DNA from: an uncultured cyanobacterium
Lineage (GTDB): Bacteria > Cyanobacteriota > Cyanobacteriia > Cyanobacteriales > Nostocaceae
DNA: 64,000 bases
NCBI GenBank assembly: GCA_963706595.1
Contig: OY970166.1
Location: 1,408,001 to 1,472,000, forward strand
Direction of reading: 5' to 3'
Positions 1 through 64,000 of the stretch are shown here, piece after piece. The notes beneath the pieces were generated by a model. The model ran no database searches. It was not told the DNA's origin and was given only the letters and a program-made list of their open reading frames with translations. The position numbers and the translations under genes were made by a program. The first letter of the stretch is position 1; every line of letters starts with the position of its first letter.

Positions 1-652
1 GGTCATCTTAAAGTTGCGGAAACAGCAACGGCGAAACTTTTTGGCTACTTTAATGCTTTCCCAAGGTGTACCGATGCTGGTGATGGGTGACGAAATGGGG
101 CGGAGTCAAGGGGGGAATAATAACGCCTACTGTCAAGATAATGAAGTTGCTTGGTTAGATTGGGATTTACCAGAAGAAAATGAGGCGCTGTTAGATTTTA
201 CCCGTCAGCTGATTGACTTTCGCCGCAAGCATCCAGTTTTTCGCAGACGCAAGTGGTTCCAAGGTAGAGCTATCCACGGTTCTGGGGTACATGACATTGG
301 TTGGTTCAATCCCGATGGGACGCAGATGACCGAAGAACAGTGGAATAAAGGTTTTACTAAGGCGATTGGGATTTTTATGAATGGTGAAGAAATAGCGACT
401 CCTGGACCACGGGGGGAACGAATTATGGATGATTCCTTTTTATGGTTCTTTAATGCTCACCATGAGATGTTGGAGTTCGTCATTCCTAAAGGATTACAGA
501 ATTGGGAATGGTTGACGATGATTGATACAACTAAGCCACGGTTTGTGCAACGGGGTAAACGTTACATCGATGATAAACCAATTCCAGTGGAGGGGCGATC
601 GCTTGTAGTTTTACAGCGCTTGGGTAGAGCTTTATTTGAAGATGAAGCATAA
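1..652 (+). CDS. glgX: Glycogen debranching enzyme (isoamylase-type), 3' part; truncated by window edge
   Basis: LMLSQGVPML..GDEMGRSQGGNNNAYCQDN motif typical of GH13 GlgX; frame is open at the window start. Confidence 0.92.
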   Translation, partial: VILKLRKQQRRNFLATLMLSQGVPMLVMGDEMGRSQGGNNNAYCQDNEVAWLDWDLPEENEALLDFTRQLIDFRRKHPVFRRRKWFQGRAIHGSGVHDIGWFNPDGTQMTEEQWNKGFTKAIGIFMNGEEIATPGPRGERIMDDSFLWFFNAHHEMLEFVIPKGLQNWEWLTMIDTTKPRFVQRGKRYIDDKPIPVEGRSLVVLQRLGRALFEDEA

Positions 653-702
653 TACACAGCGAGCGAATTATTCATGTCCGTTATGATTCCCACAGTCATT
701 GC

Positions 703-766
703 ACCTCACCCCTTAATCCCCTCCCCGCCTGCGGGGAGGGGAGACAAAGCGCAGCTTTCGGGGTTT
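703..766. repeat. Nostocales dispersed GC-rich hairpin repeat (partial)
   Basis: CCCCTCCCCGC-CT-GCGGGGAGGGG inverted repeat; related hairpins at about 3620-3662, 20398-20437 and 24390-24425. Confidence 0.6.
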
Positions 767-828
767 AAATCCCCGATTGTTTAATCTTTAGCAATCTTGC
801 AACTGGAAAAACGTTAAATTTTATGTTT

Positions 829-1108
829 AGGGATTTCCAGAAAATAAATTGCCCCATTTTATCCTCACTTTTCATGTCATGTGGAAAAACCAACGCGAAA
901 CCTAACCCCCTAGCCCCCTTCCCTACCAGGGAAGGGGGAAAATTCAAAGCCTCTCCCCTACAAGGGGAGAGGTTTGGAGAGAGGTTTTCCAGATCCCGTG
1001 AAAAGTCAGATTTCATCAGACCATATTTGTTCTTTATCCCCCCTGCTCCCTGCTCCCTGCTCCCCTGCCTACCTCAGCAATGGAATATTTTTTTAATTGT
1101 CAGTCCCT
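829..1108. mobile_element. Miniature inverted-repeat element (host), interrupted by a second element
   Basis: 829-863 plus 1010-1108 is the reverse complement of the uninterrupted element at 16309-16428. Confidence 0.75.
864..1009. mobile_element. MITE (146 bp) with imperfect TIRs and an 8-bp target duplication
   Basis: Left end CTCACTTTTCA..TGGAAAA, right end TTTTCCA..TGAAAAGTCAG; flanked by ATTTTATC (856-863) and ATTTCATC (1010-1017). Confidence 0.75.
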
Positions 1109-1163
1109 TACCTTCAGCAGAAACCCGGTTTATTCCTTTCTTAAAACATAGTTAAATAGTTAA

Positions 1164-1871
1164 ATGTTCACAAGCATCAAGGCATTGAATGTGTTATCAA
1201 GTTACCGAGCCGTAATTTTTGATATGGATGGTTTGCTTTTTGATACGGAAAGTATTGCGCGATGGGCTTGGAAACAAGCTCTCAAAGATCATGGCTATAT
1301 CATGAATGACGATTTATATATGGAGTTTGTCGGGCGAGATTTAACATGGCGGGAAAAATTACTTAAAAAAATCTACGGGGACAGTCTCCCCTTTGAGTCT
1401 GTGACAGTGCAACGCATCGAAATTGGTGATGAGCGAGAATTGCGAGAAGGTTTACCGATGAAACCAGGGGTTTTAGATTTGCTTGATAGACTCAGTGACT
1501 TGGGTGTGATGATTGCATTAGCCACCGGGACGGCTCGAACTAGAGCTATCCGACGTTTAACAAACGCTGGAATTAATCAATATTTCACGACAATTGTCAC
1601 GAGTGCAGATGTGGCTGAGGGTAAACCTGCTCCAGATATTTTTTTGGAAGCTAGCCGCCGTCTGAATATTAATCCTGTACAGTGTGTGGTTTTTGAAGAT
1701 TCTTTTGTGGGTGTGGAAGCAGCTTTTCAAGCGGGGATGTGTGCCATTATGGTTCCCGATATCGAAGCACCATCTACTGAAATTAGACGTTTGGCTCATC
1801 GAGTGTTGGACTCTCTGGAACAAACAAGGGAATTATTAGCAGAACTATTTGGAGAACCCATCAAATATTAA
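1164..1871 (+). CDS. HAD-superfamily phosphatase (beta-phosphoglucomutase/CbbY-like)
   Basis: FDMDGLL motif I, ATGT motif II, GKPAPDIF and FEDS..G motifs. Confidence 0.9.
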   Translation: MFTSIKALNVLSSYRAVIFDMDGLLFDTESIARWAWKQALKDHGYIMNDDLYMEFVGRDLTWREKLLKKIYGDSLPFESVTVQRIEIGDERELREGLPMKPGVLDLLDRLSDLGVMIALATGTARTRAIRRLTNAGINQYFTTIVTSADVAEGKPAPDIFLEASRRLNINPVQCVVFEDSFVGVEAAFQAGMCAIMVPDIEAPSTEIRRLAHRVLDSLEQTRELLAELFGEPIKY

Positions 1872-1926
1872 AAATCACAAATTACGTAAAGCCTGCGGCA
1901 TAGCTACGCTTAGAGCGCAGATCCTC

Positions 1927-2024
1927 CGAATTACGAATTACGAATTACGAATTACGAATTACGAATTACGAATTACGAATTACGAATTACGAATTACGAA
2001 TTACGAATTACGAATTACGAATTA
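1927..2024. repeat. STRR heptamer tandem repeat (CGAATTA)x14
   Basis: 14 exact copies between convergent genes; the last copy overlaps the stop codon of the regulator gene. Confidence 0.95.
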
Positions 2025-3161
2025 TTTAGGCTCAATTGTGGCGACTACTTCCCCAGTTTGACTGGTATTATAACCCCCGATGGCCTCTAGCTGTGAGAGG
2101 ACTCGCCGATGACCTAATGTGCCGAGTAATTTTTGTACAGGGGGTTCATCTAGATATGATTTGAGAACTGCTAAATCATATCGTGATTGTTGTAAGGGGA
2201 TGAATCCTAACCCGAAGGCGGCGGCTACAGATGCAGTGCTGATACCGGATGAAACTTTGCCGGTGGCTACGGCTTGGGCTACTTCTAGATGTCCGTTGAC
2301 AATTTGCTCAAATCCCTTGACGGCTGTAAATGGAATATTAGCATCTTGGAGCGATCGCTCTAATACTTGGCGACTCCCTGAACCTTCTTCGCGGTTAACA
2401 ATGGTGATACCTGTTTGGGCTAAGTCTGCAATAGTTTTTAATCCCAGAGGATTATTCGGCTGTGTCAGCATTCCCTCTTCCCAAACGCCGAGGTTAATTA
2501 ATACAGCCGCCGTATCTTTGAGAACGGAACGCACAAAGGGAGTGTTATATTCTCCCGTGTGGGGATCATACAGATGCATTCCGGCAAAGTGAACTTCTCC
2601 CCGCCGCAGTCGATGCAATGCCGTCATACTGTTATCTAAAGTCCAGTGTACTCTGAGGTTAGGATGCCAACGTTCAGCCGCCCGCGCCCATAAGGATAAA
2701 GCCGGCGCACAACCTGCCAAAATCACTGTGGAATGTAGATTTCCGGGGTCATCTAGTAACTTGACGACCATTGTATTTGTACCGGGTAGGCGATCGCCTT
2801 CGCCATCAGCTGGTATCATTTCTGTACGAAAAGCATTTTGACCAATTAAAGGATGAGCAATCCATTGATGACCCACTTGAGCCAAAATCAGCCGCAGTCG
2901 CTGACCTAATGGCACATTATAAGCTGGTACAGCTGCTATTTCTGGTAAATCCTGCTCTAACCAAAATAAATCTTCCACTTGACAACCCAAGGCTTTTGCC
3001 AATCGTAGGGCGATAGTGGTGGATGGCGCATATTGTCCCGACTCGACACCGCTAATCGTTTGCCGGGTAACATTAGCCACGTTAGCCAAATCTTGCTGAC
3101 TCATACCCAAGCGGATTCTCGTTTGTTTTAATTTGTTGCGAAGTTCGTCCTGTTTTACCAC
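2022..3161 (-). CDS. XRE-HTH transcriptional regulator with C-terminal periplasmic-binding-protein-like (molybdate-binding) domain; VnfR-like architecture
   Basis: N-terminal MSQQDLA..VTRQTISGVESG..PS HTH; C-terminal NREEGSGSR, HLEVAQAVATG and LGFIPL PBP-like motifs; located next to mop/mod genes. Confidence 0.85.
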   Translation of the reverse strand: MVKQDELRNKLKQTRIRLGMSQQDLANVANVTRQTISGVESGQYAPSTTIALRLAKALGCQVEDLFWLEQDLPEIAAVPAYNVPLGQRLRLILAQVGHQWIAHPLIGQNAFRTEMIPADGEGDRLPGTNTMVVKLLDDPGNLHSTVILAGCAPALSLWARAAERWHPNLRVHWTLDNSMTALHRLRRGEVHFAGMHLYDPHTGEYNTPFVRSVLKDTAAVLINLGVWEEGMLTQPNNPLGLKTIADLAQTGITIVNREEGSGSRQVLERSLQDANIPFTAVKGFEQIVNGHLEVAQAVATGKVSSGISTASVAAAFGLGFIPLQQSRYDLAVLKSYLDEPPVQKLLGTLGHRRVLSQLEAIGGYNTSQTGEVVATIEPK

Positions 3162-3245
3162 GTCTTAGCTATTGAGTTTTTGCGGTTATCCTCTTATTTA
3201 AAGTAGCGTGAACAGGTTAGCTGCGATCAATCGAATAATTTATTT

Positions 3246-3281
3246 TAGCAGGTCTATATAACATTATGCTAATATACTTGC
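3246..3281. promoter_or_regulatory. Putative Mo-regulon operator, copy 1
   Basis: TAGCAGGTCTATATAACATTATGCTAATATACTTGC aligns ungapped to copies at 6579, 6711 and 7661. Confidence 0.6.
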
Positions 3282-3345
3282 TTAATCCAGGTAAACTATG
3301 ATCTGTAAGTACATATAGTATTCCACTCAACACGAGGAGTAAAAA

Positions 3346-3555
3346 ATGAAAATTAGTGCGCGTAATTCTCTGAAAGGCAAGGTAAAGGAAGTTACACCTG
3401 GAACTGTCAATGCAGAAATTGTGATTGAAATTGCGCCTGGAATTGAAGTTACCTCAATTATTACCAAGTCTTCTTACGAAAGTATGGGTATAGAAGTAGG
3501 TAAAGAAGTGTATGCAATTGTGAAATCAACTGATGTTTTAATTGGTGTTGACTAA
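3346..3555 (+). CDS. mop: Molybdopterin/molybdate-binding protein (single TOBE domain, molbindin)
   Basis: MKISARN.LKGKV...ITKSS..MG...GKEVYAIVKS; preceded by GAGGAG RBS. Confidence 0.93.
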   Translation: MKISARNSLKGKVKEVTPGTVNAEIVIEIAPGIEVTSIITKSSYESMGIEVGKEVYAIVKSTDVLIGVD

Positions 3556-3696
3556 AATTTCTGACATAATATCCAAATCCAATTTTTAACCTCACCCCGC
3601 CTAAGAAGTTGCGTCAAAGTCTCCCCTCTCCTTAGTAAGGAGAGGGGTTGGGGGTGAGGTTCTGTATTTTATTAAATCCGCATTTATTCAAAGTTT

Positions 3697-3755
3697 GTAG
3701 TGAGGACTTCAGTCCTCATTAGCGTCAGGGAAATAAGGACTAAAGTCCTGACTAC
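3697..3755. repeat. REP-like GTAG palindrome doublet
   Basis: GTAGTGAGGACTTCAGTCCT ... AGGACTAAAGTCCTGACTAC; related copies at about 19453-19472 and 23687-23727. Confidence 0.6.
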
Positions 3756-3766
3756 GAGCGTTATTT

Positions 3767-5577
3767 TTATTCCGGCATTAAGAAGAGTTTTGCTATATCT
3801 AAACGCACATACCAAGGAAAGGGTTTGTCTTTGATATTCGCCCATTTTTCCTTAAATACTTCCGCCTGTAGGTGGTAATCATGGCTGTGATTTAATGAAT
3901 GGTGCAGTCGTAAATACAATGTCATCCGGTGCGGTGTTTCTCGCGTTCTCACTAACCAACAGGGAAAGGTATTTTCTGCGTTGGGGTCGCTTGTAAAGCT
4001 GATATGATGGGCGCGAATACCTATATAAGCTGGTGACTGGGGTAAAGGTTCCATGATTTTCAGGGTGCAGTCCCAATCTAAGGCTTTGACTTGATTCGCA
4101 GATAGCGTACTTTTACTGGGGAAAAGTTTTTACAACCTGTTAACTGAGCGACTGTGTAACTATTGGGATGGTCAAAAATATTTTGTTTATCATCGTTAGC
4201 AATAACTTGTCCTTGGGACATAACCAACAATTGTTGACAAATTTCGTAGGCTTCTTCTAAATTGTGGGTAACAAATAGTGTTACTCCTGAATAAGTGCTG
4301 AGGGTTTCACTTAATTGCTCTTGTAATTGGTGGCGCAGATATGTATCCAGCGCTGAAAAGGGTTCATCTAATAGTAATGCTTCTGGTTTAATGGCTAAAG
4401 CTCTGGCTAAAGCAACTCGTTGTTGCTGTCCTCCAGAAAGTTGGTGAGGATAGCGATTTTCTAATCCTTCTAACTGCACTGCTAATAGTTGCGCCTGGAC
4501 CTGCTGCTTAATTGCTAATGTGGATAAGCCTTTAGGTAAGCCAAAAGCGATATTTTGCATGACAGTCAGATGCGGGAATAAAGCATAATTCTGCATTAAG
4601 AAACCAATGCGGCGATCGCGTGAAGGCAAATTAATTCTTTTTTCCGAATCAAACAACACTCGCCCATTTAAAATAATACGTCCTTTTGTGGGTGTTTCGA
4701 TGCCAGCAATGCAGCGCAAAATCATACTTTTACCAGCCCCAGAACCTCCCAAAAATCCCAGGGTATGACTATCACCGCTAAAACATACTTGCAATCTAAA
4801 GCCTGGAAGTTGTTTGGTAATATCTACGAATAATACTGATAAATCAGTTTTCTGCGAGGTTTGACATATCTGGTATTCCTGGTTTCTGAGTAATGTGGGA
4901 AATGGGGAATTTTGTTGTTTCCTTTTTCCTCGGTTTTCTTGCCAAAGGTTGACTCCAATAATCCCAGATAAAGAAATACTCATGATAGCGATCGCCCAAA
5001 ACCAAGCTTCATTCATCGCGCCAGCTTCCACAGCAAAATAAATCGCCATCGGGATCGTTTGAGTTTCTCCGGGGATATTACCAGCTAACATTAAGGTGGC
5101 TCCAAATTCACCCAAAGCCCTTGCAAAAGCTAAACTTGTGGCGGCAACAATTCCGGGAAATGCTAGGGGTAAACTGATGCGCCAAAAGATGGCAGATTCA
5201 GATGAACCAAGGGTTCTGGCTACGCGTAACAGATTCCCATCGATTTGTTCAAAGGCTCCCAAGGCGGTTTTATACATGATGGGAAATGCGACAACTGTCG
5301 CCGCGATCGCTGCACCATACCAAGTAAAAACAATGCTAAAATCTAAAGGCTGCATGAGTTTACCTACAGGTCCATTTCTCCCAAAAAATAATAGTAATAA
5401 AAAGCCCACAACTGTAGGCGGTAAAATCAAAGGAGCGATAAAAATTCCTTCAATTAATGATTTGGCTTTACCTCGATATCCTAACATCCAGTAAGCTGAC
5501 CAAATTCCCAGAAAAAAGGTAATAAATGTGGCAAGTAAGGAGGTTTTTAGTGATATCCAAAGGGGTGATAAATCCAT
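3767..5577 (-). pseudogene. modBC: Fused molybdate ABC permease/ATPase (ModB-ModC), frameshifted near 4115; split into ORFs 4078..5577 and 3767..4054
   Basis: ModB motifs (PLILPPTVVG, ARALGEFGATLM), Walker A GGSGAGKS, LSGGQQQR, LLLDE; the protein continues in another frame (LSANQVKALDWDCTLKIMEP..IGIRAHH). Confidence 0.8.
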
Positions 5578-5696
5578 GATATTTTGAGGTAATTCGTGAT
5601 TTCTGTCGAATTATAGGAGGAATGAACCGCAAAGGACACAAAGGACACAAAGGAAGAAGGAAAAACGAAGAAGGAAAAACGAAGAAGGAGATGCTA

Positions 5697-6491
5697 TTAA
5701 TTCACAATAAATCCGTATTTTTTTAGTACAGCCTTGGCTTGATTACTAGATAAGAATTGGACAAATTCTTTCGCAGCCGGGATATTTTTACTTCTTTTAA
5801 TTACTGCCATTGGATAAACAATTGGAGAGTGATATTTTTCATCAGCAGCAACTACAACTTTGACTTTATTGGAAATTTTAGCATCTGTGGCGTAAACTAA
5901 GCCCGCATCGGCGTTACCACTTTCTACAGCTGCTAAAACTTGACGCACATTGTTAGCCAAAACTAATTTAGACTTGATTTTATCAAAAATTCCCAATTTC
6001 TTGAATACTTGGTCGGCGTATTGTCCTGCGGGTACGCTTCTGGGTTCTCCTACGGCAATTCTCTTAACTCTGGCATCTGCTAAATTAAAAAAGCTATTAA
6101 TGTCTGTGGTGTTATTAGGTACAATCAGAACTAAGCGGTTGTTTGCTAGATTGGTACGAGTACCTGGAACTAAAAGTCCTTTTTGCTCCAGTGCATCTAC
6201 TTGTCTTCTCGCGGCGGAAATAAAGATATCTGCTGGCGCACCCTGTTCAATTTGTTGCTGTAATGCTCCAGAACTCCCAAAGTTATATCTGATATTGACG
6301 TTTGGTTTACTTTGTTGGTAAATGGGCTGAATTTCTTCTAGTGCATCTTTCATACTTGCAGCCGCAGACACCAGCAAGTTGACGTTTGACTGTGCTGTTA
6401 AGGGAGTGGGAATAATTAAAGGTAAGGCAACGGCTAGGAAACAGCTAATAACTGCGATACCAATCCAACCCAGAATCTGTTTTTTATTCAT
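5697..6491 (-). CDS. modA: Molybdate ABC transporter periplasmic binding protein
   Basis: Signal peptide; SAAASM, FGSSGAL.QQIEQGAPAD.FISA, VPAGQYA, NVRQVL and VYATDA motifs. Confidence 0.95.
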   Translation of the reverse strand: MNKKQILGWIGIAVISCFLAVALPLIIPTPLTAQSNVNLLVSAAASMKDALEEIQPIYQQSKPNVNIRYNFGSSGALQQQIEQGAPADIFISAARRQVDALEQKGLLVPGTRTNLANNRLVLIVPNNTTDINSFFNLADARVKRIAVGEPRSVPAGQYADQVFKKLGIFDKIKSKLVLANNVRQVLAAVESGNADAGLVYATDAKISNKVKVVVAADEKYHSPIVYPMAVIKRSKNIPAAKEFVQFLSSNQAKAVLKKYGFIVN

Positions 6492-6578
6492 ATTTTTATT
6501 TTTGCTGTGTAACTAAAGTGTTCAGGCTGTTTGAAAGGTGCTTGTTCCTATTTACACACGAACTTAATTTGAATTCTG

Positions 6579-6614
6579 TAGCAAGGATAACTGACAAAAC
6601 GCCAGGATAAATGC
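6579..6614. promoter_or_regulatory. Putative Mo-regulon operator, copy 2 (upstream of modA)
   Basis: TAGCAAGGATAACTGACAAAACGCCAGGATAAATGC. Confidence 0.65.
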
Positions 6615-6710
6615 TTTTCAGAGAGAAAACCCAGCCTTTGCACAAGCAGAAGGACTGGATTTTGGACTCAAACTTAGTAAAACCAATAGTTTTGCTAATC
6701 ATGAGTTTTT

Positions 6711-6746
6711 TAGCCAGCTTATTTTACTTTTAGCTAAAATACTTGC
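6711..6746. promoter_or_regulatory. Putative Mo-regulon operator, copy 3
   Basis: TAGCCAGCTTATTTTACTTTTAGCTAAAATACTTGC. Confidence 0.55.
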
Positions 6747-6749
6747 TTT

Positions 6750-7595
6750 TTAAGCGGCATGAGATTTGGCTTTGTGAAATACCCGAAATGCAGAGATATT
6801 TAAAATTACCCCTAAGATAATTTTCAGTATGGGTGCGGAAATAATACCAACCAGCATTCCCCCGATGATAGCTCCAATGATTGAGCCAACCCCCATCGGT
6901 GCAACGGTATTTTTCAAGATGTTGCGATTCCTACGGAGCGCTTCGCTATCGCTAAAAGCGCCTCTACTGGCATATTTAATCACCCCGACTAGCACAGTGG
7001 GGAAGCTGATTAACAGGCTAGCTGTACCGGCTGTCCGAATATCTACACCAAAAGCAAAAACTAAGGTAGGAATAATCACCTCACCCCCAGCAACTCCCAG
7101 TAAACTGCTGACTAATCCAATTGCTAACCCAAATAGGATACCTGCGGGAATGTTCCAAGATGCAGGTAGTAAGGCTGGTATTTCTTGCGGCAGAAAACCT
7201 TCAATTATCAAGGCGATACCAATGATTACCAATAGCCAGAGAATAATTTGCTCTAGCTGTTCGTTGGAAAGCCTGATTGCTAATGTTGCTCCAAAAAAGG
7301 CAGTAATTACCGCGCCAGCAATTAAGGAAAGGATCACTGGTAACAAGGGAATTACTGAATCGAAAGAAAGCAGACTACCTCGAATTGCTAAGGATGCAGC
7401 AATGGAAATCAAGCTGACGGCAAGATTTACAGGTACGGCTTGCTGTGCTGAATAGCCCAATATGCTGGCTAGGACTGGTAGGCGAAATTCTGCACCGCCT
7501 AAGCCAATTAGCCCTCCTAATATCCCTATGGGTACTGAGTAAAGAAAGGATAATTGAAAACGCTTGATTTGTGGAGAGGAATTATGATCTTTCAT
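6750..7595 (-). CDS. TauE/SafE (TSUP) family membrane transporter
   Basis: Two GxxGGLxGLGG / SSLLGVAGG repeats, about 8 hydrophobic segments. Confidence 0.85.
   Translation of the reverse strand: MKDHNSSPQIKRFQLSFLYSVPIGILGGLIGLGGAEFRLPVLASILGYSAQQAVPVNLAVSLISIAASLAIRGSLLSFDSVIPLLPVILSLIAGAVITAFFGATLAIRLSNEQLEQIILWLLVIIGIALIIEGFLPQEIPALLPASWNIPAGILFGLAIGLVSSLLGVAGGEVIIPTLVFAFGVDIRTAGTASLLISFPTVLVGVIKYASRGAFSDSEALRRNRNILKNTVAPMGVGSIIGAIIGGMLVGIISAPILKIILGVILNISAFRVFHKAKSHAA
6924..6952. repeat. 21-nt small dispersed repeat inserted in a HIP1 site (SDR5-type)
   Basis: Minus strand GCGAT[AGCGAAGCGCTCCGTAGGAAT]CGC; in-frame 7-aa insert SEALRRN. Confidence 0.75.
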
Positions 7596-7660
7596 TGTTA
7601 TTTTGGGATGCCTGCCAAGCTACTTATTTGTATTTACACATTAAGTGAATTTTTATTCTG

Positions 7661-7696
7661 TAGCAAGAATAGCTGACATTTTGCCAAAATAAATGC
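7661..7696. promoter_or_regulatory. Putative Mo-regulon operator, copy 4 (upstream of the TSUP gene)
   Basis: TAGCAAGAATAGCTGACATTTTGCCAAAATAAATGC; shares the adjacent ATTCTG and TATTTACACA with copy 2. Confidence 0.65.
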
Positions 7697-8060
7697 AATG
7701 AGAGGTGTTTTTTTAACGCAGAGGTACGCTGAGTTGTTTACTAGTGCTATGGATTTGGTGAGTAATTCCGTATTTTCATCATGACTTTAATTAATCTTTA
7801 ATTTATCTACCAGTAATTACAGATAAGATATCTGGAACAAGATGTAATTGCCTAGTTAAATTTACTCTGTTTAAAATGTGGCACGTATTAGCATCTGAAC
7901 TCTCTGCGCTTGGTGCGTGAGCAAAATTCCTATTCTCAATCAGCAACATCGGATAATTTATTGCTTGGTATTCCCCTCAGAATGAATCCTGCAAATTTTG
8001 CTGATAGTCTGGGCAATTTATGTATCAACATATATAGCAAAATTCACAGAGCAACATAAT

Positions 8061-8630
8061 ATGAAGAATGCTTGGTGGTATCAAATTTCAACAATTAACC
8101 TAGCTTTGATAGCAGTAATTCCGACGCTGGTATTTTCAGCATTCTCTTACCAAGCCATGGCTGAAGATCCAGGATTATGTTTTATGATTACCTCTTCTGG
8201 CAGAATGGTGCGCTTGGGGAAGCTTTGCGGTGTAACGAAGACACCTCTCCCCAAGAATAACAGCAAAATTTTTCGGGTTCCCATCAAACGCCGCCTGGGT
8301 AGAACTCCTGTGATTGATGTCACCTTCAATCACAACAACACTTTTGAAATGATTGTAGATACTGGCGCTCATGGTACTCTAATTACTGCCAAAATGGCCA
8401 ATACTCTGCAACTCCAGGCTACAGGAATTATGCAAGCTCAAATTGCGGATGGGACTCAAGTCCTATTTCCCACTGGTAAGGTAAATTCTGTGGCTGCGGG
8501 TGGAGTTGTGGCTAATAATCTAGAAGTGGCGATTGCCCCAAAAGCCGGGGTAGGATTACTAGGACATGATTTCTTTGGCAACTACGACATCAAAATTCGC
8601 GAAAAAGACGTAGAGTTTTACTCCCGCTAA
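8061..8630 (+). CDS. Retropepsin-like (clan AA) aspartic protease with N-terminal signal/anchor
   Basis: MIVDTGA catalytic motif, GLLGHDFF C-terminal motif; N-terminal hydrophobic stretch and C.M....G...L..LCG motif; ATG at 8061 preferred over TTG at 7998. Confidence 0.8.
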   Translation: MKNAWWYQISTINLALIAVIPTLVFSAFSYQAMAEDPGLCFMITSSGRMVRLGKLCGVTKTPLPKNNSKIFRVPIKRRLGRTPVIDVTFNHNNTFEMIVDTGAHGTLITAKMANTLQLQATGIMQAQIADGTQVLFPTGKVNSVAAGGVVANNLEVAIAPKAGVGLLGHDFFGNYDIKIREKDVEFYSR

Positions 8631-8875
8631 TCCTAATTTAGAATTTTAACTCCCATCTGTACTTTGCACTTTACATATATAAAAGCCATTATTTAACAGA
8701 CTTAAAATATTCTTCAAACCAGACAATAATCACTATTATAGGTCTTTTTAAAACTAGTTTTGTCCTTGACTTTCTTGAATTGCCTGAATAAAAATAGCAG
8801 TAACAGTTAAGCGAAGCGAGCTTAATTGTTAATCAACTAAATCTATTAGCAATCAATGCTTGAGGAGCAAATATT

Positions 8876-9109
8876 ATGGCAAATATCACTCTTTCTGAAC
8901 TCAACAATGCTGGTGCAGAATTATTTCAAGATTCTGAAAGTTTCTTGAATGAATTGAAAGATGTGGATGCTATCTCCGGTGGCAGCAGCTACAATCAAGG
9001 CTATGTCAGCGATATGTCCACATTGACTAAGTTGGCTGAGGCGTTTGTGACAACTTATGCTATTGGTCATGTGACTGTCCTAGCTAAGTCATTCAGCTAT
9101 GGATACTAA
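8876..9109 (+). CDS. Double-glycine-leader peptide precursor 1 (bacteriocin/RiPP-like)
   Basis: 36-aa leader ..ELFQDSESFLNELKDVDAISGG; GAGGAG RBS; one of four tandem paralogs. Confidence 0.8.
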   Translation: MANITLSELNNAGAELFQDSESFLNELKDVDAISGGSSYNQGYVSDMSTLTKLAEAFVTTYAIGHVTVLAKSFSYGY

Positions 9110-9267
9110 TAGCTGTAATCGCTTCATTTAACTAGTATTTCTGCACGATAATCAATTGATTTTGTGCTGTACTAGATGGCTGTTCAGGGATTAAATTTAC
9201 TAACAATAATCCCTGAAAGCTAGTCAGGTTGAAAATTATCACAACAAATGCTTGAGGAGCAAATATT

Positions 9268-9504
9268 ATGGCTAACATCATTCTTTCTGAACTCAACAAT
9301 GCTGGTGTTGAATTATTTCAAGATTCTGAAAGTTTTCTGAATGAATTGAAAGATGTCGATTCCATCTCCGGCGGCAGCACCGACGTATACGCTGGCTATG
9401 TAAGCGATCTGTCCACATTGACAAAGTTGGCTGAGGCATTTGTGACAACTTATGCTATTGGTCACGTGACTGTCCTAGCCAAGTCATTCAGCTATGGATA
9501 CTAA
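9268..9504 (+). CDS. Double-glycine-leader peptide precursor 2
   Basis: Paralog with the same RBS context (CTTGAGGAGCAAATATT-ATG). Confidence 0.8.
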   Translation: MANIILSELNNAGVELFQDSESFLNELKDVDSISGGSTDVYAGYVSDLSTLTKLAEAFVTTYAIGHVTVLAKSFSYGY

Positions 9505-9621
9505 TGGCTTTAATCGCTTCATTTAACTGATAGCTTTTCAGGGATGAGATTTACTCGCAATCATCCCTGAGAGCTAATCAAATTGAACATTGTCGTCACA
9601 AATGCTTGAGGAGCAAATATT

Positions 9622-9858
9622 ATGGCAAACATCACTCTTTCTGAACTAAATAATGCTGGTGCTGAATTATTTCAAGATTCTGAAAGTTTCTTGAATGAAT
9701 TGAAAGATGTAGATTCCATCTCCGGTGGTAGCACCGACACCTACGGCGGCTATGTCAGCGATATTTCTACATTGACTAAGTTGGCTGAGGCATTTGTCAC
9801 AGTTTATGCAATTGGTCATGTTACCTACTTAGCCAAATCATTTAGTTCTGGATACTAA
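9622..9858 (+). CDS. Double-glycine-leader peptide precursor 3
   Basis: Paralog with the same RBS context. Confidence 0.8.
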   Translation: MANITLSELNNAGAELFQDSESFLNELKDVDSISGGSTDTYGGYVSDISTLTKLAEAFVTVYAIGHVTYLAKSFSSGY

Positions 9859-9973
9859 TGGCTTTAATCGCTTTATTTAACTGATAACTTTTCAGGGATG
9901 CTCCCCTCACAATCATCCCTGAAAGCCAGTCAAGTTGAAAACTATCATCACAAGCACTTGAGGAGCAAATATT

Positions 9974-10204
9974 ATGGCAAACATCACTCTTTCTGAACTA
10001 AACAATGCTGGTGTGGAATTATTTCAAGATTCTGAAAGTTTTCTGAATGAATTGAAAAATGTAGATTCCATCTCCGGTGGTAGCACCCATCAACCCTATG
10101 TCAGCGATATGTCCTTCCTGACTAAGCTGGCTGAGGCGTTTGTCTTCACTTACTCCATTGGTCATGTTACCTACTTAGCCAAGTCAGTTAGTTCTGGATA
10201 CTAA
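9974..10204 (+). CDS. Double-glycine-leader peptide precursor 4
   Basis: Paralog with the same RBS context. Confidence 0.8.
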   Translation: MANITLSELNNAGVELFQDSESFLNELKNVDSISGGSTHQPYVSDMSFLTKLAEAFVFTYSIGHVTYLAKSVSSGY

Positions 10205-10221
10205 ATAAGTTAATAAACTAA

Positions 10222-10254
10222 AGATCCCCGACTTCTTAAAGAAGTCGGGGATCT
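10222..10254. terminator. Palindromic repeat, probable bidirectional terminator
   Basis: AGATCCCCGACTTCTT-A-AAGAAGTCGGGGATCT between convergent genes; near-identical copy at 58655-58687. Confidence 0.65.
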
Positions 10255-10289
10255 AAACCTCTGAGTGGAGAACAAATCAGATAGGATTG

Positions 10290-11435
10290 CTATATAAAAG
10301 TCTCATAATTATCCTTTAGGAATCCTTCTAAGTTGGGTACATCTATCCAATTTGATGTTTGATGAGATTTATGAGATAAATCCATTAATAGTTGGGAATA
10401 AACGCCTTCTCGCAAGGATGGGACTATTTCTTGTTGGCGTTCAATTCCTAATACCCATTGGTCTACTACACGGGTAAATGCCGAAATGCGTCCGTCGGTG
10501 TGATGTTGGGGAAAAACTAAGCGACTGGGGATTTCGATTTCTTGGAGAGGTTGACCAGGCTGAGAACCCCAAACCCGAAATCCATGTATATAATCTTTTT
10601 GATTTTCACTACCTAATACTAGAGTACCGCGATCGCCATACACTTCTACCCAGTGTGTCCTCGATGCATGAACTACTGCACTGATAGTAACTTGGCAAGG
10701 TGTGCCATCAGCTAATTCCAGAGATAGCAGACAGGTATCATCTGTATTTACTGGCTTTAATTCTTGGCTAGCTGGGTCAATTCGTGCGGGAATGGCGGTA
10801 CTCAGGTGGGCGTTTAATCTGCTGACTGGCCCAAATAGCCAGGAAATATAATCGAAGGCGTGGGAACCTAAAGAACCTAATGCACCCCCGCCTTTGTCTT
10901 GGGAGGAATACCAATTCCAAGGGCGGGAAGTATCGGCGCGGGAGGAACCTAACCAATCAATTTTAATTAAGCGTTTGTTTCCTACATAGTTGCTGGCTAA
11001 TAATTCCGCAAATAATTGCCATCCGGGGACAAAGCGAAATTCAAAGTCTACTGTGGCGGTTACGCCTTTTGCTTGCGCTAATTGATATAGTTCTTTAGCT
11101 TCAAATACATTTAAAGTTGTGGGTTTTTCTAATAATAAATGTTTGCCGGCTTGCAGCACTTGTTTAGCCATTTCATAGTGCAGAAATGGTGGTGTGGCGA
11201 TACTCACGGCTTGCACTTCTGGTAATGCTAAAATATCGCCTACAGTGTCGCAGGCGTGCGGGATATGATGAGTCTCGGCGATGGCTTGGGCTTGATTAAT
11301 ATCTCGATGATAAACTGCTACTATTTCGGTGCGATGATGGGCTTTAAATCCGGGAATATGGACTTTTTGACCAAATCCTGTGCCAAGAATTGCTACACCA
11401 ATTTTATTTTGATTTGTGGGGATTTCGGAAGGCAT
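10290..11435 (-). CDS. Gfo/Idh/MocA family oxidoreductase
   Basis: GTGFG Rossmann motif, ATPPFLH, HLLLEKP, GGGAL..LGSH.FD. Confidence 0.9.
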   Translation of the reverse strand: MPSEIPTNQNKIGVAILGTGFGQKVHIPGFKAHHRTEIVAVYHRDINQAQAIAETHHIPHACDTVGDILALPEVQAVSIATPPFLHYEMAKQVLQAGKHLLLEKPTTLNVFEAKELYQLAQAKGVTATVDFEFRFVPGWQLFAELLASNYVGNKRLIKIDWLGSSRADTSRPWNWYSSQDKGGGALGSLGSHAFDYISWLFGPVSRLNAHLSTAIPARIDPASQELKPVNTDDTCLLSLELADGTPCQVTISAVVHASRTHWVEVYGDRGTLVLGSENQKDYIHGFRVWGSQPGQPLQEIEIPSRLVFPQHHTDGRISAFTRVVDQWVLGIERQQEIVPSLREGVYSQLLMDLSHKSHQTSNWIDVPNLEGFLKDNYETFI

Positions 11436-11475
11436 AATTAATAGCGTTTATATTATGGAAAATATGGATATGTTT

Positions 11476-11560
11476 CACGCAAAGGCGCAAAGGCGCAAAG
11501 GTAAGAAGGTAAGAAGGTAAGAAGGTAAGAAGGTAAGAAGGTAAGAAGGGAAGAAGGTAA
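11476..11560. repeat. Tandem 8-mers (CGCAAAGG)x3 then (GTAAGAAG)x7
   Basis: Directly visible in the sequence. Confidence 0.85.
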
Positions 11561-11656
11561 TTGTGACCAATACTTCCTTAGTGGTACAAGCCCCCAGATT
11601 TATCTGTGGAATCAATCCAAAATCCGAAATCCAAAATCCAAAATTGTATGACGGCT

Positions 11657-12826
11657 TCAGAATTTGAGGATTTCTTGATCATAGTTGTCGGGAAGGGGTT
11701 CTATTTCCCAGACTATACCTTCTCCTGCTTCTAAGGCAACTTCTATATACAGTTGTTCTACTGCTGTTGTGGCGATATCTTCATTGTTGGGAAATGGTTG
11801 TAAGTCTTCGGTGAGGAGTCTGAGTTTAAAACCGCCAGGAATCGCTGCGCCTATGGTTGCGTTACGTAATTCAAAGCGCCAATGTCGGGTGTCTGGTTGT
11901 CCTTGGGGTGTAATTAGCAGTTCATATAATTGACCTGCGATCGCAAGTTGGCGTGATAAGCTGACTTCTGGCTGTCTTTCTTCTATACTCCGCGCCCCCG
12001 CAGCACTTAATTGCAGATTTAACTTTCCCCAGCCTTTTGCGGCTGCAATTTGAGAAACACCGCTTTGCAACCATTGGATAACTGACCATTGTTCTGGTAG
12101 TCCTAAACGTTGTTCATATAAACGTTGTCGCCAACCGCCGGATGCAATTAGTCCCCCCCACAATGGAAAAGGGACAGCTAAACGCGGGGTGATGATTTCG
12201 GGATTTCCCAGGCGGGTAATTAAATTTTCGGCTTGTGCTTGTGGTAGAGTGGGTAAATCTACAGTGGCAATCCGTTTAACTTCATCTTGACAAAATTCTT
12301 TCGCCACGCTTAACACACTCATATCAGTAATTATATCATCTTCATCCAGCGCATAAGTGCGATCGCCTGGGTAATAATTACCTTTATTTTTCAGTTGTGC
12401 ATGAGTACAATAACCCCAAACCCTGACATAGCCTGCATCCGGTTCTACTTGTACTGCTAAGTAATAATCCCCCGCCCAGCTTGGTAAATCCACCCATTCT
12501 TGCGGCACACGCAATTCACTACTATCAATATTTTCACTGGGAACCAAAATAAATCTAGTTGCGTCTACGGTTACAGCTGTACCATTAACCAGTTCCCAAA
12601 AACTGGATACAGCCGCAGCATCAGGCCAAACTCTGGCTTGGGGTGTAAAATCTTCTTGCAACCAAGGCAAAACAGCCCCCAGACAAAGTTCATTAATATA
12701 AGCTTGATAACTCGTAGAATCAGCAAAAGATTGACTGTGAAGATTAACTTGATGTTTGACAGAGGTGGGAATTTCCAATATCAGGTCTGTGGAAGCAAAA
12801 CTTAAGATGGGGGTATTTGTATTCAT
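11657..12826 (-). CDS. DUF1822 family protein
   Basis: AYINELCL, WELVNG, LRVPQEWVD.P.W.GDYYLAVQV...VWGY motifs; C-terminal Ig-like P.G.KL.LL segment. Confidence 0.8.
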   Translation of the reverse strand: MNTNTPILSFASTDLILEIPTSVKHQVNLHSQSFADSTSYQAYINELCLGAVLPWLQEDFTPQARVWPDAAAVSSFWELVNGTAVTVDATRFILVPSENIDSSELRVPQEWVDLPSWAGDYYLAVQVEPDAGYVRVWGYCTHAQLKNKGNYYPGDRTYALDEDDIITDMSVLSVAKEFCQDEVKRIATVDLPTLPQAQAENLITRLGNPEIITPRLAVPFPLWGGLIASGGWRQRLYEQRLGLPEQWSVIQWLQSGVSQIAAAKGWGKLNLQLSAAGARSIEERQPEVSLSRQLAIAGQLYELLITPQGQPDTRHWRFELRNATIGAAIPGGFKLRLLTEDLQPFPNNEDIATTAVEQLYIEVALEAGEGIVWEIEPLPDNYDQEILKF

Positions 12827-12922
12827 AGGGTTTTCTCCGGAGAATCTTCGGCTTTTTTGAGTCCATTAGGGAAATATTCTCTTCCCCGGCAAAACAGACG
12901 TGACCATCTGTTCTAACATAAG

Positions 12923-14098
12923 TTATTCAGTAAACACATTGTAATAATTGTGCAACCATTCCTCAATCACAGCACTCATACTAGTTAGTAGGTCTGTTGT
13001 TACAGAAATATGCAAAATATCTTGACTCCAATTAGCCAAAGACCGCAGCAATATTTCTTTGGCTTTTGTCAGTCGTCGCGAAACTGTATATTGCTTGATT
13101 TCTAATTGTTTAGCAATTGCGTCTTGATTTAGCTGTTGACTATAGTATAGTTGTAAAATCTCTTGGACTTGCGGTTCGAGTTGAGCGATCGCATCGGCTA
13201 AAACTTGGTTAATCTCCACTTGTTGAGATGTGCGAATTTGGGCTTCTTCTTGGGCGACAATTTCATGGATTAAAGATTCTCGGTCTGTTCCTGGAAGATT
13301 ATCAAGTAATTCCCCTGAACCATCACCACCTTTAGATATATTTAGCGAATCCGGGGTGGGATAAAGATATTTTCGGACAGCTTTCGCTACACTTAGTAGC
13401 CACTTTTCTAAAGTTTGGGGGTTGACTTTTTCACTGCTTTGTGAATTGTAAGCTGTGGCGATCGCTTGCCAAATTTGCTCATCAGGTCGAGAAAGTTGGC
13501 GAGATTTAGCAGTTTTCGTAGGAACATAGAGAGTTTTAAAACATTGCCAAGCCAGAATATAAGCGTTAATCGTCTCTGAGGACAAGCCAGCATTTTGCAG
13601 AGACTCATCTAAACGCTTTTGGGAAGTTTTCCGCAATAAGCCCCAATCTGTACAGATATCAACTTCCCGGAGTTGGCGCAAAGCTTCGCGGATAGCACTC
13701 CCAAACACAATACTGGCGTAATTTTTCAAAGTACTGCTGTGACTGGGATTATAACCCTGAAGAACTTTATCCACCTGCGCGATCGCAATTTGAAAGCAAT
13801 CTGAAAGTTTGTACTGAGTACTAACGAAGTTAGCGGCTGTTTTTTGAGAACTCCAATAACAAGCTTCTTGTAAGTAAGCAGTGAGATGTTGTTGTGCCAA
13901 AAACTTAGTTTCAGGAACTTGCCAAAACTTATACCAATACAATACCCAAAAATTTGCAGTTGTATCATTGGGTATTTTTTGAAGACAACTTTGGATGCTG
14001 CGGCGCAGTCTGGATTCCGTCGCCCAATGACCAAAATTATCTCCGTCAAACTGCACGAAAGTTGAAAAAATTTCCGTGATGCTGGTTCGAGGCTGCAT
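12923..14098 (-). CDS. Cyanobacterial sigma-70-like protein with C-terminal region-4 HTH
   Basis: HL.AYLQEACYW and DWGLLRK motifs; C-terminal L.LYY...LNQ..IAKQL.IKQYTVSRRL HTH. Confidence 0.7.
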   Translation of the reverse strand: MQPRTSITEIFSTFVQFDGDNFGHWATESRLRRSIQSCLQKIPNDTTANFWVLYWYKFWQVPETKFLAQQHLTAYLQEACYWSSQKTAANFVSTQYKLSDCFQIAIAQVDKVLQGYNPSHSSTLKNYASIVFGSAIREALRQLREVDICTDWGLLRKTSQKRLDESLQNAGLSSETINAYILAWQCFKTLYVPTKTAKSRQLSRPDEQIWQAIATAYNSQSSEKVNPQTLEKWLLSVAKAVRKYLYPTPDSLNISKGGDGSGELLDNLPGTDRESLIHEIVAQEEAQIRTSQQVEINQVLADAIAQLEPQVQEILQLYYSQQLNQDAIAKQLEIKQYTVSRRLTKAKEILLRSLANWSQDILHISVTTDLLTSMSAVIEEWLHNYYNVFTE

Positions 14099-14134
14099 AA
14101 AAAATAGTAGACCAACCTAAAAGGAAAAGTGACA

Positions 14135-14160
14135 GCGTTAAAAGTCGCCTGCACAAACTT
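14135..14160 (+). promoter_or_regulatory. Shared upstream motif (copy A)
   Basis: GCGTTAAAAGTCGCCTGCACAAACTT, 24/26 identical to 15474-15499. Confidence 0.6.
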
Positions 14161-14266
14161 TACTACACAGAATGAGTCTCATGTTTCGCCTTGCACTCAA
14201 AAGATTCAAAATTCTGAATGCAAGGTTAATTAACCAAAAAACATTTTCTAAAATTGTGGAGAAAAA

Positions 14267-15286
14267 ATGATGTTGGGAAATTTTAAGAGAGCTAAATTGA
14301 TATTTTTAGCTGTTTTAAGCAGTTTATTAGTGAGTGTTAGCGCTTTTGCCCAAATACCCCGGATACCCCAAAATACTCAACTGGTAAAATCACAAGTTAC
14401 TATCACACAGTTAAGAAATGCAACAACTAAATTAAACCAGCTAGAAACTGCATTAAACCAAGTAGAACGCAAAAAAGTAGCTACTCTCAAAGACACTGAA
14501 CAAGTTGAAGAAGCAGCATTTGCTTATGCAGAAGCCATAAAAGCCGGCTTAGATAATGCTTTAAAAGAAGCCGAAACTTTAGCCAAAACCGAAGGCAAAC
14601 AAGGCAGTATTAATTCTTTGGTGACATTTGAAAAAGCCGAAAAAGAGAATCAGCCCCGGTTAGAAAAAATTGAACAAAGGGCGAACACGATTGAGAGACA
14701 AATCAAAGTAGGAACTATCAGACTTGATAAATCGATTATCCAAAATTTATCAGTTCCAGAACGCCAGGAGTTATTGGAATCCTTAGAACCACCAGCAAAA
14801 CAGATTTATCTGCGAGAACAACCAGCATTATTCAAACCTGTTCTGGAATTACAAATCAATAACCCTAATTTACAAACACCTCGAATTAACCCTAATTTAC
14901 AAACACCTCAAATTAACCCTAGTTTACAAATACCTCGAAACAATCTGAAATTCCTCGAAGAGAAGTTTGATAAATTCCAAAGCTTTGTCCCCGGAAATCT
15001 AGAGAATACATTAGCTAACTATCATGTTGGCATGGCAGTTTCTGGGATGATGCAAAGCATCAGCAATATGTTAATCCCTCCCGCTTATGCAGCCGCAGCA
15101 ATCCCCTGTATTGGTTACGCCGTTGCCGGCAAATGGAGTGGTTTAGCAGCTTGTGTAGTGAAGGCAGGTTCACAAGCCACAAGCATATATAATGATTTTG
15201 TCAGATGTTGGAATAACGCCAAGCGTCCTTTCCGTTGGCTAAAAAGAACCCGTTGCGTAGCGAGATTAATCGTCAGGATTGCTTAG
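14267..15286 (+). CDS. Secreted hypothetical protein: coiled coil, 3x 9-aa repeat, C-terminal cationic 4-Cys segment
   Basis: Signal peptide (..SVSAFA-Q), GGAG RBS, 27-nt tandem repeat at 14861-14941. Confidence 0.75.
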   Translation: MMLGNFKRAKLIFLAVLSSLLVSVSAFAQIPRIPQNTQLVKSQVTITQLRNATTKLNQLETALNQVERKKVATLKDTEQVEEAAFAYAEAIKAGLDNALKEAETLAKTEGKQGSINSLVTFEKAEKENQPRLEKIEQRANTIERQIKVGTIRLDKSIIQNLSVPERQELLESLEPPAKQIYLREQPALFKPVLELQINNPNLQTPRINPNLQTPQINPSLQIPRNNLKFLEEKFDKFQSFVPGNLENTLANYHVGMAVSGMMQSISNMLIPPAYAAAAIPCIGYAVAGKWSGLAACVVKAGSQATSIYNDFVRCWNNAKRPFRWLKRTRCVARLIVRIA

Positions 15287-15473
15287 GTTAAACCTTTTAA
15301 TAATTTAACTGTAGGGTGTGTTATCGCGTCAGCGTAACGCACCTTATTTTTGGAAACCGAATTCATTTTATTGACAAATTTACTCACTAAATGGAGTTTT
15401 TTGAAAAACCCAAAAACATTTTTGTTCAAAATCTGCATATAATGAGCAAATTCCACCTATTGATTAACTGAAG

Positions 15474-15499
15474 GCATTAAAATTCGCCTGCACAAACTT
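15474..15499 (+). promoter_or_regulatory. Shared upstream motif (copy B)
   Basis: GCATTAAAATTCGCCTGCACAAACTT, 20 bp before the start of 15520. Confidence 0.6.
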
Positions 15500-15519
15500 G
15501 ACCACAAGGAAAAAGAGAG

Positions 15520-16311
15520 ATGTTTCACCTACCATTTAAATCTTTAACTCTGGGTAGCATGGTAATCCTGTCTACTGCAACTACCGTTTTAGCCCAAGTA
15601 CAAGTAAGCCCACTAATCGCCCAAAGAACGAACTTTAGTTGTGGCCCTCATACAAGTACTTACGTAGTGGGAATATCAGATAATCTTGAAGTATCTGGTA
15701 TTCGCTGCGTCACCTTCAGTCAAGGTAAACCAGGAAGTACAATTCCCCGACTAGCATGGTACGGCGAAGGGAGTTGGGGTGGTTCAACTTATCGCCATGT
15801 AGGACAAGCTTTTTACAGAGGTTCTAACCTGGTTGGTTATGCTTCTGATATTCATGGTAACGGCGAAAGTTACAACAATGATTTTGGTAACGGCGATCTG
15901 AATATCGAAATTGTCAACAGATCAACTATTCGGATTACTGGTGCATGGAATGAAGAATGGAAATTAGTCTCAGCCGCTAATTACACACCATTACCCAAAG
16001 CGGAAACTTGCGGTACATATTTCGATGAATACACAGTTTCTGAACCCAATGGTAATAGTCAAGGTAATGGCTTACGTTGTGTGCTGCGGGTTGGTAGGAG
16101 AAATACTACTTGGTTTGGTAATGGTAATTGGGGAAATTCTACTTATTCCCATCTGGGAACCCGTTCTTTTAATGGTTACGGTGCGAATGATATTTGTGGC
16201 GATGGTTTCGGATCATTTTGTAATACCTTTGACTACGGTTCTGTGAAATTAAGTCCTGTAACTGGCGGATTTAATGTTACAGGTGCTTGGAATGAAAAGT
16301 GGCGACGATAG
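15520..16311 (+). CDS. Secreted hypothetical protein with an internally duplicated Cys/Trp/Gly-rich domain
   Basis: Signal peptide (..TVLA-Q); two copies of CG....Y.V...G.RCV...W.G.G.WG.STY.H.G...TGAWNE.W. Confidence 0.8.
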   Translation: MFHLPFKSLTLGSMVILSTATTVLAQVQVSPLIAQRTNFSCGPHTSTYVVGISDNLEVSGIRCVTFSQGKPGSTIPRLAWYGEGSWGGSTYRHVGQAFYRGSNLVGYASDIHGNGESYNNDFGNGDLNIEIVNRSTIRITGAWNEEWKLVSAANYTPLPKAETCGTYFDEYTVSEPNGNSQGNGLRCVLRVGRRNTTWFGNGNWGNSTYSHLGTRSFNGYGANDICGDGFGSFCNTFDYGSVKLSPVTGGFNVTGAWNEKWRR

Positions 16312-16428
16312 GGACTTCCAATTTAAAAAACATTCCATCGCTGAGGTAAGCAGGGGAGCAGGGAGCAGGGGGGATAAAGAACAAATATGGTCTGATGAAA
16401 TGGGTCATTTATTTTCTGGAAATCCCAT
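16309..16428. mobile_element. Miniature inverted-repeat element (uninterrupted copy of the 829-1108 element)
   Basis: Imperfect TIRs TAGGGACTTCCA / TGGAAATCCCATA; overlaps the TAG stop of the 15520 gene. Confidence 0.7.
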
Positions 16429-16468
16429 AATCCGATAATCAACCTCAGCGCCACTCTGGGTTAAAAAT

Positions 16469-18409
16469 TTAGATTTGCAACATCCCCTCTGGATTTACAG
16501 TTAAGAGCGATCGCCTTTGTAATCCCTCACGATATAAAATTTCATTAGCTGCTAACAAACCACTACTAACAGCCCGTTCCATTAATCCACAAGGAAAAGG
16601 CATTTTCACCCAATCGCCAGCAAACATTAAATTAGCAATACCAGAACTAGATTCTGGACGTTCAGCATAACTCTGGGGTGGATATCCCGAAAAGTTACGT
16701 TGATTGACTATTTCCCGATGCAGCATCGTGGCTTGTTTCAACTCAGGGACAATTTCATAAAGTTCCTGTTCAAAAGTAGTTAACAAAGCCTCTTGGGTAG
16801 GAAATTCCTTTTCCTTATAACAATAGGCGTGTAACTCAACTACACTTCCACCTGTGCGTTTTGACCAATCAATAAATTGTTGTTGAATACGATGATAAAG
16901 AGTAATGCTGTCTGTTAATGAATAGCCAGATAAAGAAGTAAAATTACTTTGTTCCCACTCAAAATCCTGGTCAAACCAGAAACGACACACAGCAAAAGGA
17001 TCGGCGATACTTAATTTTTCCACTTGCGATCGCACTTTGGGATCGACATCCCCACTCACCCGCTTAAATATTTGTTGCACACCAGGGACATCAGTAGCAA
17101 AAACATAATAATCGGCGGTGATTGTCTGCGGTGGTAATGATTCCGCATTTACTGCAACCAACTGTAACTGATCATCCTGGCGTTGGACTATTTCAAACTT
17201 CGGTAAATCGCGTTGGGCTGGCCCTTTGACAACCTTACCATCAGCAGCGAAAACCGCCCCATGACAAGGACAATGAAAATTACCATCTGCGGCTGGTTTG
17301 ACAGTACAACCTTGATGAGTGCAAGTTAGAGAAATAGCTGATTTACTATCAGCAGCAACGGCAAATACTTGATCAGCAGCACCAAAATATTCTACCTTTT
17401 CATCAGTAATAATTGCATTGCGCTTCACCCAGAAAGGCACATTATTGCTATCACTACCAAGATAATATTTGAGGCTATCAATCTTACCATCTACAGCCGG
17501 AATCTCACTTACTGTAGCATCAGTAATAATTTGTCCGCCGTTACTTTGAATAAATTTGGCAATCGGTTGGATTAAACTTGTCCCCATATCATCTACAGTG
17601 CCATTAAAAGCTAATCCTTCTGGGTTCCCAAAAAAGTAAAAATGGAAAAACTGCATGAGTTCGCCCACACTCATCTCATCTGGTGCATTCAAGCTAGATT
17701 TGGCAAAGGGGAGAAAATATAAATCATATAAACCTTGGGGAAATTCAGTTTTTACCCAGTCAGCCACAGAGATGTTATCAAAGCGGCGATAGTTTTTTTC
17801 GCGTTCAAAACCAGTAATGGCCTGAAAAACTTGTAAATGTTTGAACTTAGTGAGATTAATTCCCCAACGTAACCGATTTGGAGAGGCGATCGCTAAATCT
17901 ACAATATTCCAAGGGAACGCCGAACTACTGGGGCGAAACACTTCTGGTTTGTATTTTAAATCGCGATAAACCAGAGAATAAAAGTTTAATGATTGAAAAT
18001 TATCAGTAATTTCCAATTCCGAAACAATACTTTTGAGATTATAATATTGAGGGAAAAATCCATGAAAACCATGTTCCATCATAAAAGATTCCCCAGCCGC
18101 TTCAATCGGCCAACTGGCAATTTTGCCACCAAGTTGGGGGGCTTTTTCTAAAAGCGTCACAGCAAAACCCCTCTGACTCAATTCATAAGCACAAGCCAAA
18201 CCCGCTAAACCGCCCCCGACTACCGCAACAGTTTTATTTTTATTTAAGATTTGCGGCAATTCCAGAGTATCTGGTTGATAAACTGTGGGTTGAGGCTTAC
18301 TAAACCGGGAATATCCCGTACCTGCGACAACTGCACCCACACCAAATAACTTAAGTAGTGTCCGCCGGGATATAGTAGATGCTTCTGGTGAATTAAATAG
18401 TAAACTCAT
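16469..18409 (-). CDS. cruE: FAD-dependent oxidoreductase with inserted Rieske domain; CrtU/CruE-like carotenoid aromatic-ring synthase
   Basis: GGGLAGL FAD motif, EHGFHGFF.QYYNL, Rieske CTHQGC..CPCHG, FAGDWV..MERAV.SG; N-terminal SRRTLLK twin-arginine-like motif. Confidence 0.7.
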   Translation of the reverse strand: MSLLFNSPEASTISRRTLLKLFGVGAVVAGTGYSRFSKPQPTVYQPDTLELPQILNKNKTVAVVGGGLAGLACAYELSQRGFAVTLLEKAPQLGGKIASWPIEAAGESFMMEHGFHGFFPQYYNLKSIVSELEITDNFQSLNFYSLVYRDLKYKPEVFRPSSSAFPWNIVDLAIASPNRLRWGINLTKFKHLQVFQAITGFEREKNYRRFDNISVADWVKTEFPQGLYDLYFLPFAKSSLNAPDEMSVGELMQFFHFYFFGNPEGLAFNGTVDDMGTSLIQPIAKFIQSNGGQIITDATVSEIPAVDGKIDSLKYYLGSDSNNVPFWVKRNAIITDEKVEYFGAADQVFAVAADSKSAISLTCTHQGCTVKPAADGNFHCPCHGAVFAADGKVVKGPAQRDLPKFEIVQRQDDQLQLVAVNAESLPPQTITADYYVFATDVPGVQQIFKRVSGDVDPKVRSQVEKLSIADPFAVCRFWFDQDFEWEQSNFTSLSGYSLTDSITLYHRIQQQFIDWSKRTGGSVVELHAYCYKEKEFPTQEALLTTFEQELYEIVPELKQATMLHREIVNQRNFSGYPPQSYAERPESSSGIANLMFAGDWVKMPFPCGLMERAVSSGLLAANEILYREGLQRRSLLTVNPEGMLQI

Positions 18410-18666
18410 GTTGCAAAATTCAAGCTAGATTAGTTGAGTTCGTAGTTGTGCTTCCGGGATAAATGAGATTTTCAAATCACTTTTCCCCTGTCACTTTATC
18501 GTAAAAAAAATATTTTTGCAGAATTAGACAACTTGTTTAAGATTCATAGTAAAAATTTTTATCTGATAGAATATCAGACAGCAAAAGTTGAGTAAACCAA
18601 TTAGAAGATTATTTGATAGTTTAGTATATTATTTACTATTTAGCTACCAGGGGTTAATTTGCCGTC

Positions 18667-19440
18667 ATGAAGTATTGGCGTGAAACCATAGCTGTCACAC
18701 AGCGGATTTTAATTGAACTGTTGCGCCGCAGACGCAGCTTAATTTTTTGGAGTATTTTCCCAATTTCCGTATTAATCCTGAGTGGATTCATTTTAGCAGA
18801 ACGGGCAGAACTACCACTAGCTGACGCTTTCGGCTATGCTGCGCCCTCCAGTTTAGTAGGTGCGGCGTTATTTTTTAGCTGTTTGGGTGGTAGTGTCGCC
18901 ACTGTAGTTGCAGAAAGAGAACAGCAAACCCTCAAACGCTTGTTTATTTCGCCCTTAAGTGGTATGTCCTACTTTTTAGGAATTTTTCTTGCTCACACTT
19001 GCATTGGTTTAGGACAGACACTTTTGGTTTATACTGTTGCTGCGTTTTGGGGTGCTACTTTCAACGGTTCTATTCTTTTAGGACTGACAATTATTATCAT
19101 GAGTATCGTGGCTTATGTTGGTTTAGGCTTTATTTTGGGTACTCAATTAGCCCGGCGCATTGAAGATGTCAATGCTTTGGTGGCTGCTTTTGGCGTTCCT
19201 TTATTAATTCTCGGCGGAGCATTTTTACCCGCTTCTTTGTTTCCCCAAAGTTTGATTAATATCGCCAAATATAATCCTATTTATCACATGAATGAAGCTT
19301 TAGTAGGAGTTTCTTCTCAGGGTGCTGATATTAGTAAAATTCAATCACATTTGGGATTTTTATTAGTATTTGCTGTGGTGATGGTTATTGGTGGATGGTT
19401 ATCTTATCGGCGAATGTTAGTAGTAGAAAGAAGACTTTGA
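18667..19440 (+). CDS. ABC-2 type exporter permease
   Basis: Six TM-like segments, EREQQTLKRL..SP and NPIY motifs. Confidence 0.85.
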   Translation: MKYWRETIAVTQRILIELLRRRRSLIFWSIFPISVLILSGFILAERAELPLADAFGYAAPSSLVGAALFFSCLGGSVATVVAEREQQTLKRLFISPLSGMSYFLGIFLAHTCIGLGQTLLVYTVAAFWGATFNGSILLGLTIIIMSIVAYVGLGFILGTQLARRIEDVNALVAAFGVPLLILGGAFLPASLFPQSLINIAKYNPIYHMNEALVGVSSQGADISKIQSHLGFLLVFAVVMVIGGWLSYRRMLVVERRL

Positions 19441-19503
19441 TAAAATTTGCTCGTAGTCAGGACTTTAGTCCTTTTTTTTTATCCCATTTAAGCGAAAATA
19501 TTT

Positions 19504-20394
19504 ATGCTAAAAATCACCAATTTAAATAAATCATACAGCAAAATCAAAGTTTTGCAAGATTTGACACTACACATTAAGCCTGGGGAAATTTACGGCTTAC
19601 TGGGTGCAAATGGATCTGGTAAAACTACAACTATCAATATTATTTGTAATTTACTGAAAGCTGATAGTGGTGATATTACCATCAATCATCAAAAAGTTTC
19701 GGAAGCCACAAAAAAAATAATTGGGATTGCGCCCCAAGAGAATTTACTCTACAAAACCTTATCTTGTGAGGAAAATCTCAAGTTTTTTGCCAAAATTTAT
19801 GGTTTAAATCGGGAAACACGGCAAAAAAACACACAGGAAACTCTCGCATCTGTCAACTTATTAGATAGAGCTAAAAGTCCGGTAGAAACTCTCAGTGGGG
19901 GAATGCAGCGACGTTTAAATATTGCAGTTGCTTTGGTACATCAGCCGCATTTAGTAATTTTAGATGAACCAACTACAGGATTAGATATTGAAGCTCGATA
20001 TGAAGTTTGGGAATTAATCCGAAATTTAAAAAATCAGGGAGTTACTGTTTTATTAACCACCCATTTATTAGATGAAGCCGAGCGACTTTGTGATAGGATT
20101 GGTATCCTCAAAAATGGTCACATTATCGCTGAGGGCAGTTTAGCTGAGTTACGCAATTTAATTCCCGCAGCAGAAGTTTTAGTAGTCCAAACTCATCAAA
20201 AAGAGCAAGCGATCGCTCGTGGCAAAGAGTATGGTTTTATACATAAATTTTATGGTAATCAGTTAGCTTTTTGGTTGCCACAACCTCTAGAATTAAAGGA
20301 AATCATCGCCCGATTTGAAGGGATAGAATTTGAGTCAATTTCCCGGCTACCTGTGGGATTAGAGCATATTTATTTAGAAGTGACACAAGGATAA
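19504..20394 (+). CDS. ABC exporter ATP-binding protein
   Basis: GANGSGKTT, LSGGMQRR, ILDEPTTGLD, TTH. Confidence 0.92.
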   Translation: MLKITNLNKSYSKIKVLQDLTLHIKPGEIYGLLGANGSGKTTTINIICNLLKADSGDITINHQKVSEATKKIIGIAPQENLLYKTLSCEENLKFFAKIYGLNRETRQKNTQETLASVNLLDRAKSPVETLSGGMQRRLNIAVALVHQPHLVILDEPTTGLDIEARYEVWELIRNLKNQGVTVLLTTHLLDEAERLCDRIGILKNGHIIAEGSLAELRNLIPAAEVLVVQTHQKEQAIARGKEYGFIHKFYGNQLAFWLPQPLELKEIIARFEGIEFESISRLPVGLEHIYLEVTQG

Positions 20395-20460
20395 AGAACC
20401 TCACCCCCAACCCCTCTCCTTAGTAAGGAGAGGGGAGAATTTGGAGTAATTAAACTACTT

Positions 20461-20666
20461 TTGACATACCTCCTCTTCCTGAAGGAGAGAGGATTCCTTA
20501 ACGCTTCATTGGGTTGTGCTATCGAAATAGTCTTACCATCCCTCGACGTTCGTTTAAAGTCTCCCAATGCCCTGTGGCGACTATATTCAAATTTTACCAG
20601 AAAGCCGTCCTAAAAGGCTTGTACTGAGCTTGTCGAAGTGACGGGGCTTGTATCCCATTATTCTCG
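20461..20666 (-). mobile_element. Non-autonomous IS200/IS605-family mini-element (no tnpA/tnpB) with an omegaRNA-like right end
   Basis: Minus strand: TTGAC immediately upstream, left-end hairpin CCGTCCT..AGGACGG (interrupted by a ~23-nt SDR-like insert at about 20618-20640), right-end hairpin GAATCCTCTCTCCTTCAGGAAGAGGAG ending ..TATGTCAA. Confidence 0.7.
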
Positions 20667-20730
20667 GTCAAGTTTCGGGATTTCTAAAGCTTGTTCACGA
20701 AAGTACAAAAATAAAGGTCCAACTGGTTAA

Positions 20731-20952
20731 TTAATCCAATGGCAAAAACCCCATCCCTATCCTTGGCAAATACCACTACTGACAATGCAGTTTATCAAAG
20801 ATGAATTAAGTTTTAGCTTCTTTTCCACAATAACCACCCTCGGTACTCCTCATGACATCCTGTTGCAGGAACTACGGATTGAAAGCCTGTTTCCCGCAGA
20901 CAAGATGACAGAAGTTAATTTGAGAAAACTAGAAATAGCATCTAAATTATAA
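20731..20952 (+). pseudogene. C-terminal remnant of an MmyB-like (XRE plus ligand-binding domain) regulator
   Basis: Translates as ..PLLTMQFIKDELSFSFFSTITTLGTPHDILLQELRIESLFPAD..; upstream in-frame stop and no HTH. Confidence 0.65.
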
Positions 20953-21546
20953 AGTCGCTGCGAGTTCCCGCAAGCGATCGCCTCCATCCCGAAACACAGG
21001 CCAACCATCACCCACCAAGACTGCTTCGATCTTAGGTAGTGCCGCCAGCCGCCGCACAGAAGCCACAGCCGCCTTGCGATTCAGCAACTTCTCATCAGGC
21101 AAAATTGTTAAACTCCCAGCCTTGCGGGCGCGTACCAAGTCCCCTGTGATTAAAGTTGTTTCCTCCAGTAACAAAGCCAACTCACCCGGAGTCTTAGAAC
21201 CGTGGAGTTCCAACACCTGTAAACCTGGAACCACCTCATCACCATCAGCCAACCAGCGATCGCAATGTATGGGAAAATTATCCTTCTCCCCCACAGGTCC
21301 AGCAATCTTCGCATAAGTTTGATCAGCAATTTCCTTCGCAGACCTGACGTGTTCAGAATTCGTCAACACAATCCAAACCACACCACCGAGGGATTTCAGG
21401 TGATTCCAATCATGATTGGATAAAGCTACAGGGTCAACCAAGACATTACCACCTGGACGAACCCACGCAATCCCATTGAAATCGATATTTCTTGCAGGAT
21501 TGAAAGTAGACCAGCCATATAGATCGGGACGGTGTAGAGATTTCAT
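20947..21546 (-). CDS. MBL-fold metallo-hydrolase family protein
   Basis: VLVDP, LTNSEHVR, GSKTPGE, LITGD, LVGDGWP. Confidence 0.8.
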   Translation of the reverse strand: MKSLHRPDLYGWSTFNPARNIDFNGIAWVRPGGNVLVDPVALSNHDWNHLKSLGGVVWIVLTNSEHVRSAKEIADQTYAKIAGPVGEKDNFPIHCDRWLADGDEVVPGLQVLELHGSKTPGELALLLEETTLITGDLVRARKAGSLTILPDEKLLNRKAAVASVRRLAALPKIEAVLVGDGWPVFRDGGDRLRELAATL

Positions 21547-21798
21547 GATGATTCTGGTTCAGTACCTTCAATAACACTGGATTTATAGTTCAGCATCAAT
21601 AATGTATCAACAATCGAGTCTATAATTCAACGCTTATATATAGTAATTTGCAATTACCTGAGTCAAATCAGCAGGATTTACGCCAAAATTTTCTCAAACT
21701 CTGATGAATCTGTGTCCTCTGTGTCTGGTGTGGTATGCGCTGCGCGCACGCTATGCGAACGTTCCTCCTGCCAAAAACTTAACTTCCCAGAACCCATC

Positions 21799-21882
21799 AT
21801 GGCCACCTACGACAACATCCGACAAACAATAGGTAACACGCCATTAGTCAGACTCAACAGCATACCCCAAAACATCAGCTAG
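21799..21882 (+). pseudogene. N-terminal 27-aa remnant of cysteine synthase (CysK-like)
   Basis: MATYDNIRQTIGNTPLVRLNSIPQNIS-stop; IGNTPLVRL is the CysK/CysM N-terminal signature. Confidence 0.65.
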
Positions 21883-22397
21883 ATTTGCAAGTTGATTGAG
21901 AAAATGCTTGATCTTCATCTCAGATACTAGGCGAATATTTATTTTTTGACCACAAATACACAAAGAAGACTAAATCATGAAGGTTATACCTCTAAAGGGG
22001 GAAAATTTAAAAAAGCAGACATTGTTTTGGTGCTAGATATTAGCTGATATTGTGATCCCAAGTTAAGCACTGAATAGCCCAAATAAATCTCCACCTAAAG
22101 ATGGGAGATTAAAACTATTGCCAAACAAGAGATCCAGAAAAACCACAGTTATATTATGTGGTATTGGCTTAAAACTCCGGTAATTATATCGGGTTAGTAG
22201 GTTGATAAAAACTACGAAAAAAATGGTATTGACTCTACAAAAAATATGATTACTGTTATAAGTAGTCCTGCTTAAAGCAGTGAACAGTTATCAAGCCAAT
22301 TAAGTAAGAGATTGCAACCAAATTATGTCTCTTGACTGATAACTGATAACTGATAACTGTTAAAACACAAACATCAATAATTCTGGAGATATTTTTT

Positions 22398-22760
22398 ATG
22401 ATGATGATGATGACTGAAACCATGACCACCGAAATGCAAAACTGCATTAACGCTTGCATGGAATGTCACAAAATGTGCCTGGAAACCATGACTCACTGCA
22501 TGAGCCAAGGCGGTAAGCAAATGAACATGAGCATGATGGGGATGATGCGCGACTGCTCAGAAATGTGCATGATGTGTATGAACATGATGATGGGCGGTTC
22601 TGAGTTCATGGGACGCACTTGTATGCTTTGTGCTGAAATGTGCGATCGCTGTGCCACAGCTTGCGAACAAATGAGCCAAGACCAAAAGATGATGCAATGT
22701 GCTGCTTCTTGCCGTAAATGTGCAGAAGCTTGCCAATCCATGCAAATGATGCCTGCTTAA
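22398..22760 (+). CDS. Four-helix-bundle copper storage protein-like (DUF326/Csp3-type), extremely Met-rich
   Basis: Repeated CxxxC/CxxC spacing, 17 Cys, GGAG RBS, no signal peptide. Confidence 0.8.
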   Translation: MMMMMTETMTTEMQNCINACMECHKMCLETMTHCMSQGGKQMNMSMMGMMRDCSEMCMMCMNMMMGGSEFMGRTCMLCAEMCDRCATACEQMSQDQKMMQCAASCRKCAEACQSMQMMPA

Positions 22761-22800
22761 TTTCAATTCCTCGCAGAAGTTTCTCTGCAACCTATGATGC

Positions 22801-22830
22801 AAGCGCTCAGGCTTTCGAGTTTGGGCGTTT
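22801..22830 (+). terminator. Hairpin with UUCG loop after the Csp-like gene
   Basis: AAGCGCTCAGGCT-TTCG-AGTTTGGGCGTTT. Confidence 0.55.
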
Positions 22831-22887
22831 GCAGTTTTGGAGTCAACCAATTTCCGTTAAACTGACATCGACAGCCGTACAAAGCTG

Positions 22888-23688
22888 ATGATGAAACACC
22901 TCAAATCTACTTCCCAAGACTTGCGGAATTTGTTTGAAAGCAGTATTACCATTGAATATGTAGCCGAATCCCTCAAAGCTGTATCAGCAGACGAGCCGGT
23001 AACAGAGGTACTGCACTGGATGAAGACGCAGGATTTTGATGTTGTAGGTATTAAAACGGGAGAGAAAATTACTGGCTATGTGGAACGTTCTAGTTTAATA
23101 TCAGCTAAATCTGGTAAATGTAGCGACTATCAACGGTTATTTCATCCCCAAGAACTGATTGCTATTTCTACTCCTCTGCTGAAGTTGCTACCTATCCTGC
23201 AACAAACACCGCGATTGTTTGTCCTCGACTGTAATCATGTCAGTGGAATTATTACCTGTGGCGACTTGCAGAAAGCACCAGCGCGAATGCTGCTGTTTGG
23301 TTTGGTGACACTGTTGGAAATGAATTTACTTCGGTTAGTGCGGCTTTACTATCCCCAGGATTCCTGGCAAAAAGTCCTCAAACCTGAACGCTTAGAGGTT
23401 GCACAACGGCTATGGCGAGAGAGTCAGGAAAGAAATGAAGCTACAGATTTGTTGGACTATCTTCAGTTCTGTGATAAACGTGAGTTGGTTTTAAATCAAC
23501 CCGAACTGCTTCAGCAATTGGGGTTAAAGTCGAAACGGTTTGGTGAACGCTTTCTCAAATCTGCCGAACAGTTGCGAAACCGATTGGCGCACGCCCAAAA
23601 TTTAGTCAGTGCTTCTTCTTGGATAGAGTTGATTTCGCTAGCTGAGGCGATGGAAATGCTGTTAATTCGCTGTGAAGAAATTGAGTAA
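22888..23688 (+). CDS. CBS-pair (Bateman) plus Swt1-like HEPN domain protein
   Basis: CBS-like motifs (..M...DFDVVGI....ITGYV; ..FVLD...VSGIITCGDL); HEPN-like LLE..L helix, LDYLQF.D and RNRLAH (RxxxxH). Confidence 0.65.
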   Translation: MMKHLKSTSQDLRNLFESSITIEYVAESLKAVSADEPVTEVLHWMKTQDFDVVGIKTGEKITGYVERSSLISAKSGKCSDYQRLFHPQELIAISTPLLKLLPILQQTPRLFVLDCNHVSGIITCGDLQKAPARMLLFGLVTLLEMNLLRLVRLYYPQDSWQKVLKPERLEVAQRLWRESQERNEATDLLDYLQFCDKRELVLNQPELLQQLGLKSKRFGERFLKSAEQLRNRLAHAQNLVSASSWIELISLAEAMEMLLIRCEEIE

Positions 23689-23723
23689 GGGCTAAAGCCC
23701 TGATTTGAGGACTAAAGTCCTCA

Positions 23724-24263
23724 CTACGAACTGAATTGTGGCAATAATGTCTCAACGCTGGCATTGTGATCTAAAAAGGAAAACAAATGTCTGTAAAGTA
23801 ATTTACCATCTTGATCCAAAACAAACTGGGCTGGTAAAGGCGCACCCAAAGCTTGTCCTACCTTGTATGTCCGAAATACCCGACAACTAGGGTCACTCAG
23901 CAATGGCATTTTTAAACCTAAATCTTTGACAACTATTTGACTTTGCTTTTCATCTGTACTAGTAATCATTAAAACTTCAATACCACGACTTTTAAATTGT
24001 TCGTAGTTTTCATTCAAAGCTTTAATATGAGGAAAACAAAAGGGACAATATTGTTTTTCTGTAAATATGCGCGTAAAGGCCAGTAATACTGGTTGCTTGC
24101 CTTTGTAATTTGAGAGTTTCACCACAGTGCCATTAGTGATATCTGGCAGTTGAAAATCTGGTGTCCCTACTCCCAGCCTAAGCTGATTTATCGCCGGGAT
24201 TGGTAAAAAATTACGAAAGAAGCGCTCATTTAATAAGCCACTAAAATCAGTAGAAGTAAGCAT
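23724..24263 (-). CDS. AhpC/TSA (peroxiredoxin-like) redoxin
   Basis: PDFQLPD, CPFC, LLSDP, PAQFVLD thioredoxin-fold motifs. Confidence 0.85.
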   Translation of the reverse strand: MLTSTDFSGLLNERFFRNFLPIPAINQLRLGVGTPDFQLPDITNGTVVKLSNYKGKQPVLLAFTRIFTEKQYCPFCFPHIKALNENYEQFKSRGIEVLMITSTDEKQSQIVVKDLGLKMPLLSDPSCRVFRTYKVGQALGAPLPAQFVLDQDGKLLYRHLFSFLDHNASVETLLPQFSS

Positions 24264-24354
24264 ATTTTTAAGACAATTTATTGATAAAAAACTTTAAAAT
24301 TAAAAACCACAGATATACATAGAAGACAACACTAAATAATAAATATCTGTGTTT

Positions 24355-24458
24355 ATAGCGGTTCTCGGTTGAGTGAGATACAAGAACCCCACCCCCAACC
24401 CCCTCCCCGCAAGCGATGAGGGGGCTATGATGTACTTGATTCAAGTGCATACCGCTAT
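24355..24458. mobile_element. ~104-bp MITE with ATAGCGGT/ACCGCTAT ends
   Basis: Near-identical inverted copy at 61956-62061. Confidence 0.75.
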
Positions 24459-24505
24459 GTCTGTGTGCATCTGTGGTTTTTTTCGTCGGAATCTTCTAAG
24501 GAAAT

Positions 24506-25117
24506 CTAGACAGCCGAGAAGTAGACTTTGGACTTCACAGGGTCAGGATTCATGGTTTTGTCCCCAGGTTGCCAACCGGCTGGGCAAACTTCATCAGGGT
24601 GAGACTGAACATACTGAAGGGCTTGTAATGTCCGCAGGGTTTCATCCACGCTGCGACCAAAAGCCAAGTTGTTGACGGTAGAATGCTGGATGACACCATC
24701 TTTATCAATAATGAACAAACCGCGCAAAGCAATGCCGGCGGCTGGGTCAAGGACGTTATAGGTGGCGCTAATTTCTTTTTTGATGTCGGACACTAAGGGA
24801 TAATTTAGGTCGCCCACACCACCAGACTTACGATCAGTTTGAATCCAGGCTAGGTGAGAGAACTCGCTATCAACGGAAACACCGAGAACTTCAGTGTTAA
24901 CTTTCTTAAATTCTTCGTAGCGATCGCTAAATGCTGTAATCTCAGTCGGGCAAACAAAGGTAAAGTCTAGAGGGTAGAAAAACAGAACGACATACTTACC
25001 GCGATAGTCGGAAAGTTTAATGGTCTTAAATTCTTGGTCTACCACAGCCGTGGCTGTAAATTCAGGAGCCTGTTGACCAACGCGTAGGCATCCTTCTGCT
25101 GCGTAAGTGAGGGACAT
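24506..25117 (-). CDS. ahpC: Typical 2-Cys peroxiredoxin
   Basis: [31 protein letters not shown] and C-terminal YF motifs. Confidence 0.95.
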
Positions 25118-25257
25118 TAAACGAATTCTCCTTCAACTTATATAAGTATAATAGTGTGGAACTTTGGGTCTGTTGACACTGAACCCATCTACAATTGTTA
25201 CAGTTTAATTACAATCTGTTACGACTATATCATAGTCATAACGATTTTGAGTAACAA

Positions 25258-27258
25258 ATGCCTGATTTAGATACAAGAGAATGGTTACTGACCAATGGCT
25301 TGGGGAGTTTTGCCAGTGGGACAATTTCGGATGTTCGCACGCGGACTTATCATGGTTGGCTATTTGCGGCGACAAATCCGCCCTGTGGTCGCACTTTGTT
25401 GTTTTCTCACCTAGAAGCTAGTTTGGAAGTATCAGGAAGGTTGATAGCACTAGGAACGAACTTCTGGGGCAATAATCAGATTTCGCCCCAGGGCTACAAA
25501 CTGCTGCACTGTTTTGATATTAACCCAGTTCCCAAATGGATTTGGCAACAAGATAACTGGCAAATAAGCAGGCAATTGCTGATGCCTCACGGGTTGGGAG
25601 TTGGGGACAAAGACATTTGTTCACATCGGCTGTTGATGCATTATCGCTATGAAGGCAGTGAACCGGCAATTTTAAGGCTACGCTTGCTGATAGGCGATCG
25701 CGATTTTCACCACCAGCAAAAACGTGATTCAGGCTTACAGTTTTCCCAATTACTTGCTCAAAATCAAGTTTGTCTCCAAGGCATATTTTCTGGGGAATTT
25801 GGCACACCTTGGCATTTGCGTTGGACTCAAGGAGAATATCAAGCAGATGGCGTTTGGTATTGGGATTATCAGTTACCAGAGGAGAAAGAACGAGGATTAG
25901 GCGATCGCGAAGACCTGTATAGTCCTGGTTACTTAACCGTTATACTTCAGCCAGGAGATGCAGTCACCTTGGAAGCGCAAACGGGTTTTCCCAATCGGGA
26001 GCAAAGTCTACTCACTCCCGAAATTTTTGCAGAGGCGATAGAGATAGAACAAGAAAGACTAGCGCAGATTTTTGGCTGGGGAGAAAATAAACCCTTCACA
26101 TCTCCCATTAGGCAGAAATTATTAACAGCCAGCGACCAGTTTATCGTTTATCGAGCCTCAATATCTGGTCCCACAGTCATTGCTGGTTATCACTGGTTCA
26201 ACGATTGGGGACGTGATACCTTAATTGCTTTACCGGGTTTAGCCTTAGTCACCCAGCGCTATGAATTAGCAAAAGGGTTATTACAAACCTTTGGGCGTTA
26301 CTGTCGCCACGGTTTAATTCCCAACGTTTTTCCTGATATTGACGGAGAACCGGCTTATAACAGTATTGATGCGGCGTTATGGTGGATTGAAACTTTAGGA
26401 CTTTATTTAGAAGCTACCCAAGACTGGGAATTTTTAGCAGCACAGTTTCCCGTAGTGCAGCAAATCCACAAAGCCTTTATGGGTGGTACACTTTACAACA
26501 TCCAAATTGATGCTACTGATGGGTTAGTTAGTTGGGATGCGCCTGGTGTTGCTCTTACCTGGATGGATGTGGTGATTTCGGGACAGCCTGTAACACCCCG
26601 CAATGGTAAACCAGTAGAAATCAATGCGCTGTGGTATTCGGCTTTATGTTGGATGAGTCAATGGGCGGAACGCTTGAGCCAACTGGAGTTGGGCGATTCA
26701 GCCCGTCTGGGAAAACAGGCGCTGCGTTATGCTCAACAAGCGGAACAAGTGACTATTTCTCTGCAAAAGTTTTGGAATCCACAGATTGGTTATTTGTATG
26801 ACACGATTTATCCCGATGATAGTCGTAATTCCCAGGTGCGTCCGAATGCGGTTTTAGCATTGTCGCTGCATCATTGTGGGTTCTCGGAGCAGCAAAGGCG
26901 CGCAGTAGTGGATTTAGCAACTTCCCGTTTACTTACTCCCTATGGTCTTCGCAGTCTTGATGCAGCCGACACCGATTATATAGGTAAATACACAGGCGAC
27001 TCAGAACAGCGCGATCGCTCCTATCATCAAGGTACAGTTTGGGCTTGGCTGATTGGTCCCTTTGTGCGTGCATGGCAGCGTTCTTACCCAAAACGAAGTT
27101 TACCCTTTGATTGGCAACCATTGCTGGATCATTTCCTAGCTGATGGCTGTATTCACTCGATTTCGGAGATTTTTGACGGAGATTCGCCTCATGCTCCCAA
27201 AGGTGCGATCGCACAAGCTTGGTCAGTTTCCGAGGTAATTAGACACTATAGCCTATAA
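25258..27258 (+). CDS. Amylo-alpha-1,6-glucosidase (GDE family glycogen debranching enzyme)
   Basis: EWLLTNGLG.FASGT, AGYHWF.DWGRDT, LTWMD, YHQGTVW, AQAWS. Confidence 0.92.
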   Translation: MPDLDTREWLLTNGLGSFASGTISDVRTRTYHGWLFAATNPPCGRTLLFSHLEASLEVSGRLIALGTNFWGNNQISPQGYKLLHCFDINPVPKWIWQQDNWQISRQLLMPHGLGVGDKDICSHRLLMHYRYEGSEPAILRLRLLIGDRDFHHQQKRDSGLQFSQLLAQNQVCLQGIFSGEFGTPWHLRWTQGEYQADGVWYWDYQLPEEKERGLGDREDLYSPGYLTVILQPGDAVTLEAQTGFPNREQSLLTPEIFAEAIEIEQERLAQIFGWGENKPFTSPIRQKLLTASDQFIVYRASISGPTVIAGYHWFNDWGRDTLIALPGLALVTQRYELAKGLLQTFGRYCRHGLIPNVFPDIDGEPAYNSIDAALWWIETLGLYLEATQDWEFLAAQFPVVQQIHKAFMGGTLYNIQIDATDGLVSWDAPGVALTWMDVVISGQPVTPRNGKPVEINALWYSALCWMSQWAERLSQLELGDSARLGKQALRYAQQAEQVTISLQKFWNPQIGYLYDTIYPDDSRNSQVRPNAVLALSLHHCGFSEQQRRAVVDLATSRLLTPYGLRSLDAADTDYIGKYTGDSEQRDRSYHQGTVWAWLIGPFVRAWQRSYPKRSLPFDWQPLLDHFLADGCIHSISEIFDGDSPHAPKGAIAQAWSVSEVIRHYSL

Positions 27259-27447
27259 ATCCACACAGGTGAAACTCACTTGTGTCATGTCACTCTCTAT
27301 ACTGCTGGAATACCCAAGAGTTTAGTTTTACACCCCAACAGCAAACTACCCCCCGTGAGTAGCATGGCATTTTTTCTGTGATCAAAATTGTGCTAGATTC
27401 GCTAACGATAACTCGTTTAATGCTCCTAATAATCATTATCAAAAGCA

Positions 27448-28296
27448 TTATTTAGATTTATCTATTCTACTAAACAATTTCATAGTTTTATACTCAATCA
27501 AACTTACAGGAAACATAATTCCCGGCTTCTTATTAATAGGATTTAGGGTATTAAATACTCTGTCCCAAAAGCCATGAATGCCATAATTTCCATTAAAACC
27601 AGTGTGATGAAGATCATGAAAATTTGAGGGAATAAAAAATATTGATAAAGAACTATGTCCTTCTAAATTATAAATATTACCTATCAAAGTCCATGCACAA
27701 AGTTGAGTTATATCATATCCAAAAATAAGGATAGGTAAAACATCTGTGATGGTAACAATAATATATTCCAGAAGGCTTTTATGTCCAGCTACAAAACTTG
27801 ATGTATCTTTAAATTCATGATGTTTAAGATGAATTTTGATAAATGATTTTGTATGAAATAATCTATGGACTACATAAAAGCAGAAATCAGCCGCAACTAT
27901 TCTCATCAAAAACCATCCAAAATTCAGAAGTAAATTACTATCTCTATGAACTTGTGGAGCTAAATATAGTATGATTAATGCTGCTATTAAACTTTTAATT
28001 TCTCCTGTAATTATACCTTTTAAAGTAAAAGCAGGAAATGATTGTTTTTTTACTTTGTTAACTCTTGCAGTTAATTTTTCAGTTAAATTATCTTTACTTT
28101 TGATGAATTTTTCGATGAAAAAACCAATAGCATAAAATGAGCTAGAACCAATCAGCCAGTATAGTAATACCTGGGTGATAAAATTAAATTCTATATTATT
28201 GAACAGAAAATAAAATATCTGCTGAACCATTGTACAACTAATAGCAATTTTGAGATAAAATTCTAACTCAAAACACCAATAAAAGAACCTTTGCAT
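27448..28296 (-). CDS. Sterol desaturase / fatty acid hydroxylase family protein
   Basis: His boxes HRLFH, HLKHH, GH and HDLHH..NYG..WDR; GAGGAG RBS. Confidence 0.85.
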   Translation of the reverse strand: MQRFFYWCFELEFYLKIAISCTMVQQIFYFLFNNIEFNFITQVLLYWLIGSSSFYAIGFFIEKFIKSKDNLTEKLTARVNKVKKQSFPAFTLKGIITGEIKSLIAALIILYLAPQVHRDSNLLLNFGWFLMRIVAADFCFYVVHRLFHTKSFIKIHLKHHEFKDTSSFVAGHKSLLEYIIVTITDVLPILIFGYDITQLCAWTLIGNIYNLEGHSSLSIFFIPSNFHDLHHTGFNGNYGIHGFWDRVFNTLNPINKKPGIMFPVSLIEYKTMKLFSRIDKSK

Positions 28297-28442
28297 CTTT
28301 GTAACTCCTCATTTATCTATACAAGTATTTGATTAATTTGATTGGTTTGATTAAAAAGTACGTCAGATGTGAAAATTATATTCATTATTAATGATTTATT
28401 TAATCTGATACATCCCTTTAATTAAGCTAAAAAAACTCATTT

Positions 28443-28520
28443 AACTTGACAAAAAATCAATCCAAATCACCCTTTTTTATTTTTACAACTTTTTACAGTT
28501 TTCCATCCTTTAGTCTGCAA
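28443..28520. promoter_or_regulatory. 78-bp conserved upstream element (copy 1)
   Basis: 67/78 ungapped identity to 31591-31668. Confidence 0.7.
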
Positions 28521-28682
28521 TTGTTTTTCCATAGTTACTAAATTAAACTTCCGAATTTGGCATTTATAGAATATCATTGTTTTTCGCATTGATAGATAGA
28601 CATCCCAAAAACAAAACTTAACTAATTACCTAATTTACCCAAAGTTAAGGATGAAAATTTGAAAGACAAAGAGTATACGAAA

Positions 28683-30266
28683 TTAATCTTCCTTAATTGC
28701 ATTACCAGCAGGAAGTAGAATACCTTTCACCAATAAAGTATCCATAAACATCTTCCGCAGAATTCGCTGGATGTGAATATGTTTTCCTGGCTTTACTTTT
28801 GTCAACGTTCGCAGCAATAAATTAGATTCACCCATACTTTCTACACCATCTACTAAAGTGGGTTCAAGTACATCTGGATAATTTGTTTGTAACTGCTGTC
28901 CTATTTCTTCAATCACTTGATATATATGAGTTAAATTAGAATCATAAGGTACATAAACTTCCACGACTGCAAATATGTACTGTTTGGAGTAATTGGTAAT
29001 TGAACCAATATCCCCATTACGAATAATCTGCAATTGACCATTCGGATGTCTGATGCGGGTAGTTCTCAGTTCAATGGCCTCAACAGTACCTTCTACTGCT
29101 TTCTCTTCAGCTTTACCAGCTTCAATATAGTCACCTACCAAATAATAGTTTTCAAAAAGAATAAAAAAGCCACAAACTATATCATTAATTAGTGTTTGTG
29201 CGCCTAAACCCACAGCGATACCAACAATCCCAGCACCAGCTAAGATAGGAGTAGGATTAATATCAAGAATATAGAGAATGGAAACTGCAACGCTGAAGTA
29301 AATTAAATATTGCAACAAACTACGAAACAAAGGAATCATAGTTAAGCGTCTGCTTTTTTGGGTGTCGGTCAAATCCTGGTCTTTGAATAGCACCTCTTCT
29401 AGCAGTAAGTAAATCACCTCAAATATCACACGACTTATGAAAATGATAGCGATGATGTTTATAATTTTTAAACCAAAAATCGCCAGCTTGGCTATTAACT
29501 GCACCTGCTGAATTACCAATGTGACTGTGCAGACGTAAATCACAAATTCTAAACATCGCTTTAAAAAGGGAATCAGGTGTTGGAGACGATCATAAAATCT
29601 TAATAGATTATCAGGACTGGAGTATTTGACGCTCAGAACATCTAGAATATCAACAATTGCCGCAACTGCTTTGAGAATGAGTAATCCCACACCAATGATC
29701 AAATAAATCCGCAGTGCAATGTAAAGATACTCTGAAGCTAGTGTGGGTAATTTGAGAAATTGGGTACAAGCAATCAGAACCCATAACCAAATTCCACCTC
29801 TGATTCTTTGATTGAGTGCGGTGAAAAAAGTGTCAATACTTTCATCGTCGGACGTATTTTGATCTAAGTTCTTAGCGCGATTACTAGCTATCTTCAACCA
29901 AGATTTGATGACTTTGAGAGCGAATATTGCTGCAATTATAACACCACCACTTTTAGCAATACCAATTCCTAATGCCATCCAAAATCCTGATGGAATCTTG
30001 CGAATCAAGGCTATTGTATATTGTTGGAGGTCTTCACCCCGATAGATGAGATAACCATTAGCACCGACAATCAAAATGCACAATACTATGCAACTCAGCA
30101 ATAATAAACCAGTAATATTGCGGCGCATAATTTTGATTTTTAAATCGTCGCCCTTGAATATTGATAATCTAACCAACAACTTGAATAACTTACCTACAAG
30201 CCATCTTAATAAGAGAAAAACAATTATTAAAATGCCGACTTCAGCCAAAATAATTAATAGGTTCAT
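28683..30266 (-). CDS. MscS family mechanosensitive channel (large N-terminal TM region)
   Basis: AGAGIVGIAVGLGAQ.LI.D...GFFIL.E..Y.VGD, IELRTTRI, NYSK. Confidence 0.88.
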   Translation of the reverse strand: MNLLIILAEVGILIIVFLLLRWLVGKLFKLLVRLSIFKGDDLKIKIMRRNITGLLLLSCIVLCILIVGANGYLIYRGEDLQQYTIALIRKIPSGFWMALGIGIAKSGGVIIAAIFALKVIKSWLKIASNRAKNLDQNTSDDESIDTFFTALNQRIRGGIWLWVLIACTQFLKLPTLASEYLYIALRIYLIIGVGLLILKAVAAIVDILDVLSVKYSSPDNLLRFYDRLQHLIPFLKRCLEFVIYVCTVTLVIQQVQLIAKLAIFGLKIINIIAIIFISRVIFEVIYLLLEEVLFKDQDLTDTQKSRRLTMIPLFRSLLQYLIYFSVAVSILYILDINPTPILAGAGIVGIAVGLGAQTLINDIVCGFFILFENYYLVGDYIEAGKAEEKAVEGTVEAIELRTTRIRHPNGQLQIIRNGDIGSITNYSKQYIFAVVEVYVPYDSNLTHIYQVIEEIGQQLQTNYPDVLEPTLVDGVESMGESNLLLRTLTKVKPGKHIHIQRILRKMFMDTLLVKGILLPAGNAIKED

Positions 30267-30345
30267 ATTTCGGTAATTTTCGCATTTTCATGATACCAAA
30301 TACCCGAACCCTCAAAGAATTCGGGTATATTTACGCTGAAGTTTT

Positions 30346-31461
30346 TTAATTATTGCTGTTTTGCATCGGTTTATATTTTTCTGGTTCTGTTCTCAACTCT
30401 ACATATAGAGAATCAATACCCTCTTGTTCTAAAAGTTCCAAGATGGCTAAATTTAAGTTTCTTTCAGCATCAAAGTAAAGATTATCATCATTAACAAATG
30501 CCATAAGTTCAATAACTCTGGCATTTTTTTCAATATTTTTGAAACGTACTGTACACTTAGGAGAAAAGCCAGGAATAGATGTTGGTATTTGTTGAATAGC
30601 ATCACAAATTCTCGCAGTTTGTTTTGCCGAAATACCATCAATTTTGAGAATTAAATTTAATCCCCACTTTAATTCGTCCCCTGGATTTTGTGACCAATTT
30701 TCTACAATTCCAGAAATCATGCGAGAATTGGGCATTTTGACGATTGAACCCCACTTAGCTAGATGCAGTGTTGTGGTTCTAAATCCAATAGTTAGGATCT
30801 CGACAAAACCATCTATTCCTGATATTCCCACCCAATCACCTTCTCGATACAGATTATCAGAGTAGATAATAATTGTACAAAACCAATCATAAAGAATGTC
30901 TTTAAAGAGTAAACCTAAAGTGATACCGGCACCACCGAGTAAACCCACAAGTGCAGCAGCTGATTGTCCTAAAAATATTTCACTGATTTTAATTGTCAGT
31001 ACAATAATTGCTGCTGATTGAAAAATTTTCGGCATCAAAGGTCTGAGCAATTCATCAAGTTCAGTTTCAGTATGCAGTACTATGTTAGCAATTACTTGAC
31101 CTAAAATTGAAGAACTACGATAAACAACATAGCCAACAATAAAAATAACTATTAGGTTCAGACTTTTACCAATAGTATCGGTTAAGCTAGAACCTAATTC
31201 TTCTGCAAGAATTTCCTTAATCAGCCAAAATCCACCAATGAGAATTAGCCAATTTAAAGCTGGCTTAATAATAGCAATTAATTCATCATCAAGAGTAGTT
31301 TCTGTTTTGCTTGTGAAATTTTCAATGGTTTTAATGATCACTGCCAGAACAAATCTTCTTAATGTCTGTGTCAACGTCAGAATGACAATTACAGCAGCAA
31401 TTTTAGCAATGGGAAAATTAGAATAGTCGATACTTTTGAGCGCATTATAGATGATTTCCAT
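30346..31461 (-). CDS. MscS family mechanosensitive channel
   Basis: LGGAGITLGLLFKD, Y.EGDWV...DG.V..IGFRTT, PNS..I.G.VENWS. Confidence 0.85.
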   Translation of the reverse strand: MEIIYNALKSIDYSNFPIAKIAAVIVILTLTQTLRRFVLAVIIKTIENFTSKTETTLDDELIAIIKPALNWLILIGGFWLIKEILAEELGSSLTDTIGKSLNLIVIFIVGYVVYRSSSILGQVIANIVLHTETELDELLRPLMPKIFQSAAIIVLTIKISEIFLGQSAAALVGLLGGAGITLGLLFKDILYDWFCTIIIYSDNLYREGDWVGISGIDGFVEILTIGFRTTTLHLAKWGSIVKMPNSRMISGIVENWSQNPGDELKWGLNLILKIDGISAKQTARICDAIQQIPTSIPGFSPKCTVRFKNIEKNARVIELMAFVNDDNLYFDAERNLNLAILELLEQEGIDSLYVELRTEPEKYKPMQNSNN

Positions 31462-31590
31462 TTTTACCCTGGTTACACTGTTATATATTTGAGTCTGTTG
31501 ATTTTAAATCATTGGATGATTTTTATCAGCGTTCAGGATTTTAACAGCTATTTAAATCTTGATTTATAAATGCTGTCCAAAAATTCATGA

Positions 31591-31668
31591 AACTTGACAA
31601 ATAATCAATCCAAACCACCATTTGTCATCTGTCCAAGTTTTTACAGTTTTCAATCCTTTACTCTGCAA
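31591..31668. promoter_or_regulatory. 78-bp conserved upstream element (copy 2)
   Basis: 67/78 ungapped identity to 28443-28520. Confidence 0.7.
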
Positions 31669-31708
31669 ATGATGATCTAACACTGTTAATGATTGAGCAA
31701 TCATTCCT

Positions 31709-32022
31709 TTAATCCTCTTTGTTGACTCTGGGTGTTTCTGGATCAACGCCAAGTTCAAACAGGATTTTATATTGAGGATGGATGCGATTTGCTAATAAAC
31801 CAACCCGGATTAATTTGTTGATATAAACAACTGCTAAATGCCCAAGGTAGAAAATTAATTTCTTTCTTAAAAGGTCGGGATTAAGGTAAAATGTATCTTC
31901 GCTAATAAAAGTCTGGAAAAGTGTTTCTTGCAAATTCCACGAGTTCTCAAAGTAATTGAGTAGAGTTTGGGAATTTGAGCAGATGCCATCTGATGAATTT
32001 TAGCCTTGGGAATTGCTTGCAT
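31709..32022 (-). pseudogene. ovoA: 5' remnant of a 5-histidylcysteine sulfoxide synthase (OvoA-like), frameshifted and truncated
   Basis: LLNYFENSW..LR..LIFYLGH.AV.YINKL...LFELGVDP matches the OvoA N-terminal DinB-like domain; frame break near 31965 and early stop. Confidence 0.7.
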
Positions 32023-32189
32023 GGACTTAAATTAAATTTTGCAAAAAGAATATATATCTACTGATCAGTAGTGTATCTTTCAGCATTTTTATGCCATTTA
32101 TTTAAATACACTATTCTGGTACGCTTTTTTGAGTTTTAAGCAAAATTTAACTATTTTGGCATTTTTACTGAGCTACTTAGTTGAATATT

Positions 32190-33476
32190 TTATTCCTTGC
32201 GAGTCTCTTGAAAAGCAAGACCCATCACTACTAATCCTGGCCAATATAAATAAACTAATATCTCTAAGTTTTCACCAAAGGTATAAAGAAAAAGAATCAT
32301 CACAACACTCAAGCCTACTTTAGCAGTTGGCCGTCTACTATCCATTGACTTAATTAACAAATCAACAAAACTGAAAGCCAAGGGAACAGCTAGAGCGATA
32401 AATCCAACAATGCCCTTGACAAACAATAAACCCGCCCAGCTATGATGTGAACCAATGGGCATATACTCAACAAGATGGGGTCCTTCTTCAACCACACCAT
32501 GTCCCCAAATTGGAGCTTCGGTTCTCCAGCGATAGACAGCAATTTCTTTTAAAGCCATGCGTACTCTTGTTGATCCGGCTCTTGCTGCCTTGAAACCTTC
32601 CCAAAAATTCTTAAAAGCCACAATGATTGATGGGGCGAAAATGCCACTTAGGTAACTAAAAAAACCCAGTCCAATGAGCATCTGTGGCCGAGCTAAACCA
32701 GATAAGACTTTTGTGAGTAAGGGGATAATAATGATGCAAACTTGAGCTAGACGGGATTTACAAACAAGACACATGACAACTGATCCTACTAGTCCTAACC
32801 AGCGCCATTTATGATTTTTTTCTTGCAAGGCCAGCATAAAGTTAACATTGCCCACAAAACCCAATGCTGGTCCCCAAGGGGTAAATAGCCGCCAGCGTAA
32901 ATCACCCGTGCTGCCATCAACTTCATAGAGAGGCACGTCAAAAAATTCATTACCAGGTCCACCTACGGCTTTTAGTGGTGAGACATAAAGGACTTGGGGT
33001 AGGTGCAGTAAGGGAGTTAATAATAAAAAAGGGATAATCAACAGGGTATGAAGACCCACGATACAAACGGCTCGATAAATTATCTGGGGGCGGATGTTTA
33101 AGCATCCTGCTAAGGGATAAAGAGCTAGTGCAGCCCAACCTTTAGCCCAGCCAATGGAGGATTTAATGATTAAACCTGTTGGTAAATTATAGTCAAGATG
33201 TCCGGCTATCAATGCCACTTCCATCATCAACATCGAGATAATCCATATCCATAAAGACCAAGAAAGTGTAATTTTTTCTTCGTCTGGGGTGTCTTTAGTT
33301 TGAGCGAGAATTTTAATTAGTAACAATAGTAGTAGTAGCCAACCTAAGACAGCGCCGACAACATAAAGCCCGCCGAAAAGCCAGATGTAATAGGTATTAG
33401 CGATCGCCCACCACACTACTTTTTCTGGTATATTCTCCGGTTTGATATCATCTTTTTTGGTATGCTTCAACATCAA
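32190..33476 (-). CDS. O-antigen ligase / Wzy polymerase-like membrane protein
   Basis: Multi-TM protein, KSR.A, S..VR, PIWGHG, GSHHSW motifs. Confidence 0.8.
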   Translation of the reverse strand: MMLKHTKKDDIKPENIPEKVVWWAIANTYYIWLFGGLYVVGAVLGWLLLLLLLIKILAQTKDTPDEEKITLSWSLWIWIISMLMMEVALIAGHLDYNLPTGLIIKSSIGWAKGWAALALYPLAGCLNIRPQIIYRAVCIVGLHTLLIIPFLLLTPLLHLPQVLYVSPLKAVGGPGNEFFDVPLYEVDGSTGDLRWRLFTPWGPALGFVGNVNFMLALQEKNHKWRWLGLVGSVVMCLVCKSRLAQVCIIIIPLLTKVLSGLARPQMLIGLGFFSYLSGIFAPSIIVAFKNFWEGFKAARAGSTRVRMALKEIAVYRWRTEAPIWGHGVVEEGPHLVEYMPIGSHHSWAGLLFVKGIVGFIALAVPLAFSFVDLLIKSMDSRRPTAKVGLSVVMILFLYTFGENLEILVYLYWPGLVVMGLAFQETRKE

Positions 33477-33614
33477 TTTCCTGGGAAAATTCCTGATTGA
33501 TCAATAGGGTATTGGGAATCACGGAGAAGAAAAACAAAAATTTTTCAATGTTTAAGCCTCTTCTTGATCAGGAGAGGTCAATCCCAAATCCAAAATTGAG
33601 GGACTTTGGCTATA

Positions 33615-35012
33615 TCATGATATCCACTTAGATAGCTTGTCTATCCAGGGTTTACGAATCCACAGCACACCAAGACCGAAAGTAGAAAAGAGCGAACCAA
33701 CCGCCGCTCCAGCCAGGATAAAGTTCTTTTTAGGAGCCGTGGGTTCATCTGGCAAAGTAGGCTCCATTGCCATTTGAATTAAAGGATAGGTAGAAAATAC
33801 ATCCCCTTGCCCTAAATCTAATTTGGTGAGAGTAGAGGCAAAAGTCGCTTCAGCAATCTGTTGATCTCGCTTCAAGTTTTCTAAAATCGACTGCTTTTGA
33901 GAAAGATTATCTAGACGCTTTTCCAATTGAGCGATCGCTAAGTCCAACCCTTTAACTTGGGCTTTGAGTCCCTGTTGATCTGATTGGTAAGTCACCAAAT
34001 TCTGGAATAGTATATCCCGCCCAGATCCGTTAACGGCCAAAGCTAAACGATTGAGTGTCGCGGGAGTCAGAGGCTGACCTGATAAGTATTCACTACGCTC
34101 AAGTAAGGCATCCCAAGCAGCTTCTTGGCGTTTGCTTTCTTTAATTATTTGAGGATGGTTAACACCAAACTTAGTTATTAAGACTTCCAAGGAAGTTGTA
34201 GCTTCACTGTACTCCTTGAGGTTTTGTTGAAAGATTTGGTCTACATGGAGAAAAAAAGCTGTTGCTGCTTCAGCAGGGGAAAGTCTGAGATCCTGAGATA
34301 ACTGCTGCATTCGTTTGTCAGTCAGTTCCTCTTGGGCATGAGTTTCTGCTCGCAATCGGCGCAGTTGCTCAATATTAGTAGATAAATTACCTACTTGATC
34401 AGGAAAATTTAAACCAGAACGCATTTTATAATCCGAGAGTCGTTTTTGCGCGTCCTCTAGTTTACGCTGGGCAGAGAGCAGAATTTCCTGGGAAGGTTTC
34501 CCTCGTTGACTAATTTCCCCAGATCGTAAGACATTGATGTGGCTAACTATTGCTTCATAGAGAGCTAAAGATTTATCCCGTGCTTCTTCTGGACTTTTGC
34601 CAGTGACTTCAAACTGCATGATTGTTGTGTTGTTTAACAGTTTGATGCGGGGCTGATTGAATTGATCAACCGGAATTTTAGCGATCGCTGCTGCGGCTTC
34701 TAACACGCGGTCACTTGTAAAAATATATTGCAGATTTGCTCTAGGATCATAAGTAGAACTCCCTAAAGCAGAGCCAGTAGAAGAAGACGCTTGACCAATC
34801 CCTGGCAGGTTGACGCTCACCCCTAAACTACCGCTACTGAGTATTAACCCCCACTCACTAGTATAAGTAGGTTTGGTAATTTTCAAATACTGGAACGATG
34901 ACCCCCAAATCAAAGTATTACCCAATATACTGAGGATGAGATAGCGCAGCCAACGGCCTTTAAGGAAACTCCCCAGATGTGCCATCTTAAAAATTAATAG
35001 CCTTTGTGTCAT
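33615..35012 (-). CDS. GumC/Wzc-like polysaccharide chain-length co-polymerase (no kinase domain)
   Basis: N- and C-terminal TM helices, long coiled coil, HPQI, PTLPDEPTAP before the final TM. Confidence 0.85.
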   Translation of the reverse strand: MTQRLLIFKMAHLGSFLKGRWLRYLILSILGNTLIWGSSFQYLKITKPTYTSEWGLILSSGSLGVSVNLPGIGQASSSTGSALGSSTYDPRANLQYIFTSDRVLEAAAAIAKIPVDQFNQPRIKLLNNTTIMQFEVTGKSPEEARDKSLALYEAIVSHINVLRSGEISQRGKPSQEILLSAQRKLEDAQKRLSDYKMRSGLNFPDQVGNLSTNIEQLRRLRAETHAQEELTDKRMQQLSQDLRLSPAEAATAFFLHVDQIFQQNLKEYSEATTSLEVLITKFGVNHPQIIKESKRQEAAWDALLERSEYLSGQPLTPATLNRLALAVNGSGRDILFQNLVTYQSDQQGLKAQVKGLDLAIAQLEKRLDNLSQKQSILENLKRDQQIAEATFASTLTKLDLGQGDVFSTYPLIQMAMEPTLPDEPTAPKKNFILAGAAVGSLFSTFGLGVLWIRKPWIDKLSKWIS

Positions 35013-36040
35013 CTGAATAAATCTCGCAAAATGGGAATAGGGGAGAGGATGGTTTGGATAATATCCCGAAATTGAACAACTTTTGAGTCATAGCAGGTGA
35101 CAATATCATTGGCCTGTAGAAAAGGGTTGTTAACATCGCTGGTAGAATCAGTCAGTAAATTGTTGACATGACGCTGCAAGTACGTGGTTTTCCCAGTCAA
35201 ATGCTCAGTAGTTACCAAGATGGCTTTGCGTTCGGCATTAGTACCCCTTGTCCCCCCAGCACAGTTGGCTGCTGTCACCGCATGGGAAAAGCGAGAACCA
35301 TAAGGAAATGATGTTGCATCACGTCCAATCCCAGAAACAGCATTACCCGTAGCTGGTACGGTGAGATTGGAAAGAAATACCTTCACACCAACCGGGGTAA
35401 TTGGGGAAGGACGCACGAGTTCATTGTGCATCTGTCCCGAATCTGGAACGATGATGCGATCGCCCGCAATCAATGCTATATCAACAAAGGGTTCACCTGT
35501 GAATAGACCAGATAGGTCAATAATTCGGGTTTTTTTGTCGCGAATCAATTGAATGTTTTTGATATCAGCAGTGGGTTTGACTCCTCCTGCATCACGGATA
35601 GCAGATGCCAAGTAACGGTTTATGGGATATTGTCCCGCCACTGGCACAGGAGGCTGTGTTTTCTCTGCTGGGGAAGGTTCATTGATCAATACCCTTCCTG
35701 GTGAAAATGTTGCCCCACTAACAAACACCTCCACCGGCCCCCACTGCACTACTCTTAAACTTACCTGGAGAAAAGAGGGCTGGAAAAAAGCGCCATCAAT
35801 CAAAACTGTCTTCAGATTCTCCTCGACTTGCTCTGGTTCTAAACCCACAACTGGCAACAGGGTGAGATAGGGAATCTCTAAATTGCCTTCTAAGTTGACT
35901 TCAAAAATCCCACTAAACTCTTCTCCTTCTGGGATAGTTACCTTGACGCGATCGCCCGGAGATAGAGGCAATGCCAAACTAGGTTTCGCGAATATTAATG
36001 TTGCAACTATGGCATTACAAAGTAAACGTTTAAGCATCAC
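35009..36040 (-). CDS. Wza/OPX polysaccharide export protein (Poly_export plus SLBB)
   Basis: LSPGDRV, G.LEIPYL, V.VSGA...PG, AGG, GDRIIVP; 4-bp overlap with the downstream gene. Confidence 0.88.
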   Translation of the reverse strand: MMLKRLLCNAIVATLIFAKPSLALPLSPGDRVKVTIPEGEEFSGIFEVNLEGNLEIPYLTLLPVVGLEPEQVEENLKTVLIDGAFFQPSFLQVSLRVVQWGPVEVFVSGATFSPGRVLINEPSPAEKTQPPVPVAGQYPINRYLASAIRDAGGVKPTADIKNIQLIRDKKTRIIDLSGLFTGEPFVDIALIAGDRIIVPDSGQMHNELVRPSPITPVGVKVFLSNLTVPATGNAVSGIGRDATSFPYGSRFSHAVTAANCAGGTRGTNAERKAILVTTEHLTGKTTYLQRHVNNLLTDSTSDVNNPFLQANDIVTCYDSKVVQFRDIIQTILSPIPILRDLFR

Positions 36041-36760
36041 TAGAGAAAATACGTAAGTGGCTATTTCGCTAATTTGTGAGAATAACAGACCAAAACTAGT
36101 AAGTAGTTTCCACTAGAATATCTAGTTTTAGTTGTCCCTAATAACTAATATTTATTTTACAGTATTATTTTAGATGCAAATACCCTGTTTCCCAGTCTAA
36201 CTAACTATCTAACCCTCTGAAAGCAGTAATATTACGTATTTTCTGCTGCCAATTACTGATATAAATCAGGGGAATTAGTGAGATGGAATAACTTAATTAT
36301 TTAGTAGCTATTTTTTTAAAAAATATACAAATTTTATTTGACAACTTGAGGAATTGAGTGTATAAAAATAATACAGGGTTTAAAAAAGAATGCATCTCTC
36401 CTAAAAAGTTGTTTGCCATCCCAGTAAATGCTGGACATTTACCAAGAGAAAGGCAATCAACAATCACAGCAAGCCAGTGGCTTTTCGGGTGGAAGTCCGT
36501 CTACATGGGTTTTAAATCCTGATAGTAGCTATCAGCTATAAGCGGTCAACAGTCAGCAGTCAACCCCTCTTGGGACACGGCATTTTGATTGACCTATAGT
36601 ATGCTGTAAAAATTTCTTGATACCACAAGCCTCTAGATTTATCTGTGGGGTGAATCCAAAATCTCAAATTGGATAAAGCTTTTTTTGGGTAGCGTTGTTG
36701 CTTAACCCAAGCGATTTTTTCGGGGCATCTACCAGTCAATTAATTCTGAGAATCTCCATT

Positions 36761-37837
36761 ATGGGACTCACCGTTGGTCTGGTAAACACTTATTCAACAC
36801 TCAATATTGGTGATGCAGCCATCTATAGTGCCTTAACTGCTCTAGCATCAGAGGCTGAAGTTGTTGCTCAATTTCAAGATTCCGAACCGGAATACATTCC
36901 TGGTTTGCAAATTGTGACGCAGATTAGGCATTGTGATGCCTATATTAGTGTCGGTGGCGATATTTTTAATAATGCCCGTGAAGCTTTAATTACCAAATCC
37001 TTCATTAGGAATTTGCTTCAGTTAAGGCGATCGCCCAAGCATACTTTTGTATTTGGGCAATCTATTCCCCGCTCATGTCACAGTTTGAGTTTTCAAGCTT
37101 TGACCTATTGCTTGCGTCAATTGGCAGCTGTTTGTGTGCGCGATGTCGAAAGCCATCAACGTTTAACTAGGGCTGGCATCCCAGCAATTTTATCTTTTGA
37201 TGCAGCATTTACTTTATCAGCGAGTGAGCAAGCTAAAGACTTAGCTCAACAGGTGTTAAAAACACTGGAAATCCAACCAGAATCAGCAGCTTTGATTTCT
37301 CTGCGTACCTTTGATTCCATGTATCGCCATGACAATCAGCAGTTTCAACGACAACTTGTGTCCTTAAGTCGTAAATTCTGCCAACAGGGATATCAACCTG
37401 TATTGGTGATTCAGTCTCAAGCTTACGGTGCTGATCATGACTTAGCCATGGCCAAGGAAATTGTCCAACAAGTACCTCAGCTAAAAATTTTTAATCCCTT
37501 TGCCTTGAGCCATCAACTACCTAAATGGGAATTGGTAATGGGTGCATTGGCTATTTGTCGTTTGATTGTGGCAGTCAGATATCATACATCAGTTTTAGCC
37601 TTAGCAAGTGGTCGAGTTCCATTTAACTTGTACTACTCAAATAAGGGTAAAGATTTAACCAAACGCTTACAAATCCCTGGTTGTAGCCTAGAAGAGTTTA
37701 ACCCAGATATTCATTGGGATGCGATCGCTGCTACCTCTGTTACTACCTTTGATGATCAAATCATTCGCCAACAGGTCAAACAGGATTTTCAGAATTGCTA
37801 TAGCCGAGTCGTTGATTATGGCAGGGAAAAGGGTTAA
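36761..37837 (+). CDS. Polysaccharide pyruvyl transferase family protein
   Basis: NIGDAAI, GGDIF, GQSI, VRD.ES, D.AF, RYH; ATG at 36761 preferred. Confidence 0.85.
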   Translation: MGLTVGLVNTYSTLNIGDAAIYSALTALASEAEVVAQFQDSEPEYIPGLQIVTQIRHCDAYISVGGDIFNNAREALITKSFIRNLLQLRRSPKHTFVFGQSIPRSCHSLSFQALTYCLRQLAAVCVRDVESHQRLTRAGIPAILSFDAAFTLSASEQAKDLAQQVLKTLEIQPESAALISLRTFDSMYRHDNQQFQRQLVSLSRKFCQQGYQPVLVIQSQAYGADHDLAMAKEIVQQVPQLKIFNPFALSHQLPKWELVMGALAICRLIVAVRYHTSVLALASGRVPFNLYYSNKGKDLTKRLQIPGCSLEEFNPDIHWDAIAATSVTTFDDQIIRQQVKQDFQNCYSRVVDYGREKG

Positions 37838-37992
37838 AAGTCTTTTGGTGTCAAGCTTTTTCGGTAAATTTTGTCCCTGATCCAAGCGCATACCGCTATA
37901 AACCTTTAAGTTGCACATTGAGGTATGTGGGGGAGCAGAGATGCAGGGGGAGAAGTTTCTACCTAATTTAAAAATGAGGAAAATAAAACTCT

Positions 37993-38136
37993 ATGAAACC
38001 GAAAACTTGCCATTTGGTAGGTGGTTCCGGCATGGGTTGGACTGGTGACATGAAAGCCACATTACCAAGTTCAGCCATAAATTCTTGGCAAACGTACCTA
38101 TCTAACTGGGACAAGTTGCTAGAGGACTGGACATGA
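37993..38136 (+). pseudogene. 47-aa ORF, probable internally deleted glycosyltransferase
   Basis: GAGGA RBS; MKPKTCHLVGGSGMG...SWQTYLSNWDKLLEDWT; ATGA overlap with the flippase start. Confidence 0.45.
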
Positions 38137-39401
38137 AAGCATTAATCCAAACTTTATCTGCTTTCAAAAAAGACCGCTTTATCCGCAATATTGGCTGGAT
38201 GGGGGCTTCTGAATTAGTAGTTAGGGTATTTCGTCTTGTTACTACAGTCATTCTCGCTCGTTTTCTGAGTGCTGAAGATTATGGTTTAGCTGCCATTGTG
38301 TTGATGACTTACGAATTTATTCGCGTCTTCACCCGCAACGGTATTGCTGACAAAATCGTGCAAGCAGAAGCAGAAGAGGTGGAAGAGTTATGCCGCACTG
38401 CTTATGGGTTGAACTGGATAATTGCCTTAGTTTTATTTATAGTTCAATGTTTGGCATCATTAGCGATCGCACAATTCTATAATAATTCCCATCTCATTGT
38501 TCCTATCTGTCTCATTGCCATTACTTACCTAATTTATCCTCTGGCAATGGTACAAACAGCCTTAATTAGAAGAGAAAACCGCTTAAATATTCTCGCCCTA
38601 ATTAGTTCAGTCCAAGTATCTACAGATAATGTACTGACGGCAATTTTTGCCCTCTCAGGTATGGGAATGTGGGCAATTGTTTTACCAAAGTTTTTAGTCG
38701 CACCCATCTGGATTATTATTACCTTTAAATATCATCCTTGGCGGATGACGAAATCTTTTAATTTTGATAGATGGCAACGAATCACATCATTTGCTAGTCG
38801 TATTTTGGGGATAGAATTACTAACAATATTCAGAGAAAATATTGATTATCTTTTGATTGGTAGATTTGTTGGCGTGGAAGCTTTAGGAGTTTATTATTTT
38901 GCTTTCAATGCTGGATTGGGAATTAGTTTAAGTGTAATTAATGCTATAAGAATCTCACTATTTTCTGACCTATGTGATCTCAAATCTCAGACAGAGTTAT
39001 TTACCCAACGCTATAGCCAAAGCCTACGCAAAATAGCTTTAATGATTGTGCCTTTGGTAGTGTTGCAATCTAGTTTAGCCCCCTTTTATGTTCCCCTAAT
39101 CTTTGGACAGAAATGGGTAGAACGAGGAGCAGTACCGATTTTAATCCTAATTTGTATTTCGGCTTTATCCCGTCCCTTTGCTGATGCTGCTTCTTTAATG
39201 TTTCGTGCTTTTGGTCAACCAGAAATTGAATTGCGTTGGAATCTCTTGTTTACTGCCTGTTTAGCTACTACTATTTGTGTCGGTACAAACTGGGGAATTT
39301 TGGGTGCTGCGGTGGCCGTAACGGTGACACACCTAACTTTGCAACCTCTGTACACCTTATGGGCAAATCGGCAAAAATTATCCAAAGAGGTGAACCCATG
39401 A
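38133..39401 (+). CDS. Wzx-type polysaccharide flippase
   Basis: ILARFLS.EDYG, NIDYLLIG....EALG.YYFA, FGQKW. Confidence 0.88.
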   Translation: MKALIQTLSAFKKDRFIRNIGWMGASELVVRVFRLVTTVILARFLSAEDYGLAAIVLMTYEFIRVFTRNGIADKIVQAEAEEVEELCRTAYGLNWIIALVLFIVQCLASLAIAQFYNNSHLIVPICLIAITYLIYPLAMVQTALIRRENRLNILALISSVQVSTDNVLTAIFALSGMGMWAIVLPKFLVAPIWIIITFKYHPWRMTKSFNFDRWQRITSFASRILGIELLTIFRENIDYLLIGRFVGVEALGVYYFAFNAGLGISLSVINAIRISLFSDLCDLKSQTELFTQRYSQSLRKIALMIVPLVVLQSSLAPFYVPLIFGQKWVERGAVPILILICISALSRPFADAASLMFRAFGQPEIELRWNLLFTACLATTICVGTNWGILGAAVAVTVTHLTLQPLYTLWANRQKLSKEVNP

Positions 39402-40363
39402 CAAATATTAATCCAATGGTGACAGTAATTATTCCCGCTTACAATGCTGCTGAGTTTTTACCAGCAGCCATAACATCTGTTCAACAACAAACTTGCTCTG
39501 ATTGGGAATTATTAATAATAAATGATGGATCTACGGATGACACAGTTGCAGTTGTCAGGCAATATCAAGAAATAGATCATTGCATTCATTTAATTCATCA
39601 ACTAAATCAGGGAGTTTCTACGGCTCGTAATTTAGGAATTGAAAAAAGCAAAGGTCAAATTATTGCTTTTCTTGATGCTGATGATCAATGGTTTCCCGAT
39701 AAACTTCAACAACACCTGCAACATTTTCAATCTCATCCCCGTTTAGGAGTGAGCTTTTCGCAAGTCGAAATACTCAACCAATCAGGTGAATCAACTGGAC
39801 AGGTTTCGAGTTCTCGTTTAACTGATTTAAACCCAGAATATTTATTATCAGAAAATCCCACCACTACTACTTCTAATTGGGTAGTTCGTAAGGAAGTATT
39901 TGCTCAAGTGGGAGGCTTTTCTTCTGATATGAGTTATTCGGAAGATTTGGAATGGTTACTGCGGGTAATTTGCACTGGTGTTTGGGAAATTGCGGGGATA
40001 AATCAGGTTTTAACTCGCTATCGAACCAGTTCTGCTGGACTGTCATCGAATTTGTATCGGATGGAAACCGGTTGGAATCAATTGGTGGAAAAGGCGAAAA
40101 TCTATGCTCCACAATTGGTCGAAAATCATTTTGCTTTGGCTCAAGCTCTGCATTTGCGTTATCTGGCTCGACGGGCTTTTCGGTTAAAGTTACCGGCTGC
40201 GGTAGGGGTGGATTTTATGACTCGTGCTTTGGTTTCTGATTGGCGTTTGTTGTTTCATCAGCCGCGACGAAGTTTATTGACTTTGGTTGCTGTGTTTGGC
40301 GCTTTGGTGATGGAGAAGATTTTTCTCACGCAGAGGCGCAGAGACGCAGAGAGGAAGAGTTGA
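39398..40363 (+). CDS. Glycosyltransferase family 2
   Basis: VIIPAYN, INDGSTD, ARN.G, FLDADD, EDLEW; ATG at 39398 overlaps the flippase stop. Confidence 0.92.
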   Translation: MTNINPMVTVIIPAYNAAEFLPAAITSVQQQTCSDWELLIINDGSTDDTVAVVRQYQEIDHCIHLIHQLNQGVSTARNLGIEKSKGQIIAFLDADDQWFPDKLQQHLQHFQSHPRLGVSFSQVEILNQSGESTGQVSSSRLTDLNPEYLLSENPTTTTSNWVVRKEVFAQVGGFSSDMSYSEDLEWLLRVICTGVWEIAGINQVLTRYRTSSAGLSSNLYRMETGWNQLVEKAKIYAPQLVENHFALAQALHLRYLARRAFRLKLPAAVGVDFMTRALVSDWRLLFHQPRRSLLTLVAVFGALVMEKIFLTQRRRDAERKS

Positions 40364-40388
40364 TAATTTTTAATTACTAATTAATATC

Positions 40389-41411
40389 ATGCCTAAAATA
40401 TCTGTGATTATTCCTGTTTATAATTCTGAGAAAACGGTTGCTGAAACGCTGGATTCGGTTCTAGCACAAACCTACGGCGATTTAGAAATTCTTATTGTTG
40501 ATGATGGTTCAACTGATAAAAGTATTGAAATTTGTCGGCAGTTTAAAGATGAGCGAATTAAGATTATTCATCAGCAAAATCGCGGTTTAGCTGGGGCGAG
40601 AAATACAGGGATTCGTCACGCGCAAGGGGAGTTTTTAGGTTTTGTTGATAGTGATGATTTATGGTTGCCACAAAAGGTGGAAAAACATCTTCAACATTTG
40701 GATAATTCGCCTAATGTTGGGGTGAGTTTTTCCCGTTCTCGATTTATTGATGAGCAAGGTAAACCTTTGGGTATTTATCAAATGCCTAAGTTAACAAATA
40801 TTACTCCCGAATATCTGTTTTGTCGTAATCCTATTGGTAATGGATCTTCGGTTGTAATTCGCAGGGATGTTTTGACAGCTATTAAGTTTGAAGCCAATCT
40901 TCATGGGGAGGTGGAAGATTTCTATTTTGATGATCGTTTTCGTCAGTCTGAAGATATTGAATGTTGGTTGCGTATTGCTTTACAAACAAATTGGAAAATA
41001 GAAGGTATTCCTGAAGCACTGACTCTTTATCGTTTAAATAGTGGTGGTTTGTCGGCTAATCTTCTCAAACAATATGAATCTTGGGAACAAATTCTTGTGA
41101 AAACTAAAGTTTATAATCCTGAATTTATTGAGAAATGGGGCAATAAAGCTAGAGCCTATCAACTACGATATTTGGCACGACGAGCTACAAGACAAAGAGC
41201 CTCACAAATGGCAGTTAGTTTACTAAATCAAGCTTTGGTTACTTATTGGCGGATTATTTTGGAAGAACCTCGACGCACGTTCATCTCTTTGATTGCTGCC
41301 TATCTATTATGGTTACTACCGCAATCAATCTACCAGTGGTTAGAGAAATTAATCATGCAAATTACAGGAGCAACTCAGCGACAACGTATTCAAAAGGAAC
41401 AAATCACTTAG
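40389..41411 (+). CDS. Glycosyltransferase family 2
   Basis: VIIPVYN, VDDGSTD, ARNTG, FVDSDD, SEDIECW. Confidence 0.92.
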   Translation: MPKISVIIPVYNSEKTVAETLDSVLAQTYGDLEILIVDDGSTDKSIEICRQFKDERIKIIHQQNRGLAGARNTGIRHAQGEFLGFVDSDDLWLPQKVEKHLQHLDNSPNVGVSFSRSRFIDEQGKPLGIYQMPKLTNITPEYLFCRNPIGNGSSVVIRRDVLTAIKFEANLHGEVEDFYFDDRFRQSEDIECWLRIALQTNWKIEGIPEALTLYRLNSGGLSANLLKQYESWEQILVKTKVYNPEFIEKWGNKARAYQLRYLARRATRQRASQMAVSLLNQALVTYWRIILEEPRRTFISLIAAYLLWLLPQSIYQWLEKLIMQITGATQRQRIQKEQIT

Positions 41412-41430
41412 GAAATAAACTCTTTTTAAT

Positions 41431-41460
41431 CACCAATTACCAATTACCAATTACCAATTA
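41431..41460. repeat. STRR heptamer (ACCAATT)x4; a second STRR (TATTCCC)x4 lies at 41931-41958
   Basis: Directly visible in the sequence. Confidence 0.85.
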
Positions 41461-41921
41461 TGACAGTTTTATTAGTTTGTTCTTCTGGTGGACATTTTAA
41501 AGCTTTGCAACAATTACGTCCTTTTTGGGAAAATCAAGAGCGAGTTTGGGTGACTTTTCGCACTAAAACTACAGAAGCAGAATTAACTGAAGAACAGGTG
41601 TATTGGGCTTACAGTCCTACTAATCGAAATCTTCCAAATTTGTGCAGAAATCTGCTTTTATCTTGGCAATTAATTAGAAAAATTCGACCAGATGTAATTA
41701 TCTCTACTGGTGCTGGTGTTGCTGTCCCTTTTCTGATTTTGGGCAAATTATTGGGTAGCAAAACTGTATTTATTGAATCGGTAACGCGGGTTAATACTTT
41801 AAGTTTATCGGCGAAATTAGTTTTACCTTTTCTCAGTGTTTTATATGTGCAGTGGCCGCAATTACAAGCCCGTTATCCTCAAGCTGAACTTGTGATTCCC
41901 CAGGAGGTTTTAAGTTATTGA
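41460..41921 (+). CDS. Alg14/PssD-like glycosyltransferase subunit
   Basis: CSSGGH, PDVIISTGAGVAVP, IES..R...LSLS, VQWP. Confidence 0.9.
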   Translation: MTVLLVCSSGGHFKALQQLRPFWENQERVWVTFRTKTTEAELTEEQVYWAYSPTNRNLPNLCRNLLLSWQLIRKIRPDVIISTGAGVAVPFLILGKLLGSKTVFIESVTRVNTLSLSAKLVLPFLSVLYVQWPQLQARYPQAELVIPQEVLSY

Positions 41922-41968
41922 AAAAAGTTTTATTCCCTATTCCCTATTCCCTATTCCCTCTTTAATTT

Positions 41969-42454
41969 ATGATTTTAATCACTGTTGGTACAGAACAATA
42001 TCCTTTTAATCGTCTGATGCAATGGGTTGAGGTGTTGTTACAGTCGGAAATGATTCAAGAAGAAGTGGTTGTTCAGTACGGCAACTCCACTATTTTACCG
42101 GCTGGTGCAAAGGTTTACCGTTTTCTTAAGGAAGAAAAGTTTCAAGATTTGATTCAGCAAGCGCGAATTGTGATTGCTCATTGTGGTGAAGGAACTTTAC
42201 TGCTTTTGGATTCTTTGGATAAGCCTTATATTTTGGTTTCGCGCAGTCAAGAGTTTAAAGAACACGTTGATGATCATCAGGTAGAACTTGGTTTAGCACT
42301 ATCGCAAATTAATGTTCCTGTTGCTTGGTGTCCGGGAGATTTGGTGCGGTTTATAGATGCCCCTAGAAAGGTTTCTATTGCTGATGTTTCTCATGCTAGT
42401 GCGCTCGCTCTTTGTCAGAGTTTACAATCTCGTTTTGGTCAAAATCTTAACTAA
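41969..42454 (+). CDS. Alg13/PssE-like (GT28 C-terminal) glycosyltransferase subunit
   Basis: ITVGTE..PFNRL, VQYG, AHCGEGT, EHVDDHQ. Confidence 0.9.
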   Translation: MILITVGTEQYPFNRLMQWVEVLLQSEMIQEEVVVQYGNSTILPAGAKVYRFLKEEKFQDLIQQARIVIAHCGEGTLLLLDSLDKPYILVSRSQEFKEHVDDHQVELGLALSQINVPVAWCPGDLVRFIDAPRKVSIADVSHASALALCQSLQSRFGQNLN

Positions 42455-42470
42455 TTTTAAGTAGGTAAAC

Positions 42471-43472
42471 ATGATGGCTACTCATACCAATAAAACAATA
42501 TCGTTAGTGACTTCTCGTTTCAACAATACTCTTTTAGTGCAGTTACCACTGCGATTAACTGTGATAGAAGCTGTATCTTTTCGGGAGTCTTTTAAACAAT
42601 GGGTAGAAGATACTACTGTTACGAAAATCATCTTAGATTTTGGACAAACTACAATTATTGATAGTAGTGGGATTGGTTCACTTATTACTAATATCAAATC
42701 AGCAAAAGCCAAAAATATTCAATTAAATGTTTGGAGTCCTAATCCCCAAGTCAAATTGGCTTTTTCTATGGTTGGTTTGGATAAAATTTTGCATATTGAA
42801 CCCGATACTGAGGCAATTATCCCTACTGTCAGTCGCAAATCTCAACAGCGTCCACCTTTAACTCATCCTTCGGTGCGATCGCCTATTAAACGAATAATTG
42901 ACATTGTAGGGGCAATTCTAGGCTTGAGTGTGACTGCTGTGCTGTTTGCTCCCATTGCGATCGCCATTAAACTTGATAGTCCTGGACCTATACTATTTAG
43001 TCAAACTCGTTGTGGTTGGATGGGAAGACGATTTAAAATTTGGAAGTTTCGCTCAATGGTGACTAATGCCGAAGCCCTCAAATCTACAATTAAAAATCAA
43101 GCTGAGGGTGCTTTTTTCAAAAATGATCATGACCCCCGCATTACCCGTGTTGGTCGCTTTCTTCGCAAAACTAGTTTAGATGAATTTCCCCAATTTTGGA
43201 ATATCCTCAAAGGAGATATGAGTTTAATTGGTACTCGTCCACCCACTCCAGATGAGTTAGAACAATACGAAATCTTTAATTGGCAAAGGTTGGATGTCAG
43301 ACCAGGATTGAGTGGTGAATGGCAGGTGAATGGGCGCTCAAAAATTCGCAACTTTGAAGATGTAATTAAGCTCGATTTGCGCTATCAAGAAAATTGGAGT
43401 CTTGGTTACGATTTTCAACTCATCTTGAAAACATTTGTTGTGGTTTTTAACAAGGATTCAGGGGCTGTATAA
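42471..43472 (+). CDS. STAS domain fused to priming phosphoglycosyltransferase (bacterial sugar transferase)
   Basis: N-terminal LDF..T.IIDSSGIG STAS motif; KRIIDI, KFRSM, DPRIT.VG.FLRKTSLDEFPQ, G.RP. Confidence 0.9.
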   Translation: MMATHTNKTISLVTSRFNNTLLVQLPLRLTVIEAVSFRESFKQWVEDTTVTKIILDFGQTTIIDSSGIGSLITNIKSAKAKNIQLNVWSPNPQVKLAFSMVGLDKILHIEPDTEAIIPTVSRKSQQRPPLTHPSVRSPIKRIIDIVGAILGLSVTAVLFAPIAIAIKLDSPGPILFSQTRCGWMGRRFKIWKFRSMVTNAEALKSTIKNQAEGAFFKNDHDPRITRVGRFLRKTSLDEFPQFWNILKGDMSLIGTRPPTPDELEQYEIFNWQRLDVRPGLSGEWQVNGRSKIRNFEDVIKLDLRYQENWSLGYDFQLILKTFVVVFNKDSGAV

Positions 43473-43517
43473 GAGATTTTTTAAATTTAAAACAGCTTAC
43501 CTTTTTACGAAATTTTC

Positions 43518-43985
43518 ATGGACACAAATTTATTACTCCATAATTTTAGTCTACAAGTTGTTAGCGATATTGACGCAATGGCAACAGTTGTAGAATGGTT
43601 CGATCAATTCAAAAGTACACAGCTACCTTATCAAATCTGGCTAGAAGGACAGACTGCTTTACTGGAAGGTTTTACAAATGTTGTGCGTCATGCTCACAGC
43701 CACCTTAGTCCTACGACTCCTATTGATTTGGAAGTACAAATATCTTCTGAATATTTCCAAATTCGGATTTGGGATCAAGGTGATATTTTCGATTTAGAAG
43801 CAGCCATAGAAAGTTTCAATCAAGAAACCAGCCAAAGCGAATTTAATCCTTTAGATCATGAATCTCAATGGGGTTGTATTTTTTTACTAAGGCTCAGGAA
43901 AGACTATGGCTGGATAATTGGTTATAACCGTGATTTGGAAAACAGAAACTGTTTACTACTGCACAAAAAATTGGCTATGTCATGA
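43518..43985 (+). CDS. RsbW-like anti-sigma factor / serine kinase (HATPase_c_2)
   Basis: EGFTNVVRHAH N-box, IWDQG G1 box; G2 box divergent (SQWG). Confidence 0.8.
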   Translation: MDTNLLLHNFSLQVVSDIDAMATVVEWFDQFKSTQLPYQIWLEGQTALLEGFTNVVRHAHSHLSPTTPIDLEVQISSEYFQIRIWDQGDIFDLEAAIESFNQETSQSEFNPLDHESQWGCIFLLRLRKDYGWIIGYNRDLENRNCLLLHKKLAMS

Positions 43986-44061
43986 TGCTAAATTGCTTAA
44001 TTTTCTGCTTTTGTGTGATGGGTTTTAAGTACGCTGTAAATTAATACCACCAAATTTCAAG

Positions 44062-44394
44062 ATGTCTATTTCAAGCAAAGTTATGAATTCGCAAGTCAAA
44101 GTGATTCAGCCCCAAGGCATTTTTAATAGTAAAAAGGGTAATCAACTCCGCGAAGAAGTGGATGAACTGATAACATCAGATATCAAAACTATTTTGATTG
44201 ATTTTAAAGATGTTACATTTATGGATAGTTCTGGTTTTAGTGCCTTGCTGATGACGCTAAAAATAGTTCGACAAAAAAATATTAGATTGGTACTTTGTTC
44301 TATTAACCAGCAAATAAATATGATCTTTGATATGACTAACACAAATCAATTTTTTGAGGTGTTACCGGATCAGGCATCATTCGTATCTGCTTAA
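44062..44394 (+). CDS. STAS anti-anti-sigma factor (RsbV-like)
   Basis: LIDFKDVTFMDSSG with the conserved phosphoacceptor Ser. Confidence 0.9.
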   Translation: MSISSKVMNSQVKVIQPQGIFNSKKGNQLREEVDELITSDIKTILIDFKDVTFMDSSGFSALLMTLKIVRQKNIRLVLCSINQQINMIFDMTNTNQFFEVLPDQASFVSA

Positions 44395-44546
44395 TACAGC
44401 ACTTCCTACTGTTATAAGGTACAAGCCTAGCGGGCAATATGCCCGCACCACAAGGGTTTTATTCTTCCAGTTTGTACCTTTCATGAACAAAATATGCTGC
44501 ATTGTTTCTGGTTTACCTACGATTTTATACTGAGGAGTTTAAGTTA

Positions 44547-45107
44547 ATGTACGGTTTAGTCAACAAAGCAATTGAAGATATGATTTGCAAATACCACGGT
44601 GAAAATACCTGGGAAAGTATCAAGCAAAAAGCTAAACTGGAAGACATAGACTTTTTTATTGGCATGGATGCTTATTCTGATGATATTACCTATCGCTTAG
44701 TTGCAGCAGCTTGTGAGGTTTTAGGCATGGAGGCAGAAGAAATACTGCAAGCATTTGGTGAATACTGGGTGACATACACCGCAGAAGAAGGCTATGGAGA
44801 ACTTTTAGATAGCGCCGGTAACTCTTTAGGGCAGTTTATGGAGAACCTTGATAATCTGCACGCACGAGTCGGCTTGAGTTTTCCCCAACTCCGTCCCCCA
44901 TCTTTTGATTGCGAACACACCAGCGAAAAGTCAATGGAACTGCACTATCAATCAACTAGGCAGGGTTTAGCACCAATGGTGATTGGTTTAATTCATGGAT
45001 TGGGAAAACGCTTTCATACAAAGGTAGATATTACCCAAATTAGTTTTCGTCAACAAGGTGCATCTCACGATATTTTTGCTGTTGAATATGACAATTCTCA
45101 AGCCTAA
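44547..45107 (+). CDS. H-NOX heme NO-binding protein
   Basis: MYGLVN, Y.D..T, FG.YW, NLD.LH (proximal His), PPSF and YQSTR (YxSxR); GAGGAG RBS. Confidence 0.93.
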
Positions 45108-45303
45108 CCGCTTTCGTGACTATCGGATAAATTAACGAAGTTGTGTTATTGCAAACAACAAAAAATTAAAGTTTTATCCCCATTTAACTAAAGTAAGCTA
45201 AGTACCTGTGTACAATTAATTAAACATTTTTAAAATCTGCTTTCTTGCTTTGCTAGAGCAATTTTTTAGGTGTGCTGGTGTATGCAGTTTATAATGGCTA
45301 TTT

Positions 45304-48300
45304 ATGACAAAGGATCGGGTGATCGAATCAAAACAATTCAGTCTTAATCCAGACCAATTTGCAGCTTTGTTTCCCTTTCATTTGGTCATAGATCGAGATA
45401 TGAAGATTGTCCAAGCAGGTGGAGTGCTTCAGCGCATTCTTGAACCTATCTTAATGCTTGGTAGTTTTCTTGAAGAACATTTCCAAATTAATCGCCCCAA
45501 TTGTCCAGTCAACTTTGCAGCTATTAGCCAGCATACGCGCTCATCAAAAGCGGGTTCTTCTCCATCACTGTTTCTGTTGCAATCCCATCACAAGGAAATG
45601 CAGCTAAAAGGAGAGATAGTGTATTTAGAGGCATCCGATCATCTGCTGTTTCTTGGTTCTCCCTGGATTACCGAGATTACCGATTTAAAAAAACTAGACC
45701 TGAAGCTCGATGATTTTCCTCTCTACGACTCGGTTGGAGATTATCTGTTTCTTTTGCAGTCCAAGAATTCGGCTTTGACAGATGCCAAAAAACTCACCGC
45801 CAGACTTACATCTCAACGGGCTGAATTACGAGCAACAGCATCAAGATTGAGAACGGTGATTGAAAGCTTACAAGCTGGTGTGCTATTGGAAGACGAAACC
45901 CGACACGTTATCCTATCAAATCAGGAATTTTGTGATCAGTTTGGCATTCCCGTTGCGCCAGAAGCTTTACAAGGCGTGGATTGTCAGCAAGCAGCACAGA
46001 CGAGCAAACAACTCTTTGCTGAACCAGAGAAGTTTATCCAGCGTGTGGATGAGATTCTTGGACAGAATCAAATAGTTCTTAATGAAGAATTGCCACTGCA
46101 AGATGGGCGAATCTTTGAACAGGATTATATACCTATTTTGGTTGACCAAAAATTTTATGGACATCTGTGGAAATACCACGATATTACCCAACGCAAACAA
46201 GCTGAAAATGCACTTCGATTAAGTGAAGAACGGTTAAAGCTGGCTTTAGATGCTGTAGATGAAGGACTCTGGGACTGGAATCTGGTGACTGGGGAAGTTT
46301 ATCGTAGTCCACGTTGGTTTACAATGCTTGGTTATACGCCAGAAGAACTAGAAAACGATATCAAGCTGAAAATTCGGTTGATCCATCCAGAGGATCTGTC
46401 CCTCATGCAAGAGCGACTGATAGCACATCTGAAGGGTGAGACACCTTTTTATGAGGTAGAAGTTAGGTTTTTAACCAAATCTGGAGAATGGAAGTGGATT
46501 CTAGATCGGGGTAAGTTAGTTAGCCGCGATTCTCAAGGTAGAGCGATGAGAATGGTGGGAACCCATCTAGATATTACCGAACGCAAACTTTCAGAAGCTG
46601 CACTACAGCAACAATATGAACGGGTGCTACTGCTCAAGCAAATTACTGAAGAAATTCGCCAGTCTTTGCAATGGGAAAAAATTCTACAGACAACAGTGAC
46701 GGAAGTGCAACGGATTTTGCAGTGCGATCGCGTCGTCATCTTCCAAATTAACCCTGATGGTAATGGCAAAGTTGTCCAGGAGGCAGTAGTTCCCGGATGG
46801 TCAGTCACTCTAGACCAAGATATCAATGATCCTTGTCTGAAGGCTGGATACTTTGACTTTTATCGTCAAGGACGGATTACTGTTATTTCCGATGTGGAAA
46901 CGGCAGGATTTCAACCTTGTCATCTGGAATTTTTACGGCAGTTTCAGGTGAAAGCCAATCTGGTTGTCCCGATTTTAGTGCGGGAAGATTTATGGGGATT
47001 ATTAATTGCTCATCAGTGCGATCGCCCTAGACAATGGACCCAATTAGAATTGGATCTACTCAAACACTTGGCTGATCAAATGGGTATTGCCCTGACCCAA
47101 GCACAGTTACTAACTCAAGAAACCCATCAAGCCAATCTGTTAGTACTGCAAAATGAAGAACTAAATCTGGCCAAACAAACAGCAGAGACTGCCAATATGG
47201 CCAAAAGTAATTTCCTGGCTACGATGAGTCATGAAATTCGCACCCCTATGAATGCCATCATCGGCATGAGTGGAATGCTTTTGGATACTAGCTTGACTCC
47301 TGAGCAACTTGACTGCGTGGAAACCATTCGCAACAGTAGCAATGCACTACTGACGATTATTAATGATATTCTCGACTTTTCTAAGATTGAATCTGGCAAA
47401 TTAGAGTTAGAAGCACAGCCTTTTGATTTGCGTCTTTGTGTGGAAGAAGCCCTAGATTTATTAGCTCCCCAAGCTGCCTCAAAAGGGATTGAATTGATGT
47501 ACCTAATAGAAGCAGATGTACCTACATTTATTACTGGTGATATTACCCGTCTGCGGCAAATTCTCTGGAATTTAATGAGTAATGCCGTTAAATTCACTAA
47601 AATCGGCGAAGTAGTGGTGACAATCACAGCTAGGCAGCTAGTTTCAAGTTCTGGACGCTATGAGTTGCAATTTGCAGTCAGAGATACAGGTATTGGCATT
47701 CCCCGCGATCGCATACATCGACTCTTCAAACCCTTCAGTCAAGTTGATGTTTCCATGACTCGACGTTACGGTGGCACAGGCTTGGGATTAGTCATCAGCA
47801 AACGGCTGTGCGAGATAATGGGGGGGAGGATGTGGGTAGATAGTCAACCAAATCAAGGCTCGACTTTCTATTTCACTGTTATTTTGCCAGTTGATCAGTC
47901 GGCTATTAATAGTCTCACTACTGCTGATCCTGAATTAGTCGGTAAGCGGTTACTCTTAGCAGTCCATAACACCAATTTAAGAAAATGCTTAACGTTGCAA
48001 CTTCAGAGTTTGGGATTGGATGTCCAAGTTGGGGAATCTAATACTACTATCCTGCAATATCTGTGGGAGCAAAAACCCTTTGCTCTGGCTATCTTGGATA
48101 TTGATCATCCAGATTTAGATTGTCTCGACCTCACAGCTAAGATTCGTGCTATACCCAAACAGAAGGATTTACCTTTGGTGATGTTGAGTTCTAAAGGTAA
48201 GCACACCTTAGAAGTGAAACAGATAGCATCTGAGTTTACTGCTTTTTTACATAAACCTGTGCGTCAGTACCAGTTACACAATACGCTGTTACAAATTGTT

Positions 48301-49191
48301 CGTGGTAGCTGGTTTACCCAAGGTACTCCCCAGTCTATCATTCCTTCTTACTCTCGTTTGCCTAAACCCCATCTCCCCACCGTTGATAGGAAGTTTGCGG
48401 AAAGCTTACCCCTAAAGATTCTGCTAGTTGAAGATATATTAGTTAATCAGAAAATTGCCCTGAAGATGCTGCATCGGTTAGGCTATCGGGCAGATGTGGC
48501 TAATGATGGATGTGAAGCCTTAGAAGCGTTGCAAAGGCAACTTTATGATGTGGTATTTATGGATATCCAGATGCCGGAAATGGATGGGTGGGAAACGACT
48601 CGTCGTGTTCGTGGGGACTTTTCCCAGGATGCTCAACCTTGGATTATTGCTATGACTGCCCATGCTCGTCCAGAAGATCGCCAAGAATGCCTGAGTATTG
48701 GGATGAATGATTTTATTAGTAAGCCGATTAGTTTGGAAGGGCTGGAAGCAGTTCTGAAACAATATGGCATTCAGAGGCATCAAGGCACAGAACCTGTTAG
48801 AGATGGGGTATTAACCTCCTCTAACCAGCAATCAGTGATTGACCACAGTGTTCTGGAAAATCTGCGTAGTATGGCAGGGAGTGAAGGCGACCAGTTAATT
48901 AGGGAACTGATCCAAGCTTATTTAGAAGATGCCCCGGTCAGAATTCAAACAATTAAAAATGCTTTTACCTCTGAAAATCGAACTGATCTCAAGAAAGCGG
49001 CTCATGCTTTGCGATCGCCCAGTGTTAGTATAGGTGCAGTCAAATTGGGTAAAATCTGTGAGACTTTGGAATATAATGCACAGAATCAATCATTAGCACA
49101 AATCGCTGATCTGGTTAATCAAATAGAGAGCGAATATAAAAATTTAATTTCAGTTATAGAAAGTTTTTATATTAATATCAGATCAGATTGA
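45304..49191 (+). CDS. Hybrid histidine kinase: HNOBA-PAS-PAS-GAF(cyanobacteriochrome)-HisKA-HATPase-REC-REC-HPt
   Basis: LFPFHL..LKG..FLGSPW (HNOBA); PAS/PAC motifs; GAF with DPCL and CH; SHEIRTP H-box; GGTGLGL; MDIQMP; AAHALR. Confidence 0.9.
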   Translation: MTKDRVIESKQFSLNPDQFAALFPFHLVIDRDMKIVQAGGVLQRILEPILMLGSFLEEHFQINRPNCPVNFAAISQHTRSSKAGSSPSLFLLQSHHKEMQLKGEIVYLEASDHLLFLGSPWITEITDLKKLDLKLDDFPLYDSVGDYLFLLQSKNSALTDAKKLTARLTSQRAELRATASRLRTVIESLQAGVLLEDETRHVILSNQEFCDQFGIPVAPEALQGVDCQQAAQTSKQLFAEPEKFIQRVDEILGQNQIVLNEELPLQDGRIFEQDYIPILVDQKFYGHLWKYHDITQRKQAENALRLSEERLKLALDAVDEGLWDWNLVTGEVYRSPRWFTMLGYTPEELENDIKLKIRLIHPEDLSLMQERLIAHLKGETPFYEVEVRFLTKSGEWKWILDRGKLVSRDSQGRAMRMVGTHLDITERKLSEAALQQQYERVLLLKQITEEIRQSLQWEKILQTTVTEVQRILQCDRVVIFQINPDGNGKVVQEAVVPGWSVTLDQDINDPCLKAGYFDFYRQGRITVISDVETAGFQPCHLEFLRQFQVKANLVVPILVREDLWGLLIAHQCDRPRQWTQLELDLLKHLADQMGIALTQAQLLTQETHQANLLVLQNEELNLAKQTAETANMAKSNFLATMSHEIRTPMNAIIGMSGMLLDTSLTPEQLDCVETIRNSSNALLTIINDILDFSKIESGKLELEAQPFDLRLCVEEALDLLAPQAASKGIELMYLIEADVPTFITGDITRLRQILWNLMSNAVKFTKIGEVVVTITARQLVSSSGRYELQFAVRDTGIGIPRDRIHRLFKPFSQVDVSMTRRYGGTGLGLVISKRLCEIMGGRMWVDSQPNQGSTFYFTVILPVDQSAINSLTTADPELVGKRLLLAVHNTNLRKCLTLQLQSLGLDVQVGESNTTILQYLWEQKPFALAILDIDHPDLDCLDLTAKIRAIPKQKDLPLVMLSSKGKHTLEVKQIASEFTAFLHKPVRQYQLHNTLLQIVRGSWFTQGTPQSIIPSYSRLPKPHLPTVDRKFAESLPLKILLVEDILVNQKIALKMLHRLGYRADVANDGCEALEALQRQLYDVVFMDIQMPEMDGWETTRRVRGDFSQDAQPWIIAMTAHARPEDRQECLSIGMNDFISKPISLEGLEAVLKQYGIQRHQGTEPVRDGVLTSSNQQSVIDHSVLENLRSMAGSEGDQLIRELIQAYLEDAPVRIQTIKNAFTSENRTDLKKAAHALRSPSVSIGAVKLGKICETLEYNAQNQSLAQIADLVNQIESEYKNLISVIESFYINIRSD

Positions 49192-49229
49192 ATACTGATT
49201 ATATTTGTTAGGTTAGGTAATTACCAATT

Positions 49230-50405
49230 ATGCTTGAAATATCTGATGATAAAATCAAAATTTTAGTCATTGATGATGATCGAATTATCCAAATAGTTCT
49301 TAAACAAACACTTCAAGGACAGGGATATGAAGTTCTTATCGCTTCTAGTGGTGTACAAGGTATTGAGCAAGCTTATCAGCATCATCCTGCCCTGATTATT
49401 TGTGATTGGCAAATGGATGAAATGGATGGCTTAGAAGTATGCCGTATTATTAAATCTGAACCATCTTTATCAAGCACATTTTTTATTTTGCTAACAGCAC
49501 GTACAGCAGTTGAAGATAGGGTTGAAGGTTTAGATAATGGTGCAGATGATTTCTTGAGCAAACCCATTGATGTGAGTGAGCTAAAAGCACGAGTGCGAGC
49601 AGGACTCAGGTTATATCAAACTAATCAAGAGCTTCAGAGATTAGCTGAAGATTTACAAATTCAGAAACAACTTTTAGAAACGGAATTGCATGAAGCTGCT
49701 GATTATGTAACATCTATTTTACCTGAGCCAATCTCAGGATTAGTGACTATCAATCACAGGTTTTTACCTTCTCATCAATTAGGTGGTGATTGCTTTGATT
49801 ACTACTGGTTAGATAAAGAGAACTTAGTTATTTATCTTTTGGATGTTTCTGGACATGGATTAGCCGCTGCACTCCCTTCCATTTCCGTGCATAATTTGTT
49901 GCGATCGCAAACTCTCCCTCAAGCAAATTTTCATCAACCATCTGAAGTTCTCAACGCTTTGAATGAAGTTTTCCAAATGGAAAAACATAACGCCCGTTAC
50001 TTTACCATTTGGTATGGGGTTTTTAACATTGAGTCTTATCGATTAACCTATTCTACTGCTGGACATCCACCAGCTTTATTACTTTCTCAATCAACTGACT
50101 CTAGTATAGATATCAAACAGTTAATTACTCCCAGTATGCCCATCGGGGCATTTGCAGAAGGAGAATATGAAAATGCTGTATGTACAATTCAACCATCTAG
50201 TAAAATCTATGTTTTTAGCGATGGAGTTTATGAAGTTGAAATGTCTGATGGTAAACTGTGGGGATTTAATGATTTTATCAACTTATTGACTAGATGTAAT
50301 CACCATTTAATGAATTTAGACGAAATTTTAGCAGCTATTAAAATTGCTACAGCTAGTCAATCATTTACAGATGACTGCTCTTTATTAGAAATAAACTTTG
50401 GATAG
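49230..50405 (+). CDS. Response regulator with PP2C/SpoIIE phosphatase output (RsbU/RsbP-like)
   Basis: IDDD..CDWQM..KP receiver; GGDCFDY, DVSGHG, AGHPP, SDGV, DDCS. Confidence 0.92.
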   Translation: MLEISDDKIKILVIDDDRIIQIVLKQTLQGQGYEVLIASSGVQGIEQAYQHHPALIICDWQMDEMDGLEVCRIIKSEPSLSSTFFILLTARTAVEDRVEGLDNGADDFLSKPIDVSELKARVRAGLRLYQTNQELQRLAEDLQIQKQLLETELHEAADYVTSILPEPISGLVTINHRFLPSHQLGGDCFDYYWLDKENLVIYLLDVSGHGLAAALPSISVHNLLRSQTLPQANFHQPSEVLNALNEVFQMEKHNARYFTIWYGVFNIESYRLTYSTAGHPPALLLSQSTDSSIDIKQLITPSMPIGAFAEGEYENAVCTIQPSSKIYVFSDGVYEVEMSDGKLWGFNDFINLLTRCNHHLMNLDEILAAIKIATASQSFTDDCSLLEINFG

Positions 50406-50512
50406 GCTCAATAATGCTTTGGAAGCAGAGAATAGTTAACGCAAGTGAGATCATTGGTTGTATATTGAAAAAACCACCAATGAACTTCGTGTCCTTCTTG
50501 GTTCGTTACTCC

Positions 50513-51337
50513 ATGATAAAAAGCCCATTACGTTACCCTGGTGGTAAATCAAAAGCCATTAACCAAATAGCCGCACACATACCAGATAACTTCTCGGAAT
50601 TTCGAGAACCATTTGTAGGTGGAGGTTCCGCATTTATTTACTTAAAGCAGAAATTTCCTCACCTCCAAATCTGGATAAACGATTTAAACCGCGAATTATT
50701 TCTGTTTTGGAAATATGCGAAATCTGATTTACCGCAGCTAGTCGAAGAAATCCGCCGTGTTAAAGATAAATATACCGATGGTAAAATCCTATTTAAAGAA
50801 TTAACCACCATAGATACTCAAACATTATCTGAGTTTGAGAGAGCAGTACGCTTTTTTGTTCTCAATAGAATTACATTTTCTGGTACTGTGGAATCAGGCG
50901 GATTTTCTGAGCAAGCTTTTCAGAAACGCTTTACATACTCCTCAATAGACCGCCTAGAGAAATTAGCAGAAATTTTAACAGATGATGTCAAAATAACTAA
51001 CTTAGATTACAGTCAACTATTAGACGCAGACGGGAAAAATGTATTTATATTTTTAGACCCACCTTACTTTGCTGCGACTAAATCCAGGTTATATGGTAAA
51101 GATGGTGATTTACACACAACATTTAAGCATCAAAGATTTGCGGAATTGCTCAGAGAATGTCATCACCGTTGGTTAATAACTTACGATGATTCACCTCAAA
51201 TTAGAGAAAACTTCCCAGACTCTCATCTGTTTGAATGGGAATTGCAGTATGGTATGAATAACTATAAACAAGGTAGCGCTGCGAAAGGTAAAGAGTTATT
51301 CATCAGTAATTATATTCACATTTTAAATATGAAATGA
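50513..51337 (+). CDS. Dam-family DNA adenine (N6) methyltransferase, solitary
   Basis: SPLRYPGGKS, EPFVGGGS, LDPPY; start at 50513 preferred. Confidence 0.88.
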   Translation: MIKSPLRYPGGKSKAINQIAAHIPDNFSEFREPFVGGGSAFIYLKQKFPHLQIWINDLNRELFLFWKYAKSDLPQLVEEIRRVKDKYTDGKILFKELTTIDTQTLSEFERAVRFFVLNRITFSGTVESGGFSEQAFQKRFTYSSIDRLEKLAEILTDDVKITNLDYSQLLDADGKNVFIFLDPPYFAATKSRLYGKDGDLHTTFKHQRFAELLRECHHRWLITYDDSPQIRENFPDSHLFEWELQYGMNNYKQGSAAKGKELFISNYIHILNMK

Positions 51338-51354
51338 TGGTATTGTAAAATAAT

Positions 51355-51538
51355 GAAAGCCGTCAAAATAGGCAGCTATGATATCTAGCTCTATCTGCCT
51401 TGCTTTCATCTCAGCAACCCGTCTATTTTCGGCAATATCAACTAAATTTAAAGATCAGTATTTCTGATTACCACCAAACAAGGCTCTAGGCAATCTTAAT
51501 TTAAGACGACCTTTTAGAGATTCAATCCCAACTTTCAT
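51355..51538 (-). pseudogene. Remnant of a tyrosine integrase N-terminal arm-binding domain (DUF3596-like)
   Basis: MKVGIESLKGRLKLRLPRALFGGNQKY*SLNL.D..ENRRVAEMKARQIELDI...FD; in-frame TGA at 51455-51457; no catalytic domain. Confidence 0.65.
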
Positions 51539-51660
51539 TGACTATTACAGAGACTATAAGGTTTGCAGAGCATAGTCAGAACAGCTTAAACGACAAATTC
51601 AGCCCCCGATGACTATTCATGACTAGGAGCTGAAACCCTTATATAGTAAGCTTGATTAAA

Positions 51661-51734
51661 TGGCTCAGGTCAGATTTGAACTGACGACCCCAGGCTTATG
51701 AGTCCCGTACTCTAACCAACTGAGCTACTGAGCC
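51661..51734 (-). tRNA. trnM: tRNA-Met(CAT), elongator-type; CCA not encoded
   Basis: GGCTCAG acceptor stem, TAGCTCAGTTGGTTAGAG D-arm, CTCATAA anticodon loop, GTTCAAATC T-loop; paired G1-C72. Confidence 0.92.
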
Positions 51735-51922
51735 TTACGTTTGATACTTTGTCATCATAGCATATAGGTTTTGGTATGGCTAGTATTTTGAGAGATTAAT
51801 TTTTTCAGAGGGGGATGAGGGGTTTTTTGTCACGCACTAGGCGCAGAGGCGCACCAGAGGAAGAGAAGAAGAGAGGAGTTCATCCCGCAATATGCAATTG
51901 CTGTAAATCCTTACTTAGCAAA

Positions 51923-52366
51923 CTAGGAAGGGCTATGATGATTACTTTCTAAAATCAAATTCATTGCTTGCTGAATAATCGCATCCTGATTTACCATTTT
52001 TGTTAACTCATCTGCTGCATATCTTCCTTCATAAGCTTCTAAAGCAGCCTTTCTTAAAGCTGACTCATAAGCATCTTGTAGAGTTTCTAATAACTCCGCT
52101 TCGGTGAAATAACTACCTTTAGCCTTTGGGCGTTGATTAGTACGTTGAATGTGCTTAACAGAATTAAGAATAGAAGTTTCCCAAGACCTAGTGCTACGTT
52201 TTTCTGCTGCTTGTTTAATCAAATGCAACAAAACAATAATCGCGTAACTAAAAATCTTATTCAGCTTGTCAGATTTACTCATCTCCTCTAATTCATCAAC
52301 CAATTCCAACGCCTCTGGGATTTTCCCCTCCTCCAACAATTCCCTTAAAATTAATAACTCTTCCAT
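51923..52366 (-). CDS. DUF29 family protein
   Basis: LEEMSKSD...LLHLIK.....RSW..SI motif. Confidence 0.8.
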   Translation of the reverse strand: MEELLILRELLEEGKIPEALELVDELEEMSKSDKLNKIFSYAIIVLLHLIKQAAEKRSTRSWETSILNSVKHIQRTNQRPKAKGSYFTEAELLETLQDAYESALRKAALEAYEGRYAADELTKMVNQDAIIQQAMNLILESNHHSPS

Positions 52367-52440
52367 AGTTCTTTACTCCTCCTATTTTGAAATTCACCTT
52401 TCCTCCTCTGCGCCTCTGCGTCTCTGCGTGAACCTAACTC

Positions 52441-55329
52441 TTATTTCCTCGCTACCGCATACTGCTTTAACACCTGCTGCAAATATTGTCCAGTATAAGA
52501 ACGGGGATTTTTAGCAACTTCCTCTGGTGTCCCCACAGCAATGATTTCTCCCCCTTTATCGCCACCTTCAGGACCCAAATCAATTACCCAATCAGAACAA
52601 CGAATCACATCTAAATTGTGTTCAATCACTAAAATTGAATTACCTTTATCGACTAATCTTTGCAACACATCCAACAATTTATGGACATCATAAAAAGATA
52701 ACCCTGTGGTTGGTTCATCTATTAAATAAAGCGTCTTACCTGTCGCCCGACGAGATAATTCCGTCGCTAATTTTACCCGTTGCGCTTCACCACCAGATAA
52801 GGTAGTTGCTGGTTGTCCCAATTTGACATAACCCAAACCCACATCATATAAAGTTTGTAACCGAGTCACAGCTTTAGGAATGTTTTGGAAGAATTCTAAA
52901 CTTTCCTCAACGGTCATATTCAGAACATCAGAAATAGACTTATCTTTGTATTTCACCTGCAAAGTTTCGCGGTTATATCTCGCACCTTTGCAAACTTCAC
53001 ACTGGACATAAACATCAGGGAGAAAATTCATTTCAATCACATTTACACCCTGTCCGCTACAAGCTTCACAACGTCCACCTTTGACATTGAAAGAAAATTG
53101 TCCAGGTTTATATCCCCTGGCTTTCGCTTCCACTGTTTGGGAAAATACATCCCGAATTGCATCGAAAATACCTGTATAAGTTGCAGGATTAGAACGTGGT
53201 GTACGTCCTATGGGCGATTGGTCAATAACAATGGCTTTATCTACTGCATTTAATCCCTGAATTTCCTGTAAGTGTCTTGGTAAAGGAACTTTCTTGGTTA
53301 AATGATGTTGTAATGAGGGATAAAGTAATTCGTTAATGAGGGTAGATTTCCCAGAACCAGAAACACCAGTTACAGCGACAAGTTTACCTAAAGGAATTTC
53401 GACATCGATATTTCTTAAATTATTGCGATGAGCATTTTTAATTCCTAAGCTGCGCCCGTTTCCTTTTCTCCGTTCCTCTGGTGTAGAAATTACTCTTCTT
53501 CCAGATAAATAAGCACCTGTTAAGGAATCTTCTGCTGCTAGTAAAGTTTCTAAATCACCTTGGGAAACAATATTTCCGCCGTGGATTCCTGCACCGGGTC
53601 CAATATCAACGATATAATTGGCGGCACGGATGGTTTCTTCATCATGCTCAACGACTATTAAAGTATTACCTAAATCGCGTAATTTAGTTAAAGTTTTGAG
53701 TAACCGTCCATTATCTCGTTGATGCAAACCAATACTTGGTTCGTCTAAAACGTAAAGCACTCCAGTTAAACCAGAACCAATTTGCGTTGCTAACCGAATG
53801 CGTTGGGCTTCTCCACCAGAAAGAGTCATGGCGGGACGATCTAAAGTAAGATAATCTAAGCCAACATCTAACAAAAATTGTAGTCTAGCTTTAATTTCTC
53901 TTAAGACTAAATCGGCAATTTGAATTTGGCGATCGCTCAATTCTAACAAATCTATTCTTTCCCGACAATCCCGAATCGAAACTTCAGTTAAATCTTTAAT
54001 TCCATATTGTCCCAATCGTACCGCTAAAGCCTCTGGTTTTAACCGTTTCCCCCCACAAACTTCACAAGGTTGATCAACCAAATATTGCTCTAACTTCTGC
54101 TTAACTAACTCCGTCCCACCTTCATATTGACGTTGCAAAATCGGAATCACACCCTTAAAACTCTGAGTCCTCCGTGCCTCTGCGGTTCGTTCCTCCTTCT
54201 CTCCATACATAACAGTGTGCTGCTGTTCTACTGTTAGCTGATTCCACTTAGCTTGTAACTCAAACCCAGTAGTCTGTCCCACACTATAAAGTAATTCCAA
54301 ATAATAAGAATTATCTTTTTCTGACCAAGGCGCGATCGCCGCGTAAATTGGTGCGTCGGGGTCTGGTACAATCAAATCAGGCGTAAATGTCTTTAAAGTG
54401 CCGATACCGTGACAGTGGGGACAAGCACCATAAGGCGAGTTAAAGGAAAACAGGCGCGGCGATAACTCTTCCATCACCGCCCCGTGAACCGGACAAGCAA
54501 AGTTTTCTGAAAATACTAATTCCTCTTCTGTATCTTCCCCATTCTCAGAAGTCAAGCTGACAAGAATGGTAGCAATCCCACCAGACTGTTTTAAGCACGT
54601 AGACAGAGAATCAACCAAACGCTCTTGAATACCAGCTTTTTTCACCAAGCGGTCAATAACAACTTCGATAGTATGGGTAATATTTTTATCTAATTCAATC
54701 GAGTCTGACAGTTCGCGGACTTCTCCATCCACACGCACCCGCACAAAACCCTGAGAAGCGAGACTTGATATCAGCTTGCGGTGAGTTCCTTTTTTACCTC
54801 TGACAACAGGCGCAAGAATTTGGAATTTAGTTTTGTCTGGTAAATCGGAGATGCGATCGCACATCTCATCGATGGTCTGGGGTGCAATAGAGCGATCGCA
54901 TATCGGACAATGGGGTTCACCAGCGCGACCAAATAACAGTCGCAAATAATCGTAAATTTCCGTCACCGTCCCCACCGTGGAACGAGGATTATGGGAGGTA
55001 GACTTTTGATCGATGGAAATGGCGGGACTTAAGCCTTCAATGGCTTCCACATCCGGTTTATCTAATTGACCTAAAAATTGCCGCGCGTAGGCGCTGAGGG
55101 ACTCTACATAACGCCTTTGACCTTCTGCGAAAATGGTATCAAAGGCTAAAGAAGATTTACCCGAACCAGAAACCCCAGTAAATACAATCAGGCGATCGCG
55201 CGGTAATTCCAAGTCAATATTCTTCAGATTATGCTGCCTAGCACCCCGAATCCGAATGGTATTCTGGCTGTTGTGGTGAGAATGAGGAAGATGTCCATTT
55301 AAGGATGGGGCTAGCTTTTGATCTGACAT
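52441..55329 (-). CDS. uvrA: Excinuclease ABC subunit A
   Basis: GARQHNLKN, two GVSGSGKS Walker A motifs, LSGGEAQR x2, Zn fingers; true start likely MSDQK at 55329. Confidence 0.97.
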
Positions 55330-55357
55330 ATCGGCTTGGTGATAGTAAGAGGCGGCT

Positions 55358-55467
55358 GGAATAAGAGGCAGGGGAGCAGGGAGCAGGGGGGGAATTAAGA
55401 GGCAGGGGAGCAGGGTGCAGGGAGCAGGGGGGGAATTAAGAGGCAGGGGAGCAGGGTGCAAGGGGGA
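55358..55467. repeat. Three tandem purine-rich units (GGAATTAAGAGGCAGGGGAGCAGGG..)
   Basis: Directly visible; causes the spurious N-terminal extension of the uvrA ORF. Confidence 0.8.
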
Positions 55468-55624
55468 GTAAGAAATTACTTTAAACTTGCGGTTACTTAA
55501 CAACGATTCCTCTTCTCTCCTGCACCCTACCCCGTTCCTCTTCTCCCCTACCTCTTTTGGTCATTTCCCTCTGCTTCTTCGTTGAAACAATCCTTCATAA
55601 TACTATCTTTACTACGGTTCTAGT

Positions 55625-55638
55625 AGAACAGCCGTACT
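55625..55638 (-). promoter_or_regulatory. Cyanobacterial LexA (SOS) box upstream of uvrA
   Basis: Minus strand AGTACGGCTGTTCT fits RGTAC-NNN-DGTWCB. Confidence 0.7.
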
Positions 55639-56206
55639 GCTTTATTGTGGTTGTGATTATACCCCTAAGTATAGAGCAATATCCGCAGGTCAGTTTTCTC
55701 TAGTGCTTTAACTCAGCAGAAAAATAAAATCAGATTTCCCCTGTATAATTTACATCTATCAAAAGTAATACTTATAAATGGAAACCATAGAAAATTTTCC
55801 AAGTATGAGCAGATCATTTCTTATGTTTAATGCAGAAGATTAAATTAAACTTAAAATTAATATTAAAAACCTTTTAATATGATACTAAATTTGTTAGCCT
55901 TTCCTAGAGACAACAGAGGCGGTTAACAATTATTACTTAAATAGAACTCCTGTTTGCTTTTTGTAGGCGTACCCTGCGCTATACCCTGACAAGACTTGGT
56001 ACAAATTTATTCCATCTTCCCTGAGAAGATTACCCTAGACACATAAGTAAATTCACGACATCAAGTCAAATTACTAGAAATTCAGTAATCAATAATTCTG
56101 CCTAATGTTCCCGCAATAACTGGAGAAATTCTTCGTGAGTCAGATGGCCTGTGTAACACAAATACCTAAACTGGCAGACTGAAGAATTTATCAAAATAAT
56201 TTCGCA

Positions 56207-58600
56207 ATGGAGTTGAATATGACTTTAACAAGTACCCCACAAGCCAAGCCCTTAGCAGATGAAGAACTGCGGAAAATAAACGCTTACTGGCGTGCGGCTA
56301 ACTATCTTTCAGTTGGGCAAATATATCTCTTCGACAATCCCCTACTCAAAGAACCGTTAAGACCGGAACACATTAAACCCCGACTTCTGGGACATTGGGG
56401 AACCACACCAGGGCTGAACTTTATTTATGTTCATCTCAACCGGGTTATTAAAAAGTACGACCTCAACACAATTTACATTGCAGGTCCCGGTCATGGCGGA
56501 CCTGGACTAGTAGCTAATACTTACCTAGAAGGGACTTACAGCGAATACTATCCTAACATTTCCCAGGATGCTGAGGGAATGAAGAAACTATTTAAACAGT
56601 TCTCTTTTCCTGGCGGTATTCCTAGCCACGTAGCACCAGAAACCCCTGGTTCAATTCATGAAGGTGGTGAACTGGGTTATGCTCTTGTTCATGCTTATGG
56701 TGCGGCTTTTGATAACCCAGACTTAATTGTGGCGGCTGTTGTAGGCGATGGTGAAGCAGAAACCGGGGCTTTAGCGACAAGTTGGCATTCCAACAAATTT
56801 CTCAATCCTGTCCATGATGGTGCAGTCCTGCCGATTTTGCACCTGAATGGTTATAAAATTGCTAACCCCACCCTATTAGCAAGATTGAGTTATGAGGAAT
56901 TGGAAAACCTCTTTTTAGGTTATGGTTACAAACCTTATTTTGTCGAAGGTGTTGAACCCGCCGATGTTCACCAGCAAATGGCTGCAACTTTAGATATTGC
57001 GATCGCGGAAATTCAAAGCATCCAGAGAGAAGCCCGTGTACACGGTTTCAGCAAGCGTCCCCAGTGGCCGATGATTATCCTCAGAACCCCCAAAGGTTGG
57101 ACAGGCCCCAAAGAAGTTAACGGCAAAAAAACCGAAGGTTCCTGGCGATCGCATCAAGTCCCATTTGGTAGTGTCACCGCCAACCCAGAAAACCTGAAAT
57201 TACTCGAAGACTGGATGCGGAGTTACAAACCAGAAGAACTCTTCGATGCTAACGGAACACTCATTCCCGAACTAGCAGAACTAGCGCCCCAAGGACATCG
57301 ACGCATGGGCGACAATCCCCACACCAACGGCGGTGCGCTGTTGCGGGATCTAAAAATGCCCGATTTCCCAGACTATGCTGTTGATGTTAGTCACCCAGGT
57401 ACAACTTATGCCGCAGCTACCCAAGTAACGGGAGAGTTCCTGCGGGATGTGATGAAACTCAACGAAGAAAGCAGCAACTTTCGCATCTTTGGACCTGACG
57501 AAACAGCCTCAAATCGCCTCGGTGCTGTTTTAGAAGTTACAGACCGGACTTGGGTAGCCGACATCCTCCCAGAAGATGAACATTTGTCTCCTAACGGTCG
57601 GGTGATGGAAGTCCTGAGTGAAACCAATTGTCAAGGCTGGTTAGAAGGCTATTTACTTACAGGTCGTCACGGATTTTTCTCCTGCTATGAGGCTTTTATC
57701 CACATCATTGACTCAATGTTCAACCAGCACGCCAAATGGTTGAAAACCACCCGTGATATCCCTTGGCGGCGACCCATTGCTTCCCTCAACTACTTACTAA
57801 CTTCACACGTTTGGCGACAAGACCACAACGGTTTCTCTCACCAAGACCCTGGTTTTATCGACCATGTACTCAACAAAAAAGCCGAGATTATTCGCGTATA
57901 TTTACCACCCGATGCGAATACTTTGCTATCAGTCACAGACCATTGTTTGAGAAGTCGCCACTATGTAAACGTCATCGTTGCAGGTAAGCAGCCATCATTA
58001 CAATACTTAGATATGGATGCCGCTATCAAGCACTGCACCAAGGGCTTAAGTATTTGGGAATGGGCTAGTAACGATAAAGGTAGCGAACCAGATGTAGTCA
58101 TGGCTTGTGCTGGGGACGTTCCCACCTTAGAAACCTTAGCCGCCGTGGATATTCTCCGCCAGCACTTCCCCGAATTAAAAGTGCGGGTAGTGAACGTAGT
58201 CAATTTAATGAAACTACAGCCCCAAAGTGAGCATCCCCACGGTTTAAGCAGCAAAGAATTTGATACCATCTTTACCACAGATAAACCGATCATCTTTGCT
58301 TTTCATGGCTATCCCTGGCTAATTCATCGTCTAACTTATCGCCAAACCAACCACAAAAACTTACACGTGCGTGGTTATAAAGAAGAAGGAACTACCACTA
58401 CTCCATTTGATATGGTAGTGCTGAATGATCTTGATCGCTTTCATCTAGTAATGGACGTAATTGACCGCGTACCACAACTAGGTTCTAGAGCTGCTTATGT
58501 CAAGCAGATGTTAGAAGATAAGCTGATTGAACACAAGCATTACATTCAGAAATACGGTGATGATATGCCGGACATTCGCGATTGGAAATGGCCTTATTAA
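56207..58600 (+). CDS. xfp: Phosphoketolase (xylulose-5-P/fructose-6-P)
   Basis: [44 protein letters not shown]; start may be 56219. Confidence 0.95.
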
Positions 58601-58654
58601 TGGTTGACATTAAACCATTTTTAGGATTTCATTAATTTTTTGACTTAGCGAATC

Positions 58655-58687
58655 AGATCCCCGACTTCTTCAAGAAGTCGGGGATCT
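58655..58687. terminator. Palindromic repeat / terminator after xfp
   Basis: AGATCCCCGACTTCTT-C-AAGAAGTCGGGGATCT followed by T-rich sequence. Confidence 0.65.
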
Positions 58688-58730
58688 TTGTGTTTGTGAA
58701 TCATTTTTTTGGTTGTTGTTATTGCTGAAC

Positions 58731-58886
58731 TAATACTGTTCGGTTAACGATATTTGCACATTGGAGATCCCCCTAAATCCCCCTTAACAAGGGGGACTTT
58801 GAGGACTTTAGCCCTGCTTTTCAAGGGGGGTTGGGGGGATTGCCTACGGCACGCTACGCGAACAAAACCTTAACCGAAAAGTATTG
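58731..58886. mobile_element. 156-bp MITE with ~18-bp TIRs and a degenerate 10-bp target duplication
   Basis: TAATACTGTTCGGTTAAC / CTTAACCGAAAAGTATTG; flanks ATTGCTGAAC and AGTCCTGAAC. Confidence 0.7.
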
Positions 58887-58972
58887 AGTCCTGAACCAAA
58901 CCACGCTGTTGTCTTGTATAATGACTTACACAAAATAATAATTTTTTTTTAATTATATTAAGGTTTGCCTAT

Positions 58973-60109
58973 ATGGGATTTGCTGAAGATATTACTAAAT
59001 TATCTAAACAAGTACGTAAGCGAATAGACAATGTTTTTGGTGAAGAAGCCACTAAGATGGCGCTAATTGTCCCTTTTTTAAGCGCCCTTGGTTATGATAT
59101 TCATGATCCTAGTGAAGTGATACCAGAATATATTGCAGATTTTGCTATAAAAAAAGCAGGACAGTTTGAAAAGGTAGATTATGCTTTAGCTATAAATGGT
59201 TCTATTGTCATGTTAGTAGAAGCTAAAGCCTATGGTGAAAAAGCTGAGGCACATGATGGGCAGTTAAGTCGTTATTTCAATGGTCTTTTAACAACAAAGA
59301 TTGCTATTGTTACTAACGGAATCGATTATCGGTTCTTTACAGATTTACGTCATAAAAATGTCATGGATAAGGAGCCATTTTTCATTTTTAATATTCTTGA
59401 ATATCAGACTAAAGATATTGAGAATATCCAGTTTTTTCACCGCAATATCTTTGATATTGAAGCTATTAGTCATCATGCTGAAGAAATGATCTATGTAAAA
59501 GCTATCACTCAACTGATTGGGAATGTTTTACGTTCTCCCTCGGAAGGATTTGTGCGTTTTTTAGTGAGTGAACTTGGTACAGTAGCTCCTGGTTATGAAA
59601 TTCCCGGTCGAATTACTGCTAAGGTGATTGAAAAATTCCAACCTATTATTAAAAAATCTATTCAATTTGGTGTATTAGAATTGATGACAAGTTCCCTCAA
59701 TCAAGAAATGGCACAGTCCGTTAAATCTATTAATGTTTATCAGTCTGATGAACCAAATATTGAAGCAGAAGAATTAGCAGCTTTTGAAAAAATCCAAACA
59801 ATTATTCAAAAATCTAGAAGCTATAAATTGCAAATTCAATATAAAAATACAGTAAATTATTTCGGCATTAACTTGGGGAAAGTCAAATGGTGGTTTTTAC
59901 GACTGTATTTAACTCCAACAAAGAAGGCTTTTATTGCCCGACTCAGTATAAATGAGGTGAAAAATTTAGCGTCAAGTTTCCTAGTTCAAGAAGTCACAGC
60001 ACCTACAGGGGAAGCATGGTCAAAGATAACAATTTCTTCCGTTGATGATTTAGATAGGCTAAGAATGGTTCTGATTAGGTCTTATGAACTAGAAGCTGCT
60101 AAACATTAA
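58973..60109 (+). CDS. Stand-alone type I restriction enzyme HsdR N-terminal (PD-(D/E)XK) domain protein
   Basis: [27 protein letters not shown]...VEAK, QL.RYF, TNG..YRFF. Confidence 0.8.
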
Positions 60110-61329
60110 TTTACAAAGTTAGACGGGTCTTGATCTCGTCGATGCTGAATGGGAATGGGGGCTGGCTGTCCATTACCTGCAAGGGCTGCGGTTTTCTCCA
60201 GAGATTCCCTCAATCGCTTGGCTGCGTAGATGGACATATCTCGTGGTACATTAATGCGATCGCGCAAATATCGTAAAGCCACATCAGACCCCGATGGAGG
60301 TACACAGTCTTCACCAGTCATCATCTGAGTTAAAGCACAACGTAACGCTTGCTCAAACAAATTATCATCTAAGGGGTTAACTCGGATAATATTGATGCGA
60401 TGTTTGATAGTTCTTTGCAGAGCTTCCATGCGGGAGTTTTCGGGTTCTGGATAAGAAACATCTGGTAGTCCAAACCAAGGACCATTATCCACCCGCGCTT
60501 TATTGAGAAGCATCTGGGGTTCGCCGTTTTCCCAACAGCCCCCCATCTGGGGCGGTAAATCATGTGCGTGGGTGTGAAAGTCGCTCTGAGTACCGCAGTA
60601 AGTAGGTCGGCTTTCCATCGCCGCAAACCATGCGTTTAACCGAGGGTTTTCCTCTCGCAGCGAGTAGCCCTTGTAGTAGTAAAGACTCGCATTCATCCGT
60701 TCCAGATATGGCGTAAAAATCACATCAACAATACCGAAGCTATCGAGAAAGTAAGGGCTTGGGGTGCTACCCAGAGCCTCCTCGACCTTAGCCACCACTG
60801 CGATAAATTGTTCTCGGTTGCGTTGTTCTTGTTGAGAGGAAGCGGCTTTAGAACACAGCCAAACGCACCAAGCTCTAAATAAAAGTCGTTCTAATTGACG
60901 TAGAGGCAGCACCTTGCGGTCTTCCATCCCTTGGCTCAATGGAGCAAAAACCTGTTCCAAAGCGAGCAAAATATCATCGCTTTCCTTAATAATCCGTCCA
61001 TCTAGCTCAATCGCAGGGAGCATTCCTGATGGAACCTTACGTTTGTACCAACTTTCTTTTTCCCCGTAGCAGAACATTGTCACTTTTTCGATGCGATAGG
61101 GGATCTGTTTTTCCTCTAGCCATAACCAAACTTTTTGACAGTAAGGACACCAGGCGTGGTTATCGCGGTACAGCGTTACCCGCACATTAGATTCGGGCTG
61201 ACCAAACAAGCGTAACCTGGCTCTAGCATTGGTGAGACCATTAACAGTATCTATTTGATAGTCCGTGAGGGTTTCTAGTTCTTGCCAGCTTAAGGGTGCG
61301 GTAGTCATAGGGGGAGTTGAGTAGGTCAA
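60106..61329 (-). CDS. Glutathione S-transferase family protein
   Basis: WCPYCQK, LPAIE.DG...ESD; GST C-terminal helices. Confidence 0.88.
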
Positions 61330-61365
61330 TACTTAGGACTTTTCTTGACTTTACAATTTTTCCGA

Positions 61366-61890
61366 CTACCTGCCAACATATTTACTAAACAATTGAATAG
61401 CGTCGGCAACATTCACATCTCCATCGCCGTTGGCATCCAAGAAAGAATTCAATACAGAATTTCCACTAGTTTGGGAATTTTGGGTATTAGCACCAGATTG
61501 CAATAAATTTAATACTATAGGCACAATCACAGGTAACAATTGCATAATTGTACCAGTATCTAATCCTGTATGTTGAGAAGCTATCTGTGCTACCTGCTGT
61601 TGGATTTGAGGGGAAAACAGGGAACTGACGGCTTGAGGGTTAGAAGAAGTACCAGCATATTGATTAACTAATGCTTGGGTTGCTTCATTACCTTCTGAGG
61701 CTTGCTTCTGTTGTAAAGCAGAACGTACATAATTACCTACTACACCAACGACAGATTGTATCGTTGAAGGATTTGTACCAGTGGCATTACTCAGCTGATT
61801 AACAGTGTTAATAATACTGCCGAGTTGACCTAAACTAGCTTGTTGATTGGGATTGCTCACAGCACCGATAATTTGATCAAACAGACCCAT
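61366..61890 (-). CDS. DUF937-like protein with a C-terminal EF-hand-like loop
   Basis: MGLFDQI.., LLP.IVP.VL, FLDANGDGDV; AGGAG RBS; start 61890 or 61896. Confidence 0.65.
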   Translation of the reverse strand: MGLFDQIIGAVSNPNQQASLGQLGSIINTVNQLSNATGTNPSTIQSVVGVVGNYVRSALQQKQASEGNEATQALVNQYAGTSSNPQAVSSLFSPQIQQQVAQIASQHTGLDTGTIMQLLPVIVPIVLNLLQSGANTQNSQTSGNSVLNSFLDANGDGDVNVADAIQLFSKYVGR

Positions 61891-61955
61891 AATCATCTTT
61901 CTCCTGATGTTCTCATTCCTTGACTGTAGAACATCTGTTGTTATTATTAAACAAT

Positions 61956-62061
61956 TATAGCGGTATGCACTTCAATGAAGTACATCATAGCCCCCTCCTC
62001 GCTTGCGGGGAGGGGGTTGGGGGTGGGGTTCTTGTATCTCACTTAACTGATAACCGCTATA
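61956..62061. mobile_element. MITE, inverted copy of 24355-24458, TA at both ends
   Basis: TATAGCGGT...ACCGCTATA. Confidence 0.75.
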
Positions 62062-62106
62062 ACTCCGGAAAACCAGACACTTAAGGATGAAAAATCTGGT
62101 AAACAA

Positions 62107-63711
62107 TCATCTCTTCAAAAATTTCTGCCGCATCCGCACCACAAAAGTATTCACCTCTGGTATTTTCAAGAATGAAACAATGATGGCAAATACAGAAATC
62201 CCTACAAAGCCTGATACACACAACTGCAACAGTTGAATGATTAATCCCTGCGTACCTAACAATTGCTGCAAACTGACCAAAGTCCCAAAACTAGCTAACC
62301 CAGCGACAACACTACCCCCAGTCAAACCCAAAATTGGCAAACTCCACTCACGCCAAGGTAAACCATTGAGTTTGCGGTCAAGTAACCATAACAGCATTAA
62401 TATCGAACTGCAATTTACGCCTACTGTTGCTAACACAATACCAGTCGCGCCAAAAGGTTTCACTAAAATCGCATCTAGTCCAGCGTTGAGGAAAATGTTA
62501 AAAATACTAATGCGAAAAGGTGTCTGTCCATCGCCCAAGGCGTAAAACACCCGGACTAAAACATCACGCCCCAAATAAACAAACATCCCAATACCGTAAG
62601 CAATCAGCAGGGATGAAACCAACTGTGTAGCTTCTTGTTTGAAAGCACCCCGTTCATATACTATCTGCACAATTGGCACAGATAACACAATCATCAGCGC
62701 CCCTAAAGGTAGCATAGTCACGGCGGTGAGTAAAATTCCTTGGCGAATGCGTAGTTTTAAGTCTGGCCAATGTTCTGGATCAGCTAGTTTTGCAAACATT
62801 GGTAACAGAGGTAGCAGAATAATATTAGAAATAATGCCCAAAGGAGTCTGCACGAGGAGATTGGCATAGTTAAAACCAGCCGCCGCACCGGGAATCGGAC
62901 TAGCAAAATATAGGTCAGTGGCGACATTAATGGGCATCATCCCGGAGGAAATTGTTGCTGGTGTCATGATTCTAATGACTTCTTGCACCCCAGGGGATTT
63001 AAAATCAAACCGCAGGCGTAATGTACCCAGTCCTAAGCGCCACTGCACAATTAGCTGTACCACCCACTGGAGAATCGCCCCGGCTAGGGTTCCCCAGGCT
63101 AAGACCATACCACCAATGAGGGCGTATTCTGGTTTAATAATATCTTTACCTAGTTGCCCAGTTAAGATGGCAATGCCGGCAATGACAGTAATACTGGATA
63201 ATAAGGGACTGATTGAAAGTAACCAATATTGATTGGCGGCGTTGAGAGTGCCGAAACCAATGCCAATTAAACCCGCAAATAAAGCCATTGGGGCCATGAT
63301 GCGGATCTGTTGAATGGCGATCGCTCTTGTTGTAGGTTCTAAGCCATAACCAACAATATCAATAATTGTATCAGCAAAGAAAATCTGAGCCACCGTCACC
63401 AGCAACAGTAATCCACCCACCAGAGTTGTGACTGTTTCTACCAGTGGTGCGCCTTCTTCCCGTTTGCGCTTGGCTAAGACACTGACAACCGCACTGTGTA
63501 ATGGTCCATTGACACCACCCAGTAGAATTAACAGAAAACCAGGGATAATGTAAGCATAACTATAAGCTGTAGCCGCCGCACCCACACCAAAAGCAGCTGC
63601 GATCGCCTGCTGTCGCACCAAACCAAATACTTTACTAATTAATGTAGCCGCCGCTACAATGCCAGCAATTCCCGCAAAAGAACGAGAAGGTTTCGGATCT
63701 TCTTTTGTCAC
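62107..63711 (-). CDS. murJ: Lipid II flippase
   Basis: SKVFGLVR...A..FG, YERGAF, R.FYA.GD..TP. Confidence 0.93.
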   Translation of the reverse strand: MTKEDPKPSRSFAGIAGIVAAATLISKVFGLVRQQAIAAAFGVGAAATAYSYAYIIPGFLLILLGGVNGPLHSAVVSVLAKRKREEGAPLVETVTTLVGGLLLLVTVAQIFFADTIIDIVGYGLEPTTRAIAIQQIRIMAPMALFAGLIGIGFGTLNAANQYWLLSISPLLSSITVIAGIAILTGQLGKDIIKPEYALIGGMVLAWGTLAGAILQWVVQLIVQWRLGLGTLRLRFDFKSPGVQEVIRIMTPATISSGMMPINVATDLYFASPIPGAAAGFNYANLLVQTPLGIISNIILLPLLPMFAKLADPEHWPDLKLRIRQGILLTAVTMLPLGALMIVLSVPIVQIVYERGAFKQEATQLVSSLLIAYGIGMFVYLGRDVLVRVFYALGDGQTPFRISIFNIFLNAGLDAILVKPFGATGIVLATVGVNCSSILMLLWLLDRKLNGLPWREWSLPILGLTGGSVVAGLASFGTLVSLQQLLGTQGLIIQLLQLCVSGFVGISVFAIIVSFLKIPEVNTFVVRMRQKFLKR

Positions 63712-63749
63712 TAATTTTAACTAATTCGTAATTCGTAATTATATTATTT

Positions 63750-63816
63750 CCTACTCCCTACTCCCCACTCCCTACTCCCCATTCCCTACTCCCCACTCCC
63801 TACTCCCCACTCCCCA
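63750..63816. repeat. STRR heptamers (CTCCCTA/CTCCCCA)n
   Basis: About 9 imperfect copies. Confidence 0.85.
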
Positions 63817-64000
63817 TTACCTACATCCCAAACTATCCCGTGTCGCTACCCCTGTAACTGGATTTACGCCCTCAGCGCGATCGCACATTAAAGAAACTTG
63901 ATACCGATCTATCAAAGCATCAGTAAAATCCGCCCCAGTAATATCCGCATCAAAAAACCGACTCCGGGTCATAGTCGCTTCGGTGAAAATAGCATTTTTT
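63817..64000 (-). CDS. Pentapeptide repeat protein, C-terminal part (truncated by window edge)
   Basis: ..[32 protein letters not shown]-stop. Confidence 0.85.

Follow-up and report, generated by a model that had tools for sequence, protein, structure and literature searches.

Four small genes stand in tandem on the forward strand of the DNA analysed here, a stretch of 64,000 nucleotides from an uncultured member of the Nostocaceae (the window), and each encodes a precursor peptide with a double-glycine (GG) leader. Does this array act alone, and if not, with what does it act, and to what end? The initial annotation had noted that the window holds no machinery for such peptides, and a tblastn search of it with the kinase, lyase, C39 domain, HlyD and PPIase that another locus of the genome encodes (see below) returned only two generic ABC-ATPase matches.

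The first precursor gene (8876-9109) encodes 77 residues, a 36-residue GG leader (8876-8983) followed by a core of 41 residues, and is preceded by a ribosome-binding-site (RBS) block at 8860-8875. The second (9268-9504, RBS block 9252-9267) and the third (9622-9858, RBS block 9606-9621) each encode 78 residues with a core of 42, and the fourth (9974-10204, RBS block 9958-9973) encodes 76 residues with a core of 40. The 16 nt directly 5' of the ATG, which include a GAGGAG RBS, are identical in all four genes, in agreement with the earlier description of four tandem paralogs of 76-78 residues with the same RBS. The repeat units take in the spacers, with start-to-start distances of 392, 354 and 352 nt. 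All four leaders have 36 residues and end in ISGG, and the variable segment and conserved, Cys-free core that follow are also as first described. The unmodified cores of genes 1-4 have calculated monoisotopic masses of 4469.18, 4508.27, 4482.22 and 4431.18. Across 31 genes at this locus in 8 genomes, pooled pairwise Nei-Gojobori estimates, whose pairs are not independent, put dN/dS at 0.09 in the leader region and at 0.14 in the conserved part of the core. The four genes are intact and under purifying selection, and the array is not the product of chance.

In terms of known families, searches of the four peptides against Pfam and NCBIfam gave no real match, and the curated bacteriocin families of both collections gave none. 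Neighbours in the Atlas were cyanobacterial clusters without names, which had been labelled 'bacteriocin' automatically and had no Pfam family in common. The best named homologues were Nodularia proteins, followed by those of other heterocyst-forming genera. AlphaFold2 predicted a helix at residues 47-73 of precursor 3, with a pLDDT of 80-83 over residues 51-70 in a model of low overall confidence (pLDDT 63.6, pTM 0.30), and a Foldseek search of the PDB with this model gave no match at E≤0.001. One metatranscriptome (0.04 share) yielded six short, low-depth contigs, mostly corresponding to relatives and to a hairpin repeat.

The array had been described as an orphan, which is true of the window only. 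The genome encodes 15 paralogues, the four in the window, ten at C1:3295664-3299881 and a singleton at C1:5213125-5213382, so that 11 further copies exist and ten of these lie beside enzymes and a transporter. This main cluster (C1:3295664-3312482) is located 1.88 Mb from the window array, which we refer to as the satellite. Its ten precursor genes are followed by a gene for an APH kinase (C1:3300016-3301197, PF01636) and then by one for a HopA1-family protein, the putative lyase (C1:3301445-3302551, PF17914, E 5e-60). The kinase also matches the LxmK model (E 5e-23), with 81.7 bits against a cut-off of 315. The other strand encodes a PPIase, HlyD, a C39 ABC transporter of 1016 residues (C1:3308778-3311828) that has retained its Cys and His, and an IS630-like HTH protein (C1:3311850-3312482), and M16 peptidases are encoded upstream of the cluster. 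A C39 transporter, which the initial annotation had advised seeking elsewhere in the genome, is thus present beside ten paralogues, consistent with its proposal that the GG peptides are secreted and processed in trans. Satellite and main-cluster precursors differ very little in their leaders. In both groups the EL of the leader is found at -11/-10, compared with -13/-12 in the consensus quoted by Wang 2011, and this distance to the GG, shorter by two residues, is a caveat to the proposed cleavage. Cys is absent from the cores of all 15 paralogues, and the scanned neighbours in the main cluster include no Cys decarboxylase or cyclase (LanD, LanX/LanC) and no dehydrogenase. The gene order recurs in congeners and in other genera, and in two genomes (L026 and L031) the transporter lies apart from the enzymes; the parts of this system can therefore already be found separated. 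As tailoring enzymes we considered the products of the UbiA and HAD genes that lie within the main cluster and rejected them, as these genes are present at 1 of 56 loci.

The satellite and the main cluster have in common an upstream control element that had gone unnoticed. At 8721-8745 we found a palindrome, AGACA-N15-TGTCT, with one mismatch in the right arm, which we predict to be a transcription-factor site. It is followed after 20 nt by a promoter-like sequence on the forward strand (8766-8795; TTGACT, 18 nt, AAAAAT), a match to consensus only, the consensus search having returned 9 sites against 5.5 in shuffled sequences. In the source genome, four loci have the palindrome 152-157 nt upstream of the ATG, namely the satellite, the first gene of the main cluster, the singleton and a divergent small ORF preceding the main array. 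Perfect sites number seven in the 5.57-Mb genome, three of them at these loci; because palindromes with other spacings, from 11 to 19, also occur at 2-8 sites each, it is only the position of the element, and not its raw count, that is enriched.

The same position is used widely. In many genera, first genes of arrays are preceded by the palindrome at a distance of about 150-158 nt. With at most one mismatch it was found at 39 of the 185 peptide genes in the fetched loci, nearly all of them first in their arrays, against a background of 6 in 3500 gene starts. The array-first genes that carry it encode cores of the helical or the Ser/Ile-rich type, and it is absent from loci L046-L066, which have other core types. 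In 16 aligned upstream regions, selected for having the palindrome, it is followed without gaps by 20 nt, an invariant TTGA and an A-rich -10 region, a position that we infer would suit an activator. No description of AGACA-N15-TGTCT was found in the literature covered, which lay outside most subscription journals. As for the protein that may bind it, the IS630-like HTH protein beside the transporter is the single such protein in the source genome. Homologs occur in 132 of the 151 genomes, among them every one of the 73 that have the core, and are thus too common for co-occurrence to discriminate a regulatory role; we regard the protein as a candidate only for the regulator acting on the palindrome.

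Further predicted elements occupy the spacers. Stem-loops on the forward strand follow gene 1 (9178-9221, z=-3.13), gene 2 (9529-9579, z=-2.60) and gene 3 (9888-9926, z=-2.74), the first predicted to stabilise the mRNA, and a perfect, terminator-like hairpin of 15-16 bp (10222-10254, z=-6.83) lies between the array and a convergent Gfo/Idh/MocA gene. Under a strict rule of 7-bp arms, a stem was present downstream of 41 of 84 related genes, with six complementary arm variants; as the rule itself selects for pairing, only the variety of the arms is informative.

The primary structures of the main-cluster enzymes were then compared with those of characterised proteins. In CaoY, the lyase of cacaoidin biosynthesis, mutation showed that R187, K219 and R229 are needed, and Y236 was named as a conserved base (Liang et al. 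2022, PMC9486802). The residues R206, K237, R247 and Y254 of the main-cluster lyase correspond to these, with a spacing of 31, 10 and 7 compared with 32, 10 and 7, and a profile of the lyase aligns its active-site motifs with those of the lyase in PDB 9DK1, chain B (E 2e-11). In the kinase, K53, the motif H217-x-D219-x-K221-x-x-N224 and D250 are invariant in all 37 peptide-linked kinases. Judged by their sequences, the two enzymes appear functional and linked to the peptides.

This link was apparent in 56 kinase/HopA1 loci from 41 genomes, fetched out of 63 matches. The lyase Lys is kept at all 37 loci with a GG peptide nearby, 36 of which retain all four residues; at the 19 loci without a peptide it is replaced by Gln in every case. 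The Lys and Gln lyases formed separate clades in a quick, provisional tree, and as the split is a single, largely inherited branch, these counts do not represent independent events. The source genome also harbours a second kinase/HopA1 pair. We rejected it as the modifier, as no precursor is nearby, its lyase is of the Gln type and the Lys in the loop of its kinase is replaced by Asn. Since this is the genome's only other pair, a single intact pair would serve all 15 paralogues.

A search with the core alone, together with inspection of the neighbourhoods, had been recommended in the initial annotation. A core-only profile found matches in 73 of the 151 Nostocaceae genomes sampled, often in many copies. 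Two or more HopA1 genes are present in every one of these 73, and the core is missing from all 36 genomes in which HopA1 occurs once and from 42 of the 115 in which it occurs at least twice. This co-occurrence is largely inherited. In genus g39, a genome with one HopA1 gene lacks the core and two genomes with two HopA1 genes have it, and the one congener without the core (G004) is also without the subclade of the main-cluster lyase. A lyase subclade of 15 members (support 95) is found exclusively beside helical KSF/KSY cores, with two more such loci just outside it, and other subclades adjoin other core types, so that core types track lyase subclades. As the family has a dedicated kinase/lyase pair, which the initial annotation had missed, the window peptides are probably modified.

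Which residues might be modified was examined in distant homologues (22 sequences of <55% identity, from 238 profile hits in 432 distinct stored sequences). The core follows the pattern K-x-x-E-x7-I-x7-K-S-F-S, with K kept in 86%, E in 77%, I in 77%, K in 72%, S in 86%, F in 77% and S in 81%, in a profile-based count that is still somewhat biased toward 15 alignment rows selected by hand. The two KSFS serines are the only well-kept hydroxyl residues, and the K and E stand 20 and 17 residues earlier. Each window core contains 11-12 Ser/Thr residues, of which the final two serines alone show deep conservation. Most Thr positions are not kept in the distant homologues, and for this reason KSFS could instead have a structural function, as a cap, and not be a site of modification. 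A staple from His to dehydroalanine (i, i+7) was considered and rejected, as the His is kept in only 27% of these sequences.

The satellite locus itself is retained in 9 of 10 congeners, located between ModA/TauE and Gfo/Idh genes or adjoining one of them, with two to five copies where the array is fully assembled. Its promoter, RBS and hairpins are conserved among congeners, and no enzyme was found in or near the satellite at any of the nine congener loci examined. Satellite genes differ at 8% of bases within a genome and at 12% between genomes, and at 21-27% from main-cluster genes and the singleton; in 25 of 32 cases the gene closest in sequence comes from the same genome, which supports the expansion by tandem duplication put forward initially. 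Taken together, the locus is old in the genus and its genes are still being duplicated or homogenised, and the difference of 23-27% from the main-cluster genes indicates that these are not overwriting them.

We consider the array to be a satellite of the main cluster, with the same upstream palindrome, whose peptides would be dehydrated in trans, cleaved after the GG, exported and packed through a conserved hydrophobic helix at the cell surface or in the sheath, and we assign this reading as a whole a probability of roughly 0.45. Its starting point is what was observed above: intact, selected genes with the leader, core and promoter architecture of ten enzyme-adjacent precursors. A single regulator acting on AGACA-N15-TGTCT would very probably switch on the satellite, the main array and the singleton together. 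The APH kinase would then phosphorylate Ser/Thr residues of the core and the HopA1-type lyase eliminate the phosphate to give Dha/Dhb, a step that we regard as likely, with the KSFS serines as the best candidate sites. The C39-ABC/HlyD system would, again with high probability, cut after the GG and export peptides of 40-42 residues. If all of this holds, we would give even odds to the final step, a guess by analogy with the EbfG proteins, in which the peptides are a bulk product of the surface or matrix, the constant helix assembling and the variable N-terminus remaining outside. Counted in favour of such a role were the 15 copies, the spacer hairpins, the charge, GRAVY and weak hydrophobic moment of the cores and the absence of a visible immunity-like gene. 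The gene dosage, the predicted mRNA-stabilising stems, the constant helix, the lack of a visible immunity gene and the precedents of EbfG and nostolanthin modestly favour it over a diffusible antibiotic.

Typical bacteriocins are cationic, and in class II bacteriocins and microcins the cognate immunity gene adjoins that of the precursor. The window cores, on the contrary, have a net charge of 0 to -1, with GRAVY values of 0.16-0.43 and a hydrophobic moment of at most 0.31, and are thus neutral to slightly acidic and only weakly amphipathic. No immunity-like ORF was seen beside the satellite or the main array, where a small or hidden one could be present. Both observations weigh against the possibility, somewhat unlikely in our view, that the same biosynthesis in trans leads to membrane-active antimicrobial or allelopathic peptides whose variable N-terminus sets the target range, as does the near constancy, across the 15 copies, of the part that would meet the target. 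On the other hand, a GG leader with C39/HlyD is the classic route of bacteriocins and microcins (PMC3140520), the predicted helix of 27 residues would be long enough to span a membrane, and other loci with the same leader contain alternating two-peptide arrays resembling two-component bacteriocins. Microcins, moreover, can combine toxicity with fibre formation and have an immunity gene that is hidden (PMC13188072).

The satellite peptides might also be exported unmodified, in the manner of EbfG, with the kinase/lyase pair acting on some of the main-cluster peptides or on another target. The enzyme-free surroundings at the nine congener loci would agree with this, as would the drift of most Ser/Thr positions in distant homologues and the report that no Ser, Thr or Cys is conserved across Family 1A (Eyles 2021, PMC8153245). 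However, the near identity of satellite and main leaders weighs against it, taking into account that class V dehydratases have been modelled as recognising the leader (PMC9486802). With a second HopA1 gene in 73 of 73 core-bearing genomes and core types that track lyase subclades, we consider this explanation rather unlikely.

A retropepsin-like aspartic protease is encoded just upstream of the window array. We rejected it as a dedicated processing enzyme, as it occurs at 5 of the 9 congener satellite loci, one of them with a partial gene. Its position, the operator common to the loci and the role of peptidase-containing transporters such as HetC in heterocyst development (PMC4997328) would fit mature peptides, or fragments cut by this protease or by the M16 peptidases, that serve as intercellular signals of development or density. 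A signal, however, would not need 15 near-identical copies, and the protease is at only part of the satellite loci; no sensor kinase is conserved in the clusters, and the core is present in only about half of the family's genomes. A signalling role is therefore very unlikely. That the satellite is no more than a store of silent or redundant precursor copies, preserved by gene conversion and without a function of its own, is most unlikely, since the single mismatch in its palindrome and its varying copy number of 2 to 5 stand against dN/dS values of 0.09-0.14, a locus kept in most congeners with its promoter, RBS and hairpins, and a divergence from main-cluster genes that argues against overwriting.

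The reading that we prefer, a co-regulated satellite producing dehydrated surface peptides, has a functional precedent in EbfG1-4 and PteB of Synechococcus elongatus (Parnasa 2016, PMC4997328; Frenkel 2023, PMC9981879), where tandem small genes with GG leaders also depend on C39 export and maturation. No kinase or lyase is described for EbfG in the accessible parts of these papers, and mature EbfG was reported to have no homologues in other cyanobacteria (PMC4997328). EbfG proteins are of 6-7 kDa; the window cores are shorter, about 4.5 kDa, and predicted to be helical. GG peptides of Anabaena PCC 7120 have been proposed to be EbfG-like, in a text whose accessible part does not mention HopA1 (PMC12267927), and for Nodularia the portion available notes only cryptic bacteriocin clusters (PMC3610870).

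A second precedent is nostolanthin, likewise a secreted cyanobacterial RiPP with a GG leader, which retains a free dehydroamino acid, becomes joined into covalent oligomers when the pH is high and has its site of action at the cell surface (bioRxiv 10.64898/2026.08.14.744816). It differs in its class II LanM enzyme, Nif11 leader and Cys-Dhb link; as the window peptides have no Cys, any link between them would need Lys or His. A further idea, quite unlikely in our estimate, is that of a Cys-free RiPP structural polymer, in which the kinase/lyase pair would convert the KSFS serines to dehydroalanine and, after export, conserved lysines of neighbouring helices would add to them at high pH, giving lysinoalanine cross-links and a covalent coat. 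High pH would arise around photosynthesising filaments, and 15 co-regulated copies would provide both bulk and a mixture of variable N-terminal tips, which would change what phages, parasites or partners meet.

Among catalogued clusters, the group II bacteriocin clusters of Wang, Fewer and Sivonen 2011 (PMC3140520) include a long C39 transporter, HlyD, a SurA-like rotamase and M16 peptidases, all of which are here found at the main cluster only. The accessible part of that survey mentions no kinase or phosphotransferase and gives no function. The enzymes themselves resemble LanK/LanY of class V lanthipeptides (CaoK/CaoY of cacaoidin, PMC9486802), likewise an APH kinase and a HopA1 lyase, in their catalytic residues, a likeness that applies to the satellite in trans only. 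The kinase scores far below the class V LxmK cut-off, the window and main cores have no Cys, and the main cluster has no decarboxylase, cyclase or dehydrogenase. Without Cys or a cyclase, neither lanthionine nor AviCys can form, and the window peptides are not lanthipeptides; in its mode of operation the system resembles the dehydratase half of class V synthesis. A characterised LanK/LanY substrate without Cys was not found in the literature searched.

It is Family 1A of Eyles et al. 2021 (PMC8153245), with 570 cyanobacterial peptides in 183 clusters, that the present system matches most directly, in its conserved GG leader, several non-identical precursors per locus and kinase/HopA1 pair. The initial annotation was right on secreted GG peptides, on processing in trans and on tandem duplication; its suggestion of an uncharacterised family was not borne out in so far as near-identical peptides stand in the Family 1A table. 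In the whole supplementary file, TKLAEAFV occurs 33 times, KSF 150 times and KSY 65 times. One of the listed Nodularia peptides matches by eye the homologue P0107, whose identity to precursor 3 is 78%, and through this homologue the window peptides show the ≥40% identity to network members that, along with a GG leader, marks Family 1A. Adjacency to HopA1 and a phosphotransferase is not seen at the window locus and is found at the ten paralogues sharing the upstream palindrome. Family 1A cores were described as highly variable; the conserved K-x-x-E...K-S-F-S helix of the window peptides marks a subfamily and not an exclusion. No characterised product of this subfamily was found in the literature, with most subscription journals outside coverage, and its peptide strings had no match in main texts. 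The window array is a satellite of a RiPP system that has already been catalogued and whose chemistry is uncharacterised in the literature found.

No HopA1 gene lies anywhere near the array, which would therefore escape a search by gene neighbourhood. Remote precursor arrays of this kind are missed by neighbourhood mining and can be found with the 25-bp palindrome, an element that the accessible account of Family 1A does not contain. To that account we add this shared candidate operator, the catalytic Lys/Gln split and a short list of candidate modification sites. The enzymes are named and their active sites intact, the core masses are predicted, and two serines and the operator stand as candidates, so that the gap in the chemistry becomes directly testable. 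Should the peptides not cross-link, the array would be a satellite of a catalogued cluster type; should they cross-link without cysteine into a surface coat, it would represent a new use of class V chemistry.

The last two genes of the peptide array in the main cluster of the genome (L002:918-1163 and L002:1618-1881 of the locus fetched for this cluster) encode divergent types, one with the GG displaced by six residues and the other with a shorter leader and a more hydrophobic core. Both types were fixed in nearly all of the congener main clusters examined, and their products may be minor or nucleating subunits. A UbiA prenyltransferase gene and a HAD hydrolase gene lie between those of the lyase and the PPIase (L002:5489-7299), an arrangement found only in this genome among the 56 kinase/HopA1 loci. 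Just upstream of the main cluster, on the minus strand, are genes for PqqD, transglutaminase-like, nucleotidyltransferase, HPr-kinase-like and glycosyltransferase proteins, together with split ABC genes (L001:4181-11939); the set resembles one for lasso peptide maturation, although none of the scanned proteins was a cyclase.

Adjoining the C39 transporter gene is the gene for a stand-alone, IS630-like paired-HTH protein of 210 residues (L002:13850-14482, minus strand). The protein lacks a catalytic domain, is encoded by a single copy in this genome and has homologues in 132 of the 151 family genomes. It resembles a transposase DNA-binding domain that has been domesticated, and the protein is a candidate for a regulatory role. 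Concerning the palindrome that precedes the first peptide genes, two additional perfect intergenic copies were found (C1:2397803 and C1:3734343). No peptide gene was seen downstream of either, and they are possibly further members of the regulon or chance occurrences. Directly upstream of the satellite array, a secreted-type, retropepsin-like aspartic protease is encoded on the plus strand (window 7998-8630); it was present at 5/9 congener satellite loci.

The genome also harbours a kinase/HopA1 pair without a precursor gene (L004:9063-11425, corresponding to C1:5461062-5463424), one of 19 such loci. The catalytic Lys of the lyase is replaced by Gln in all 19 members of this clade, and the neighbouring genes, to which phylloquinone (men) labels were assigned by eye, include a menE-like gene (15/19) and a thioesterase (17/19). 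HopA1 was found in 151/151 family genomes, and in the six single-HopA1 genomes inspected it was of the same Gln type. The Gln-type genes may encode a pseudo-lyase and kinase that are near-universal in heterocystous cyanobacteria and serve a role outside RiPP biosynthesis.

A second PPIase/HlyD/C39 locus (L005:5296-12935) contains three small ORFs (83-113 residues) with a different leader type, and no kinase/lyase. In clusters with Ser/Ile/Val-rich, beta-strand-like cores, an aldo/keto reductase gene immediately follows that of the lyase (L021:12263-13288 and L025:4968-6008), and its product could reduce dehydro residues. Five kinase/lyase loci (L049, L062, L064, L065 and L066) encode alternating pairs of hydrophobic GG peptides in an A-B-A-B order, resembling two-component bacteriocins.
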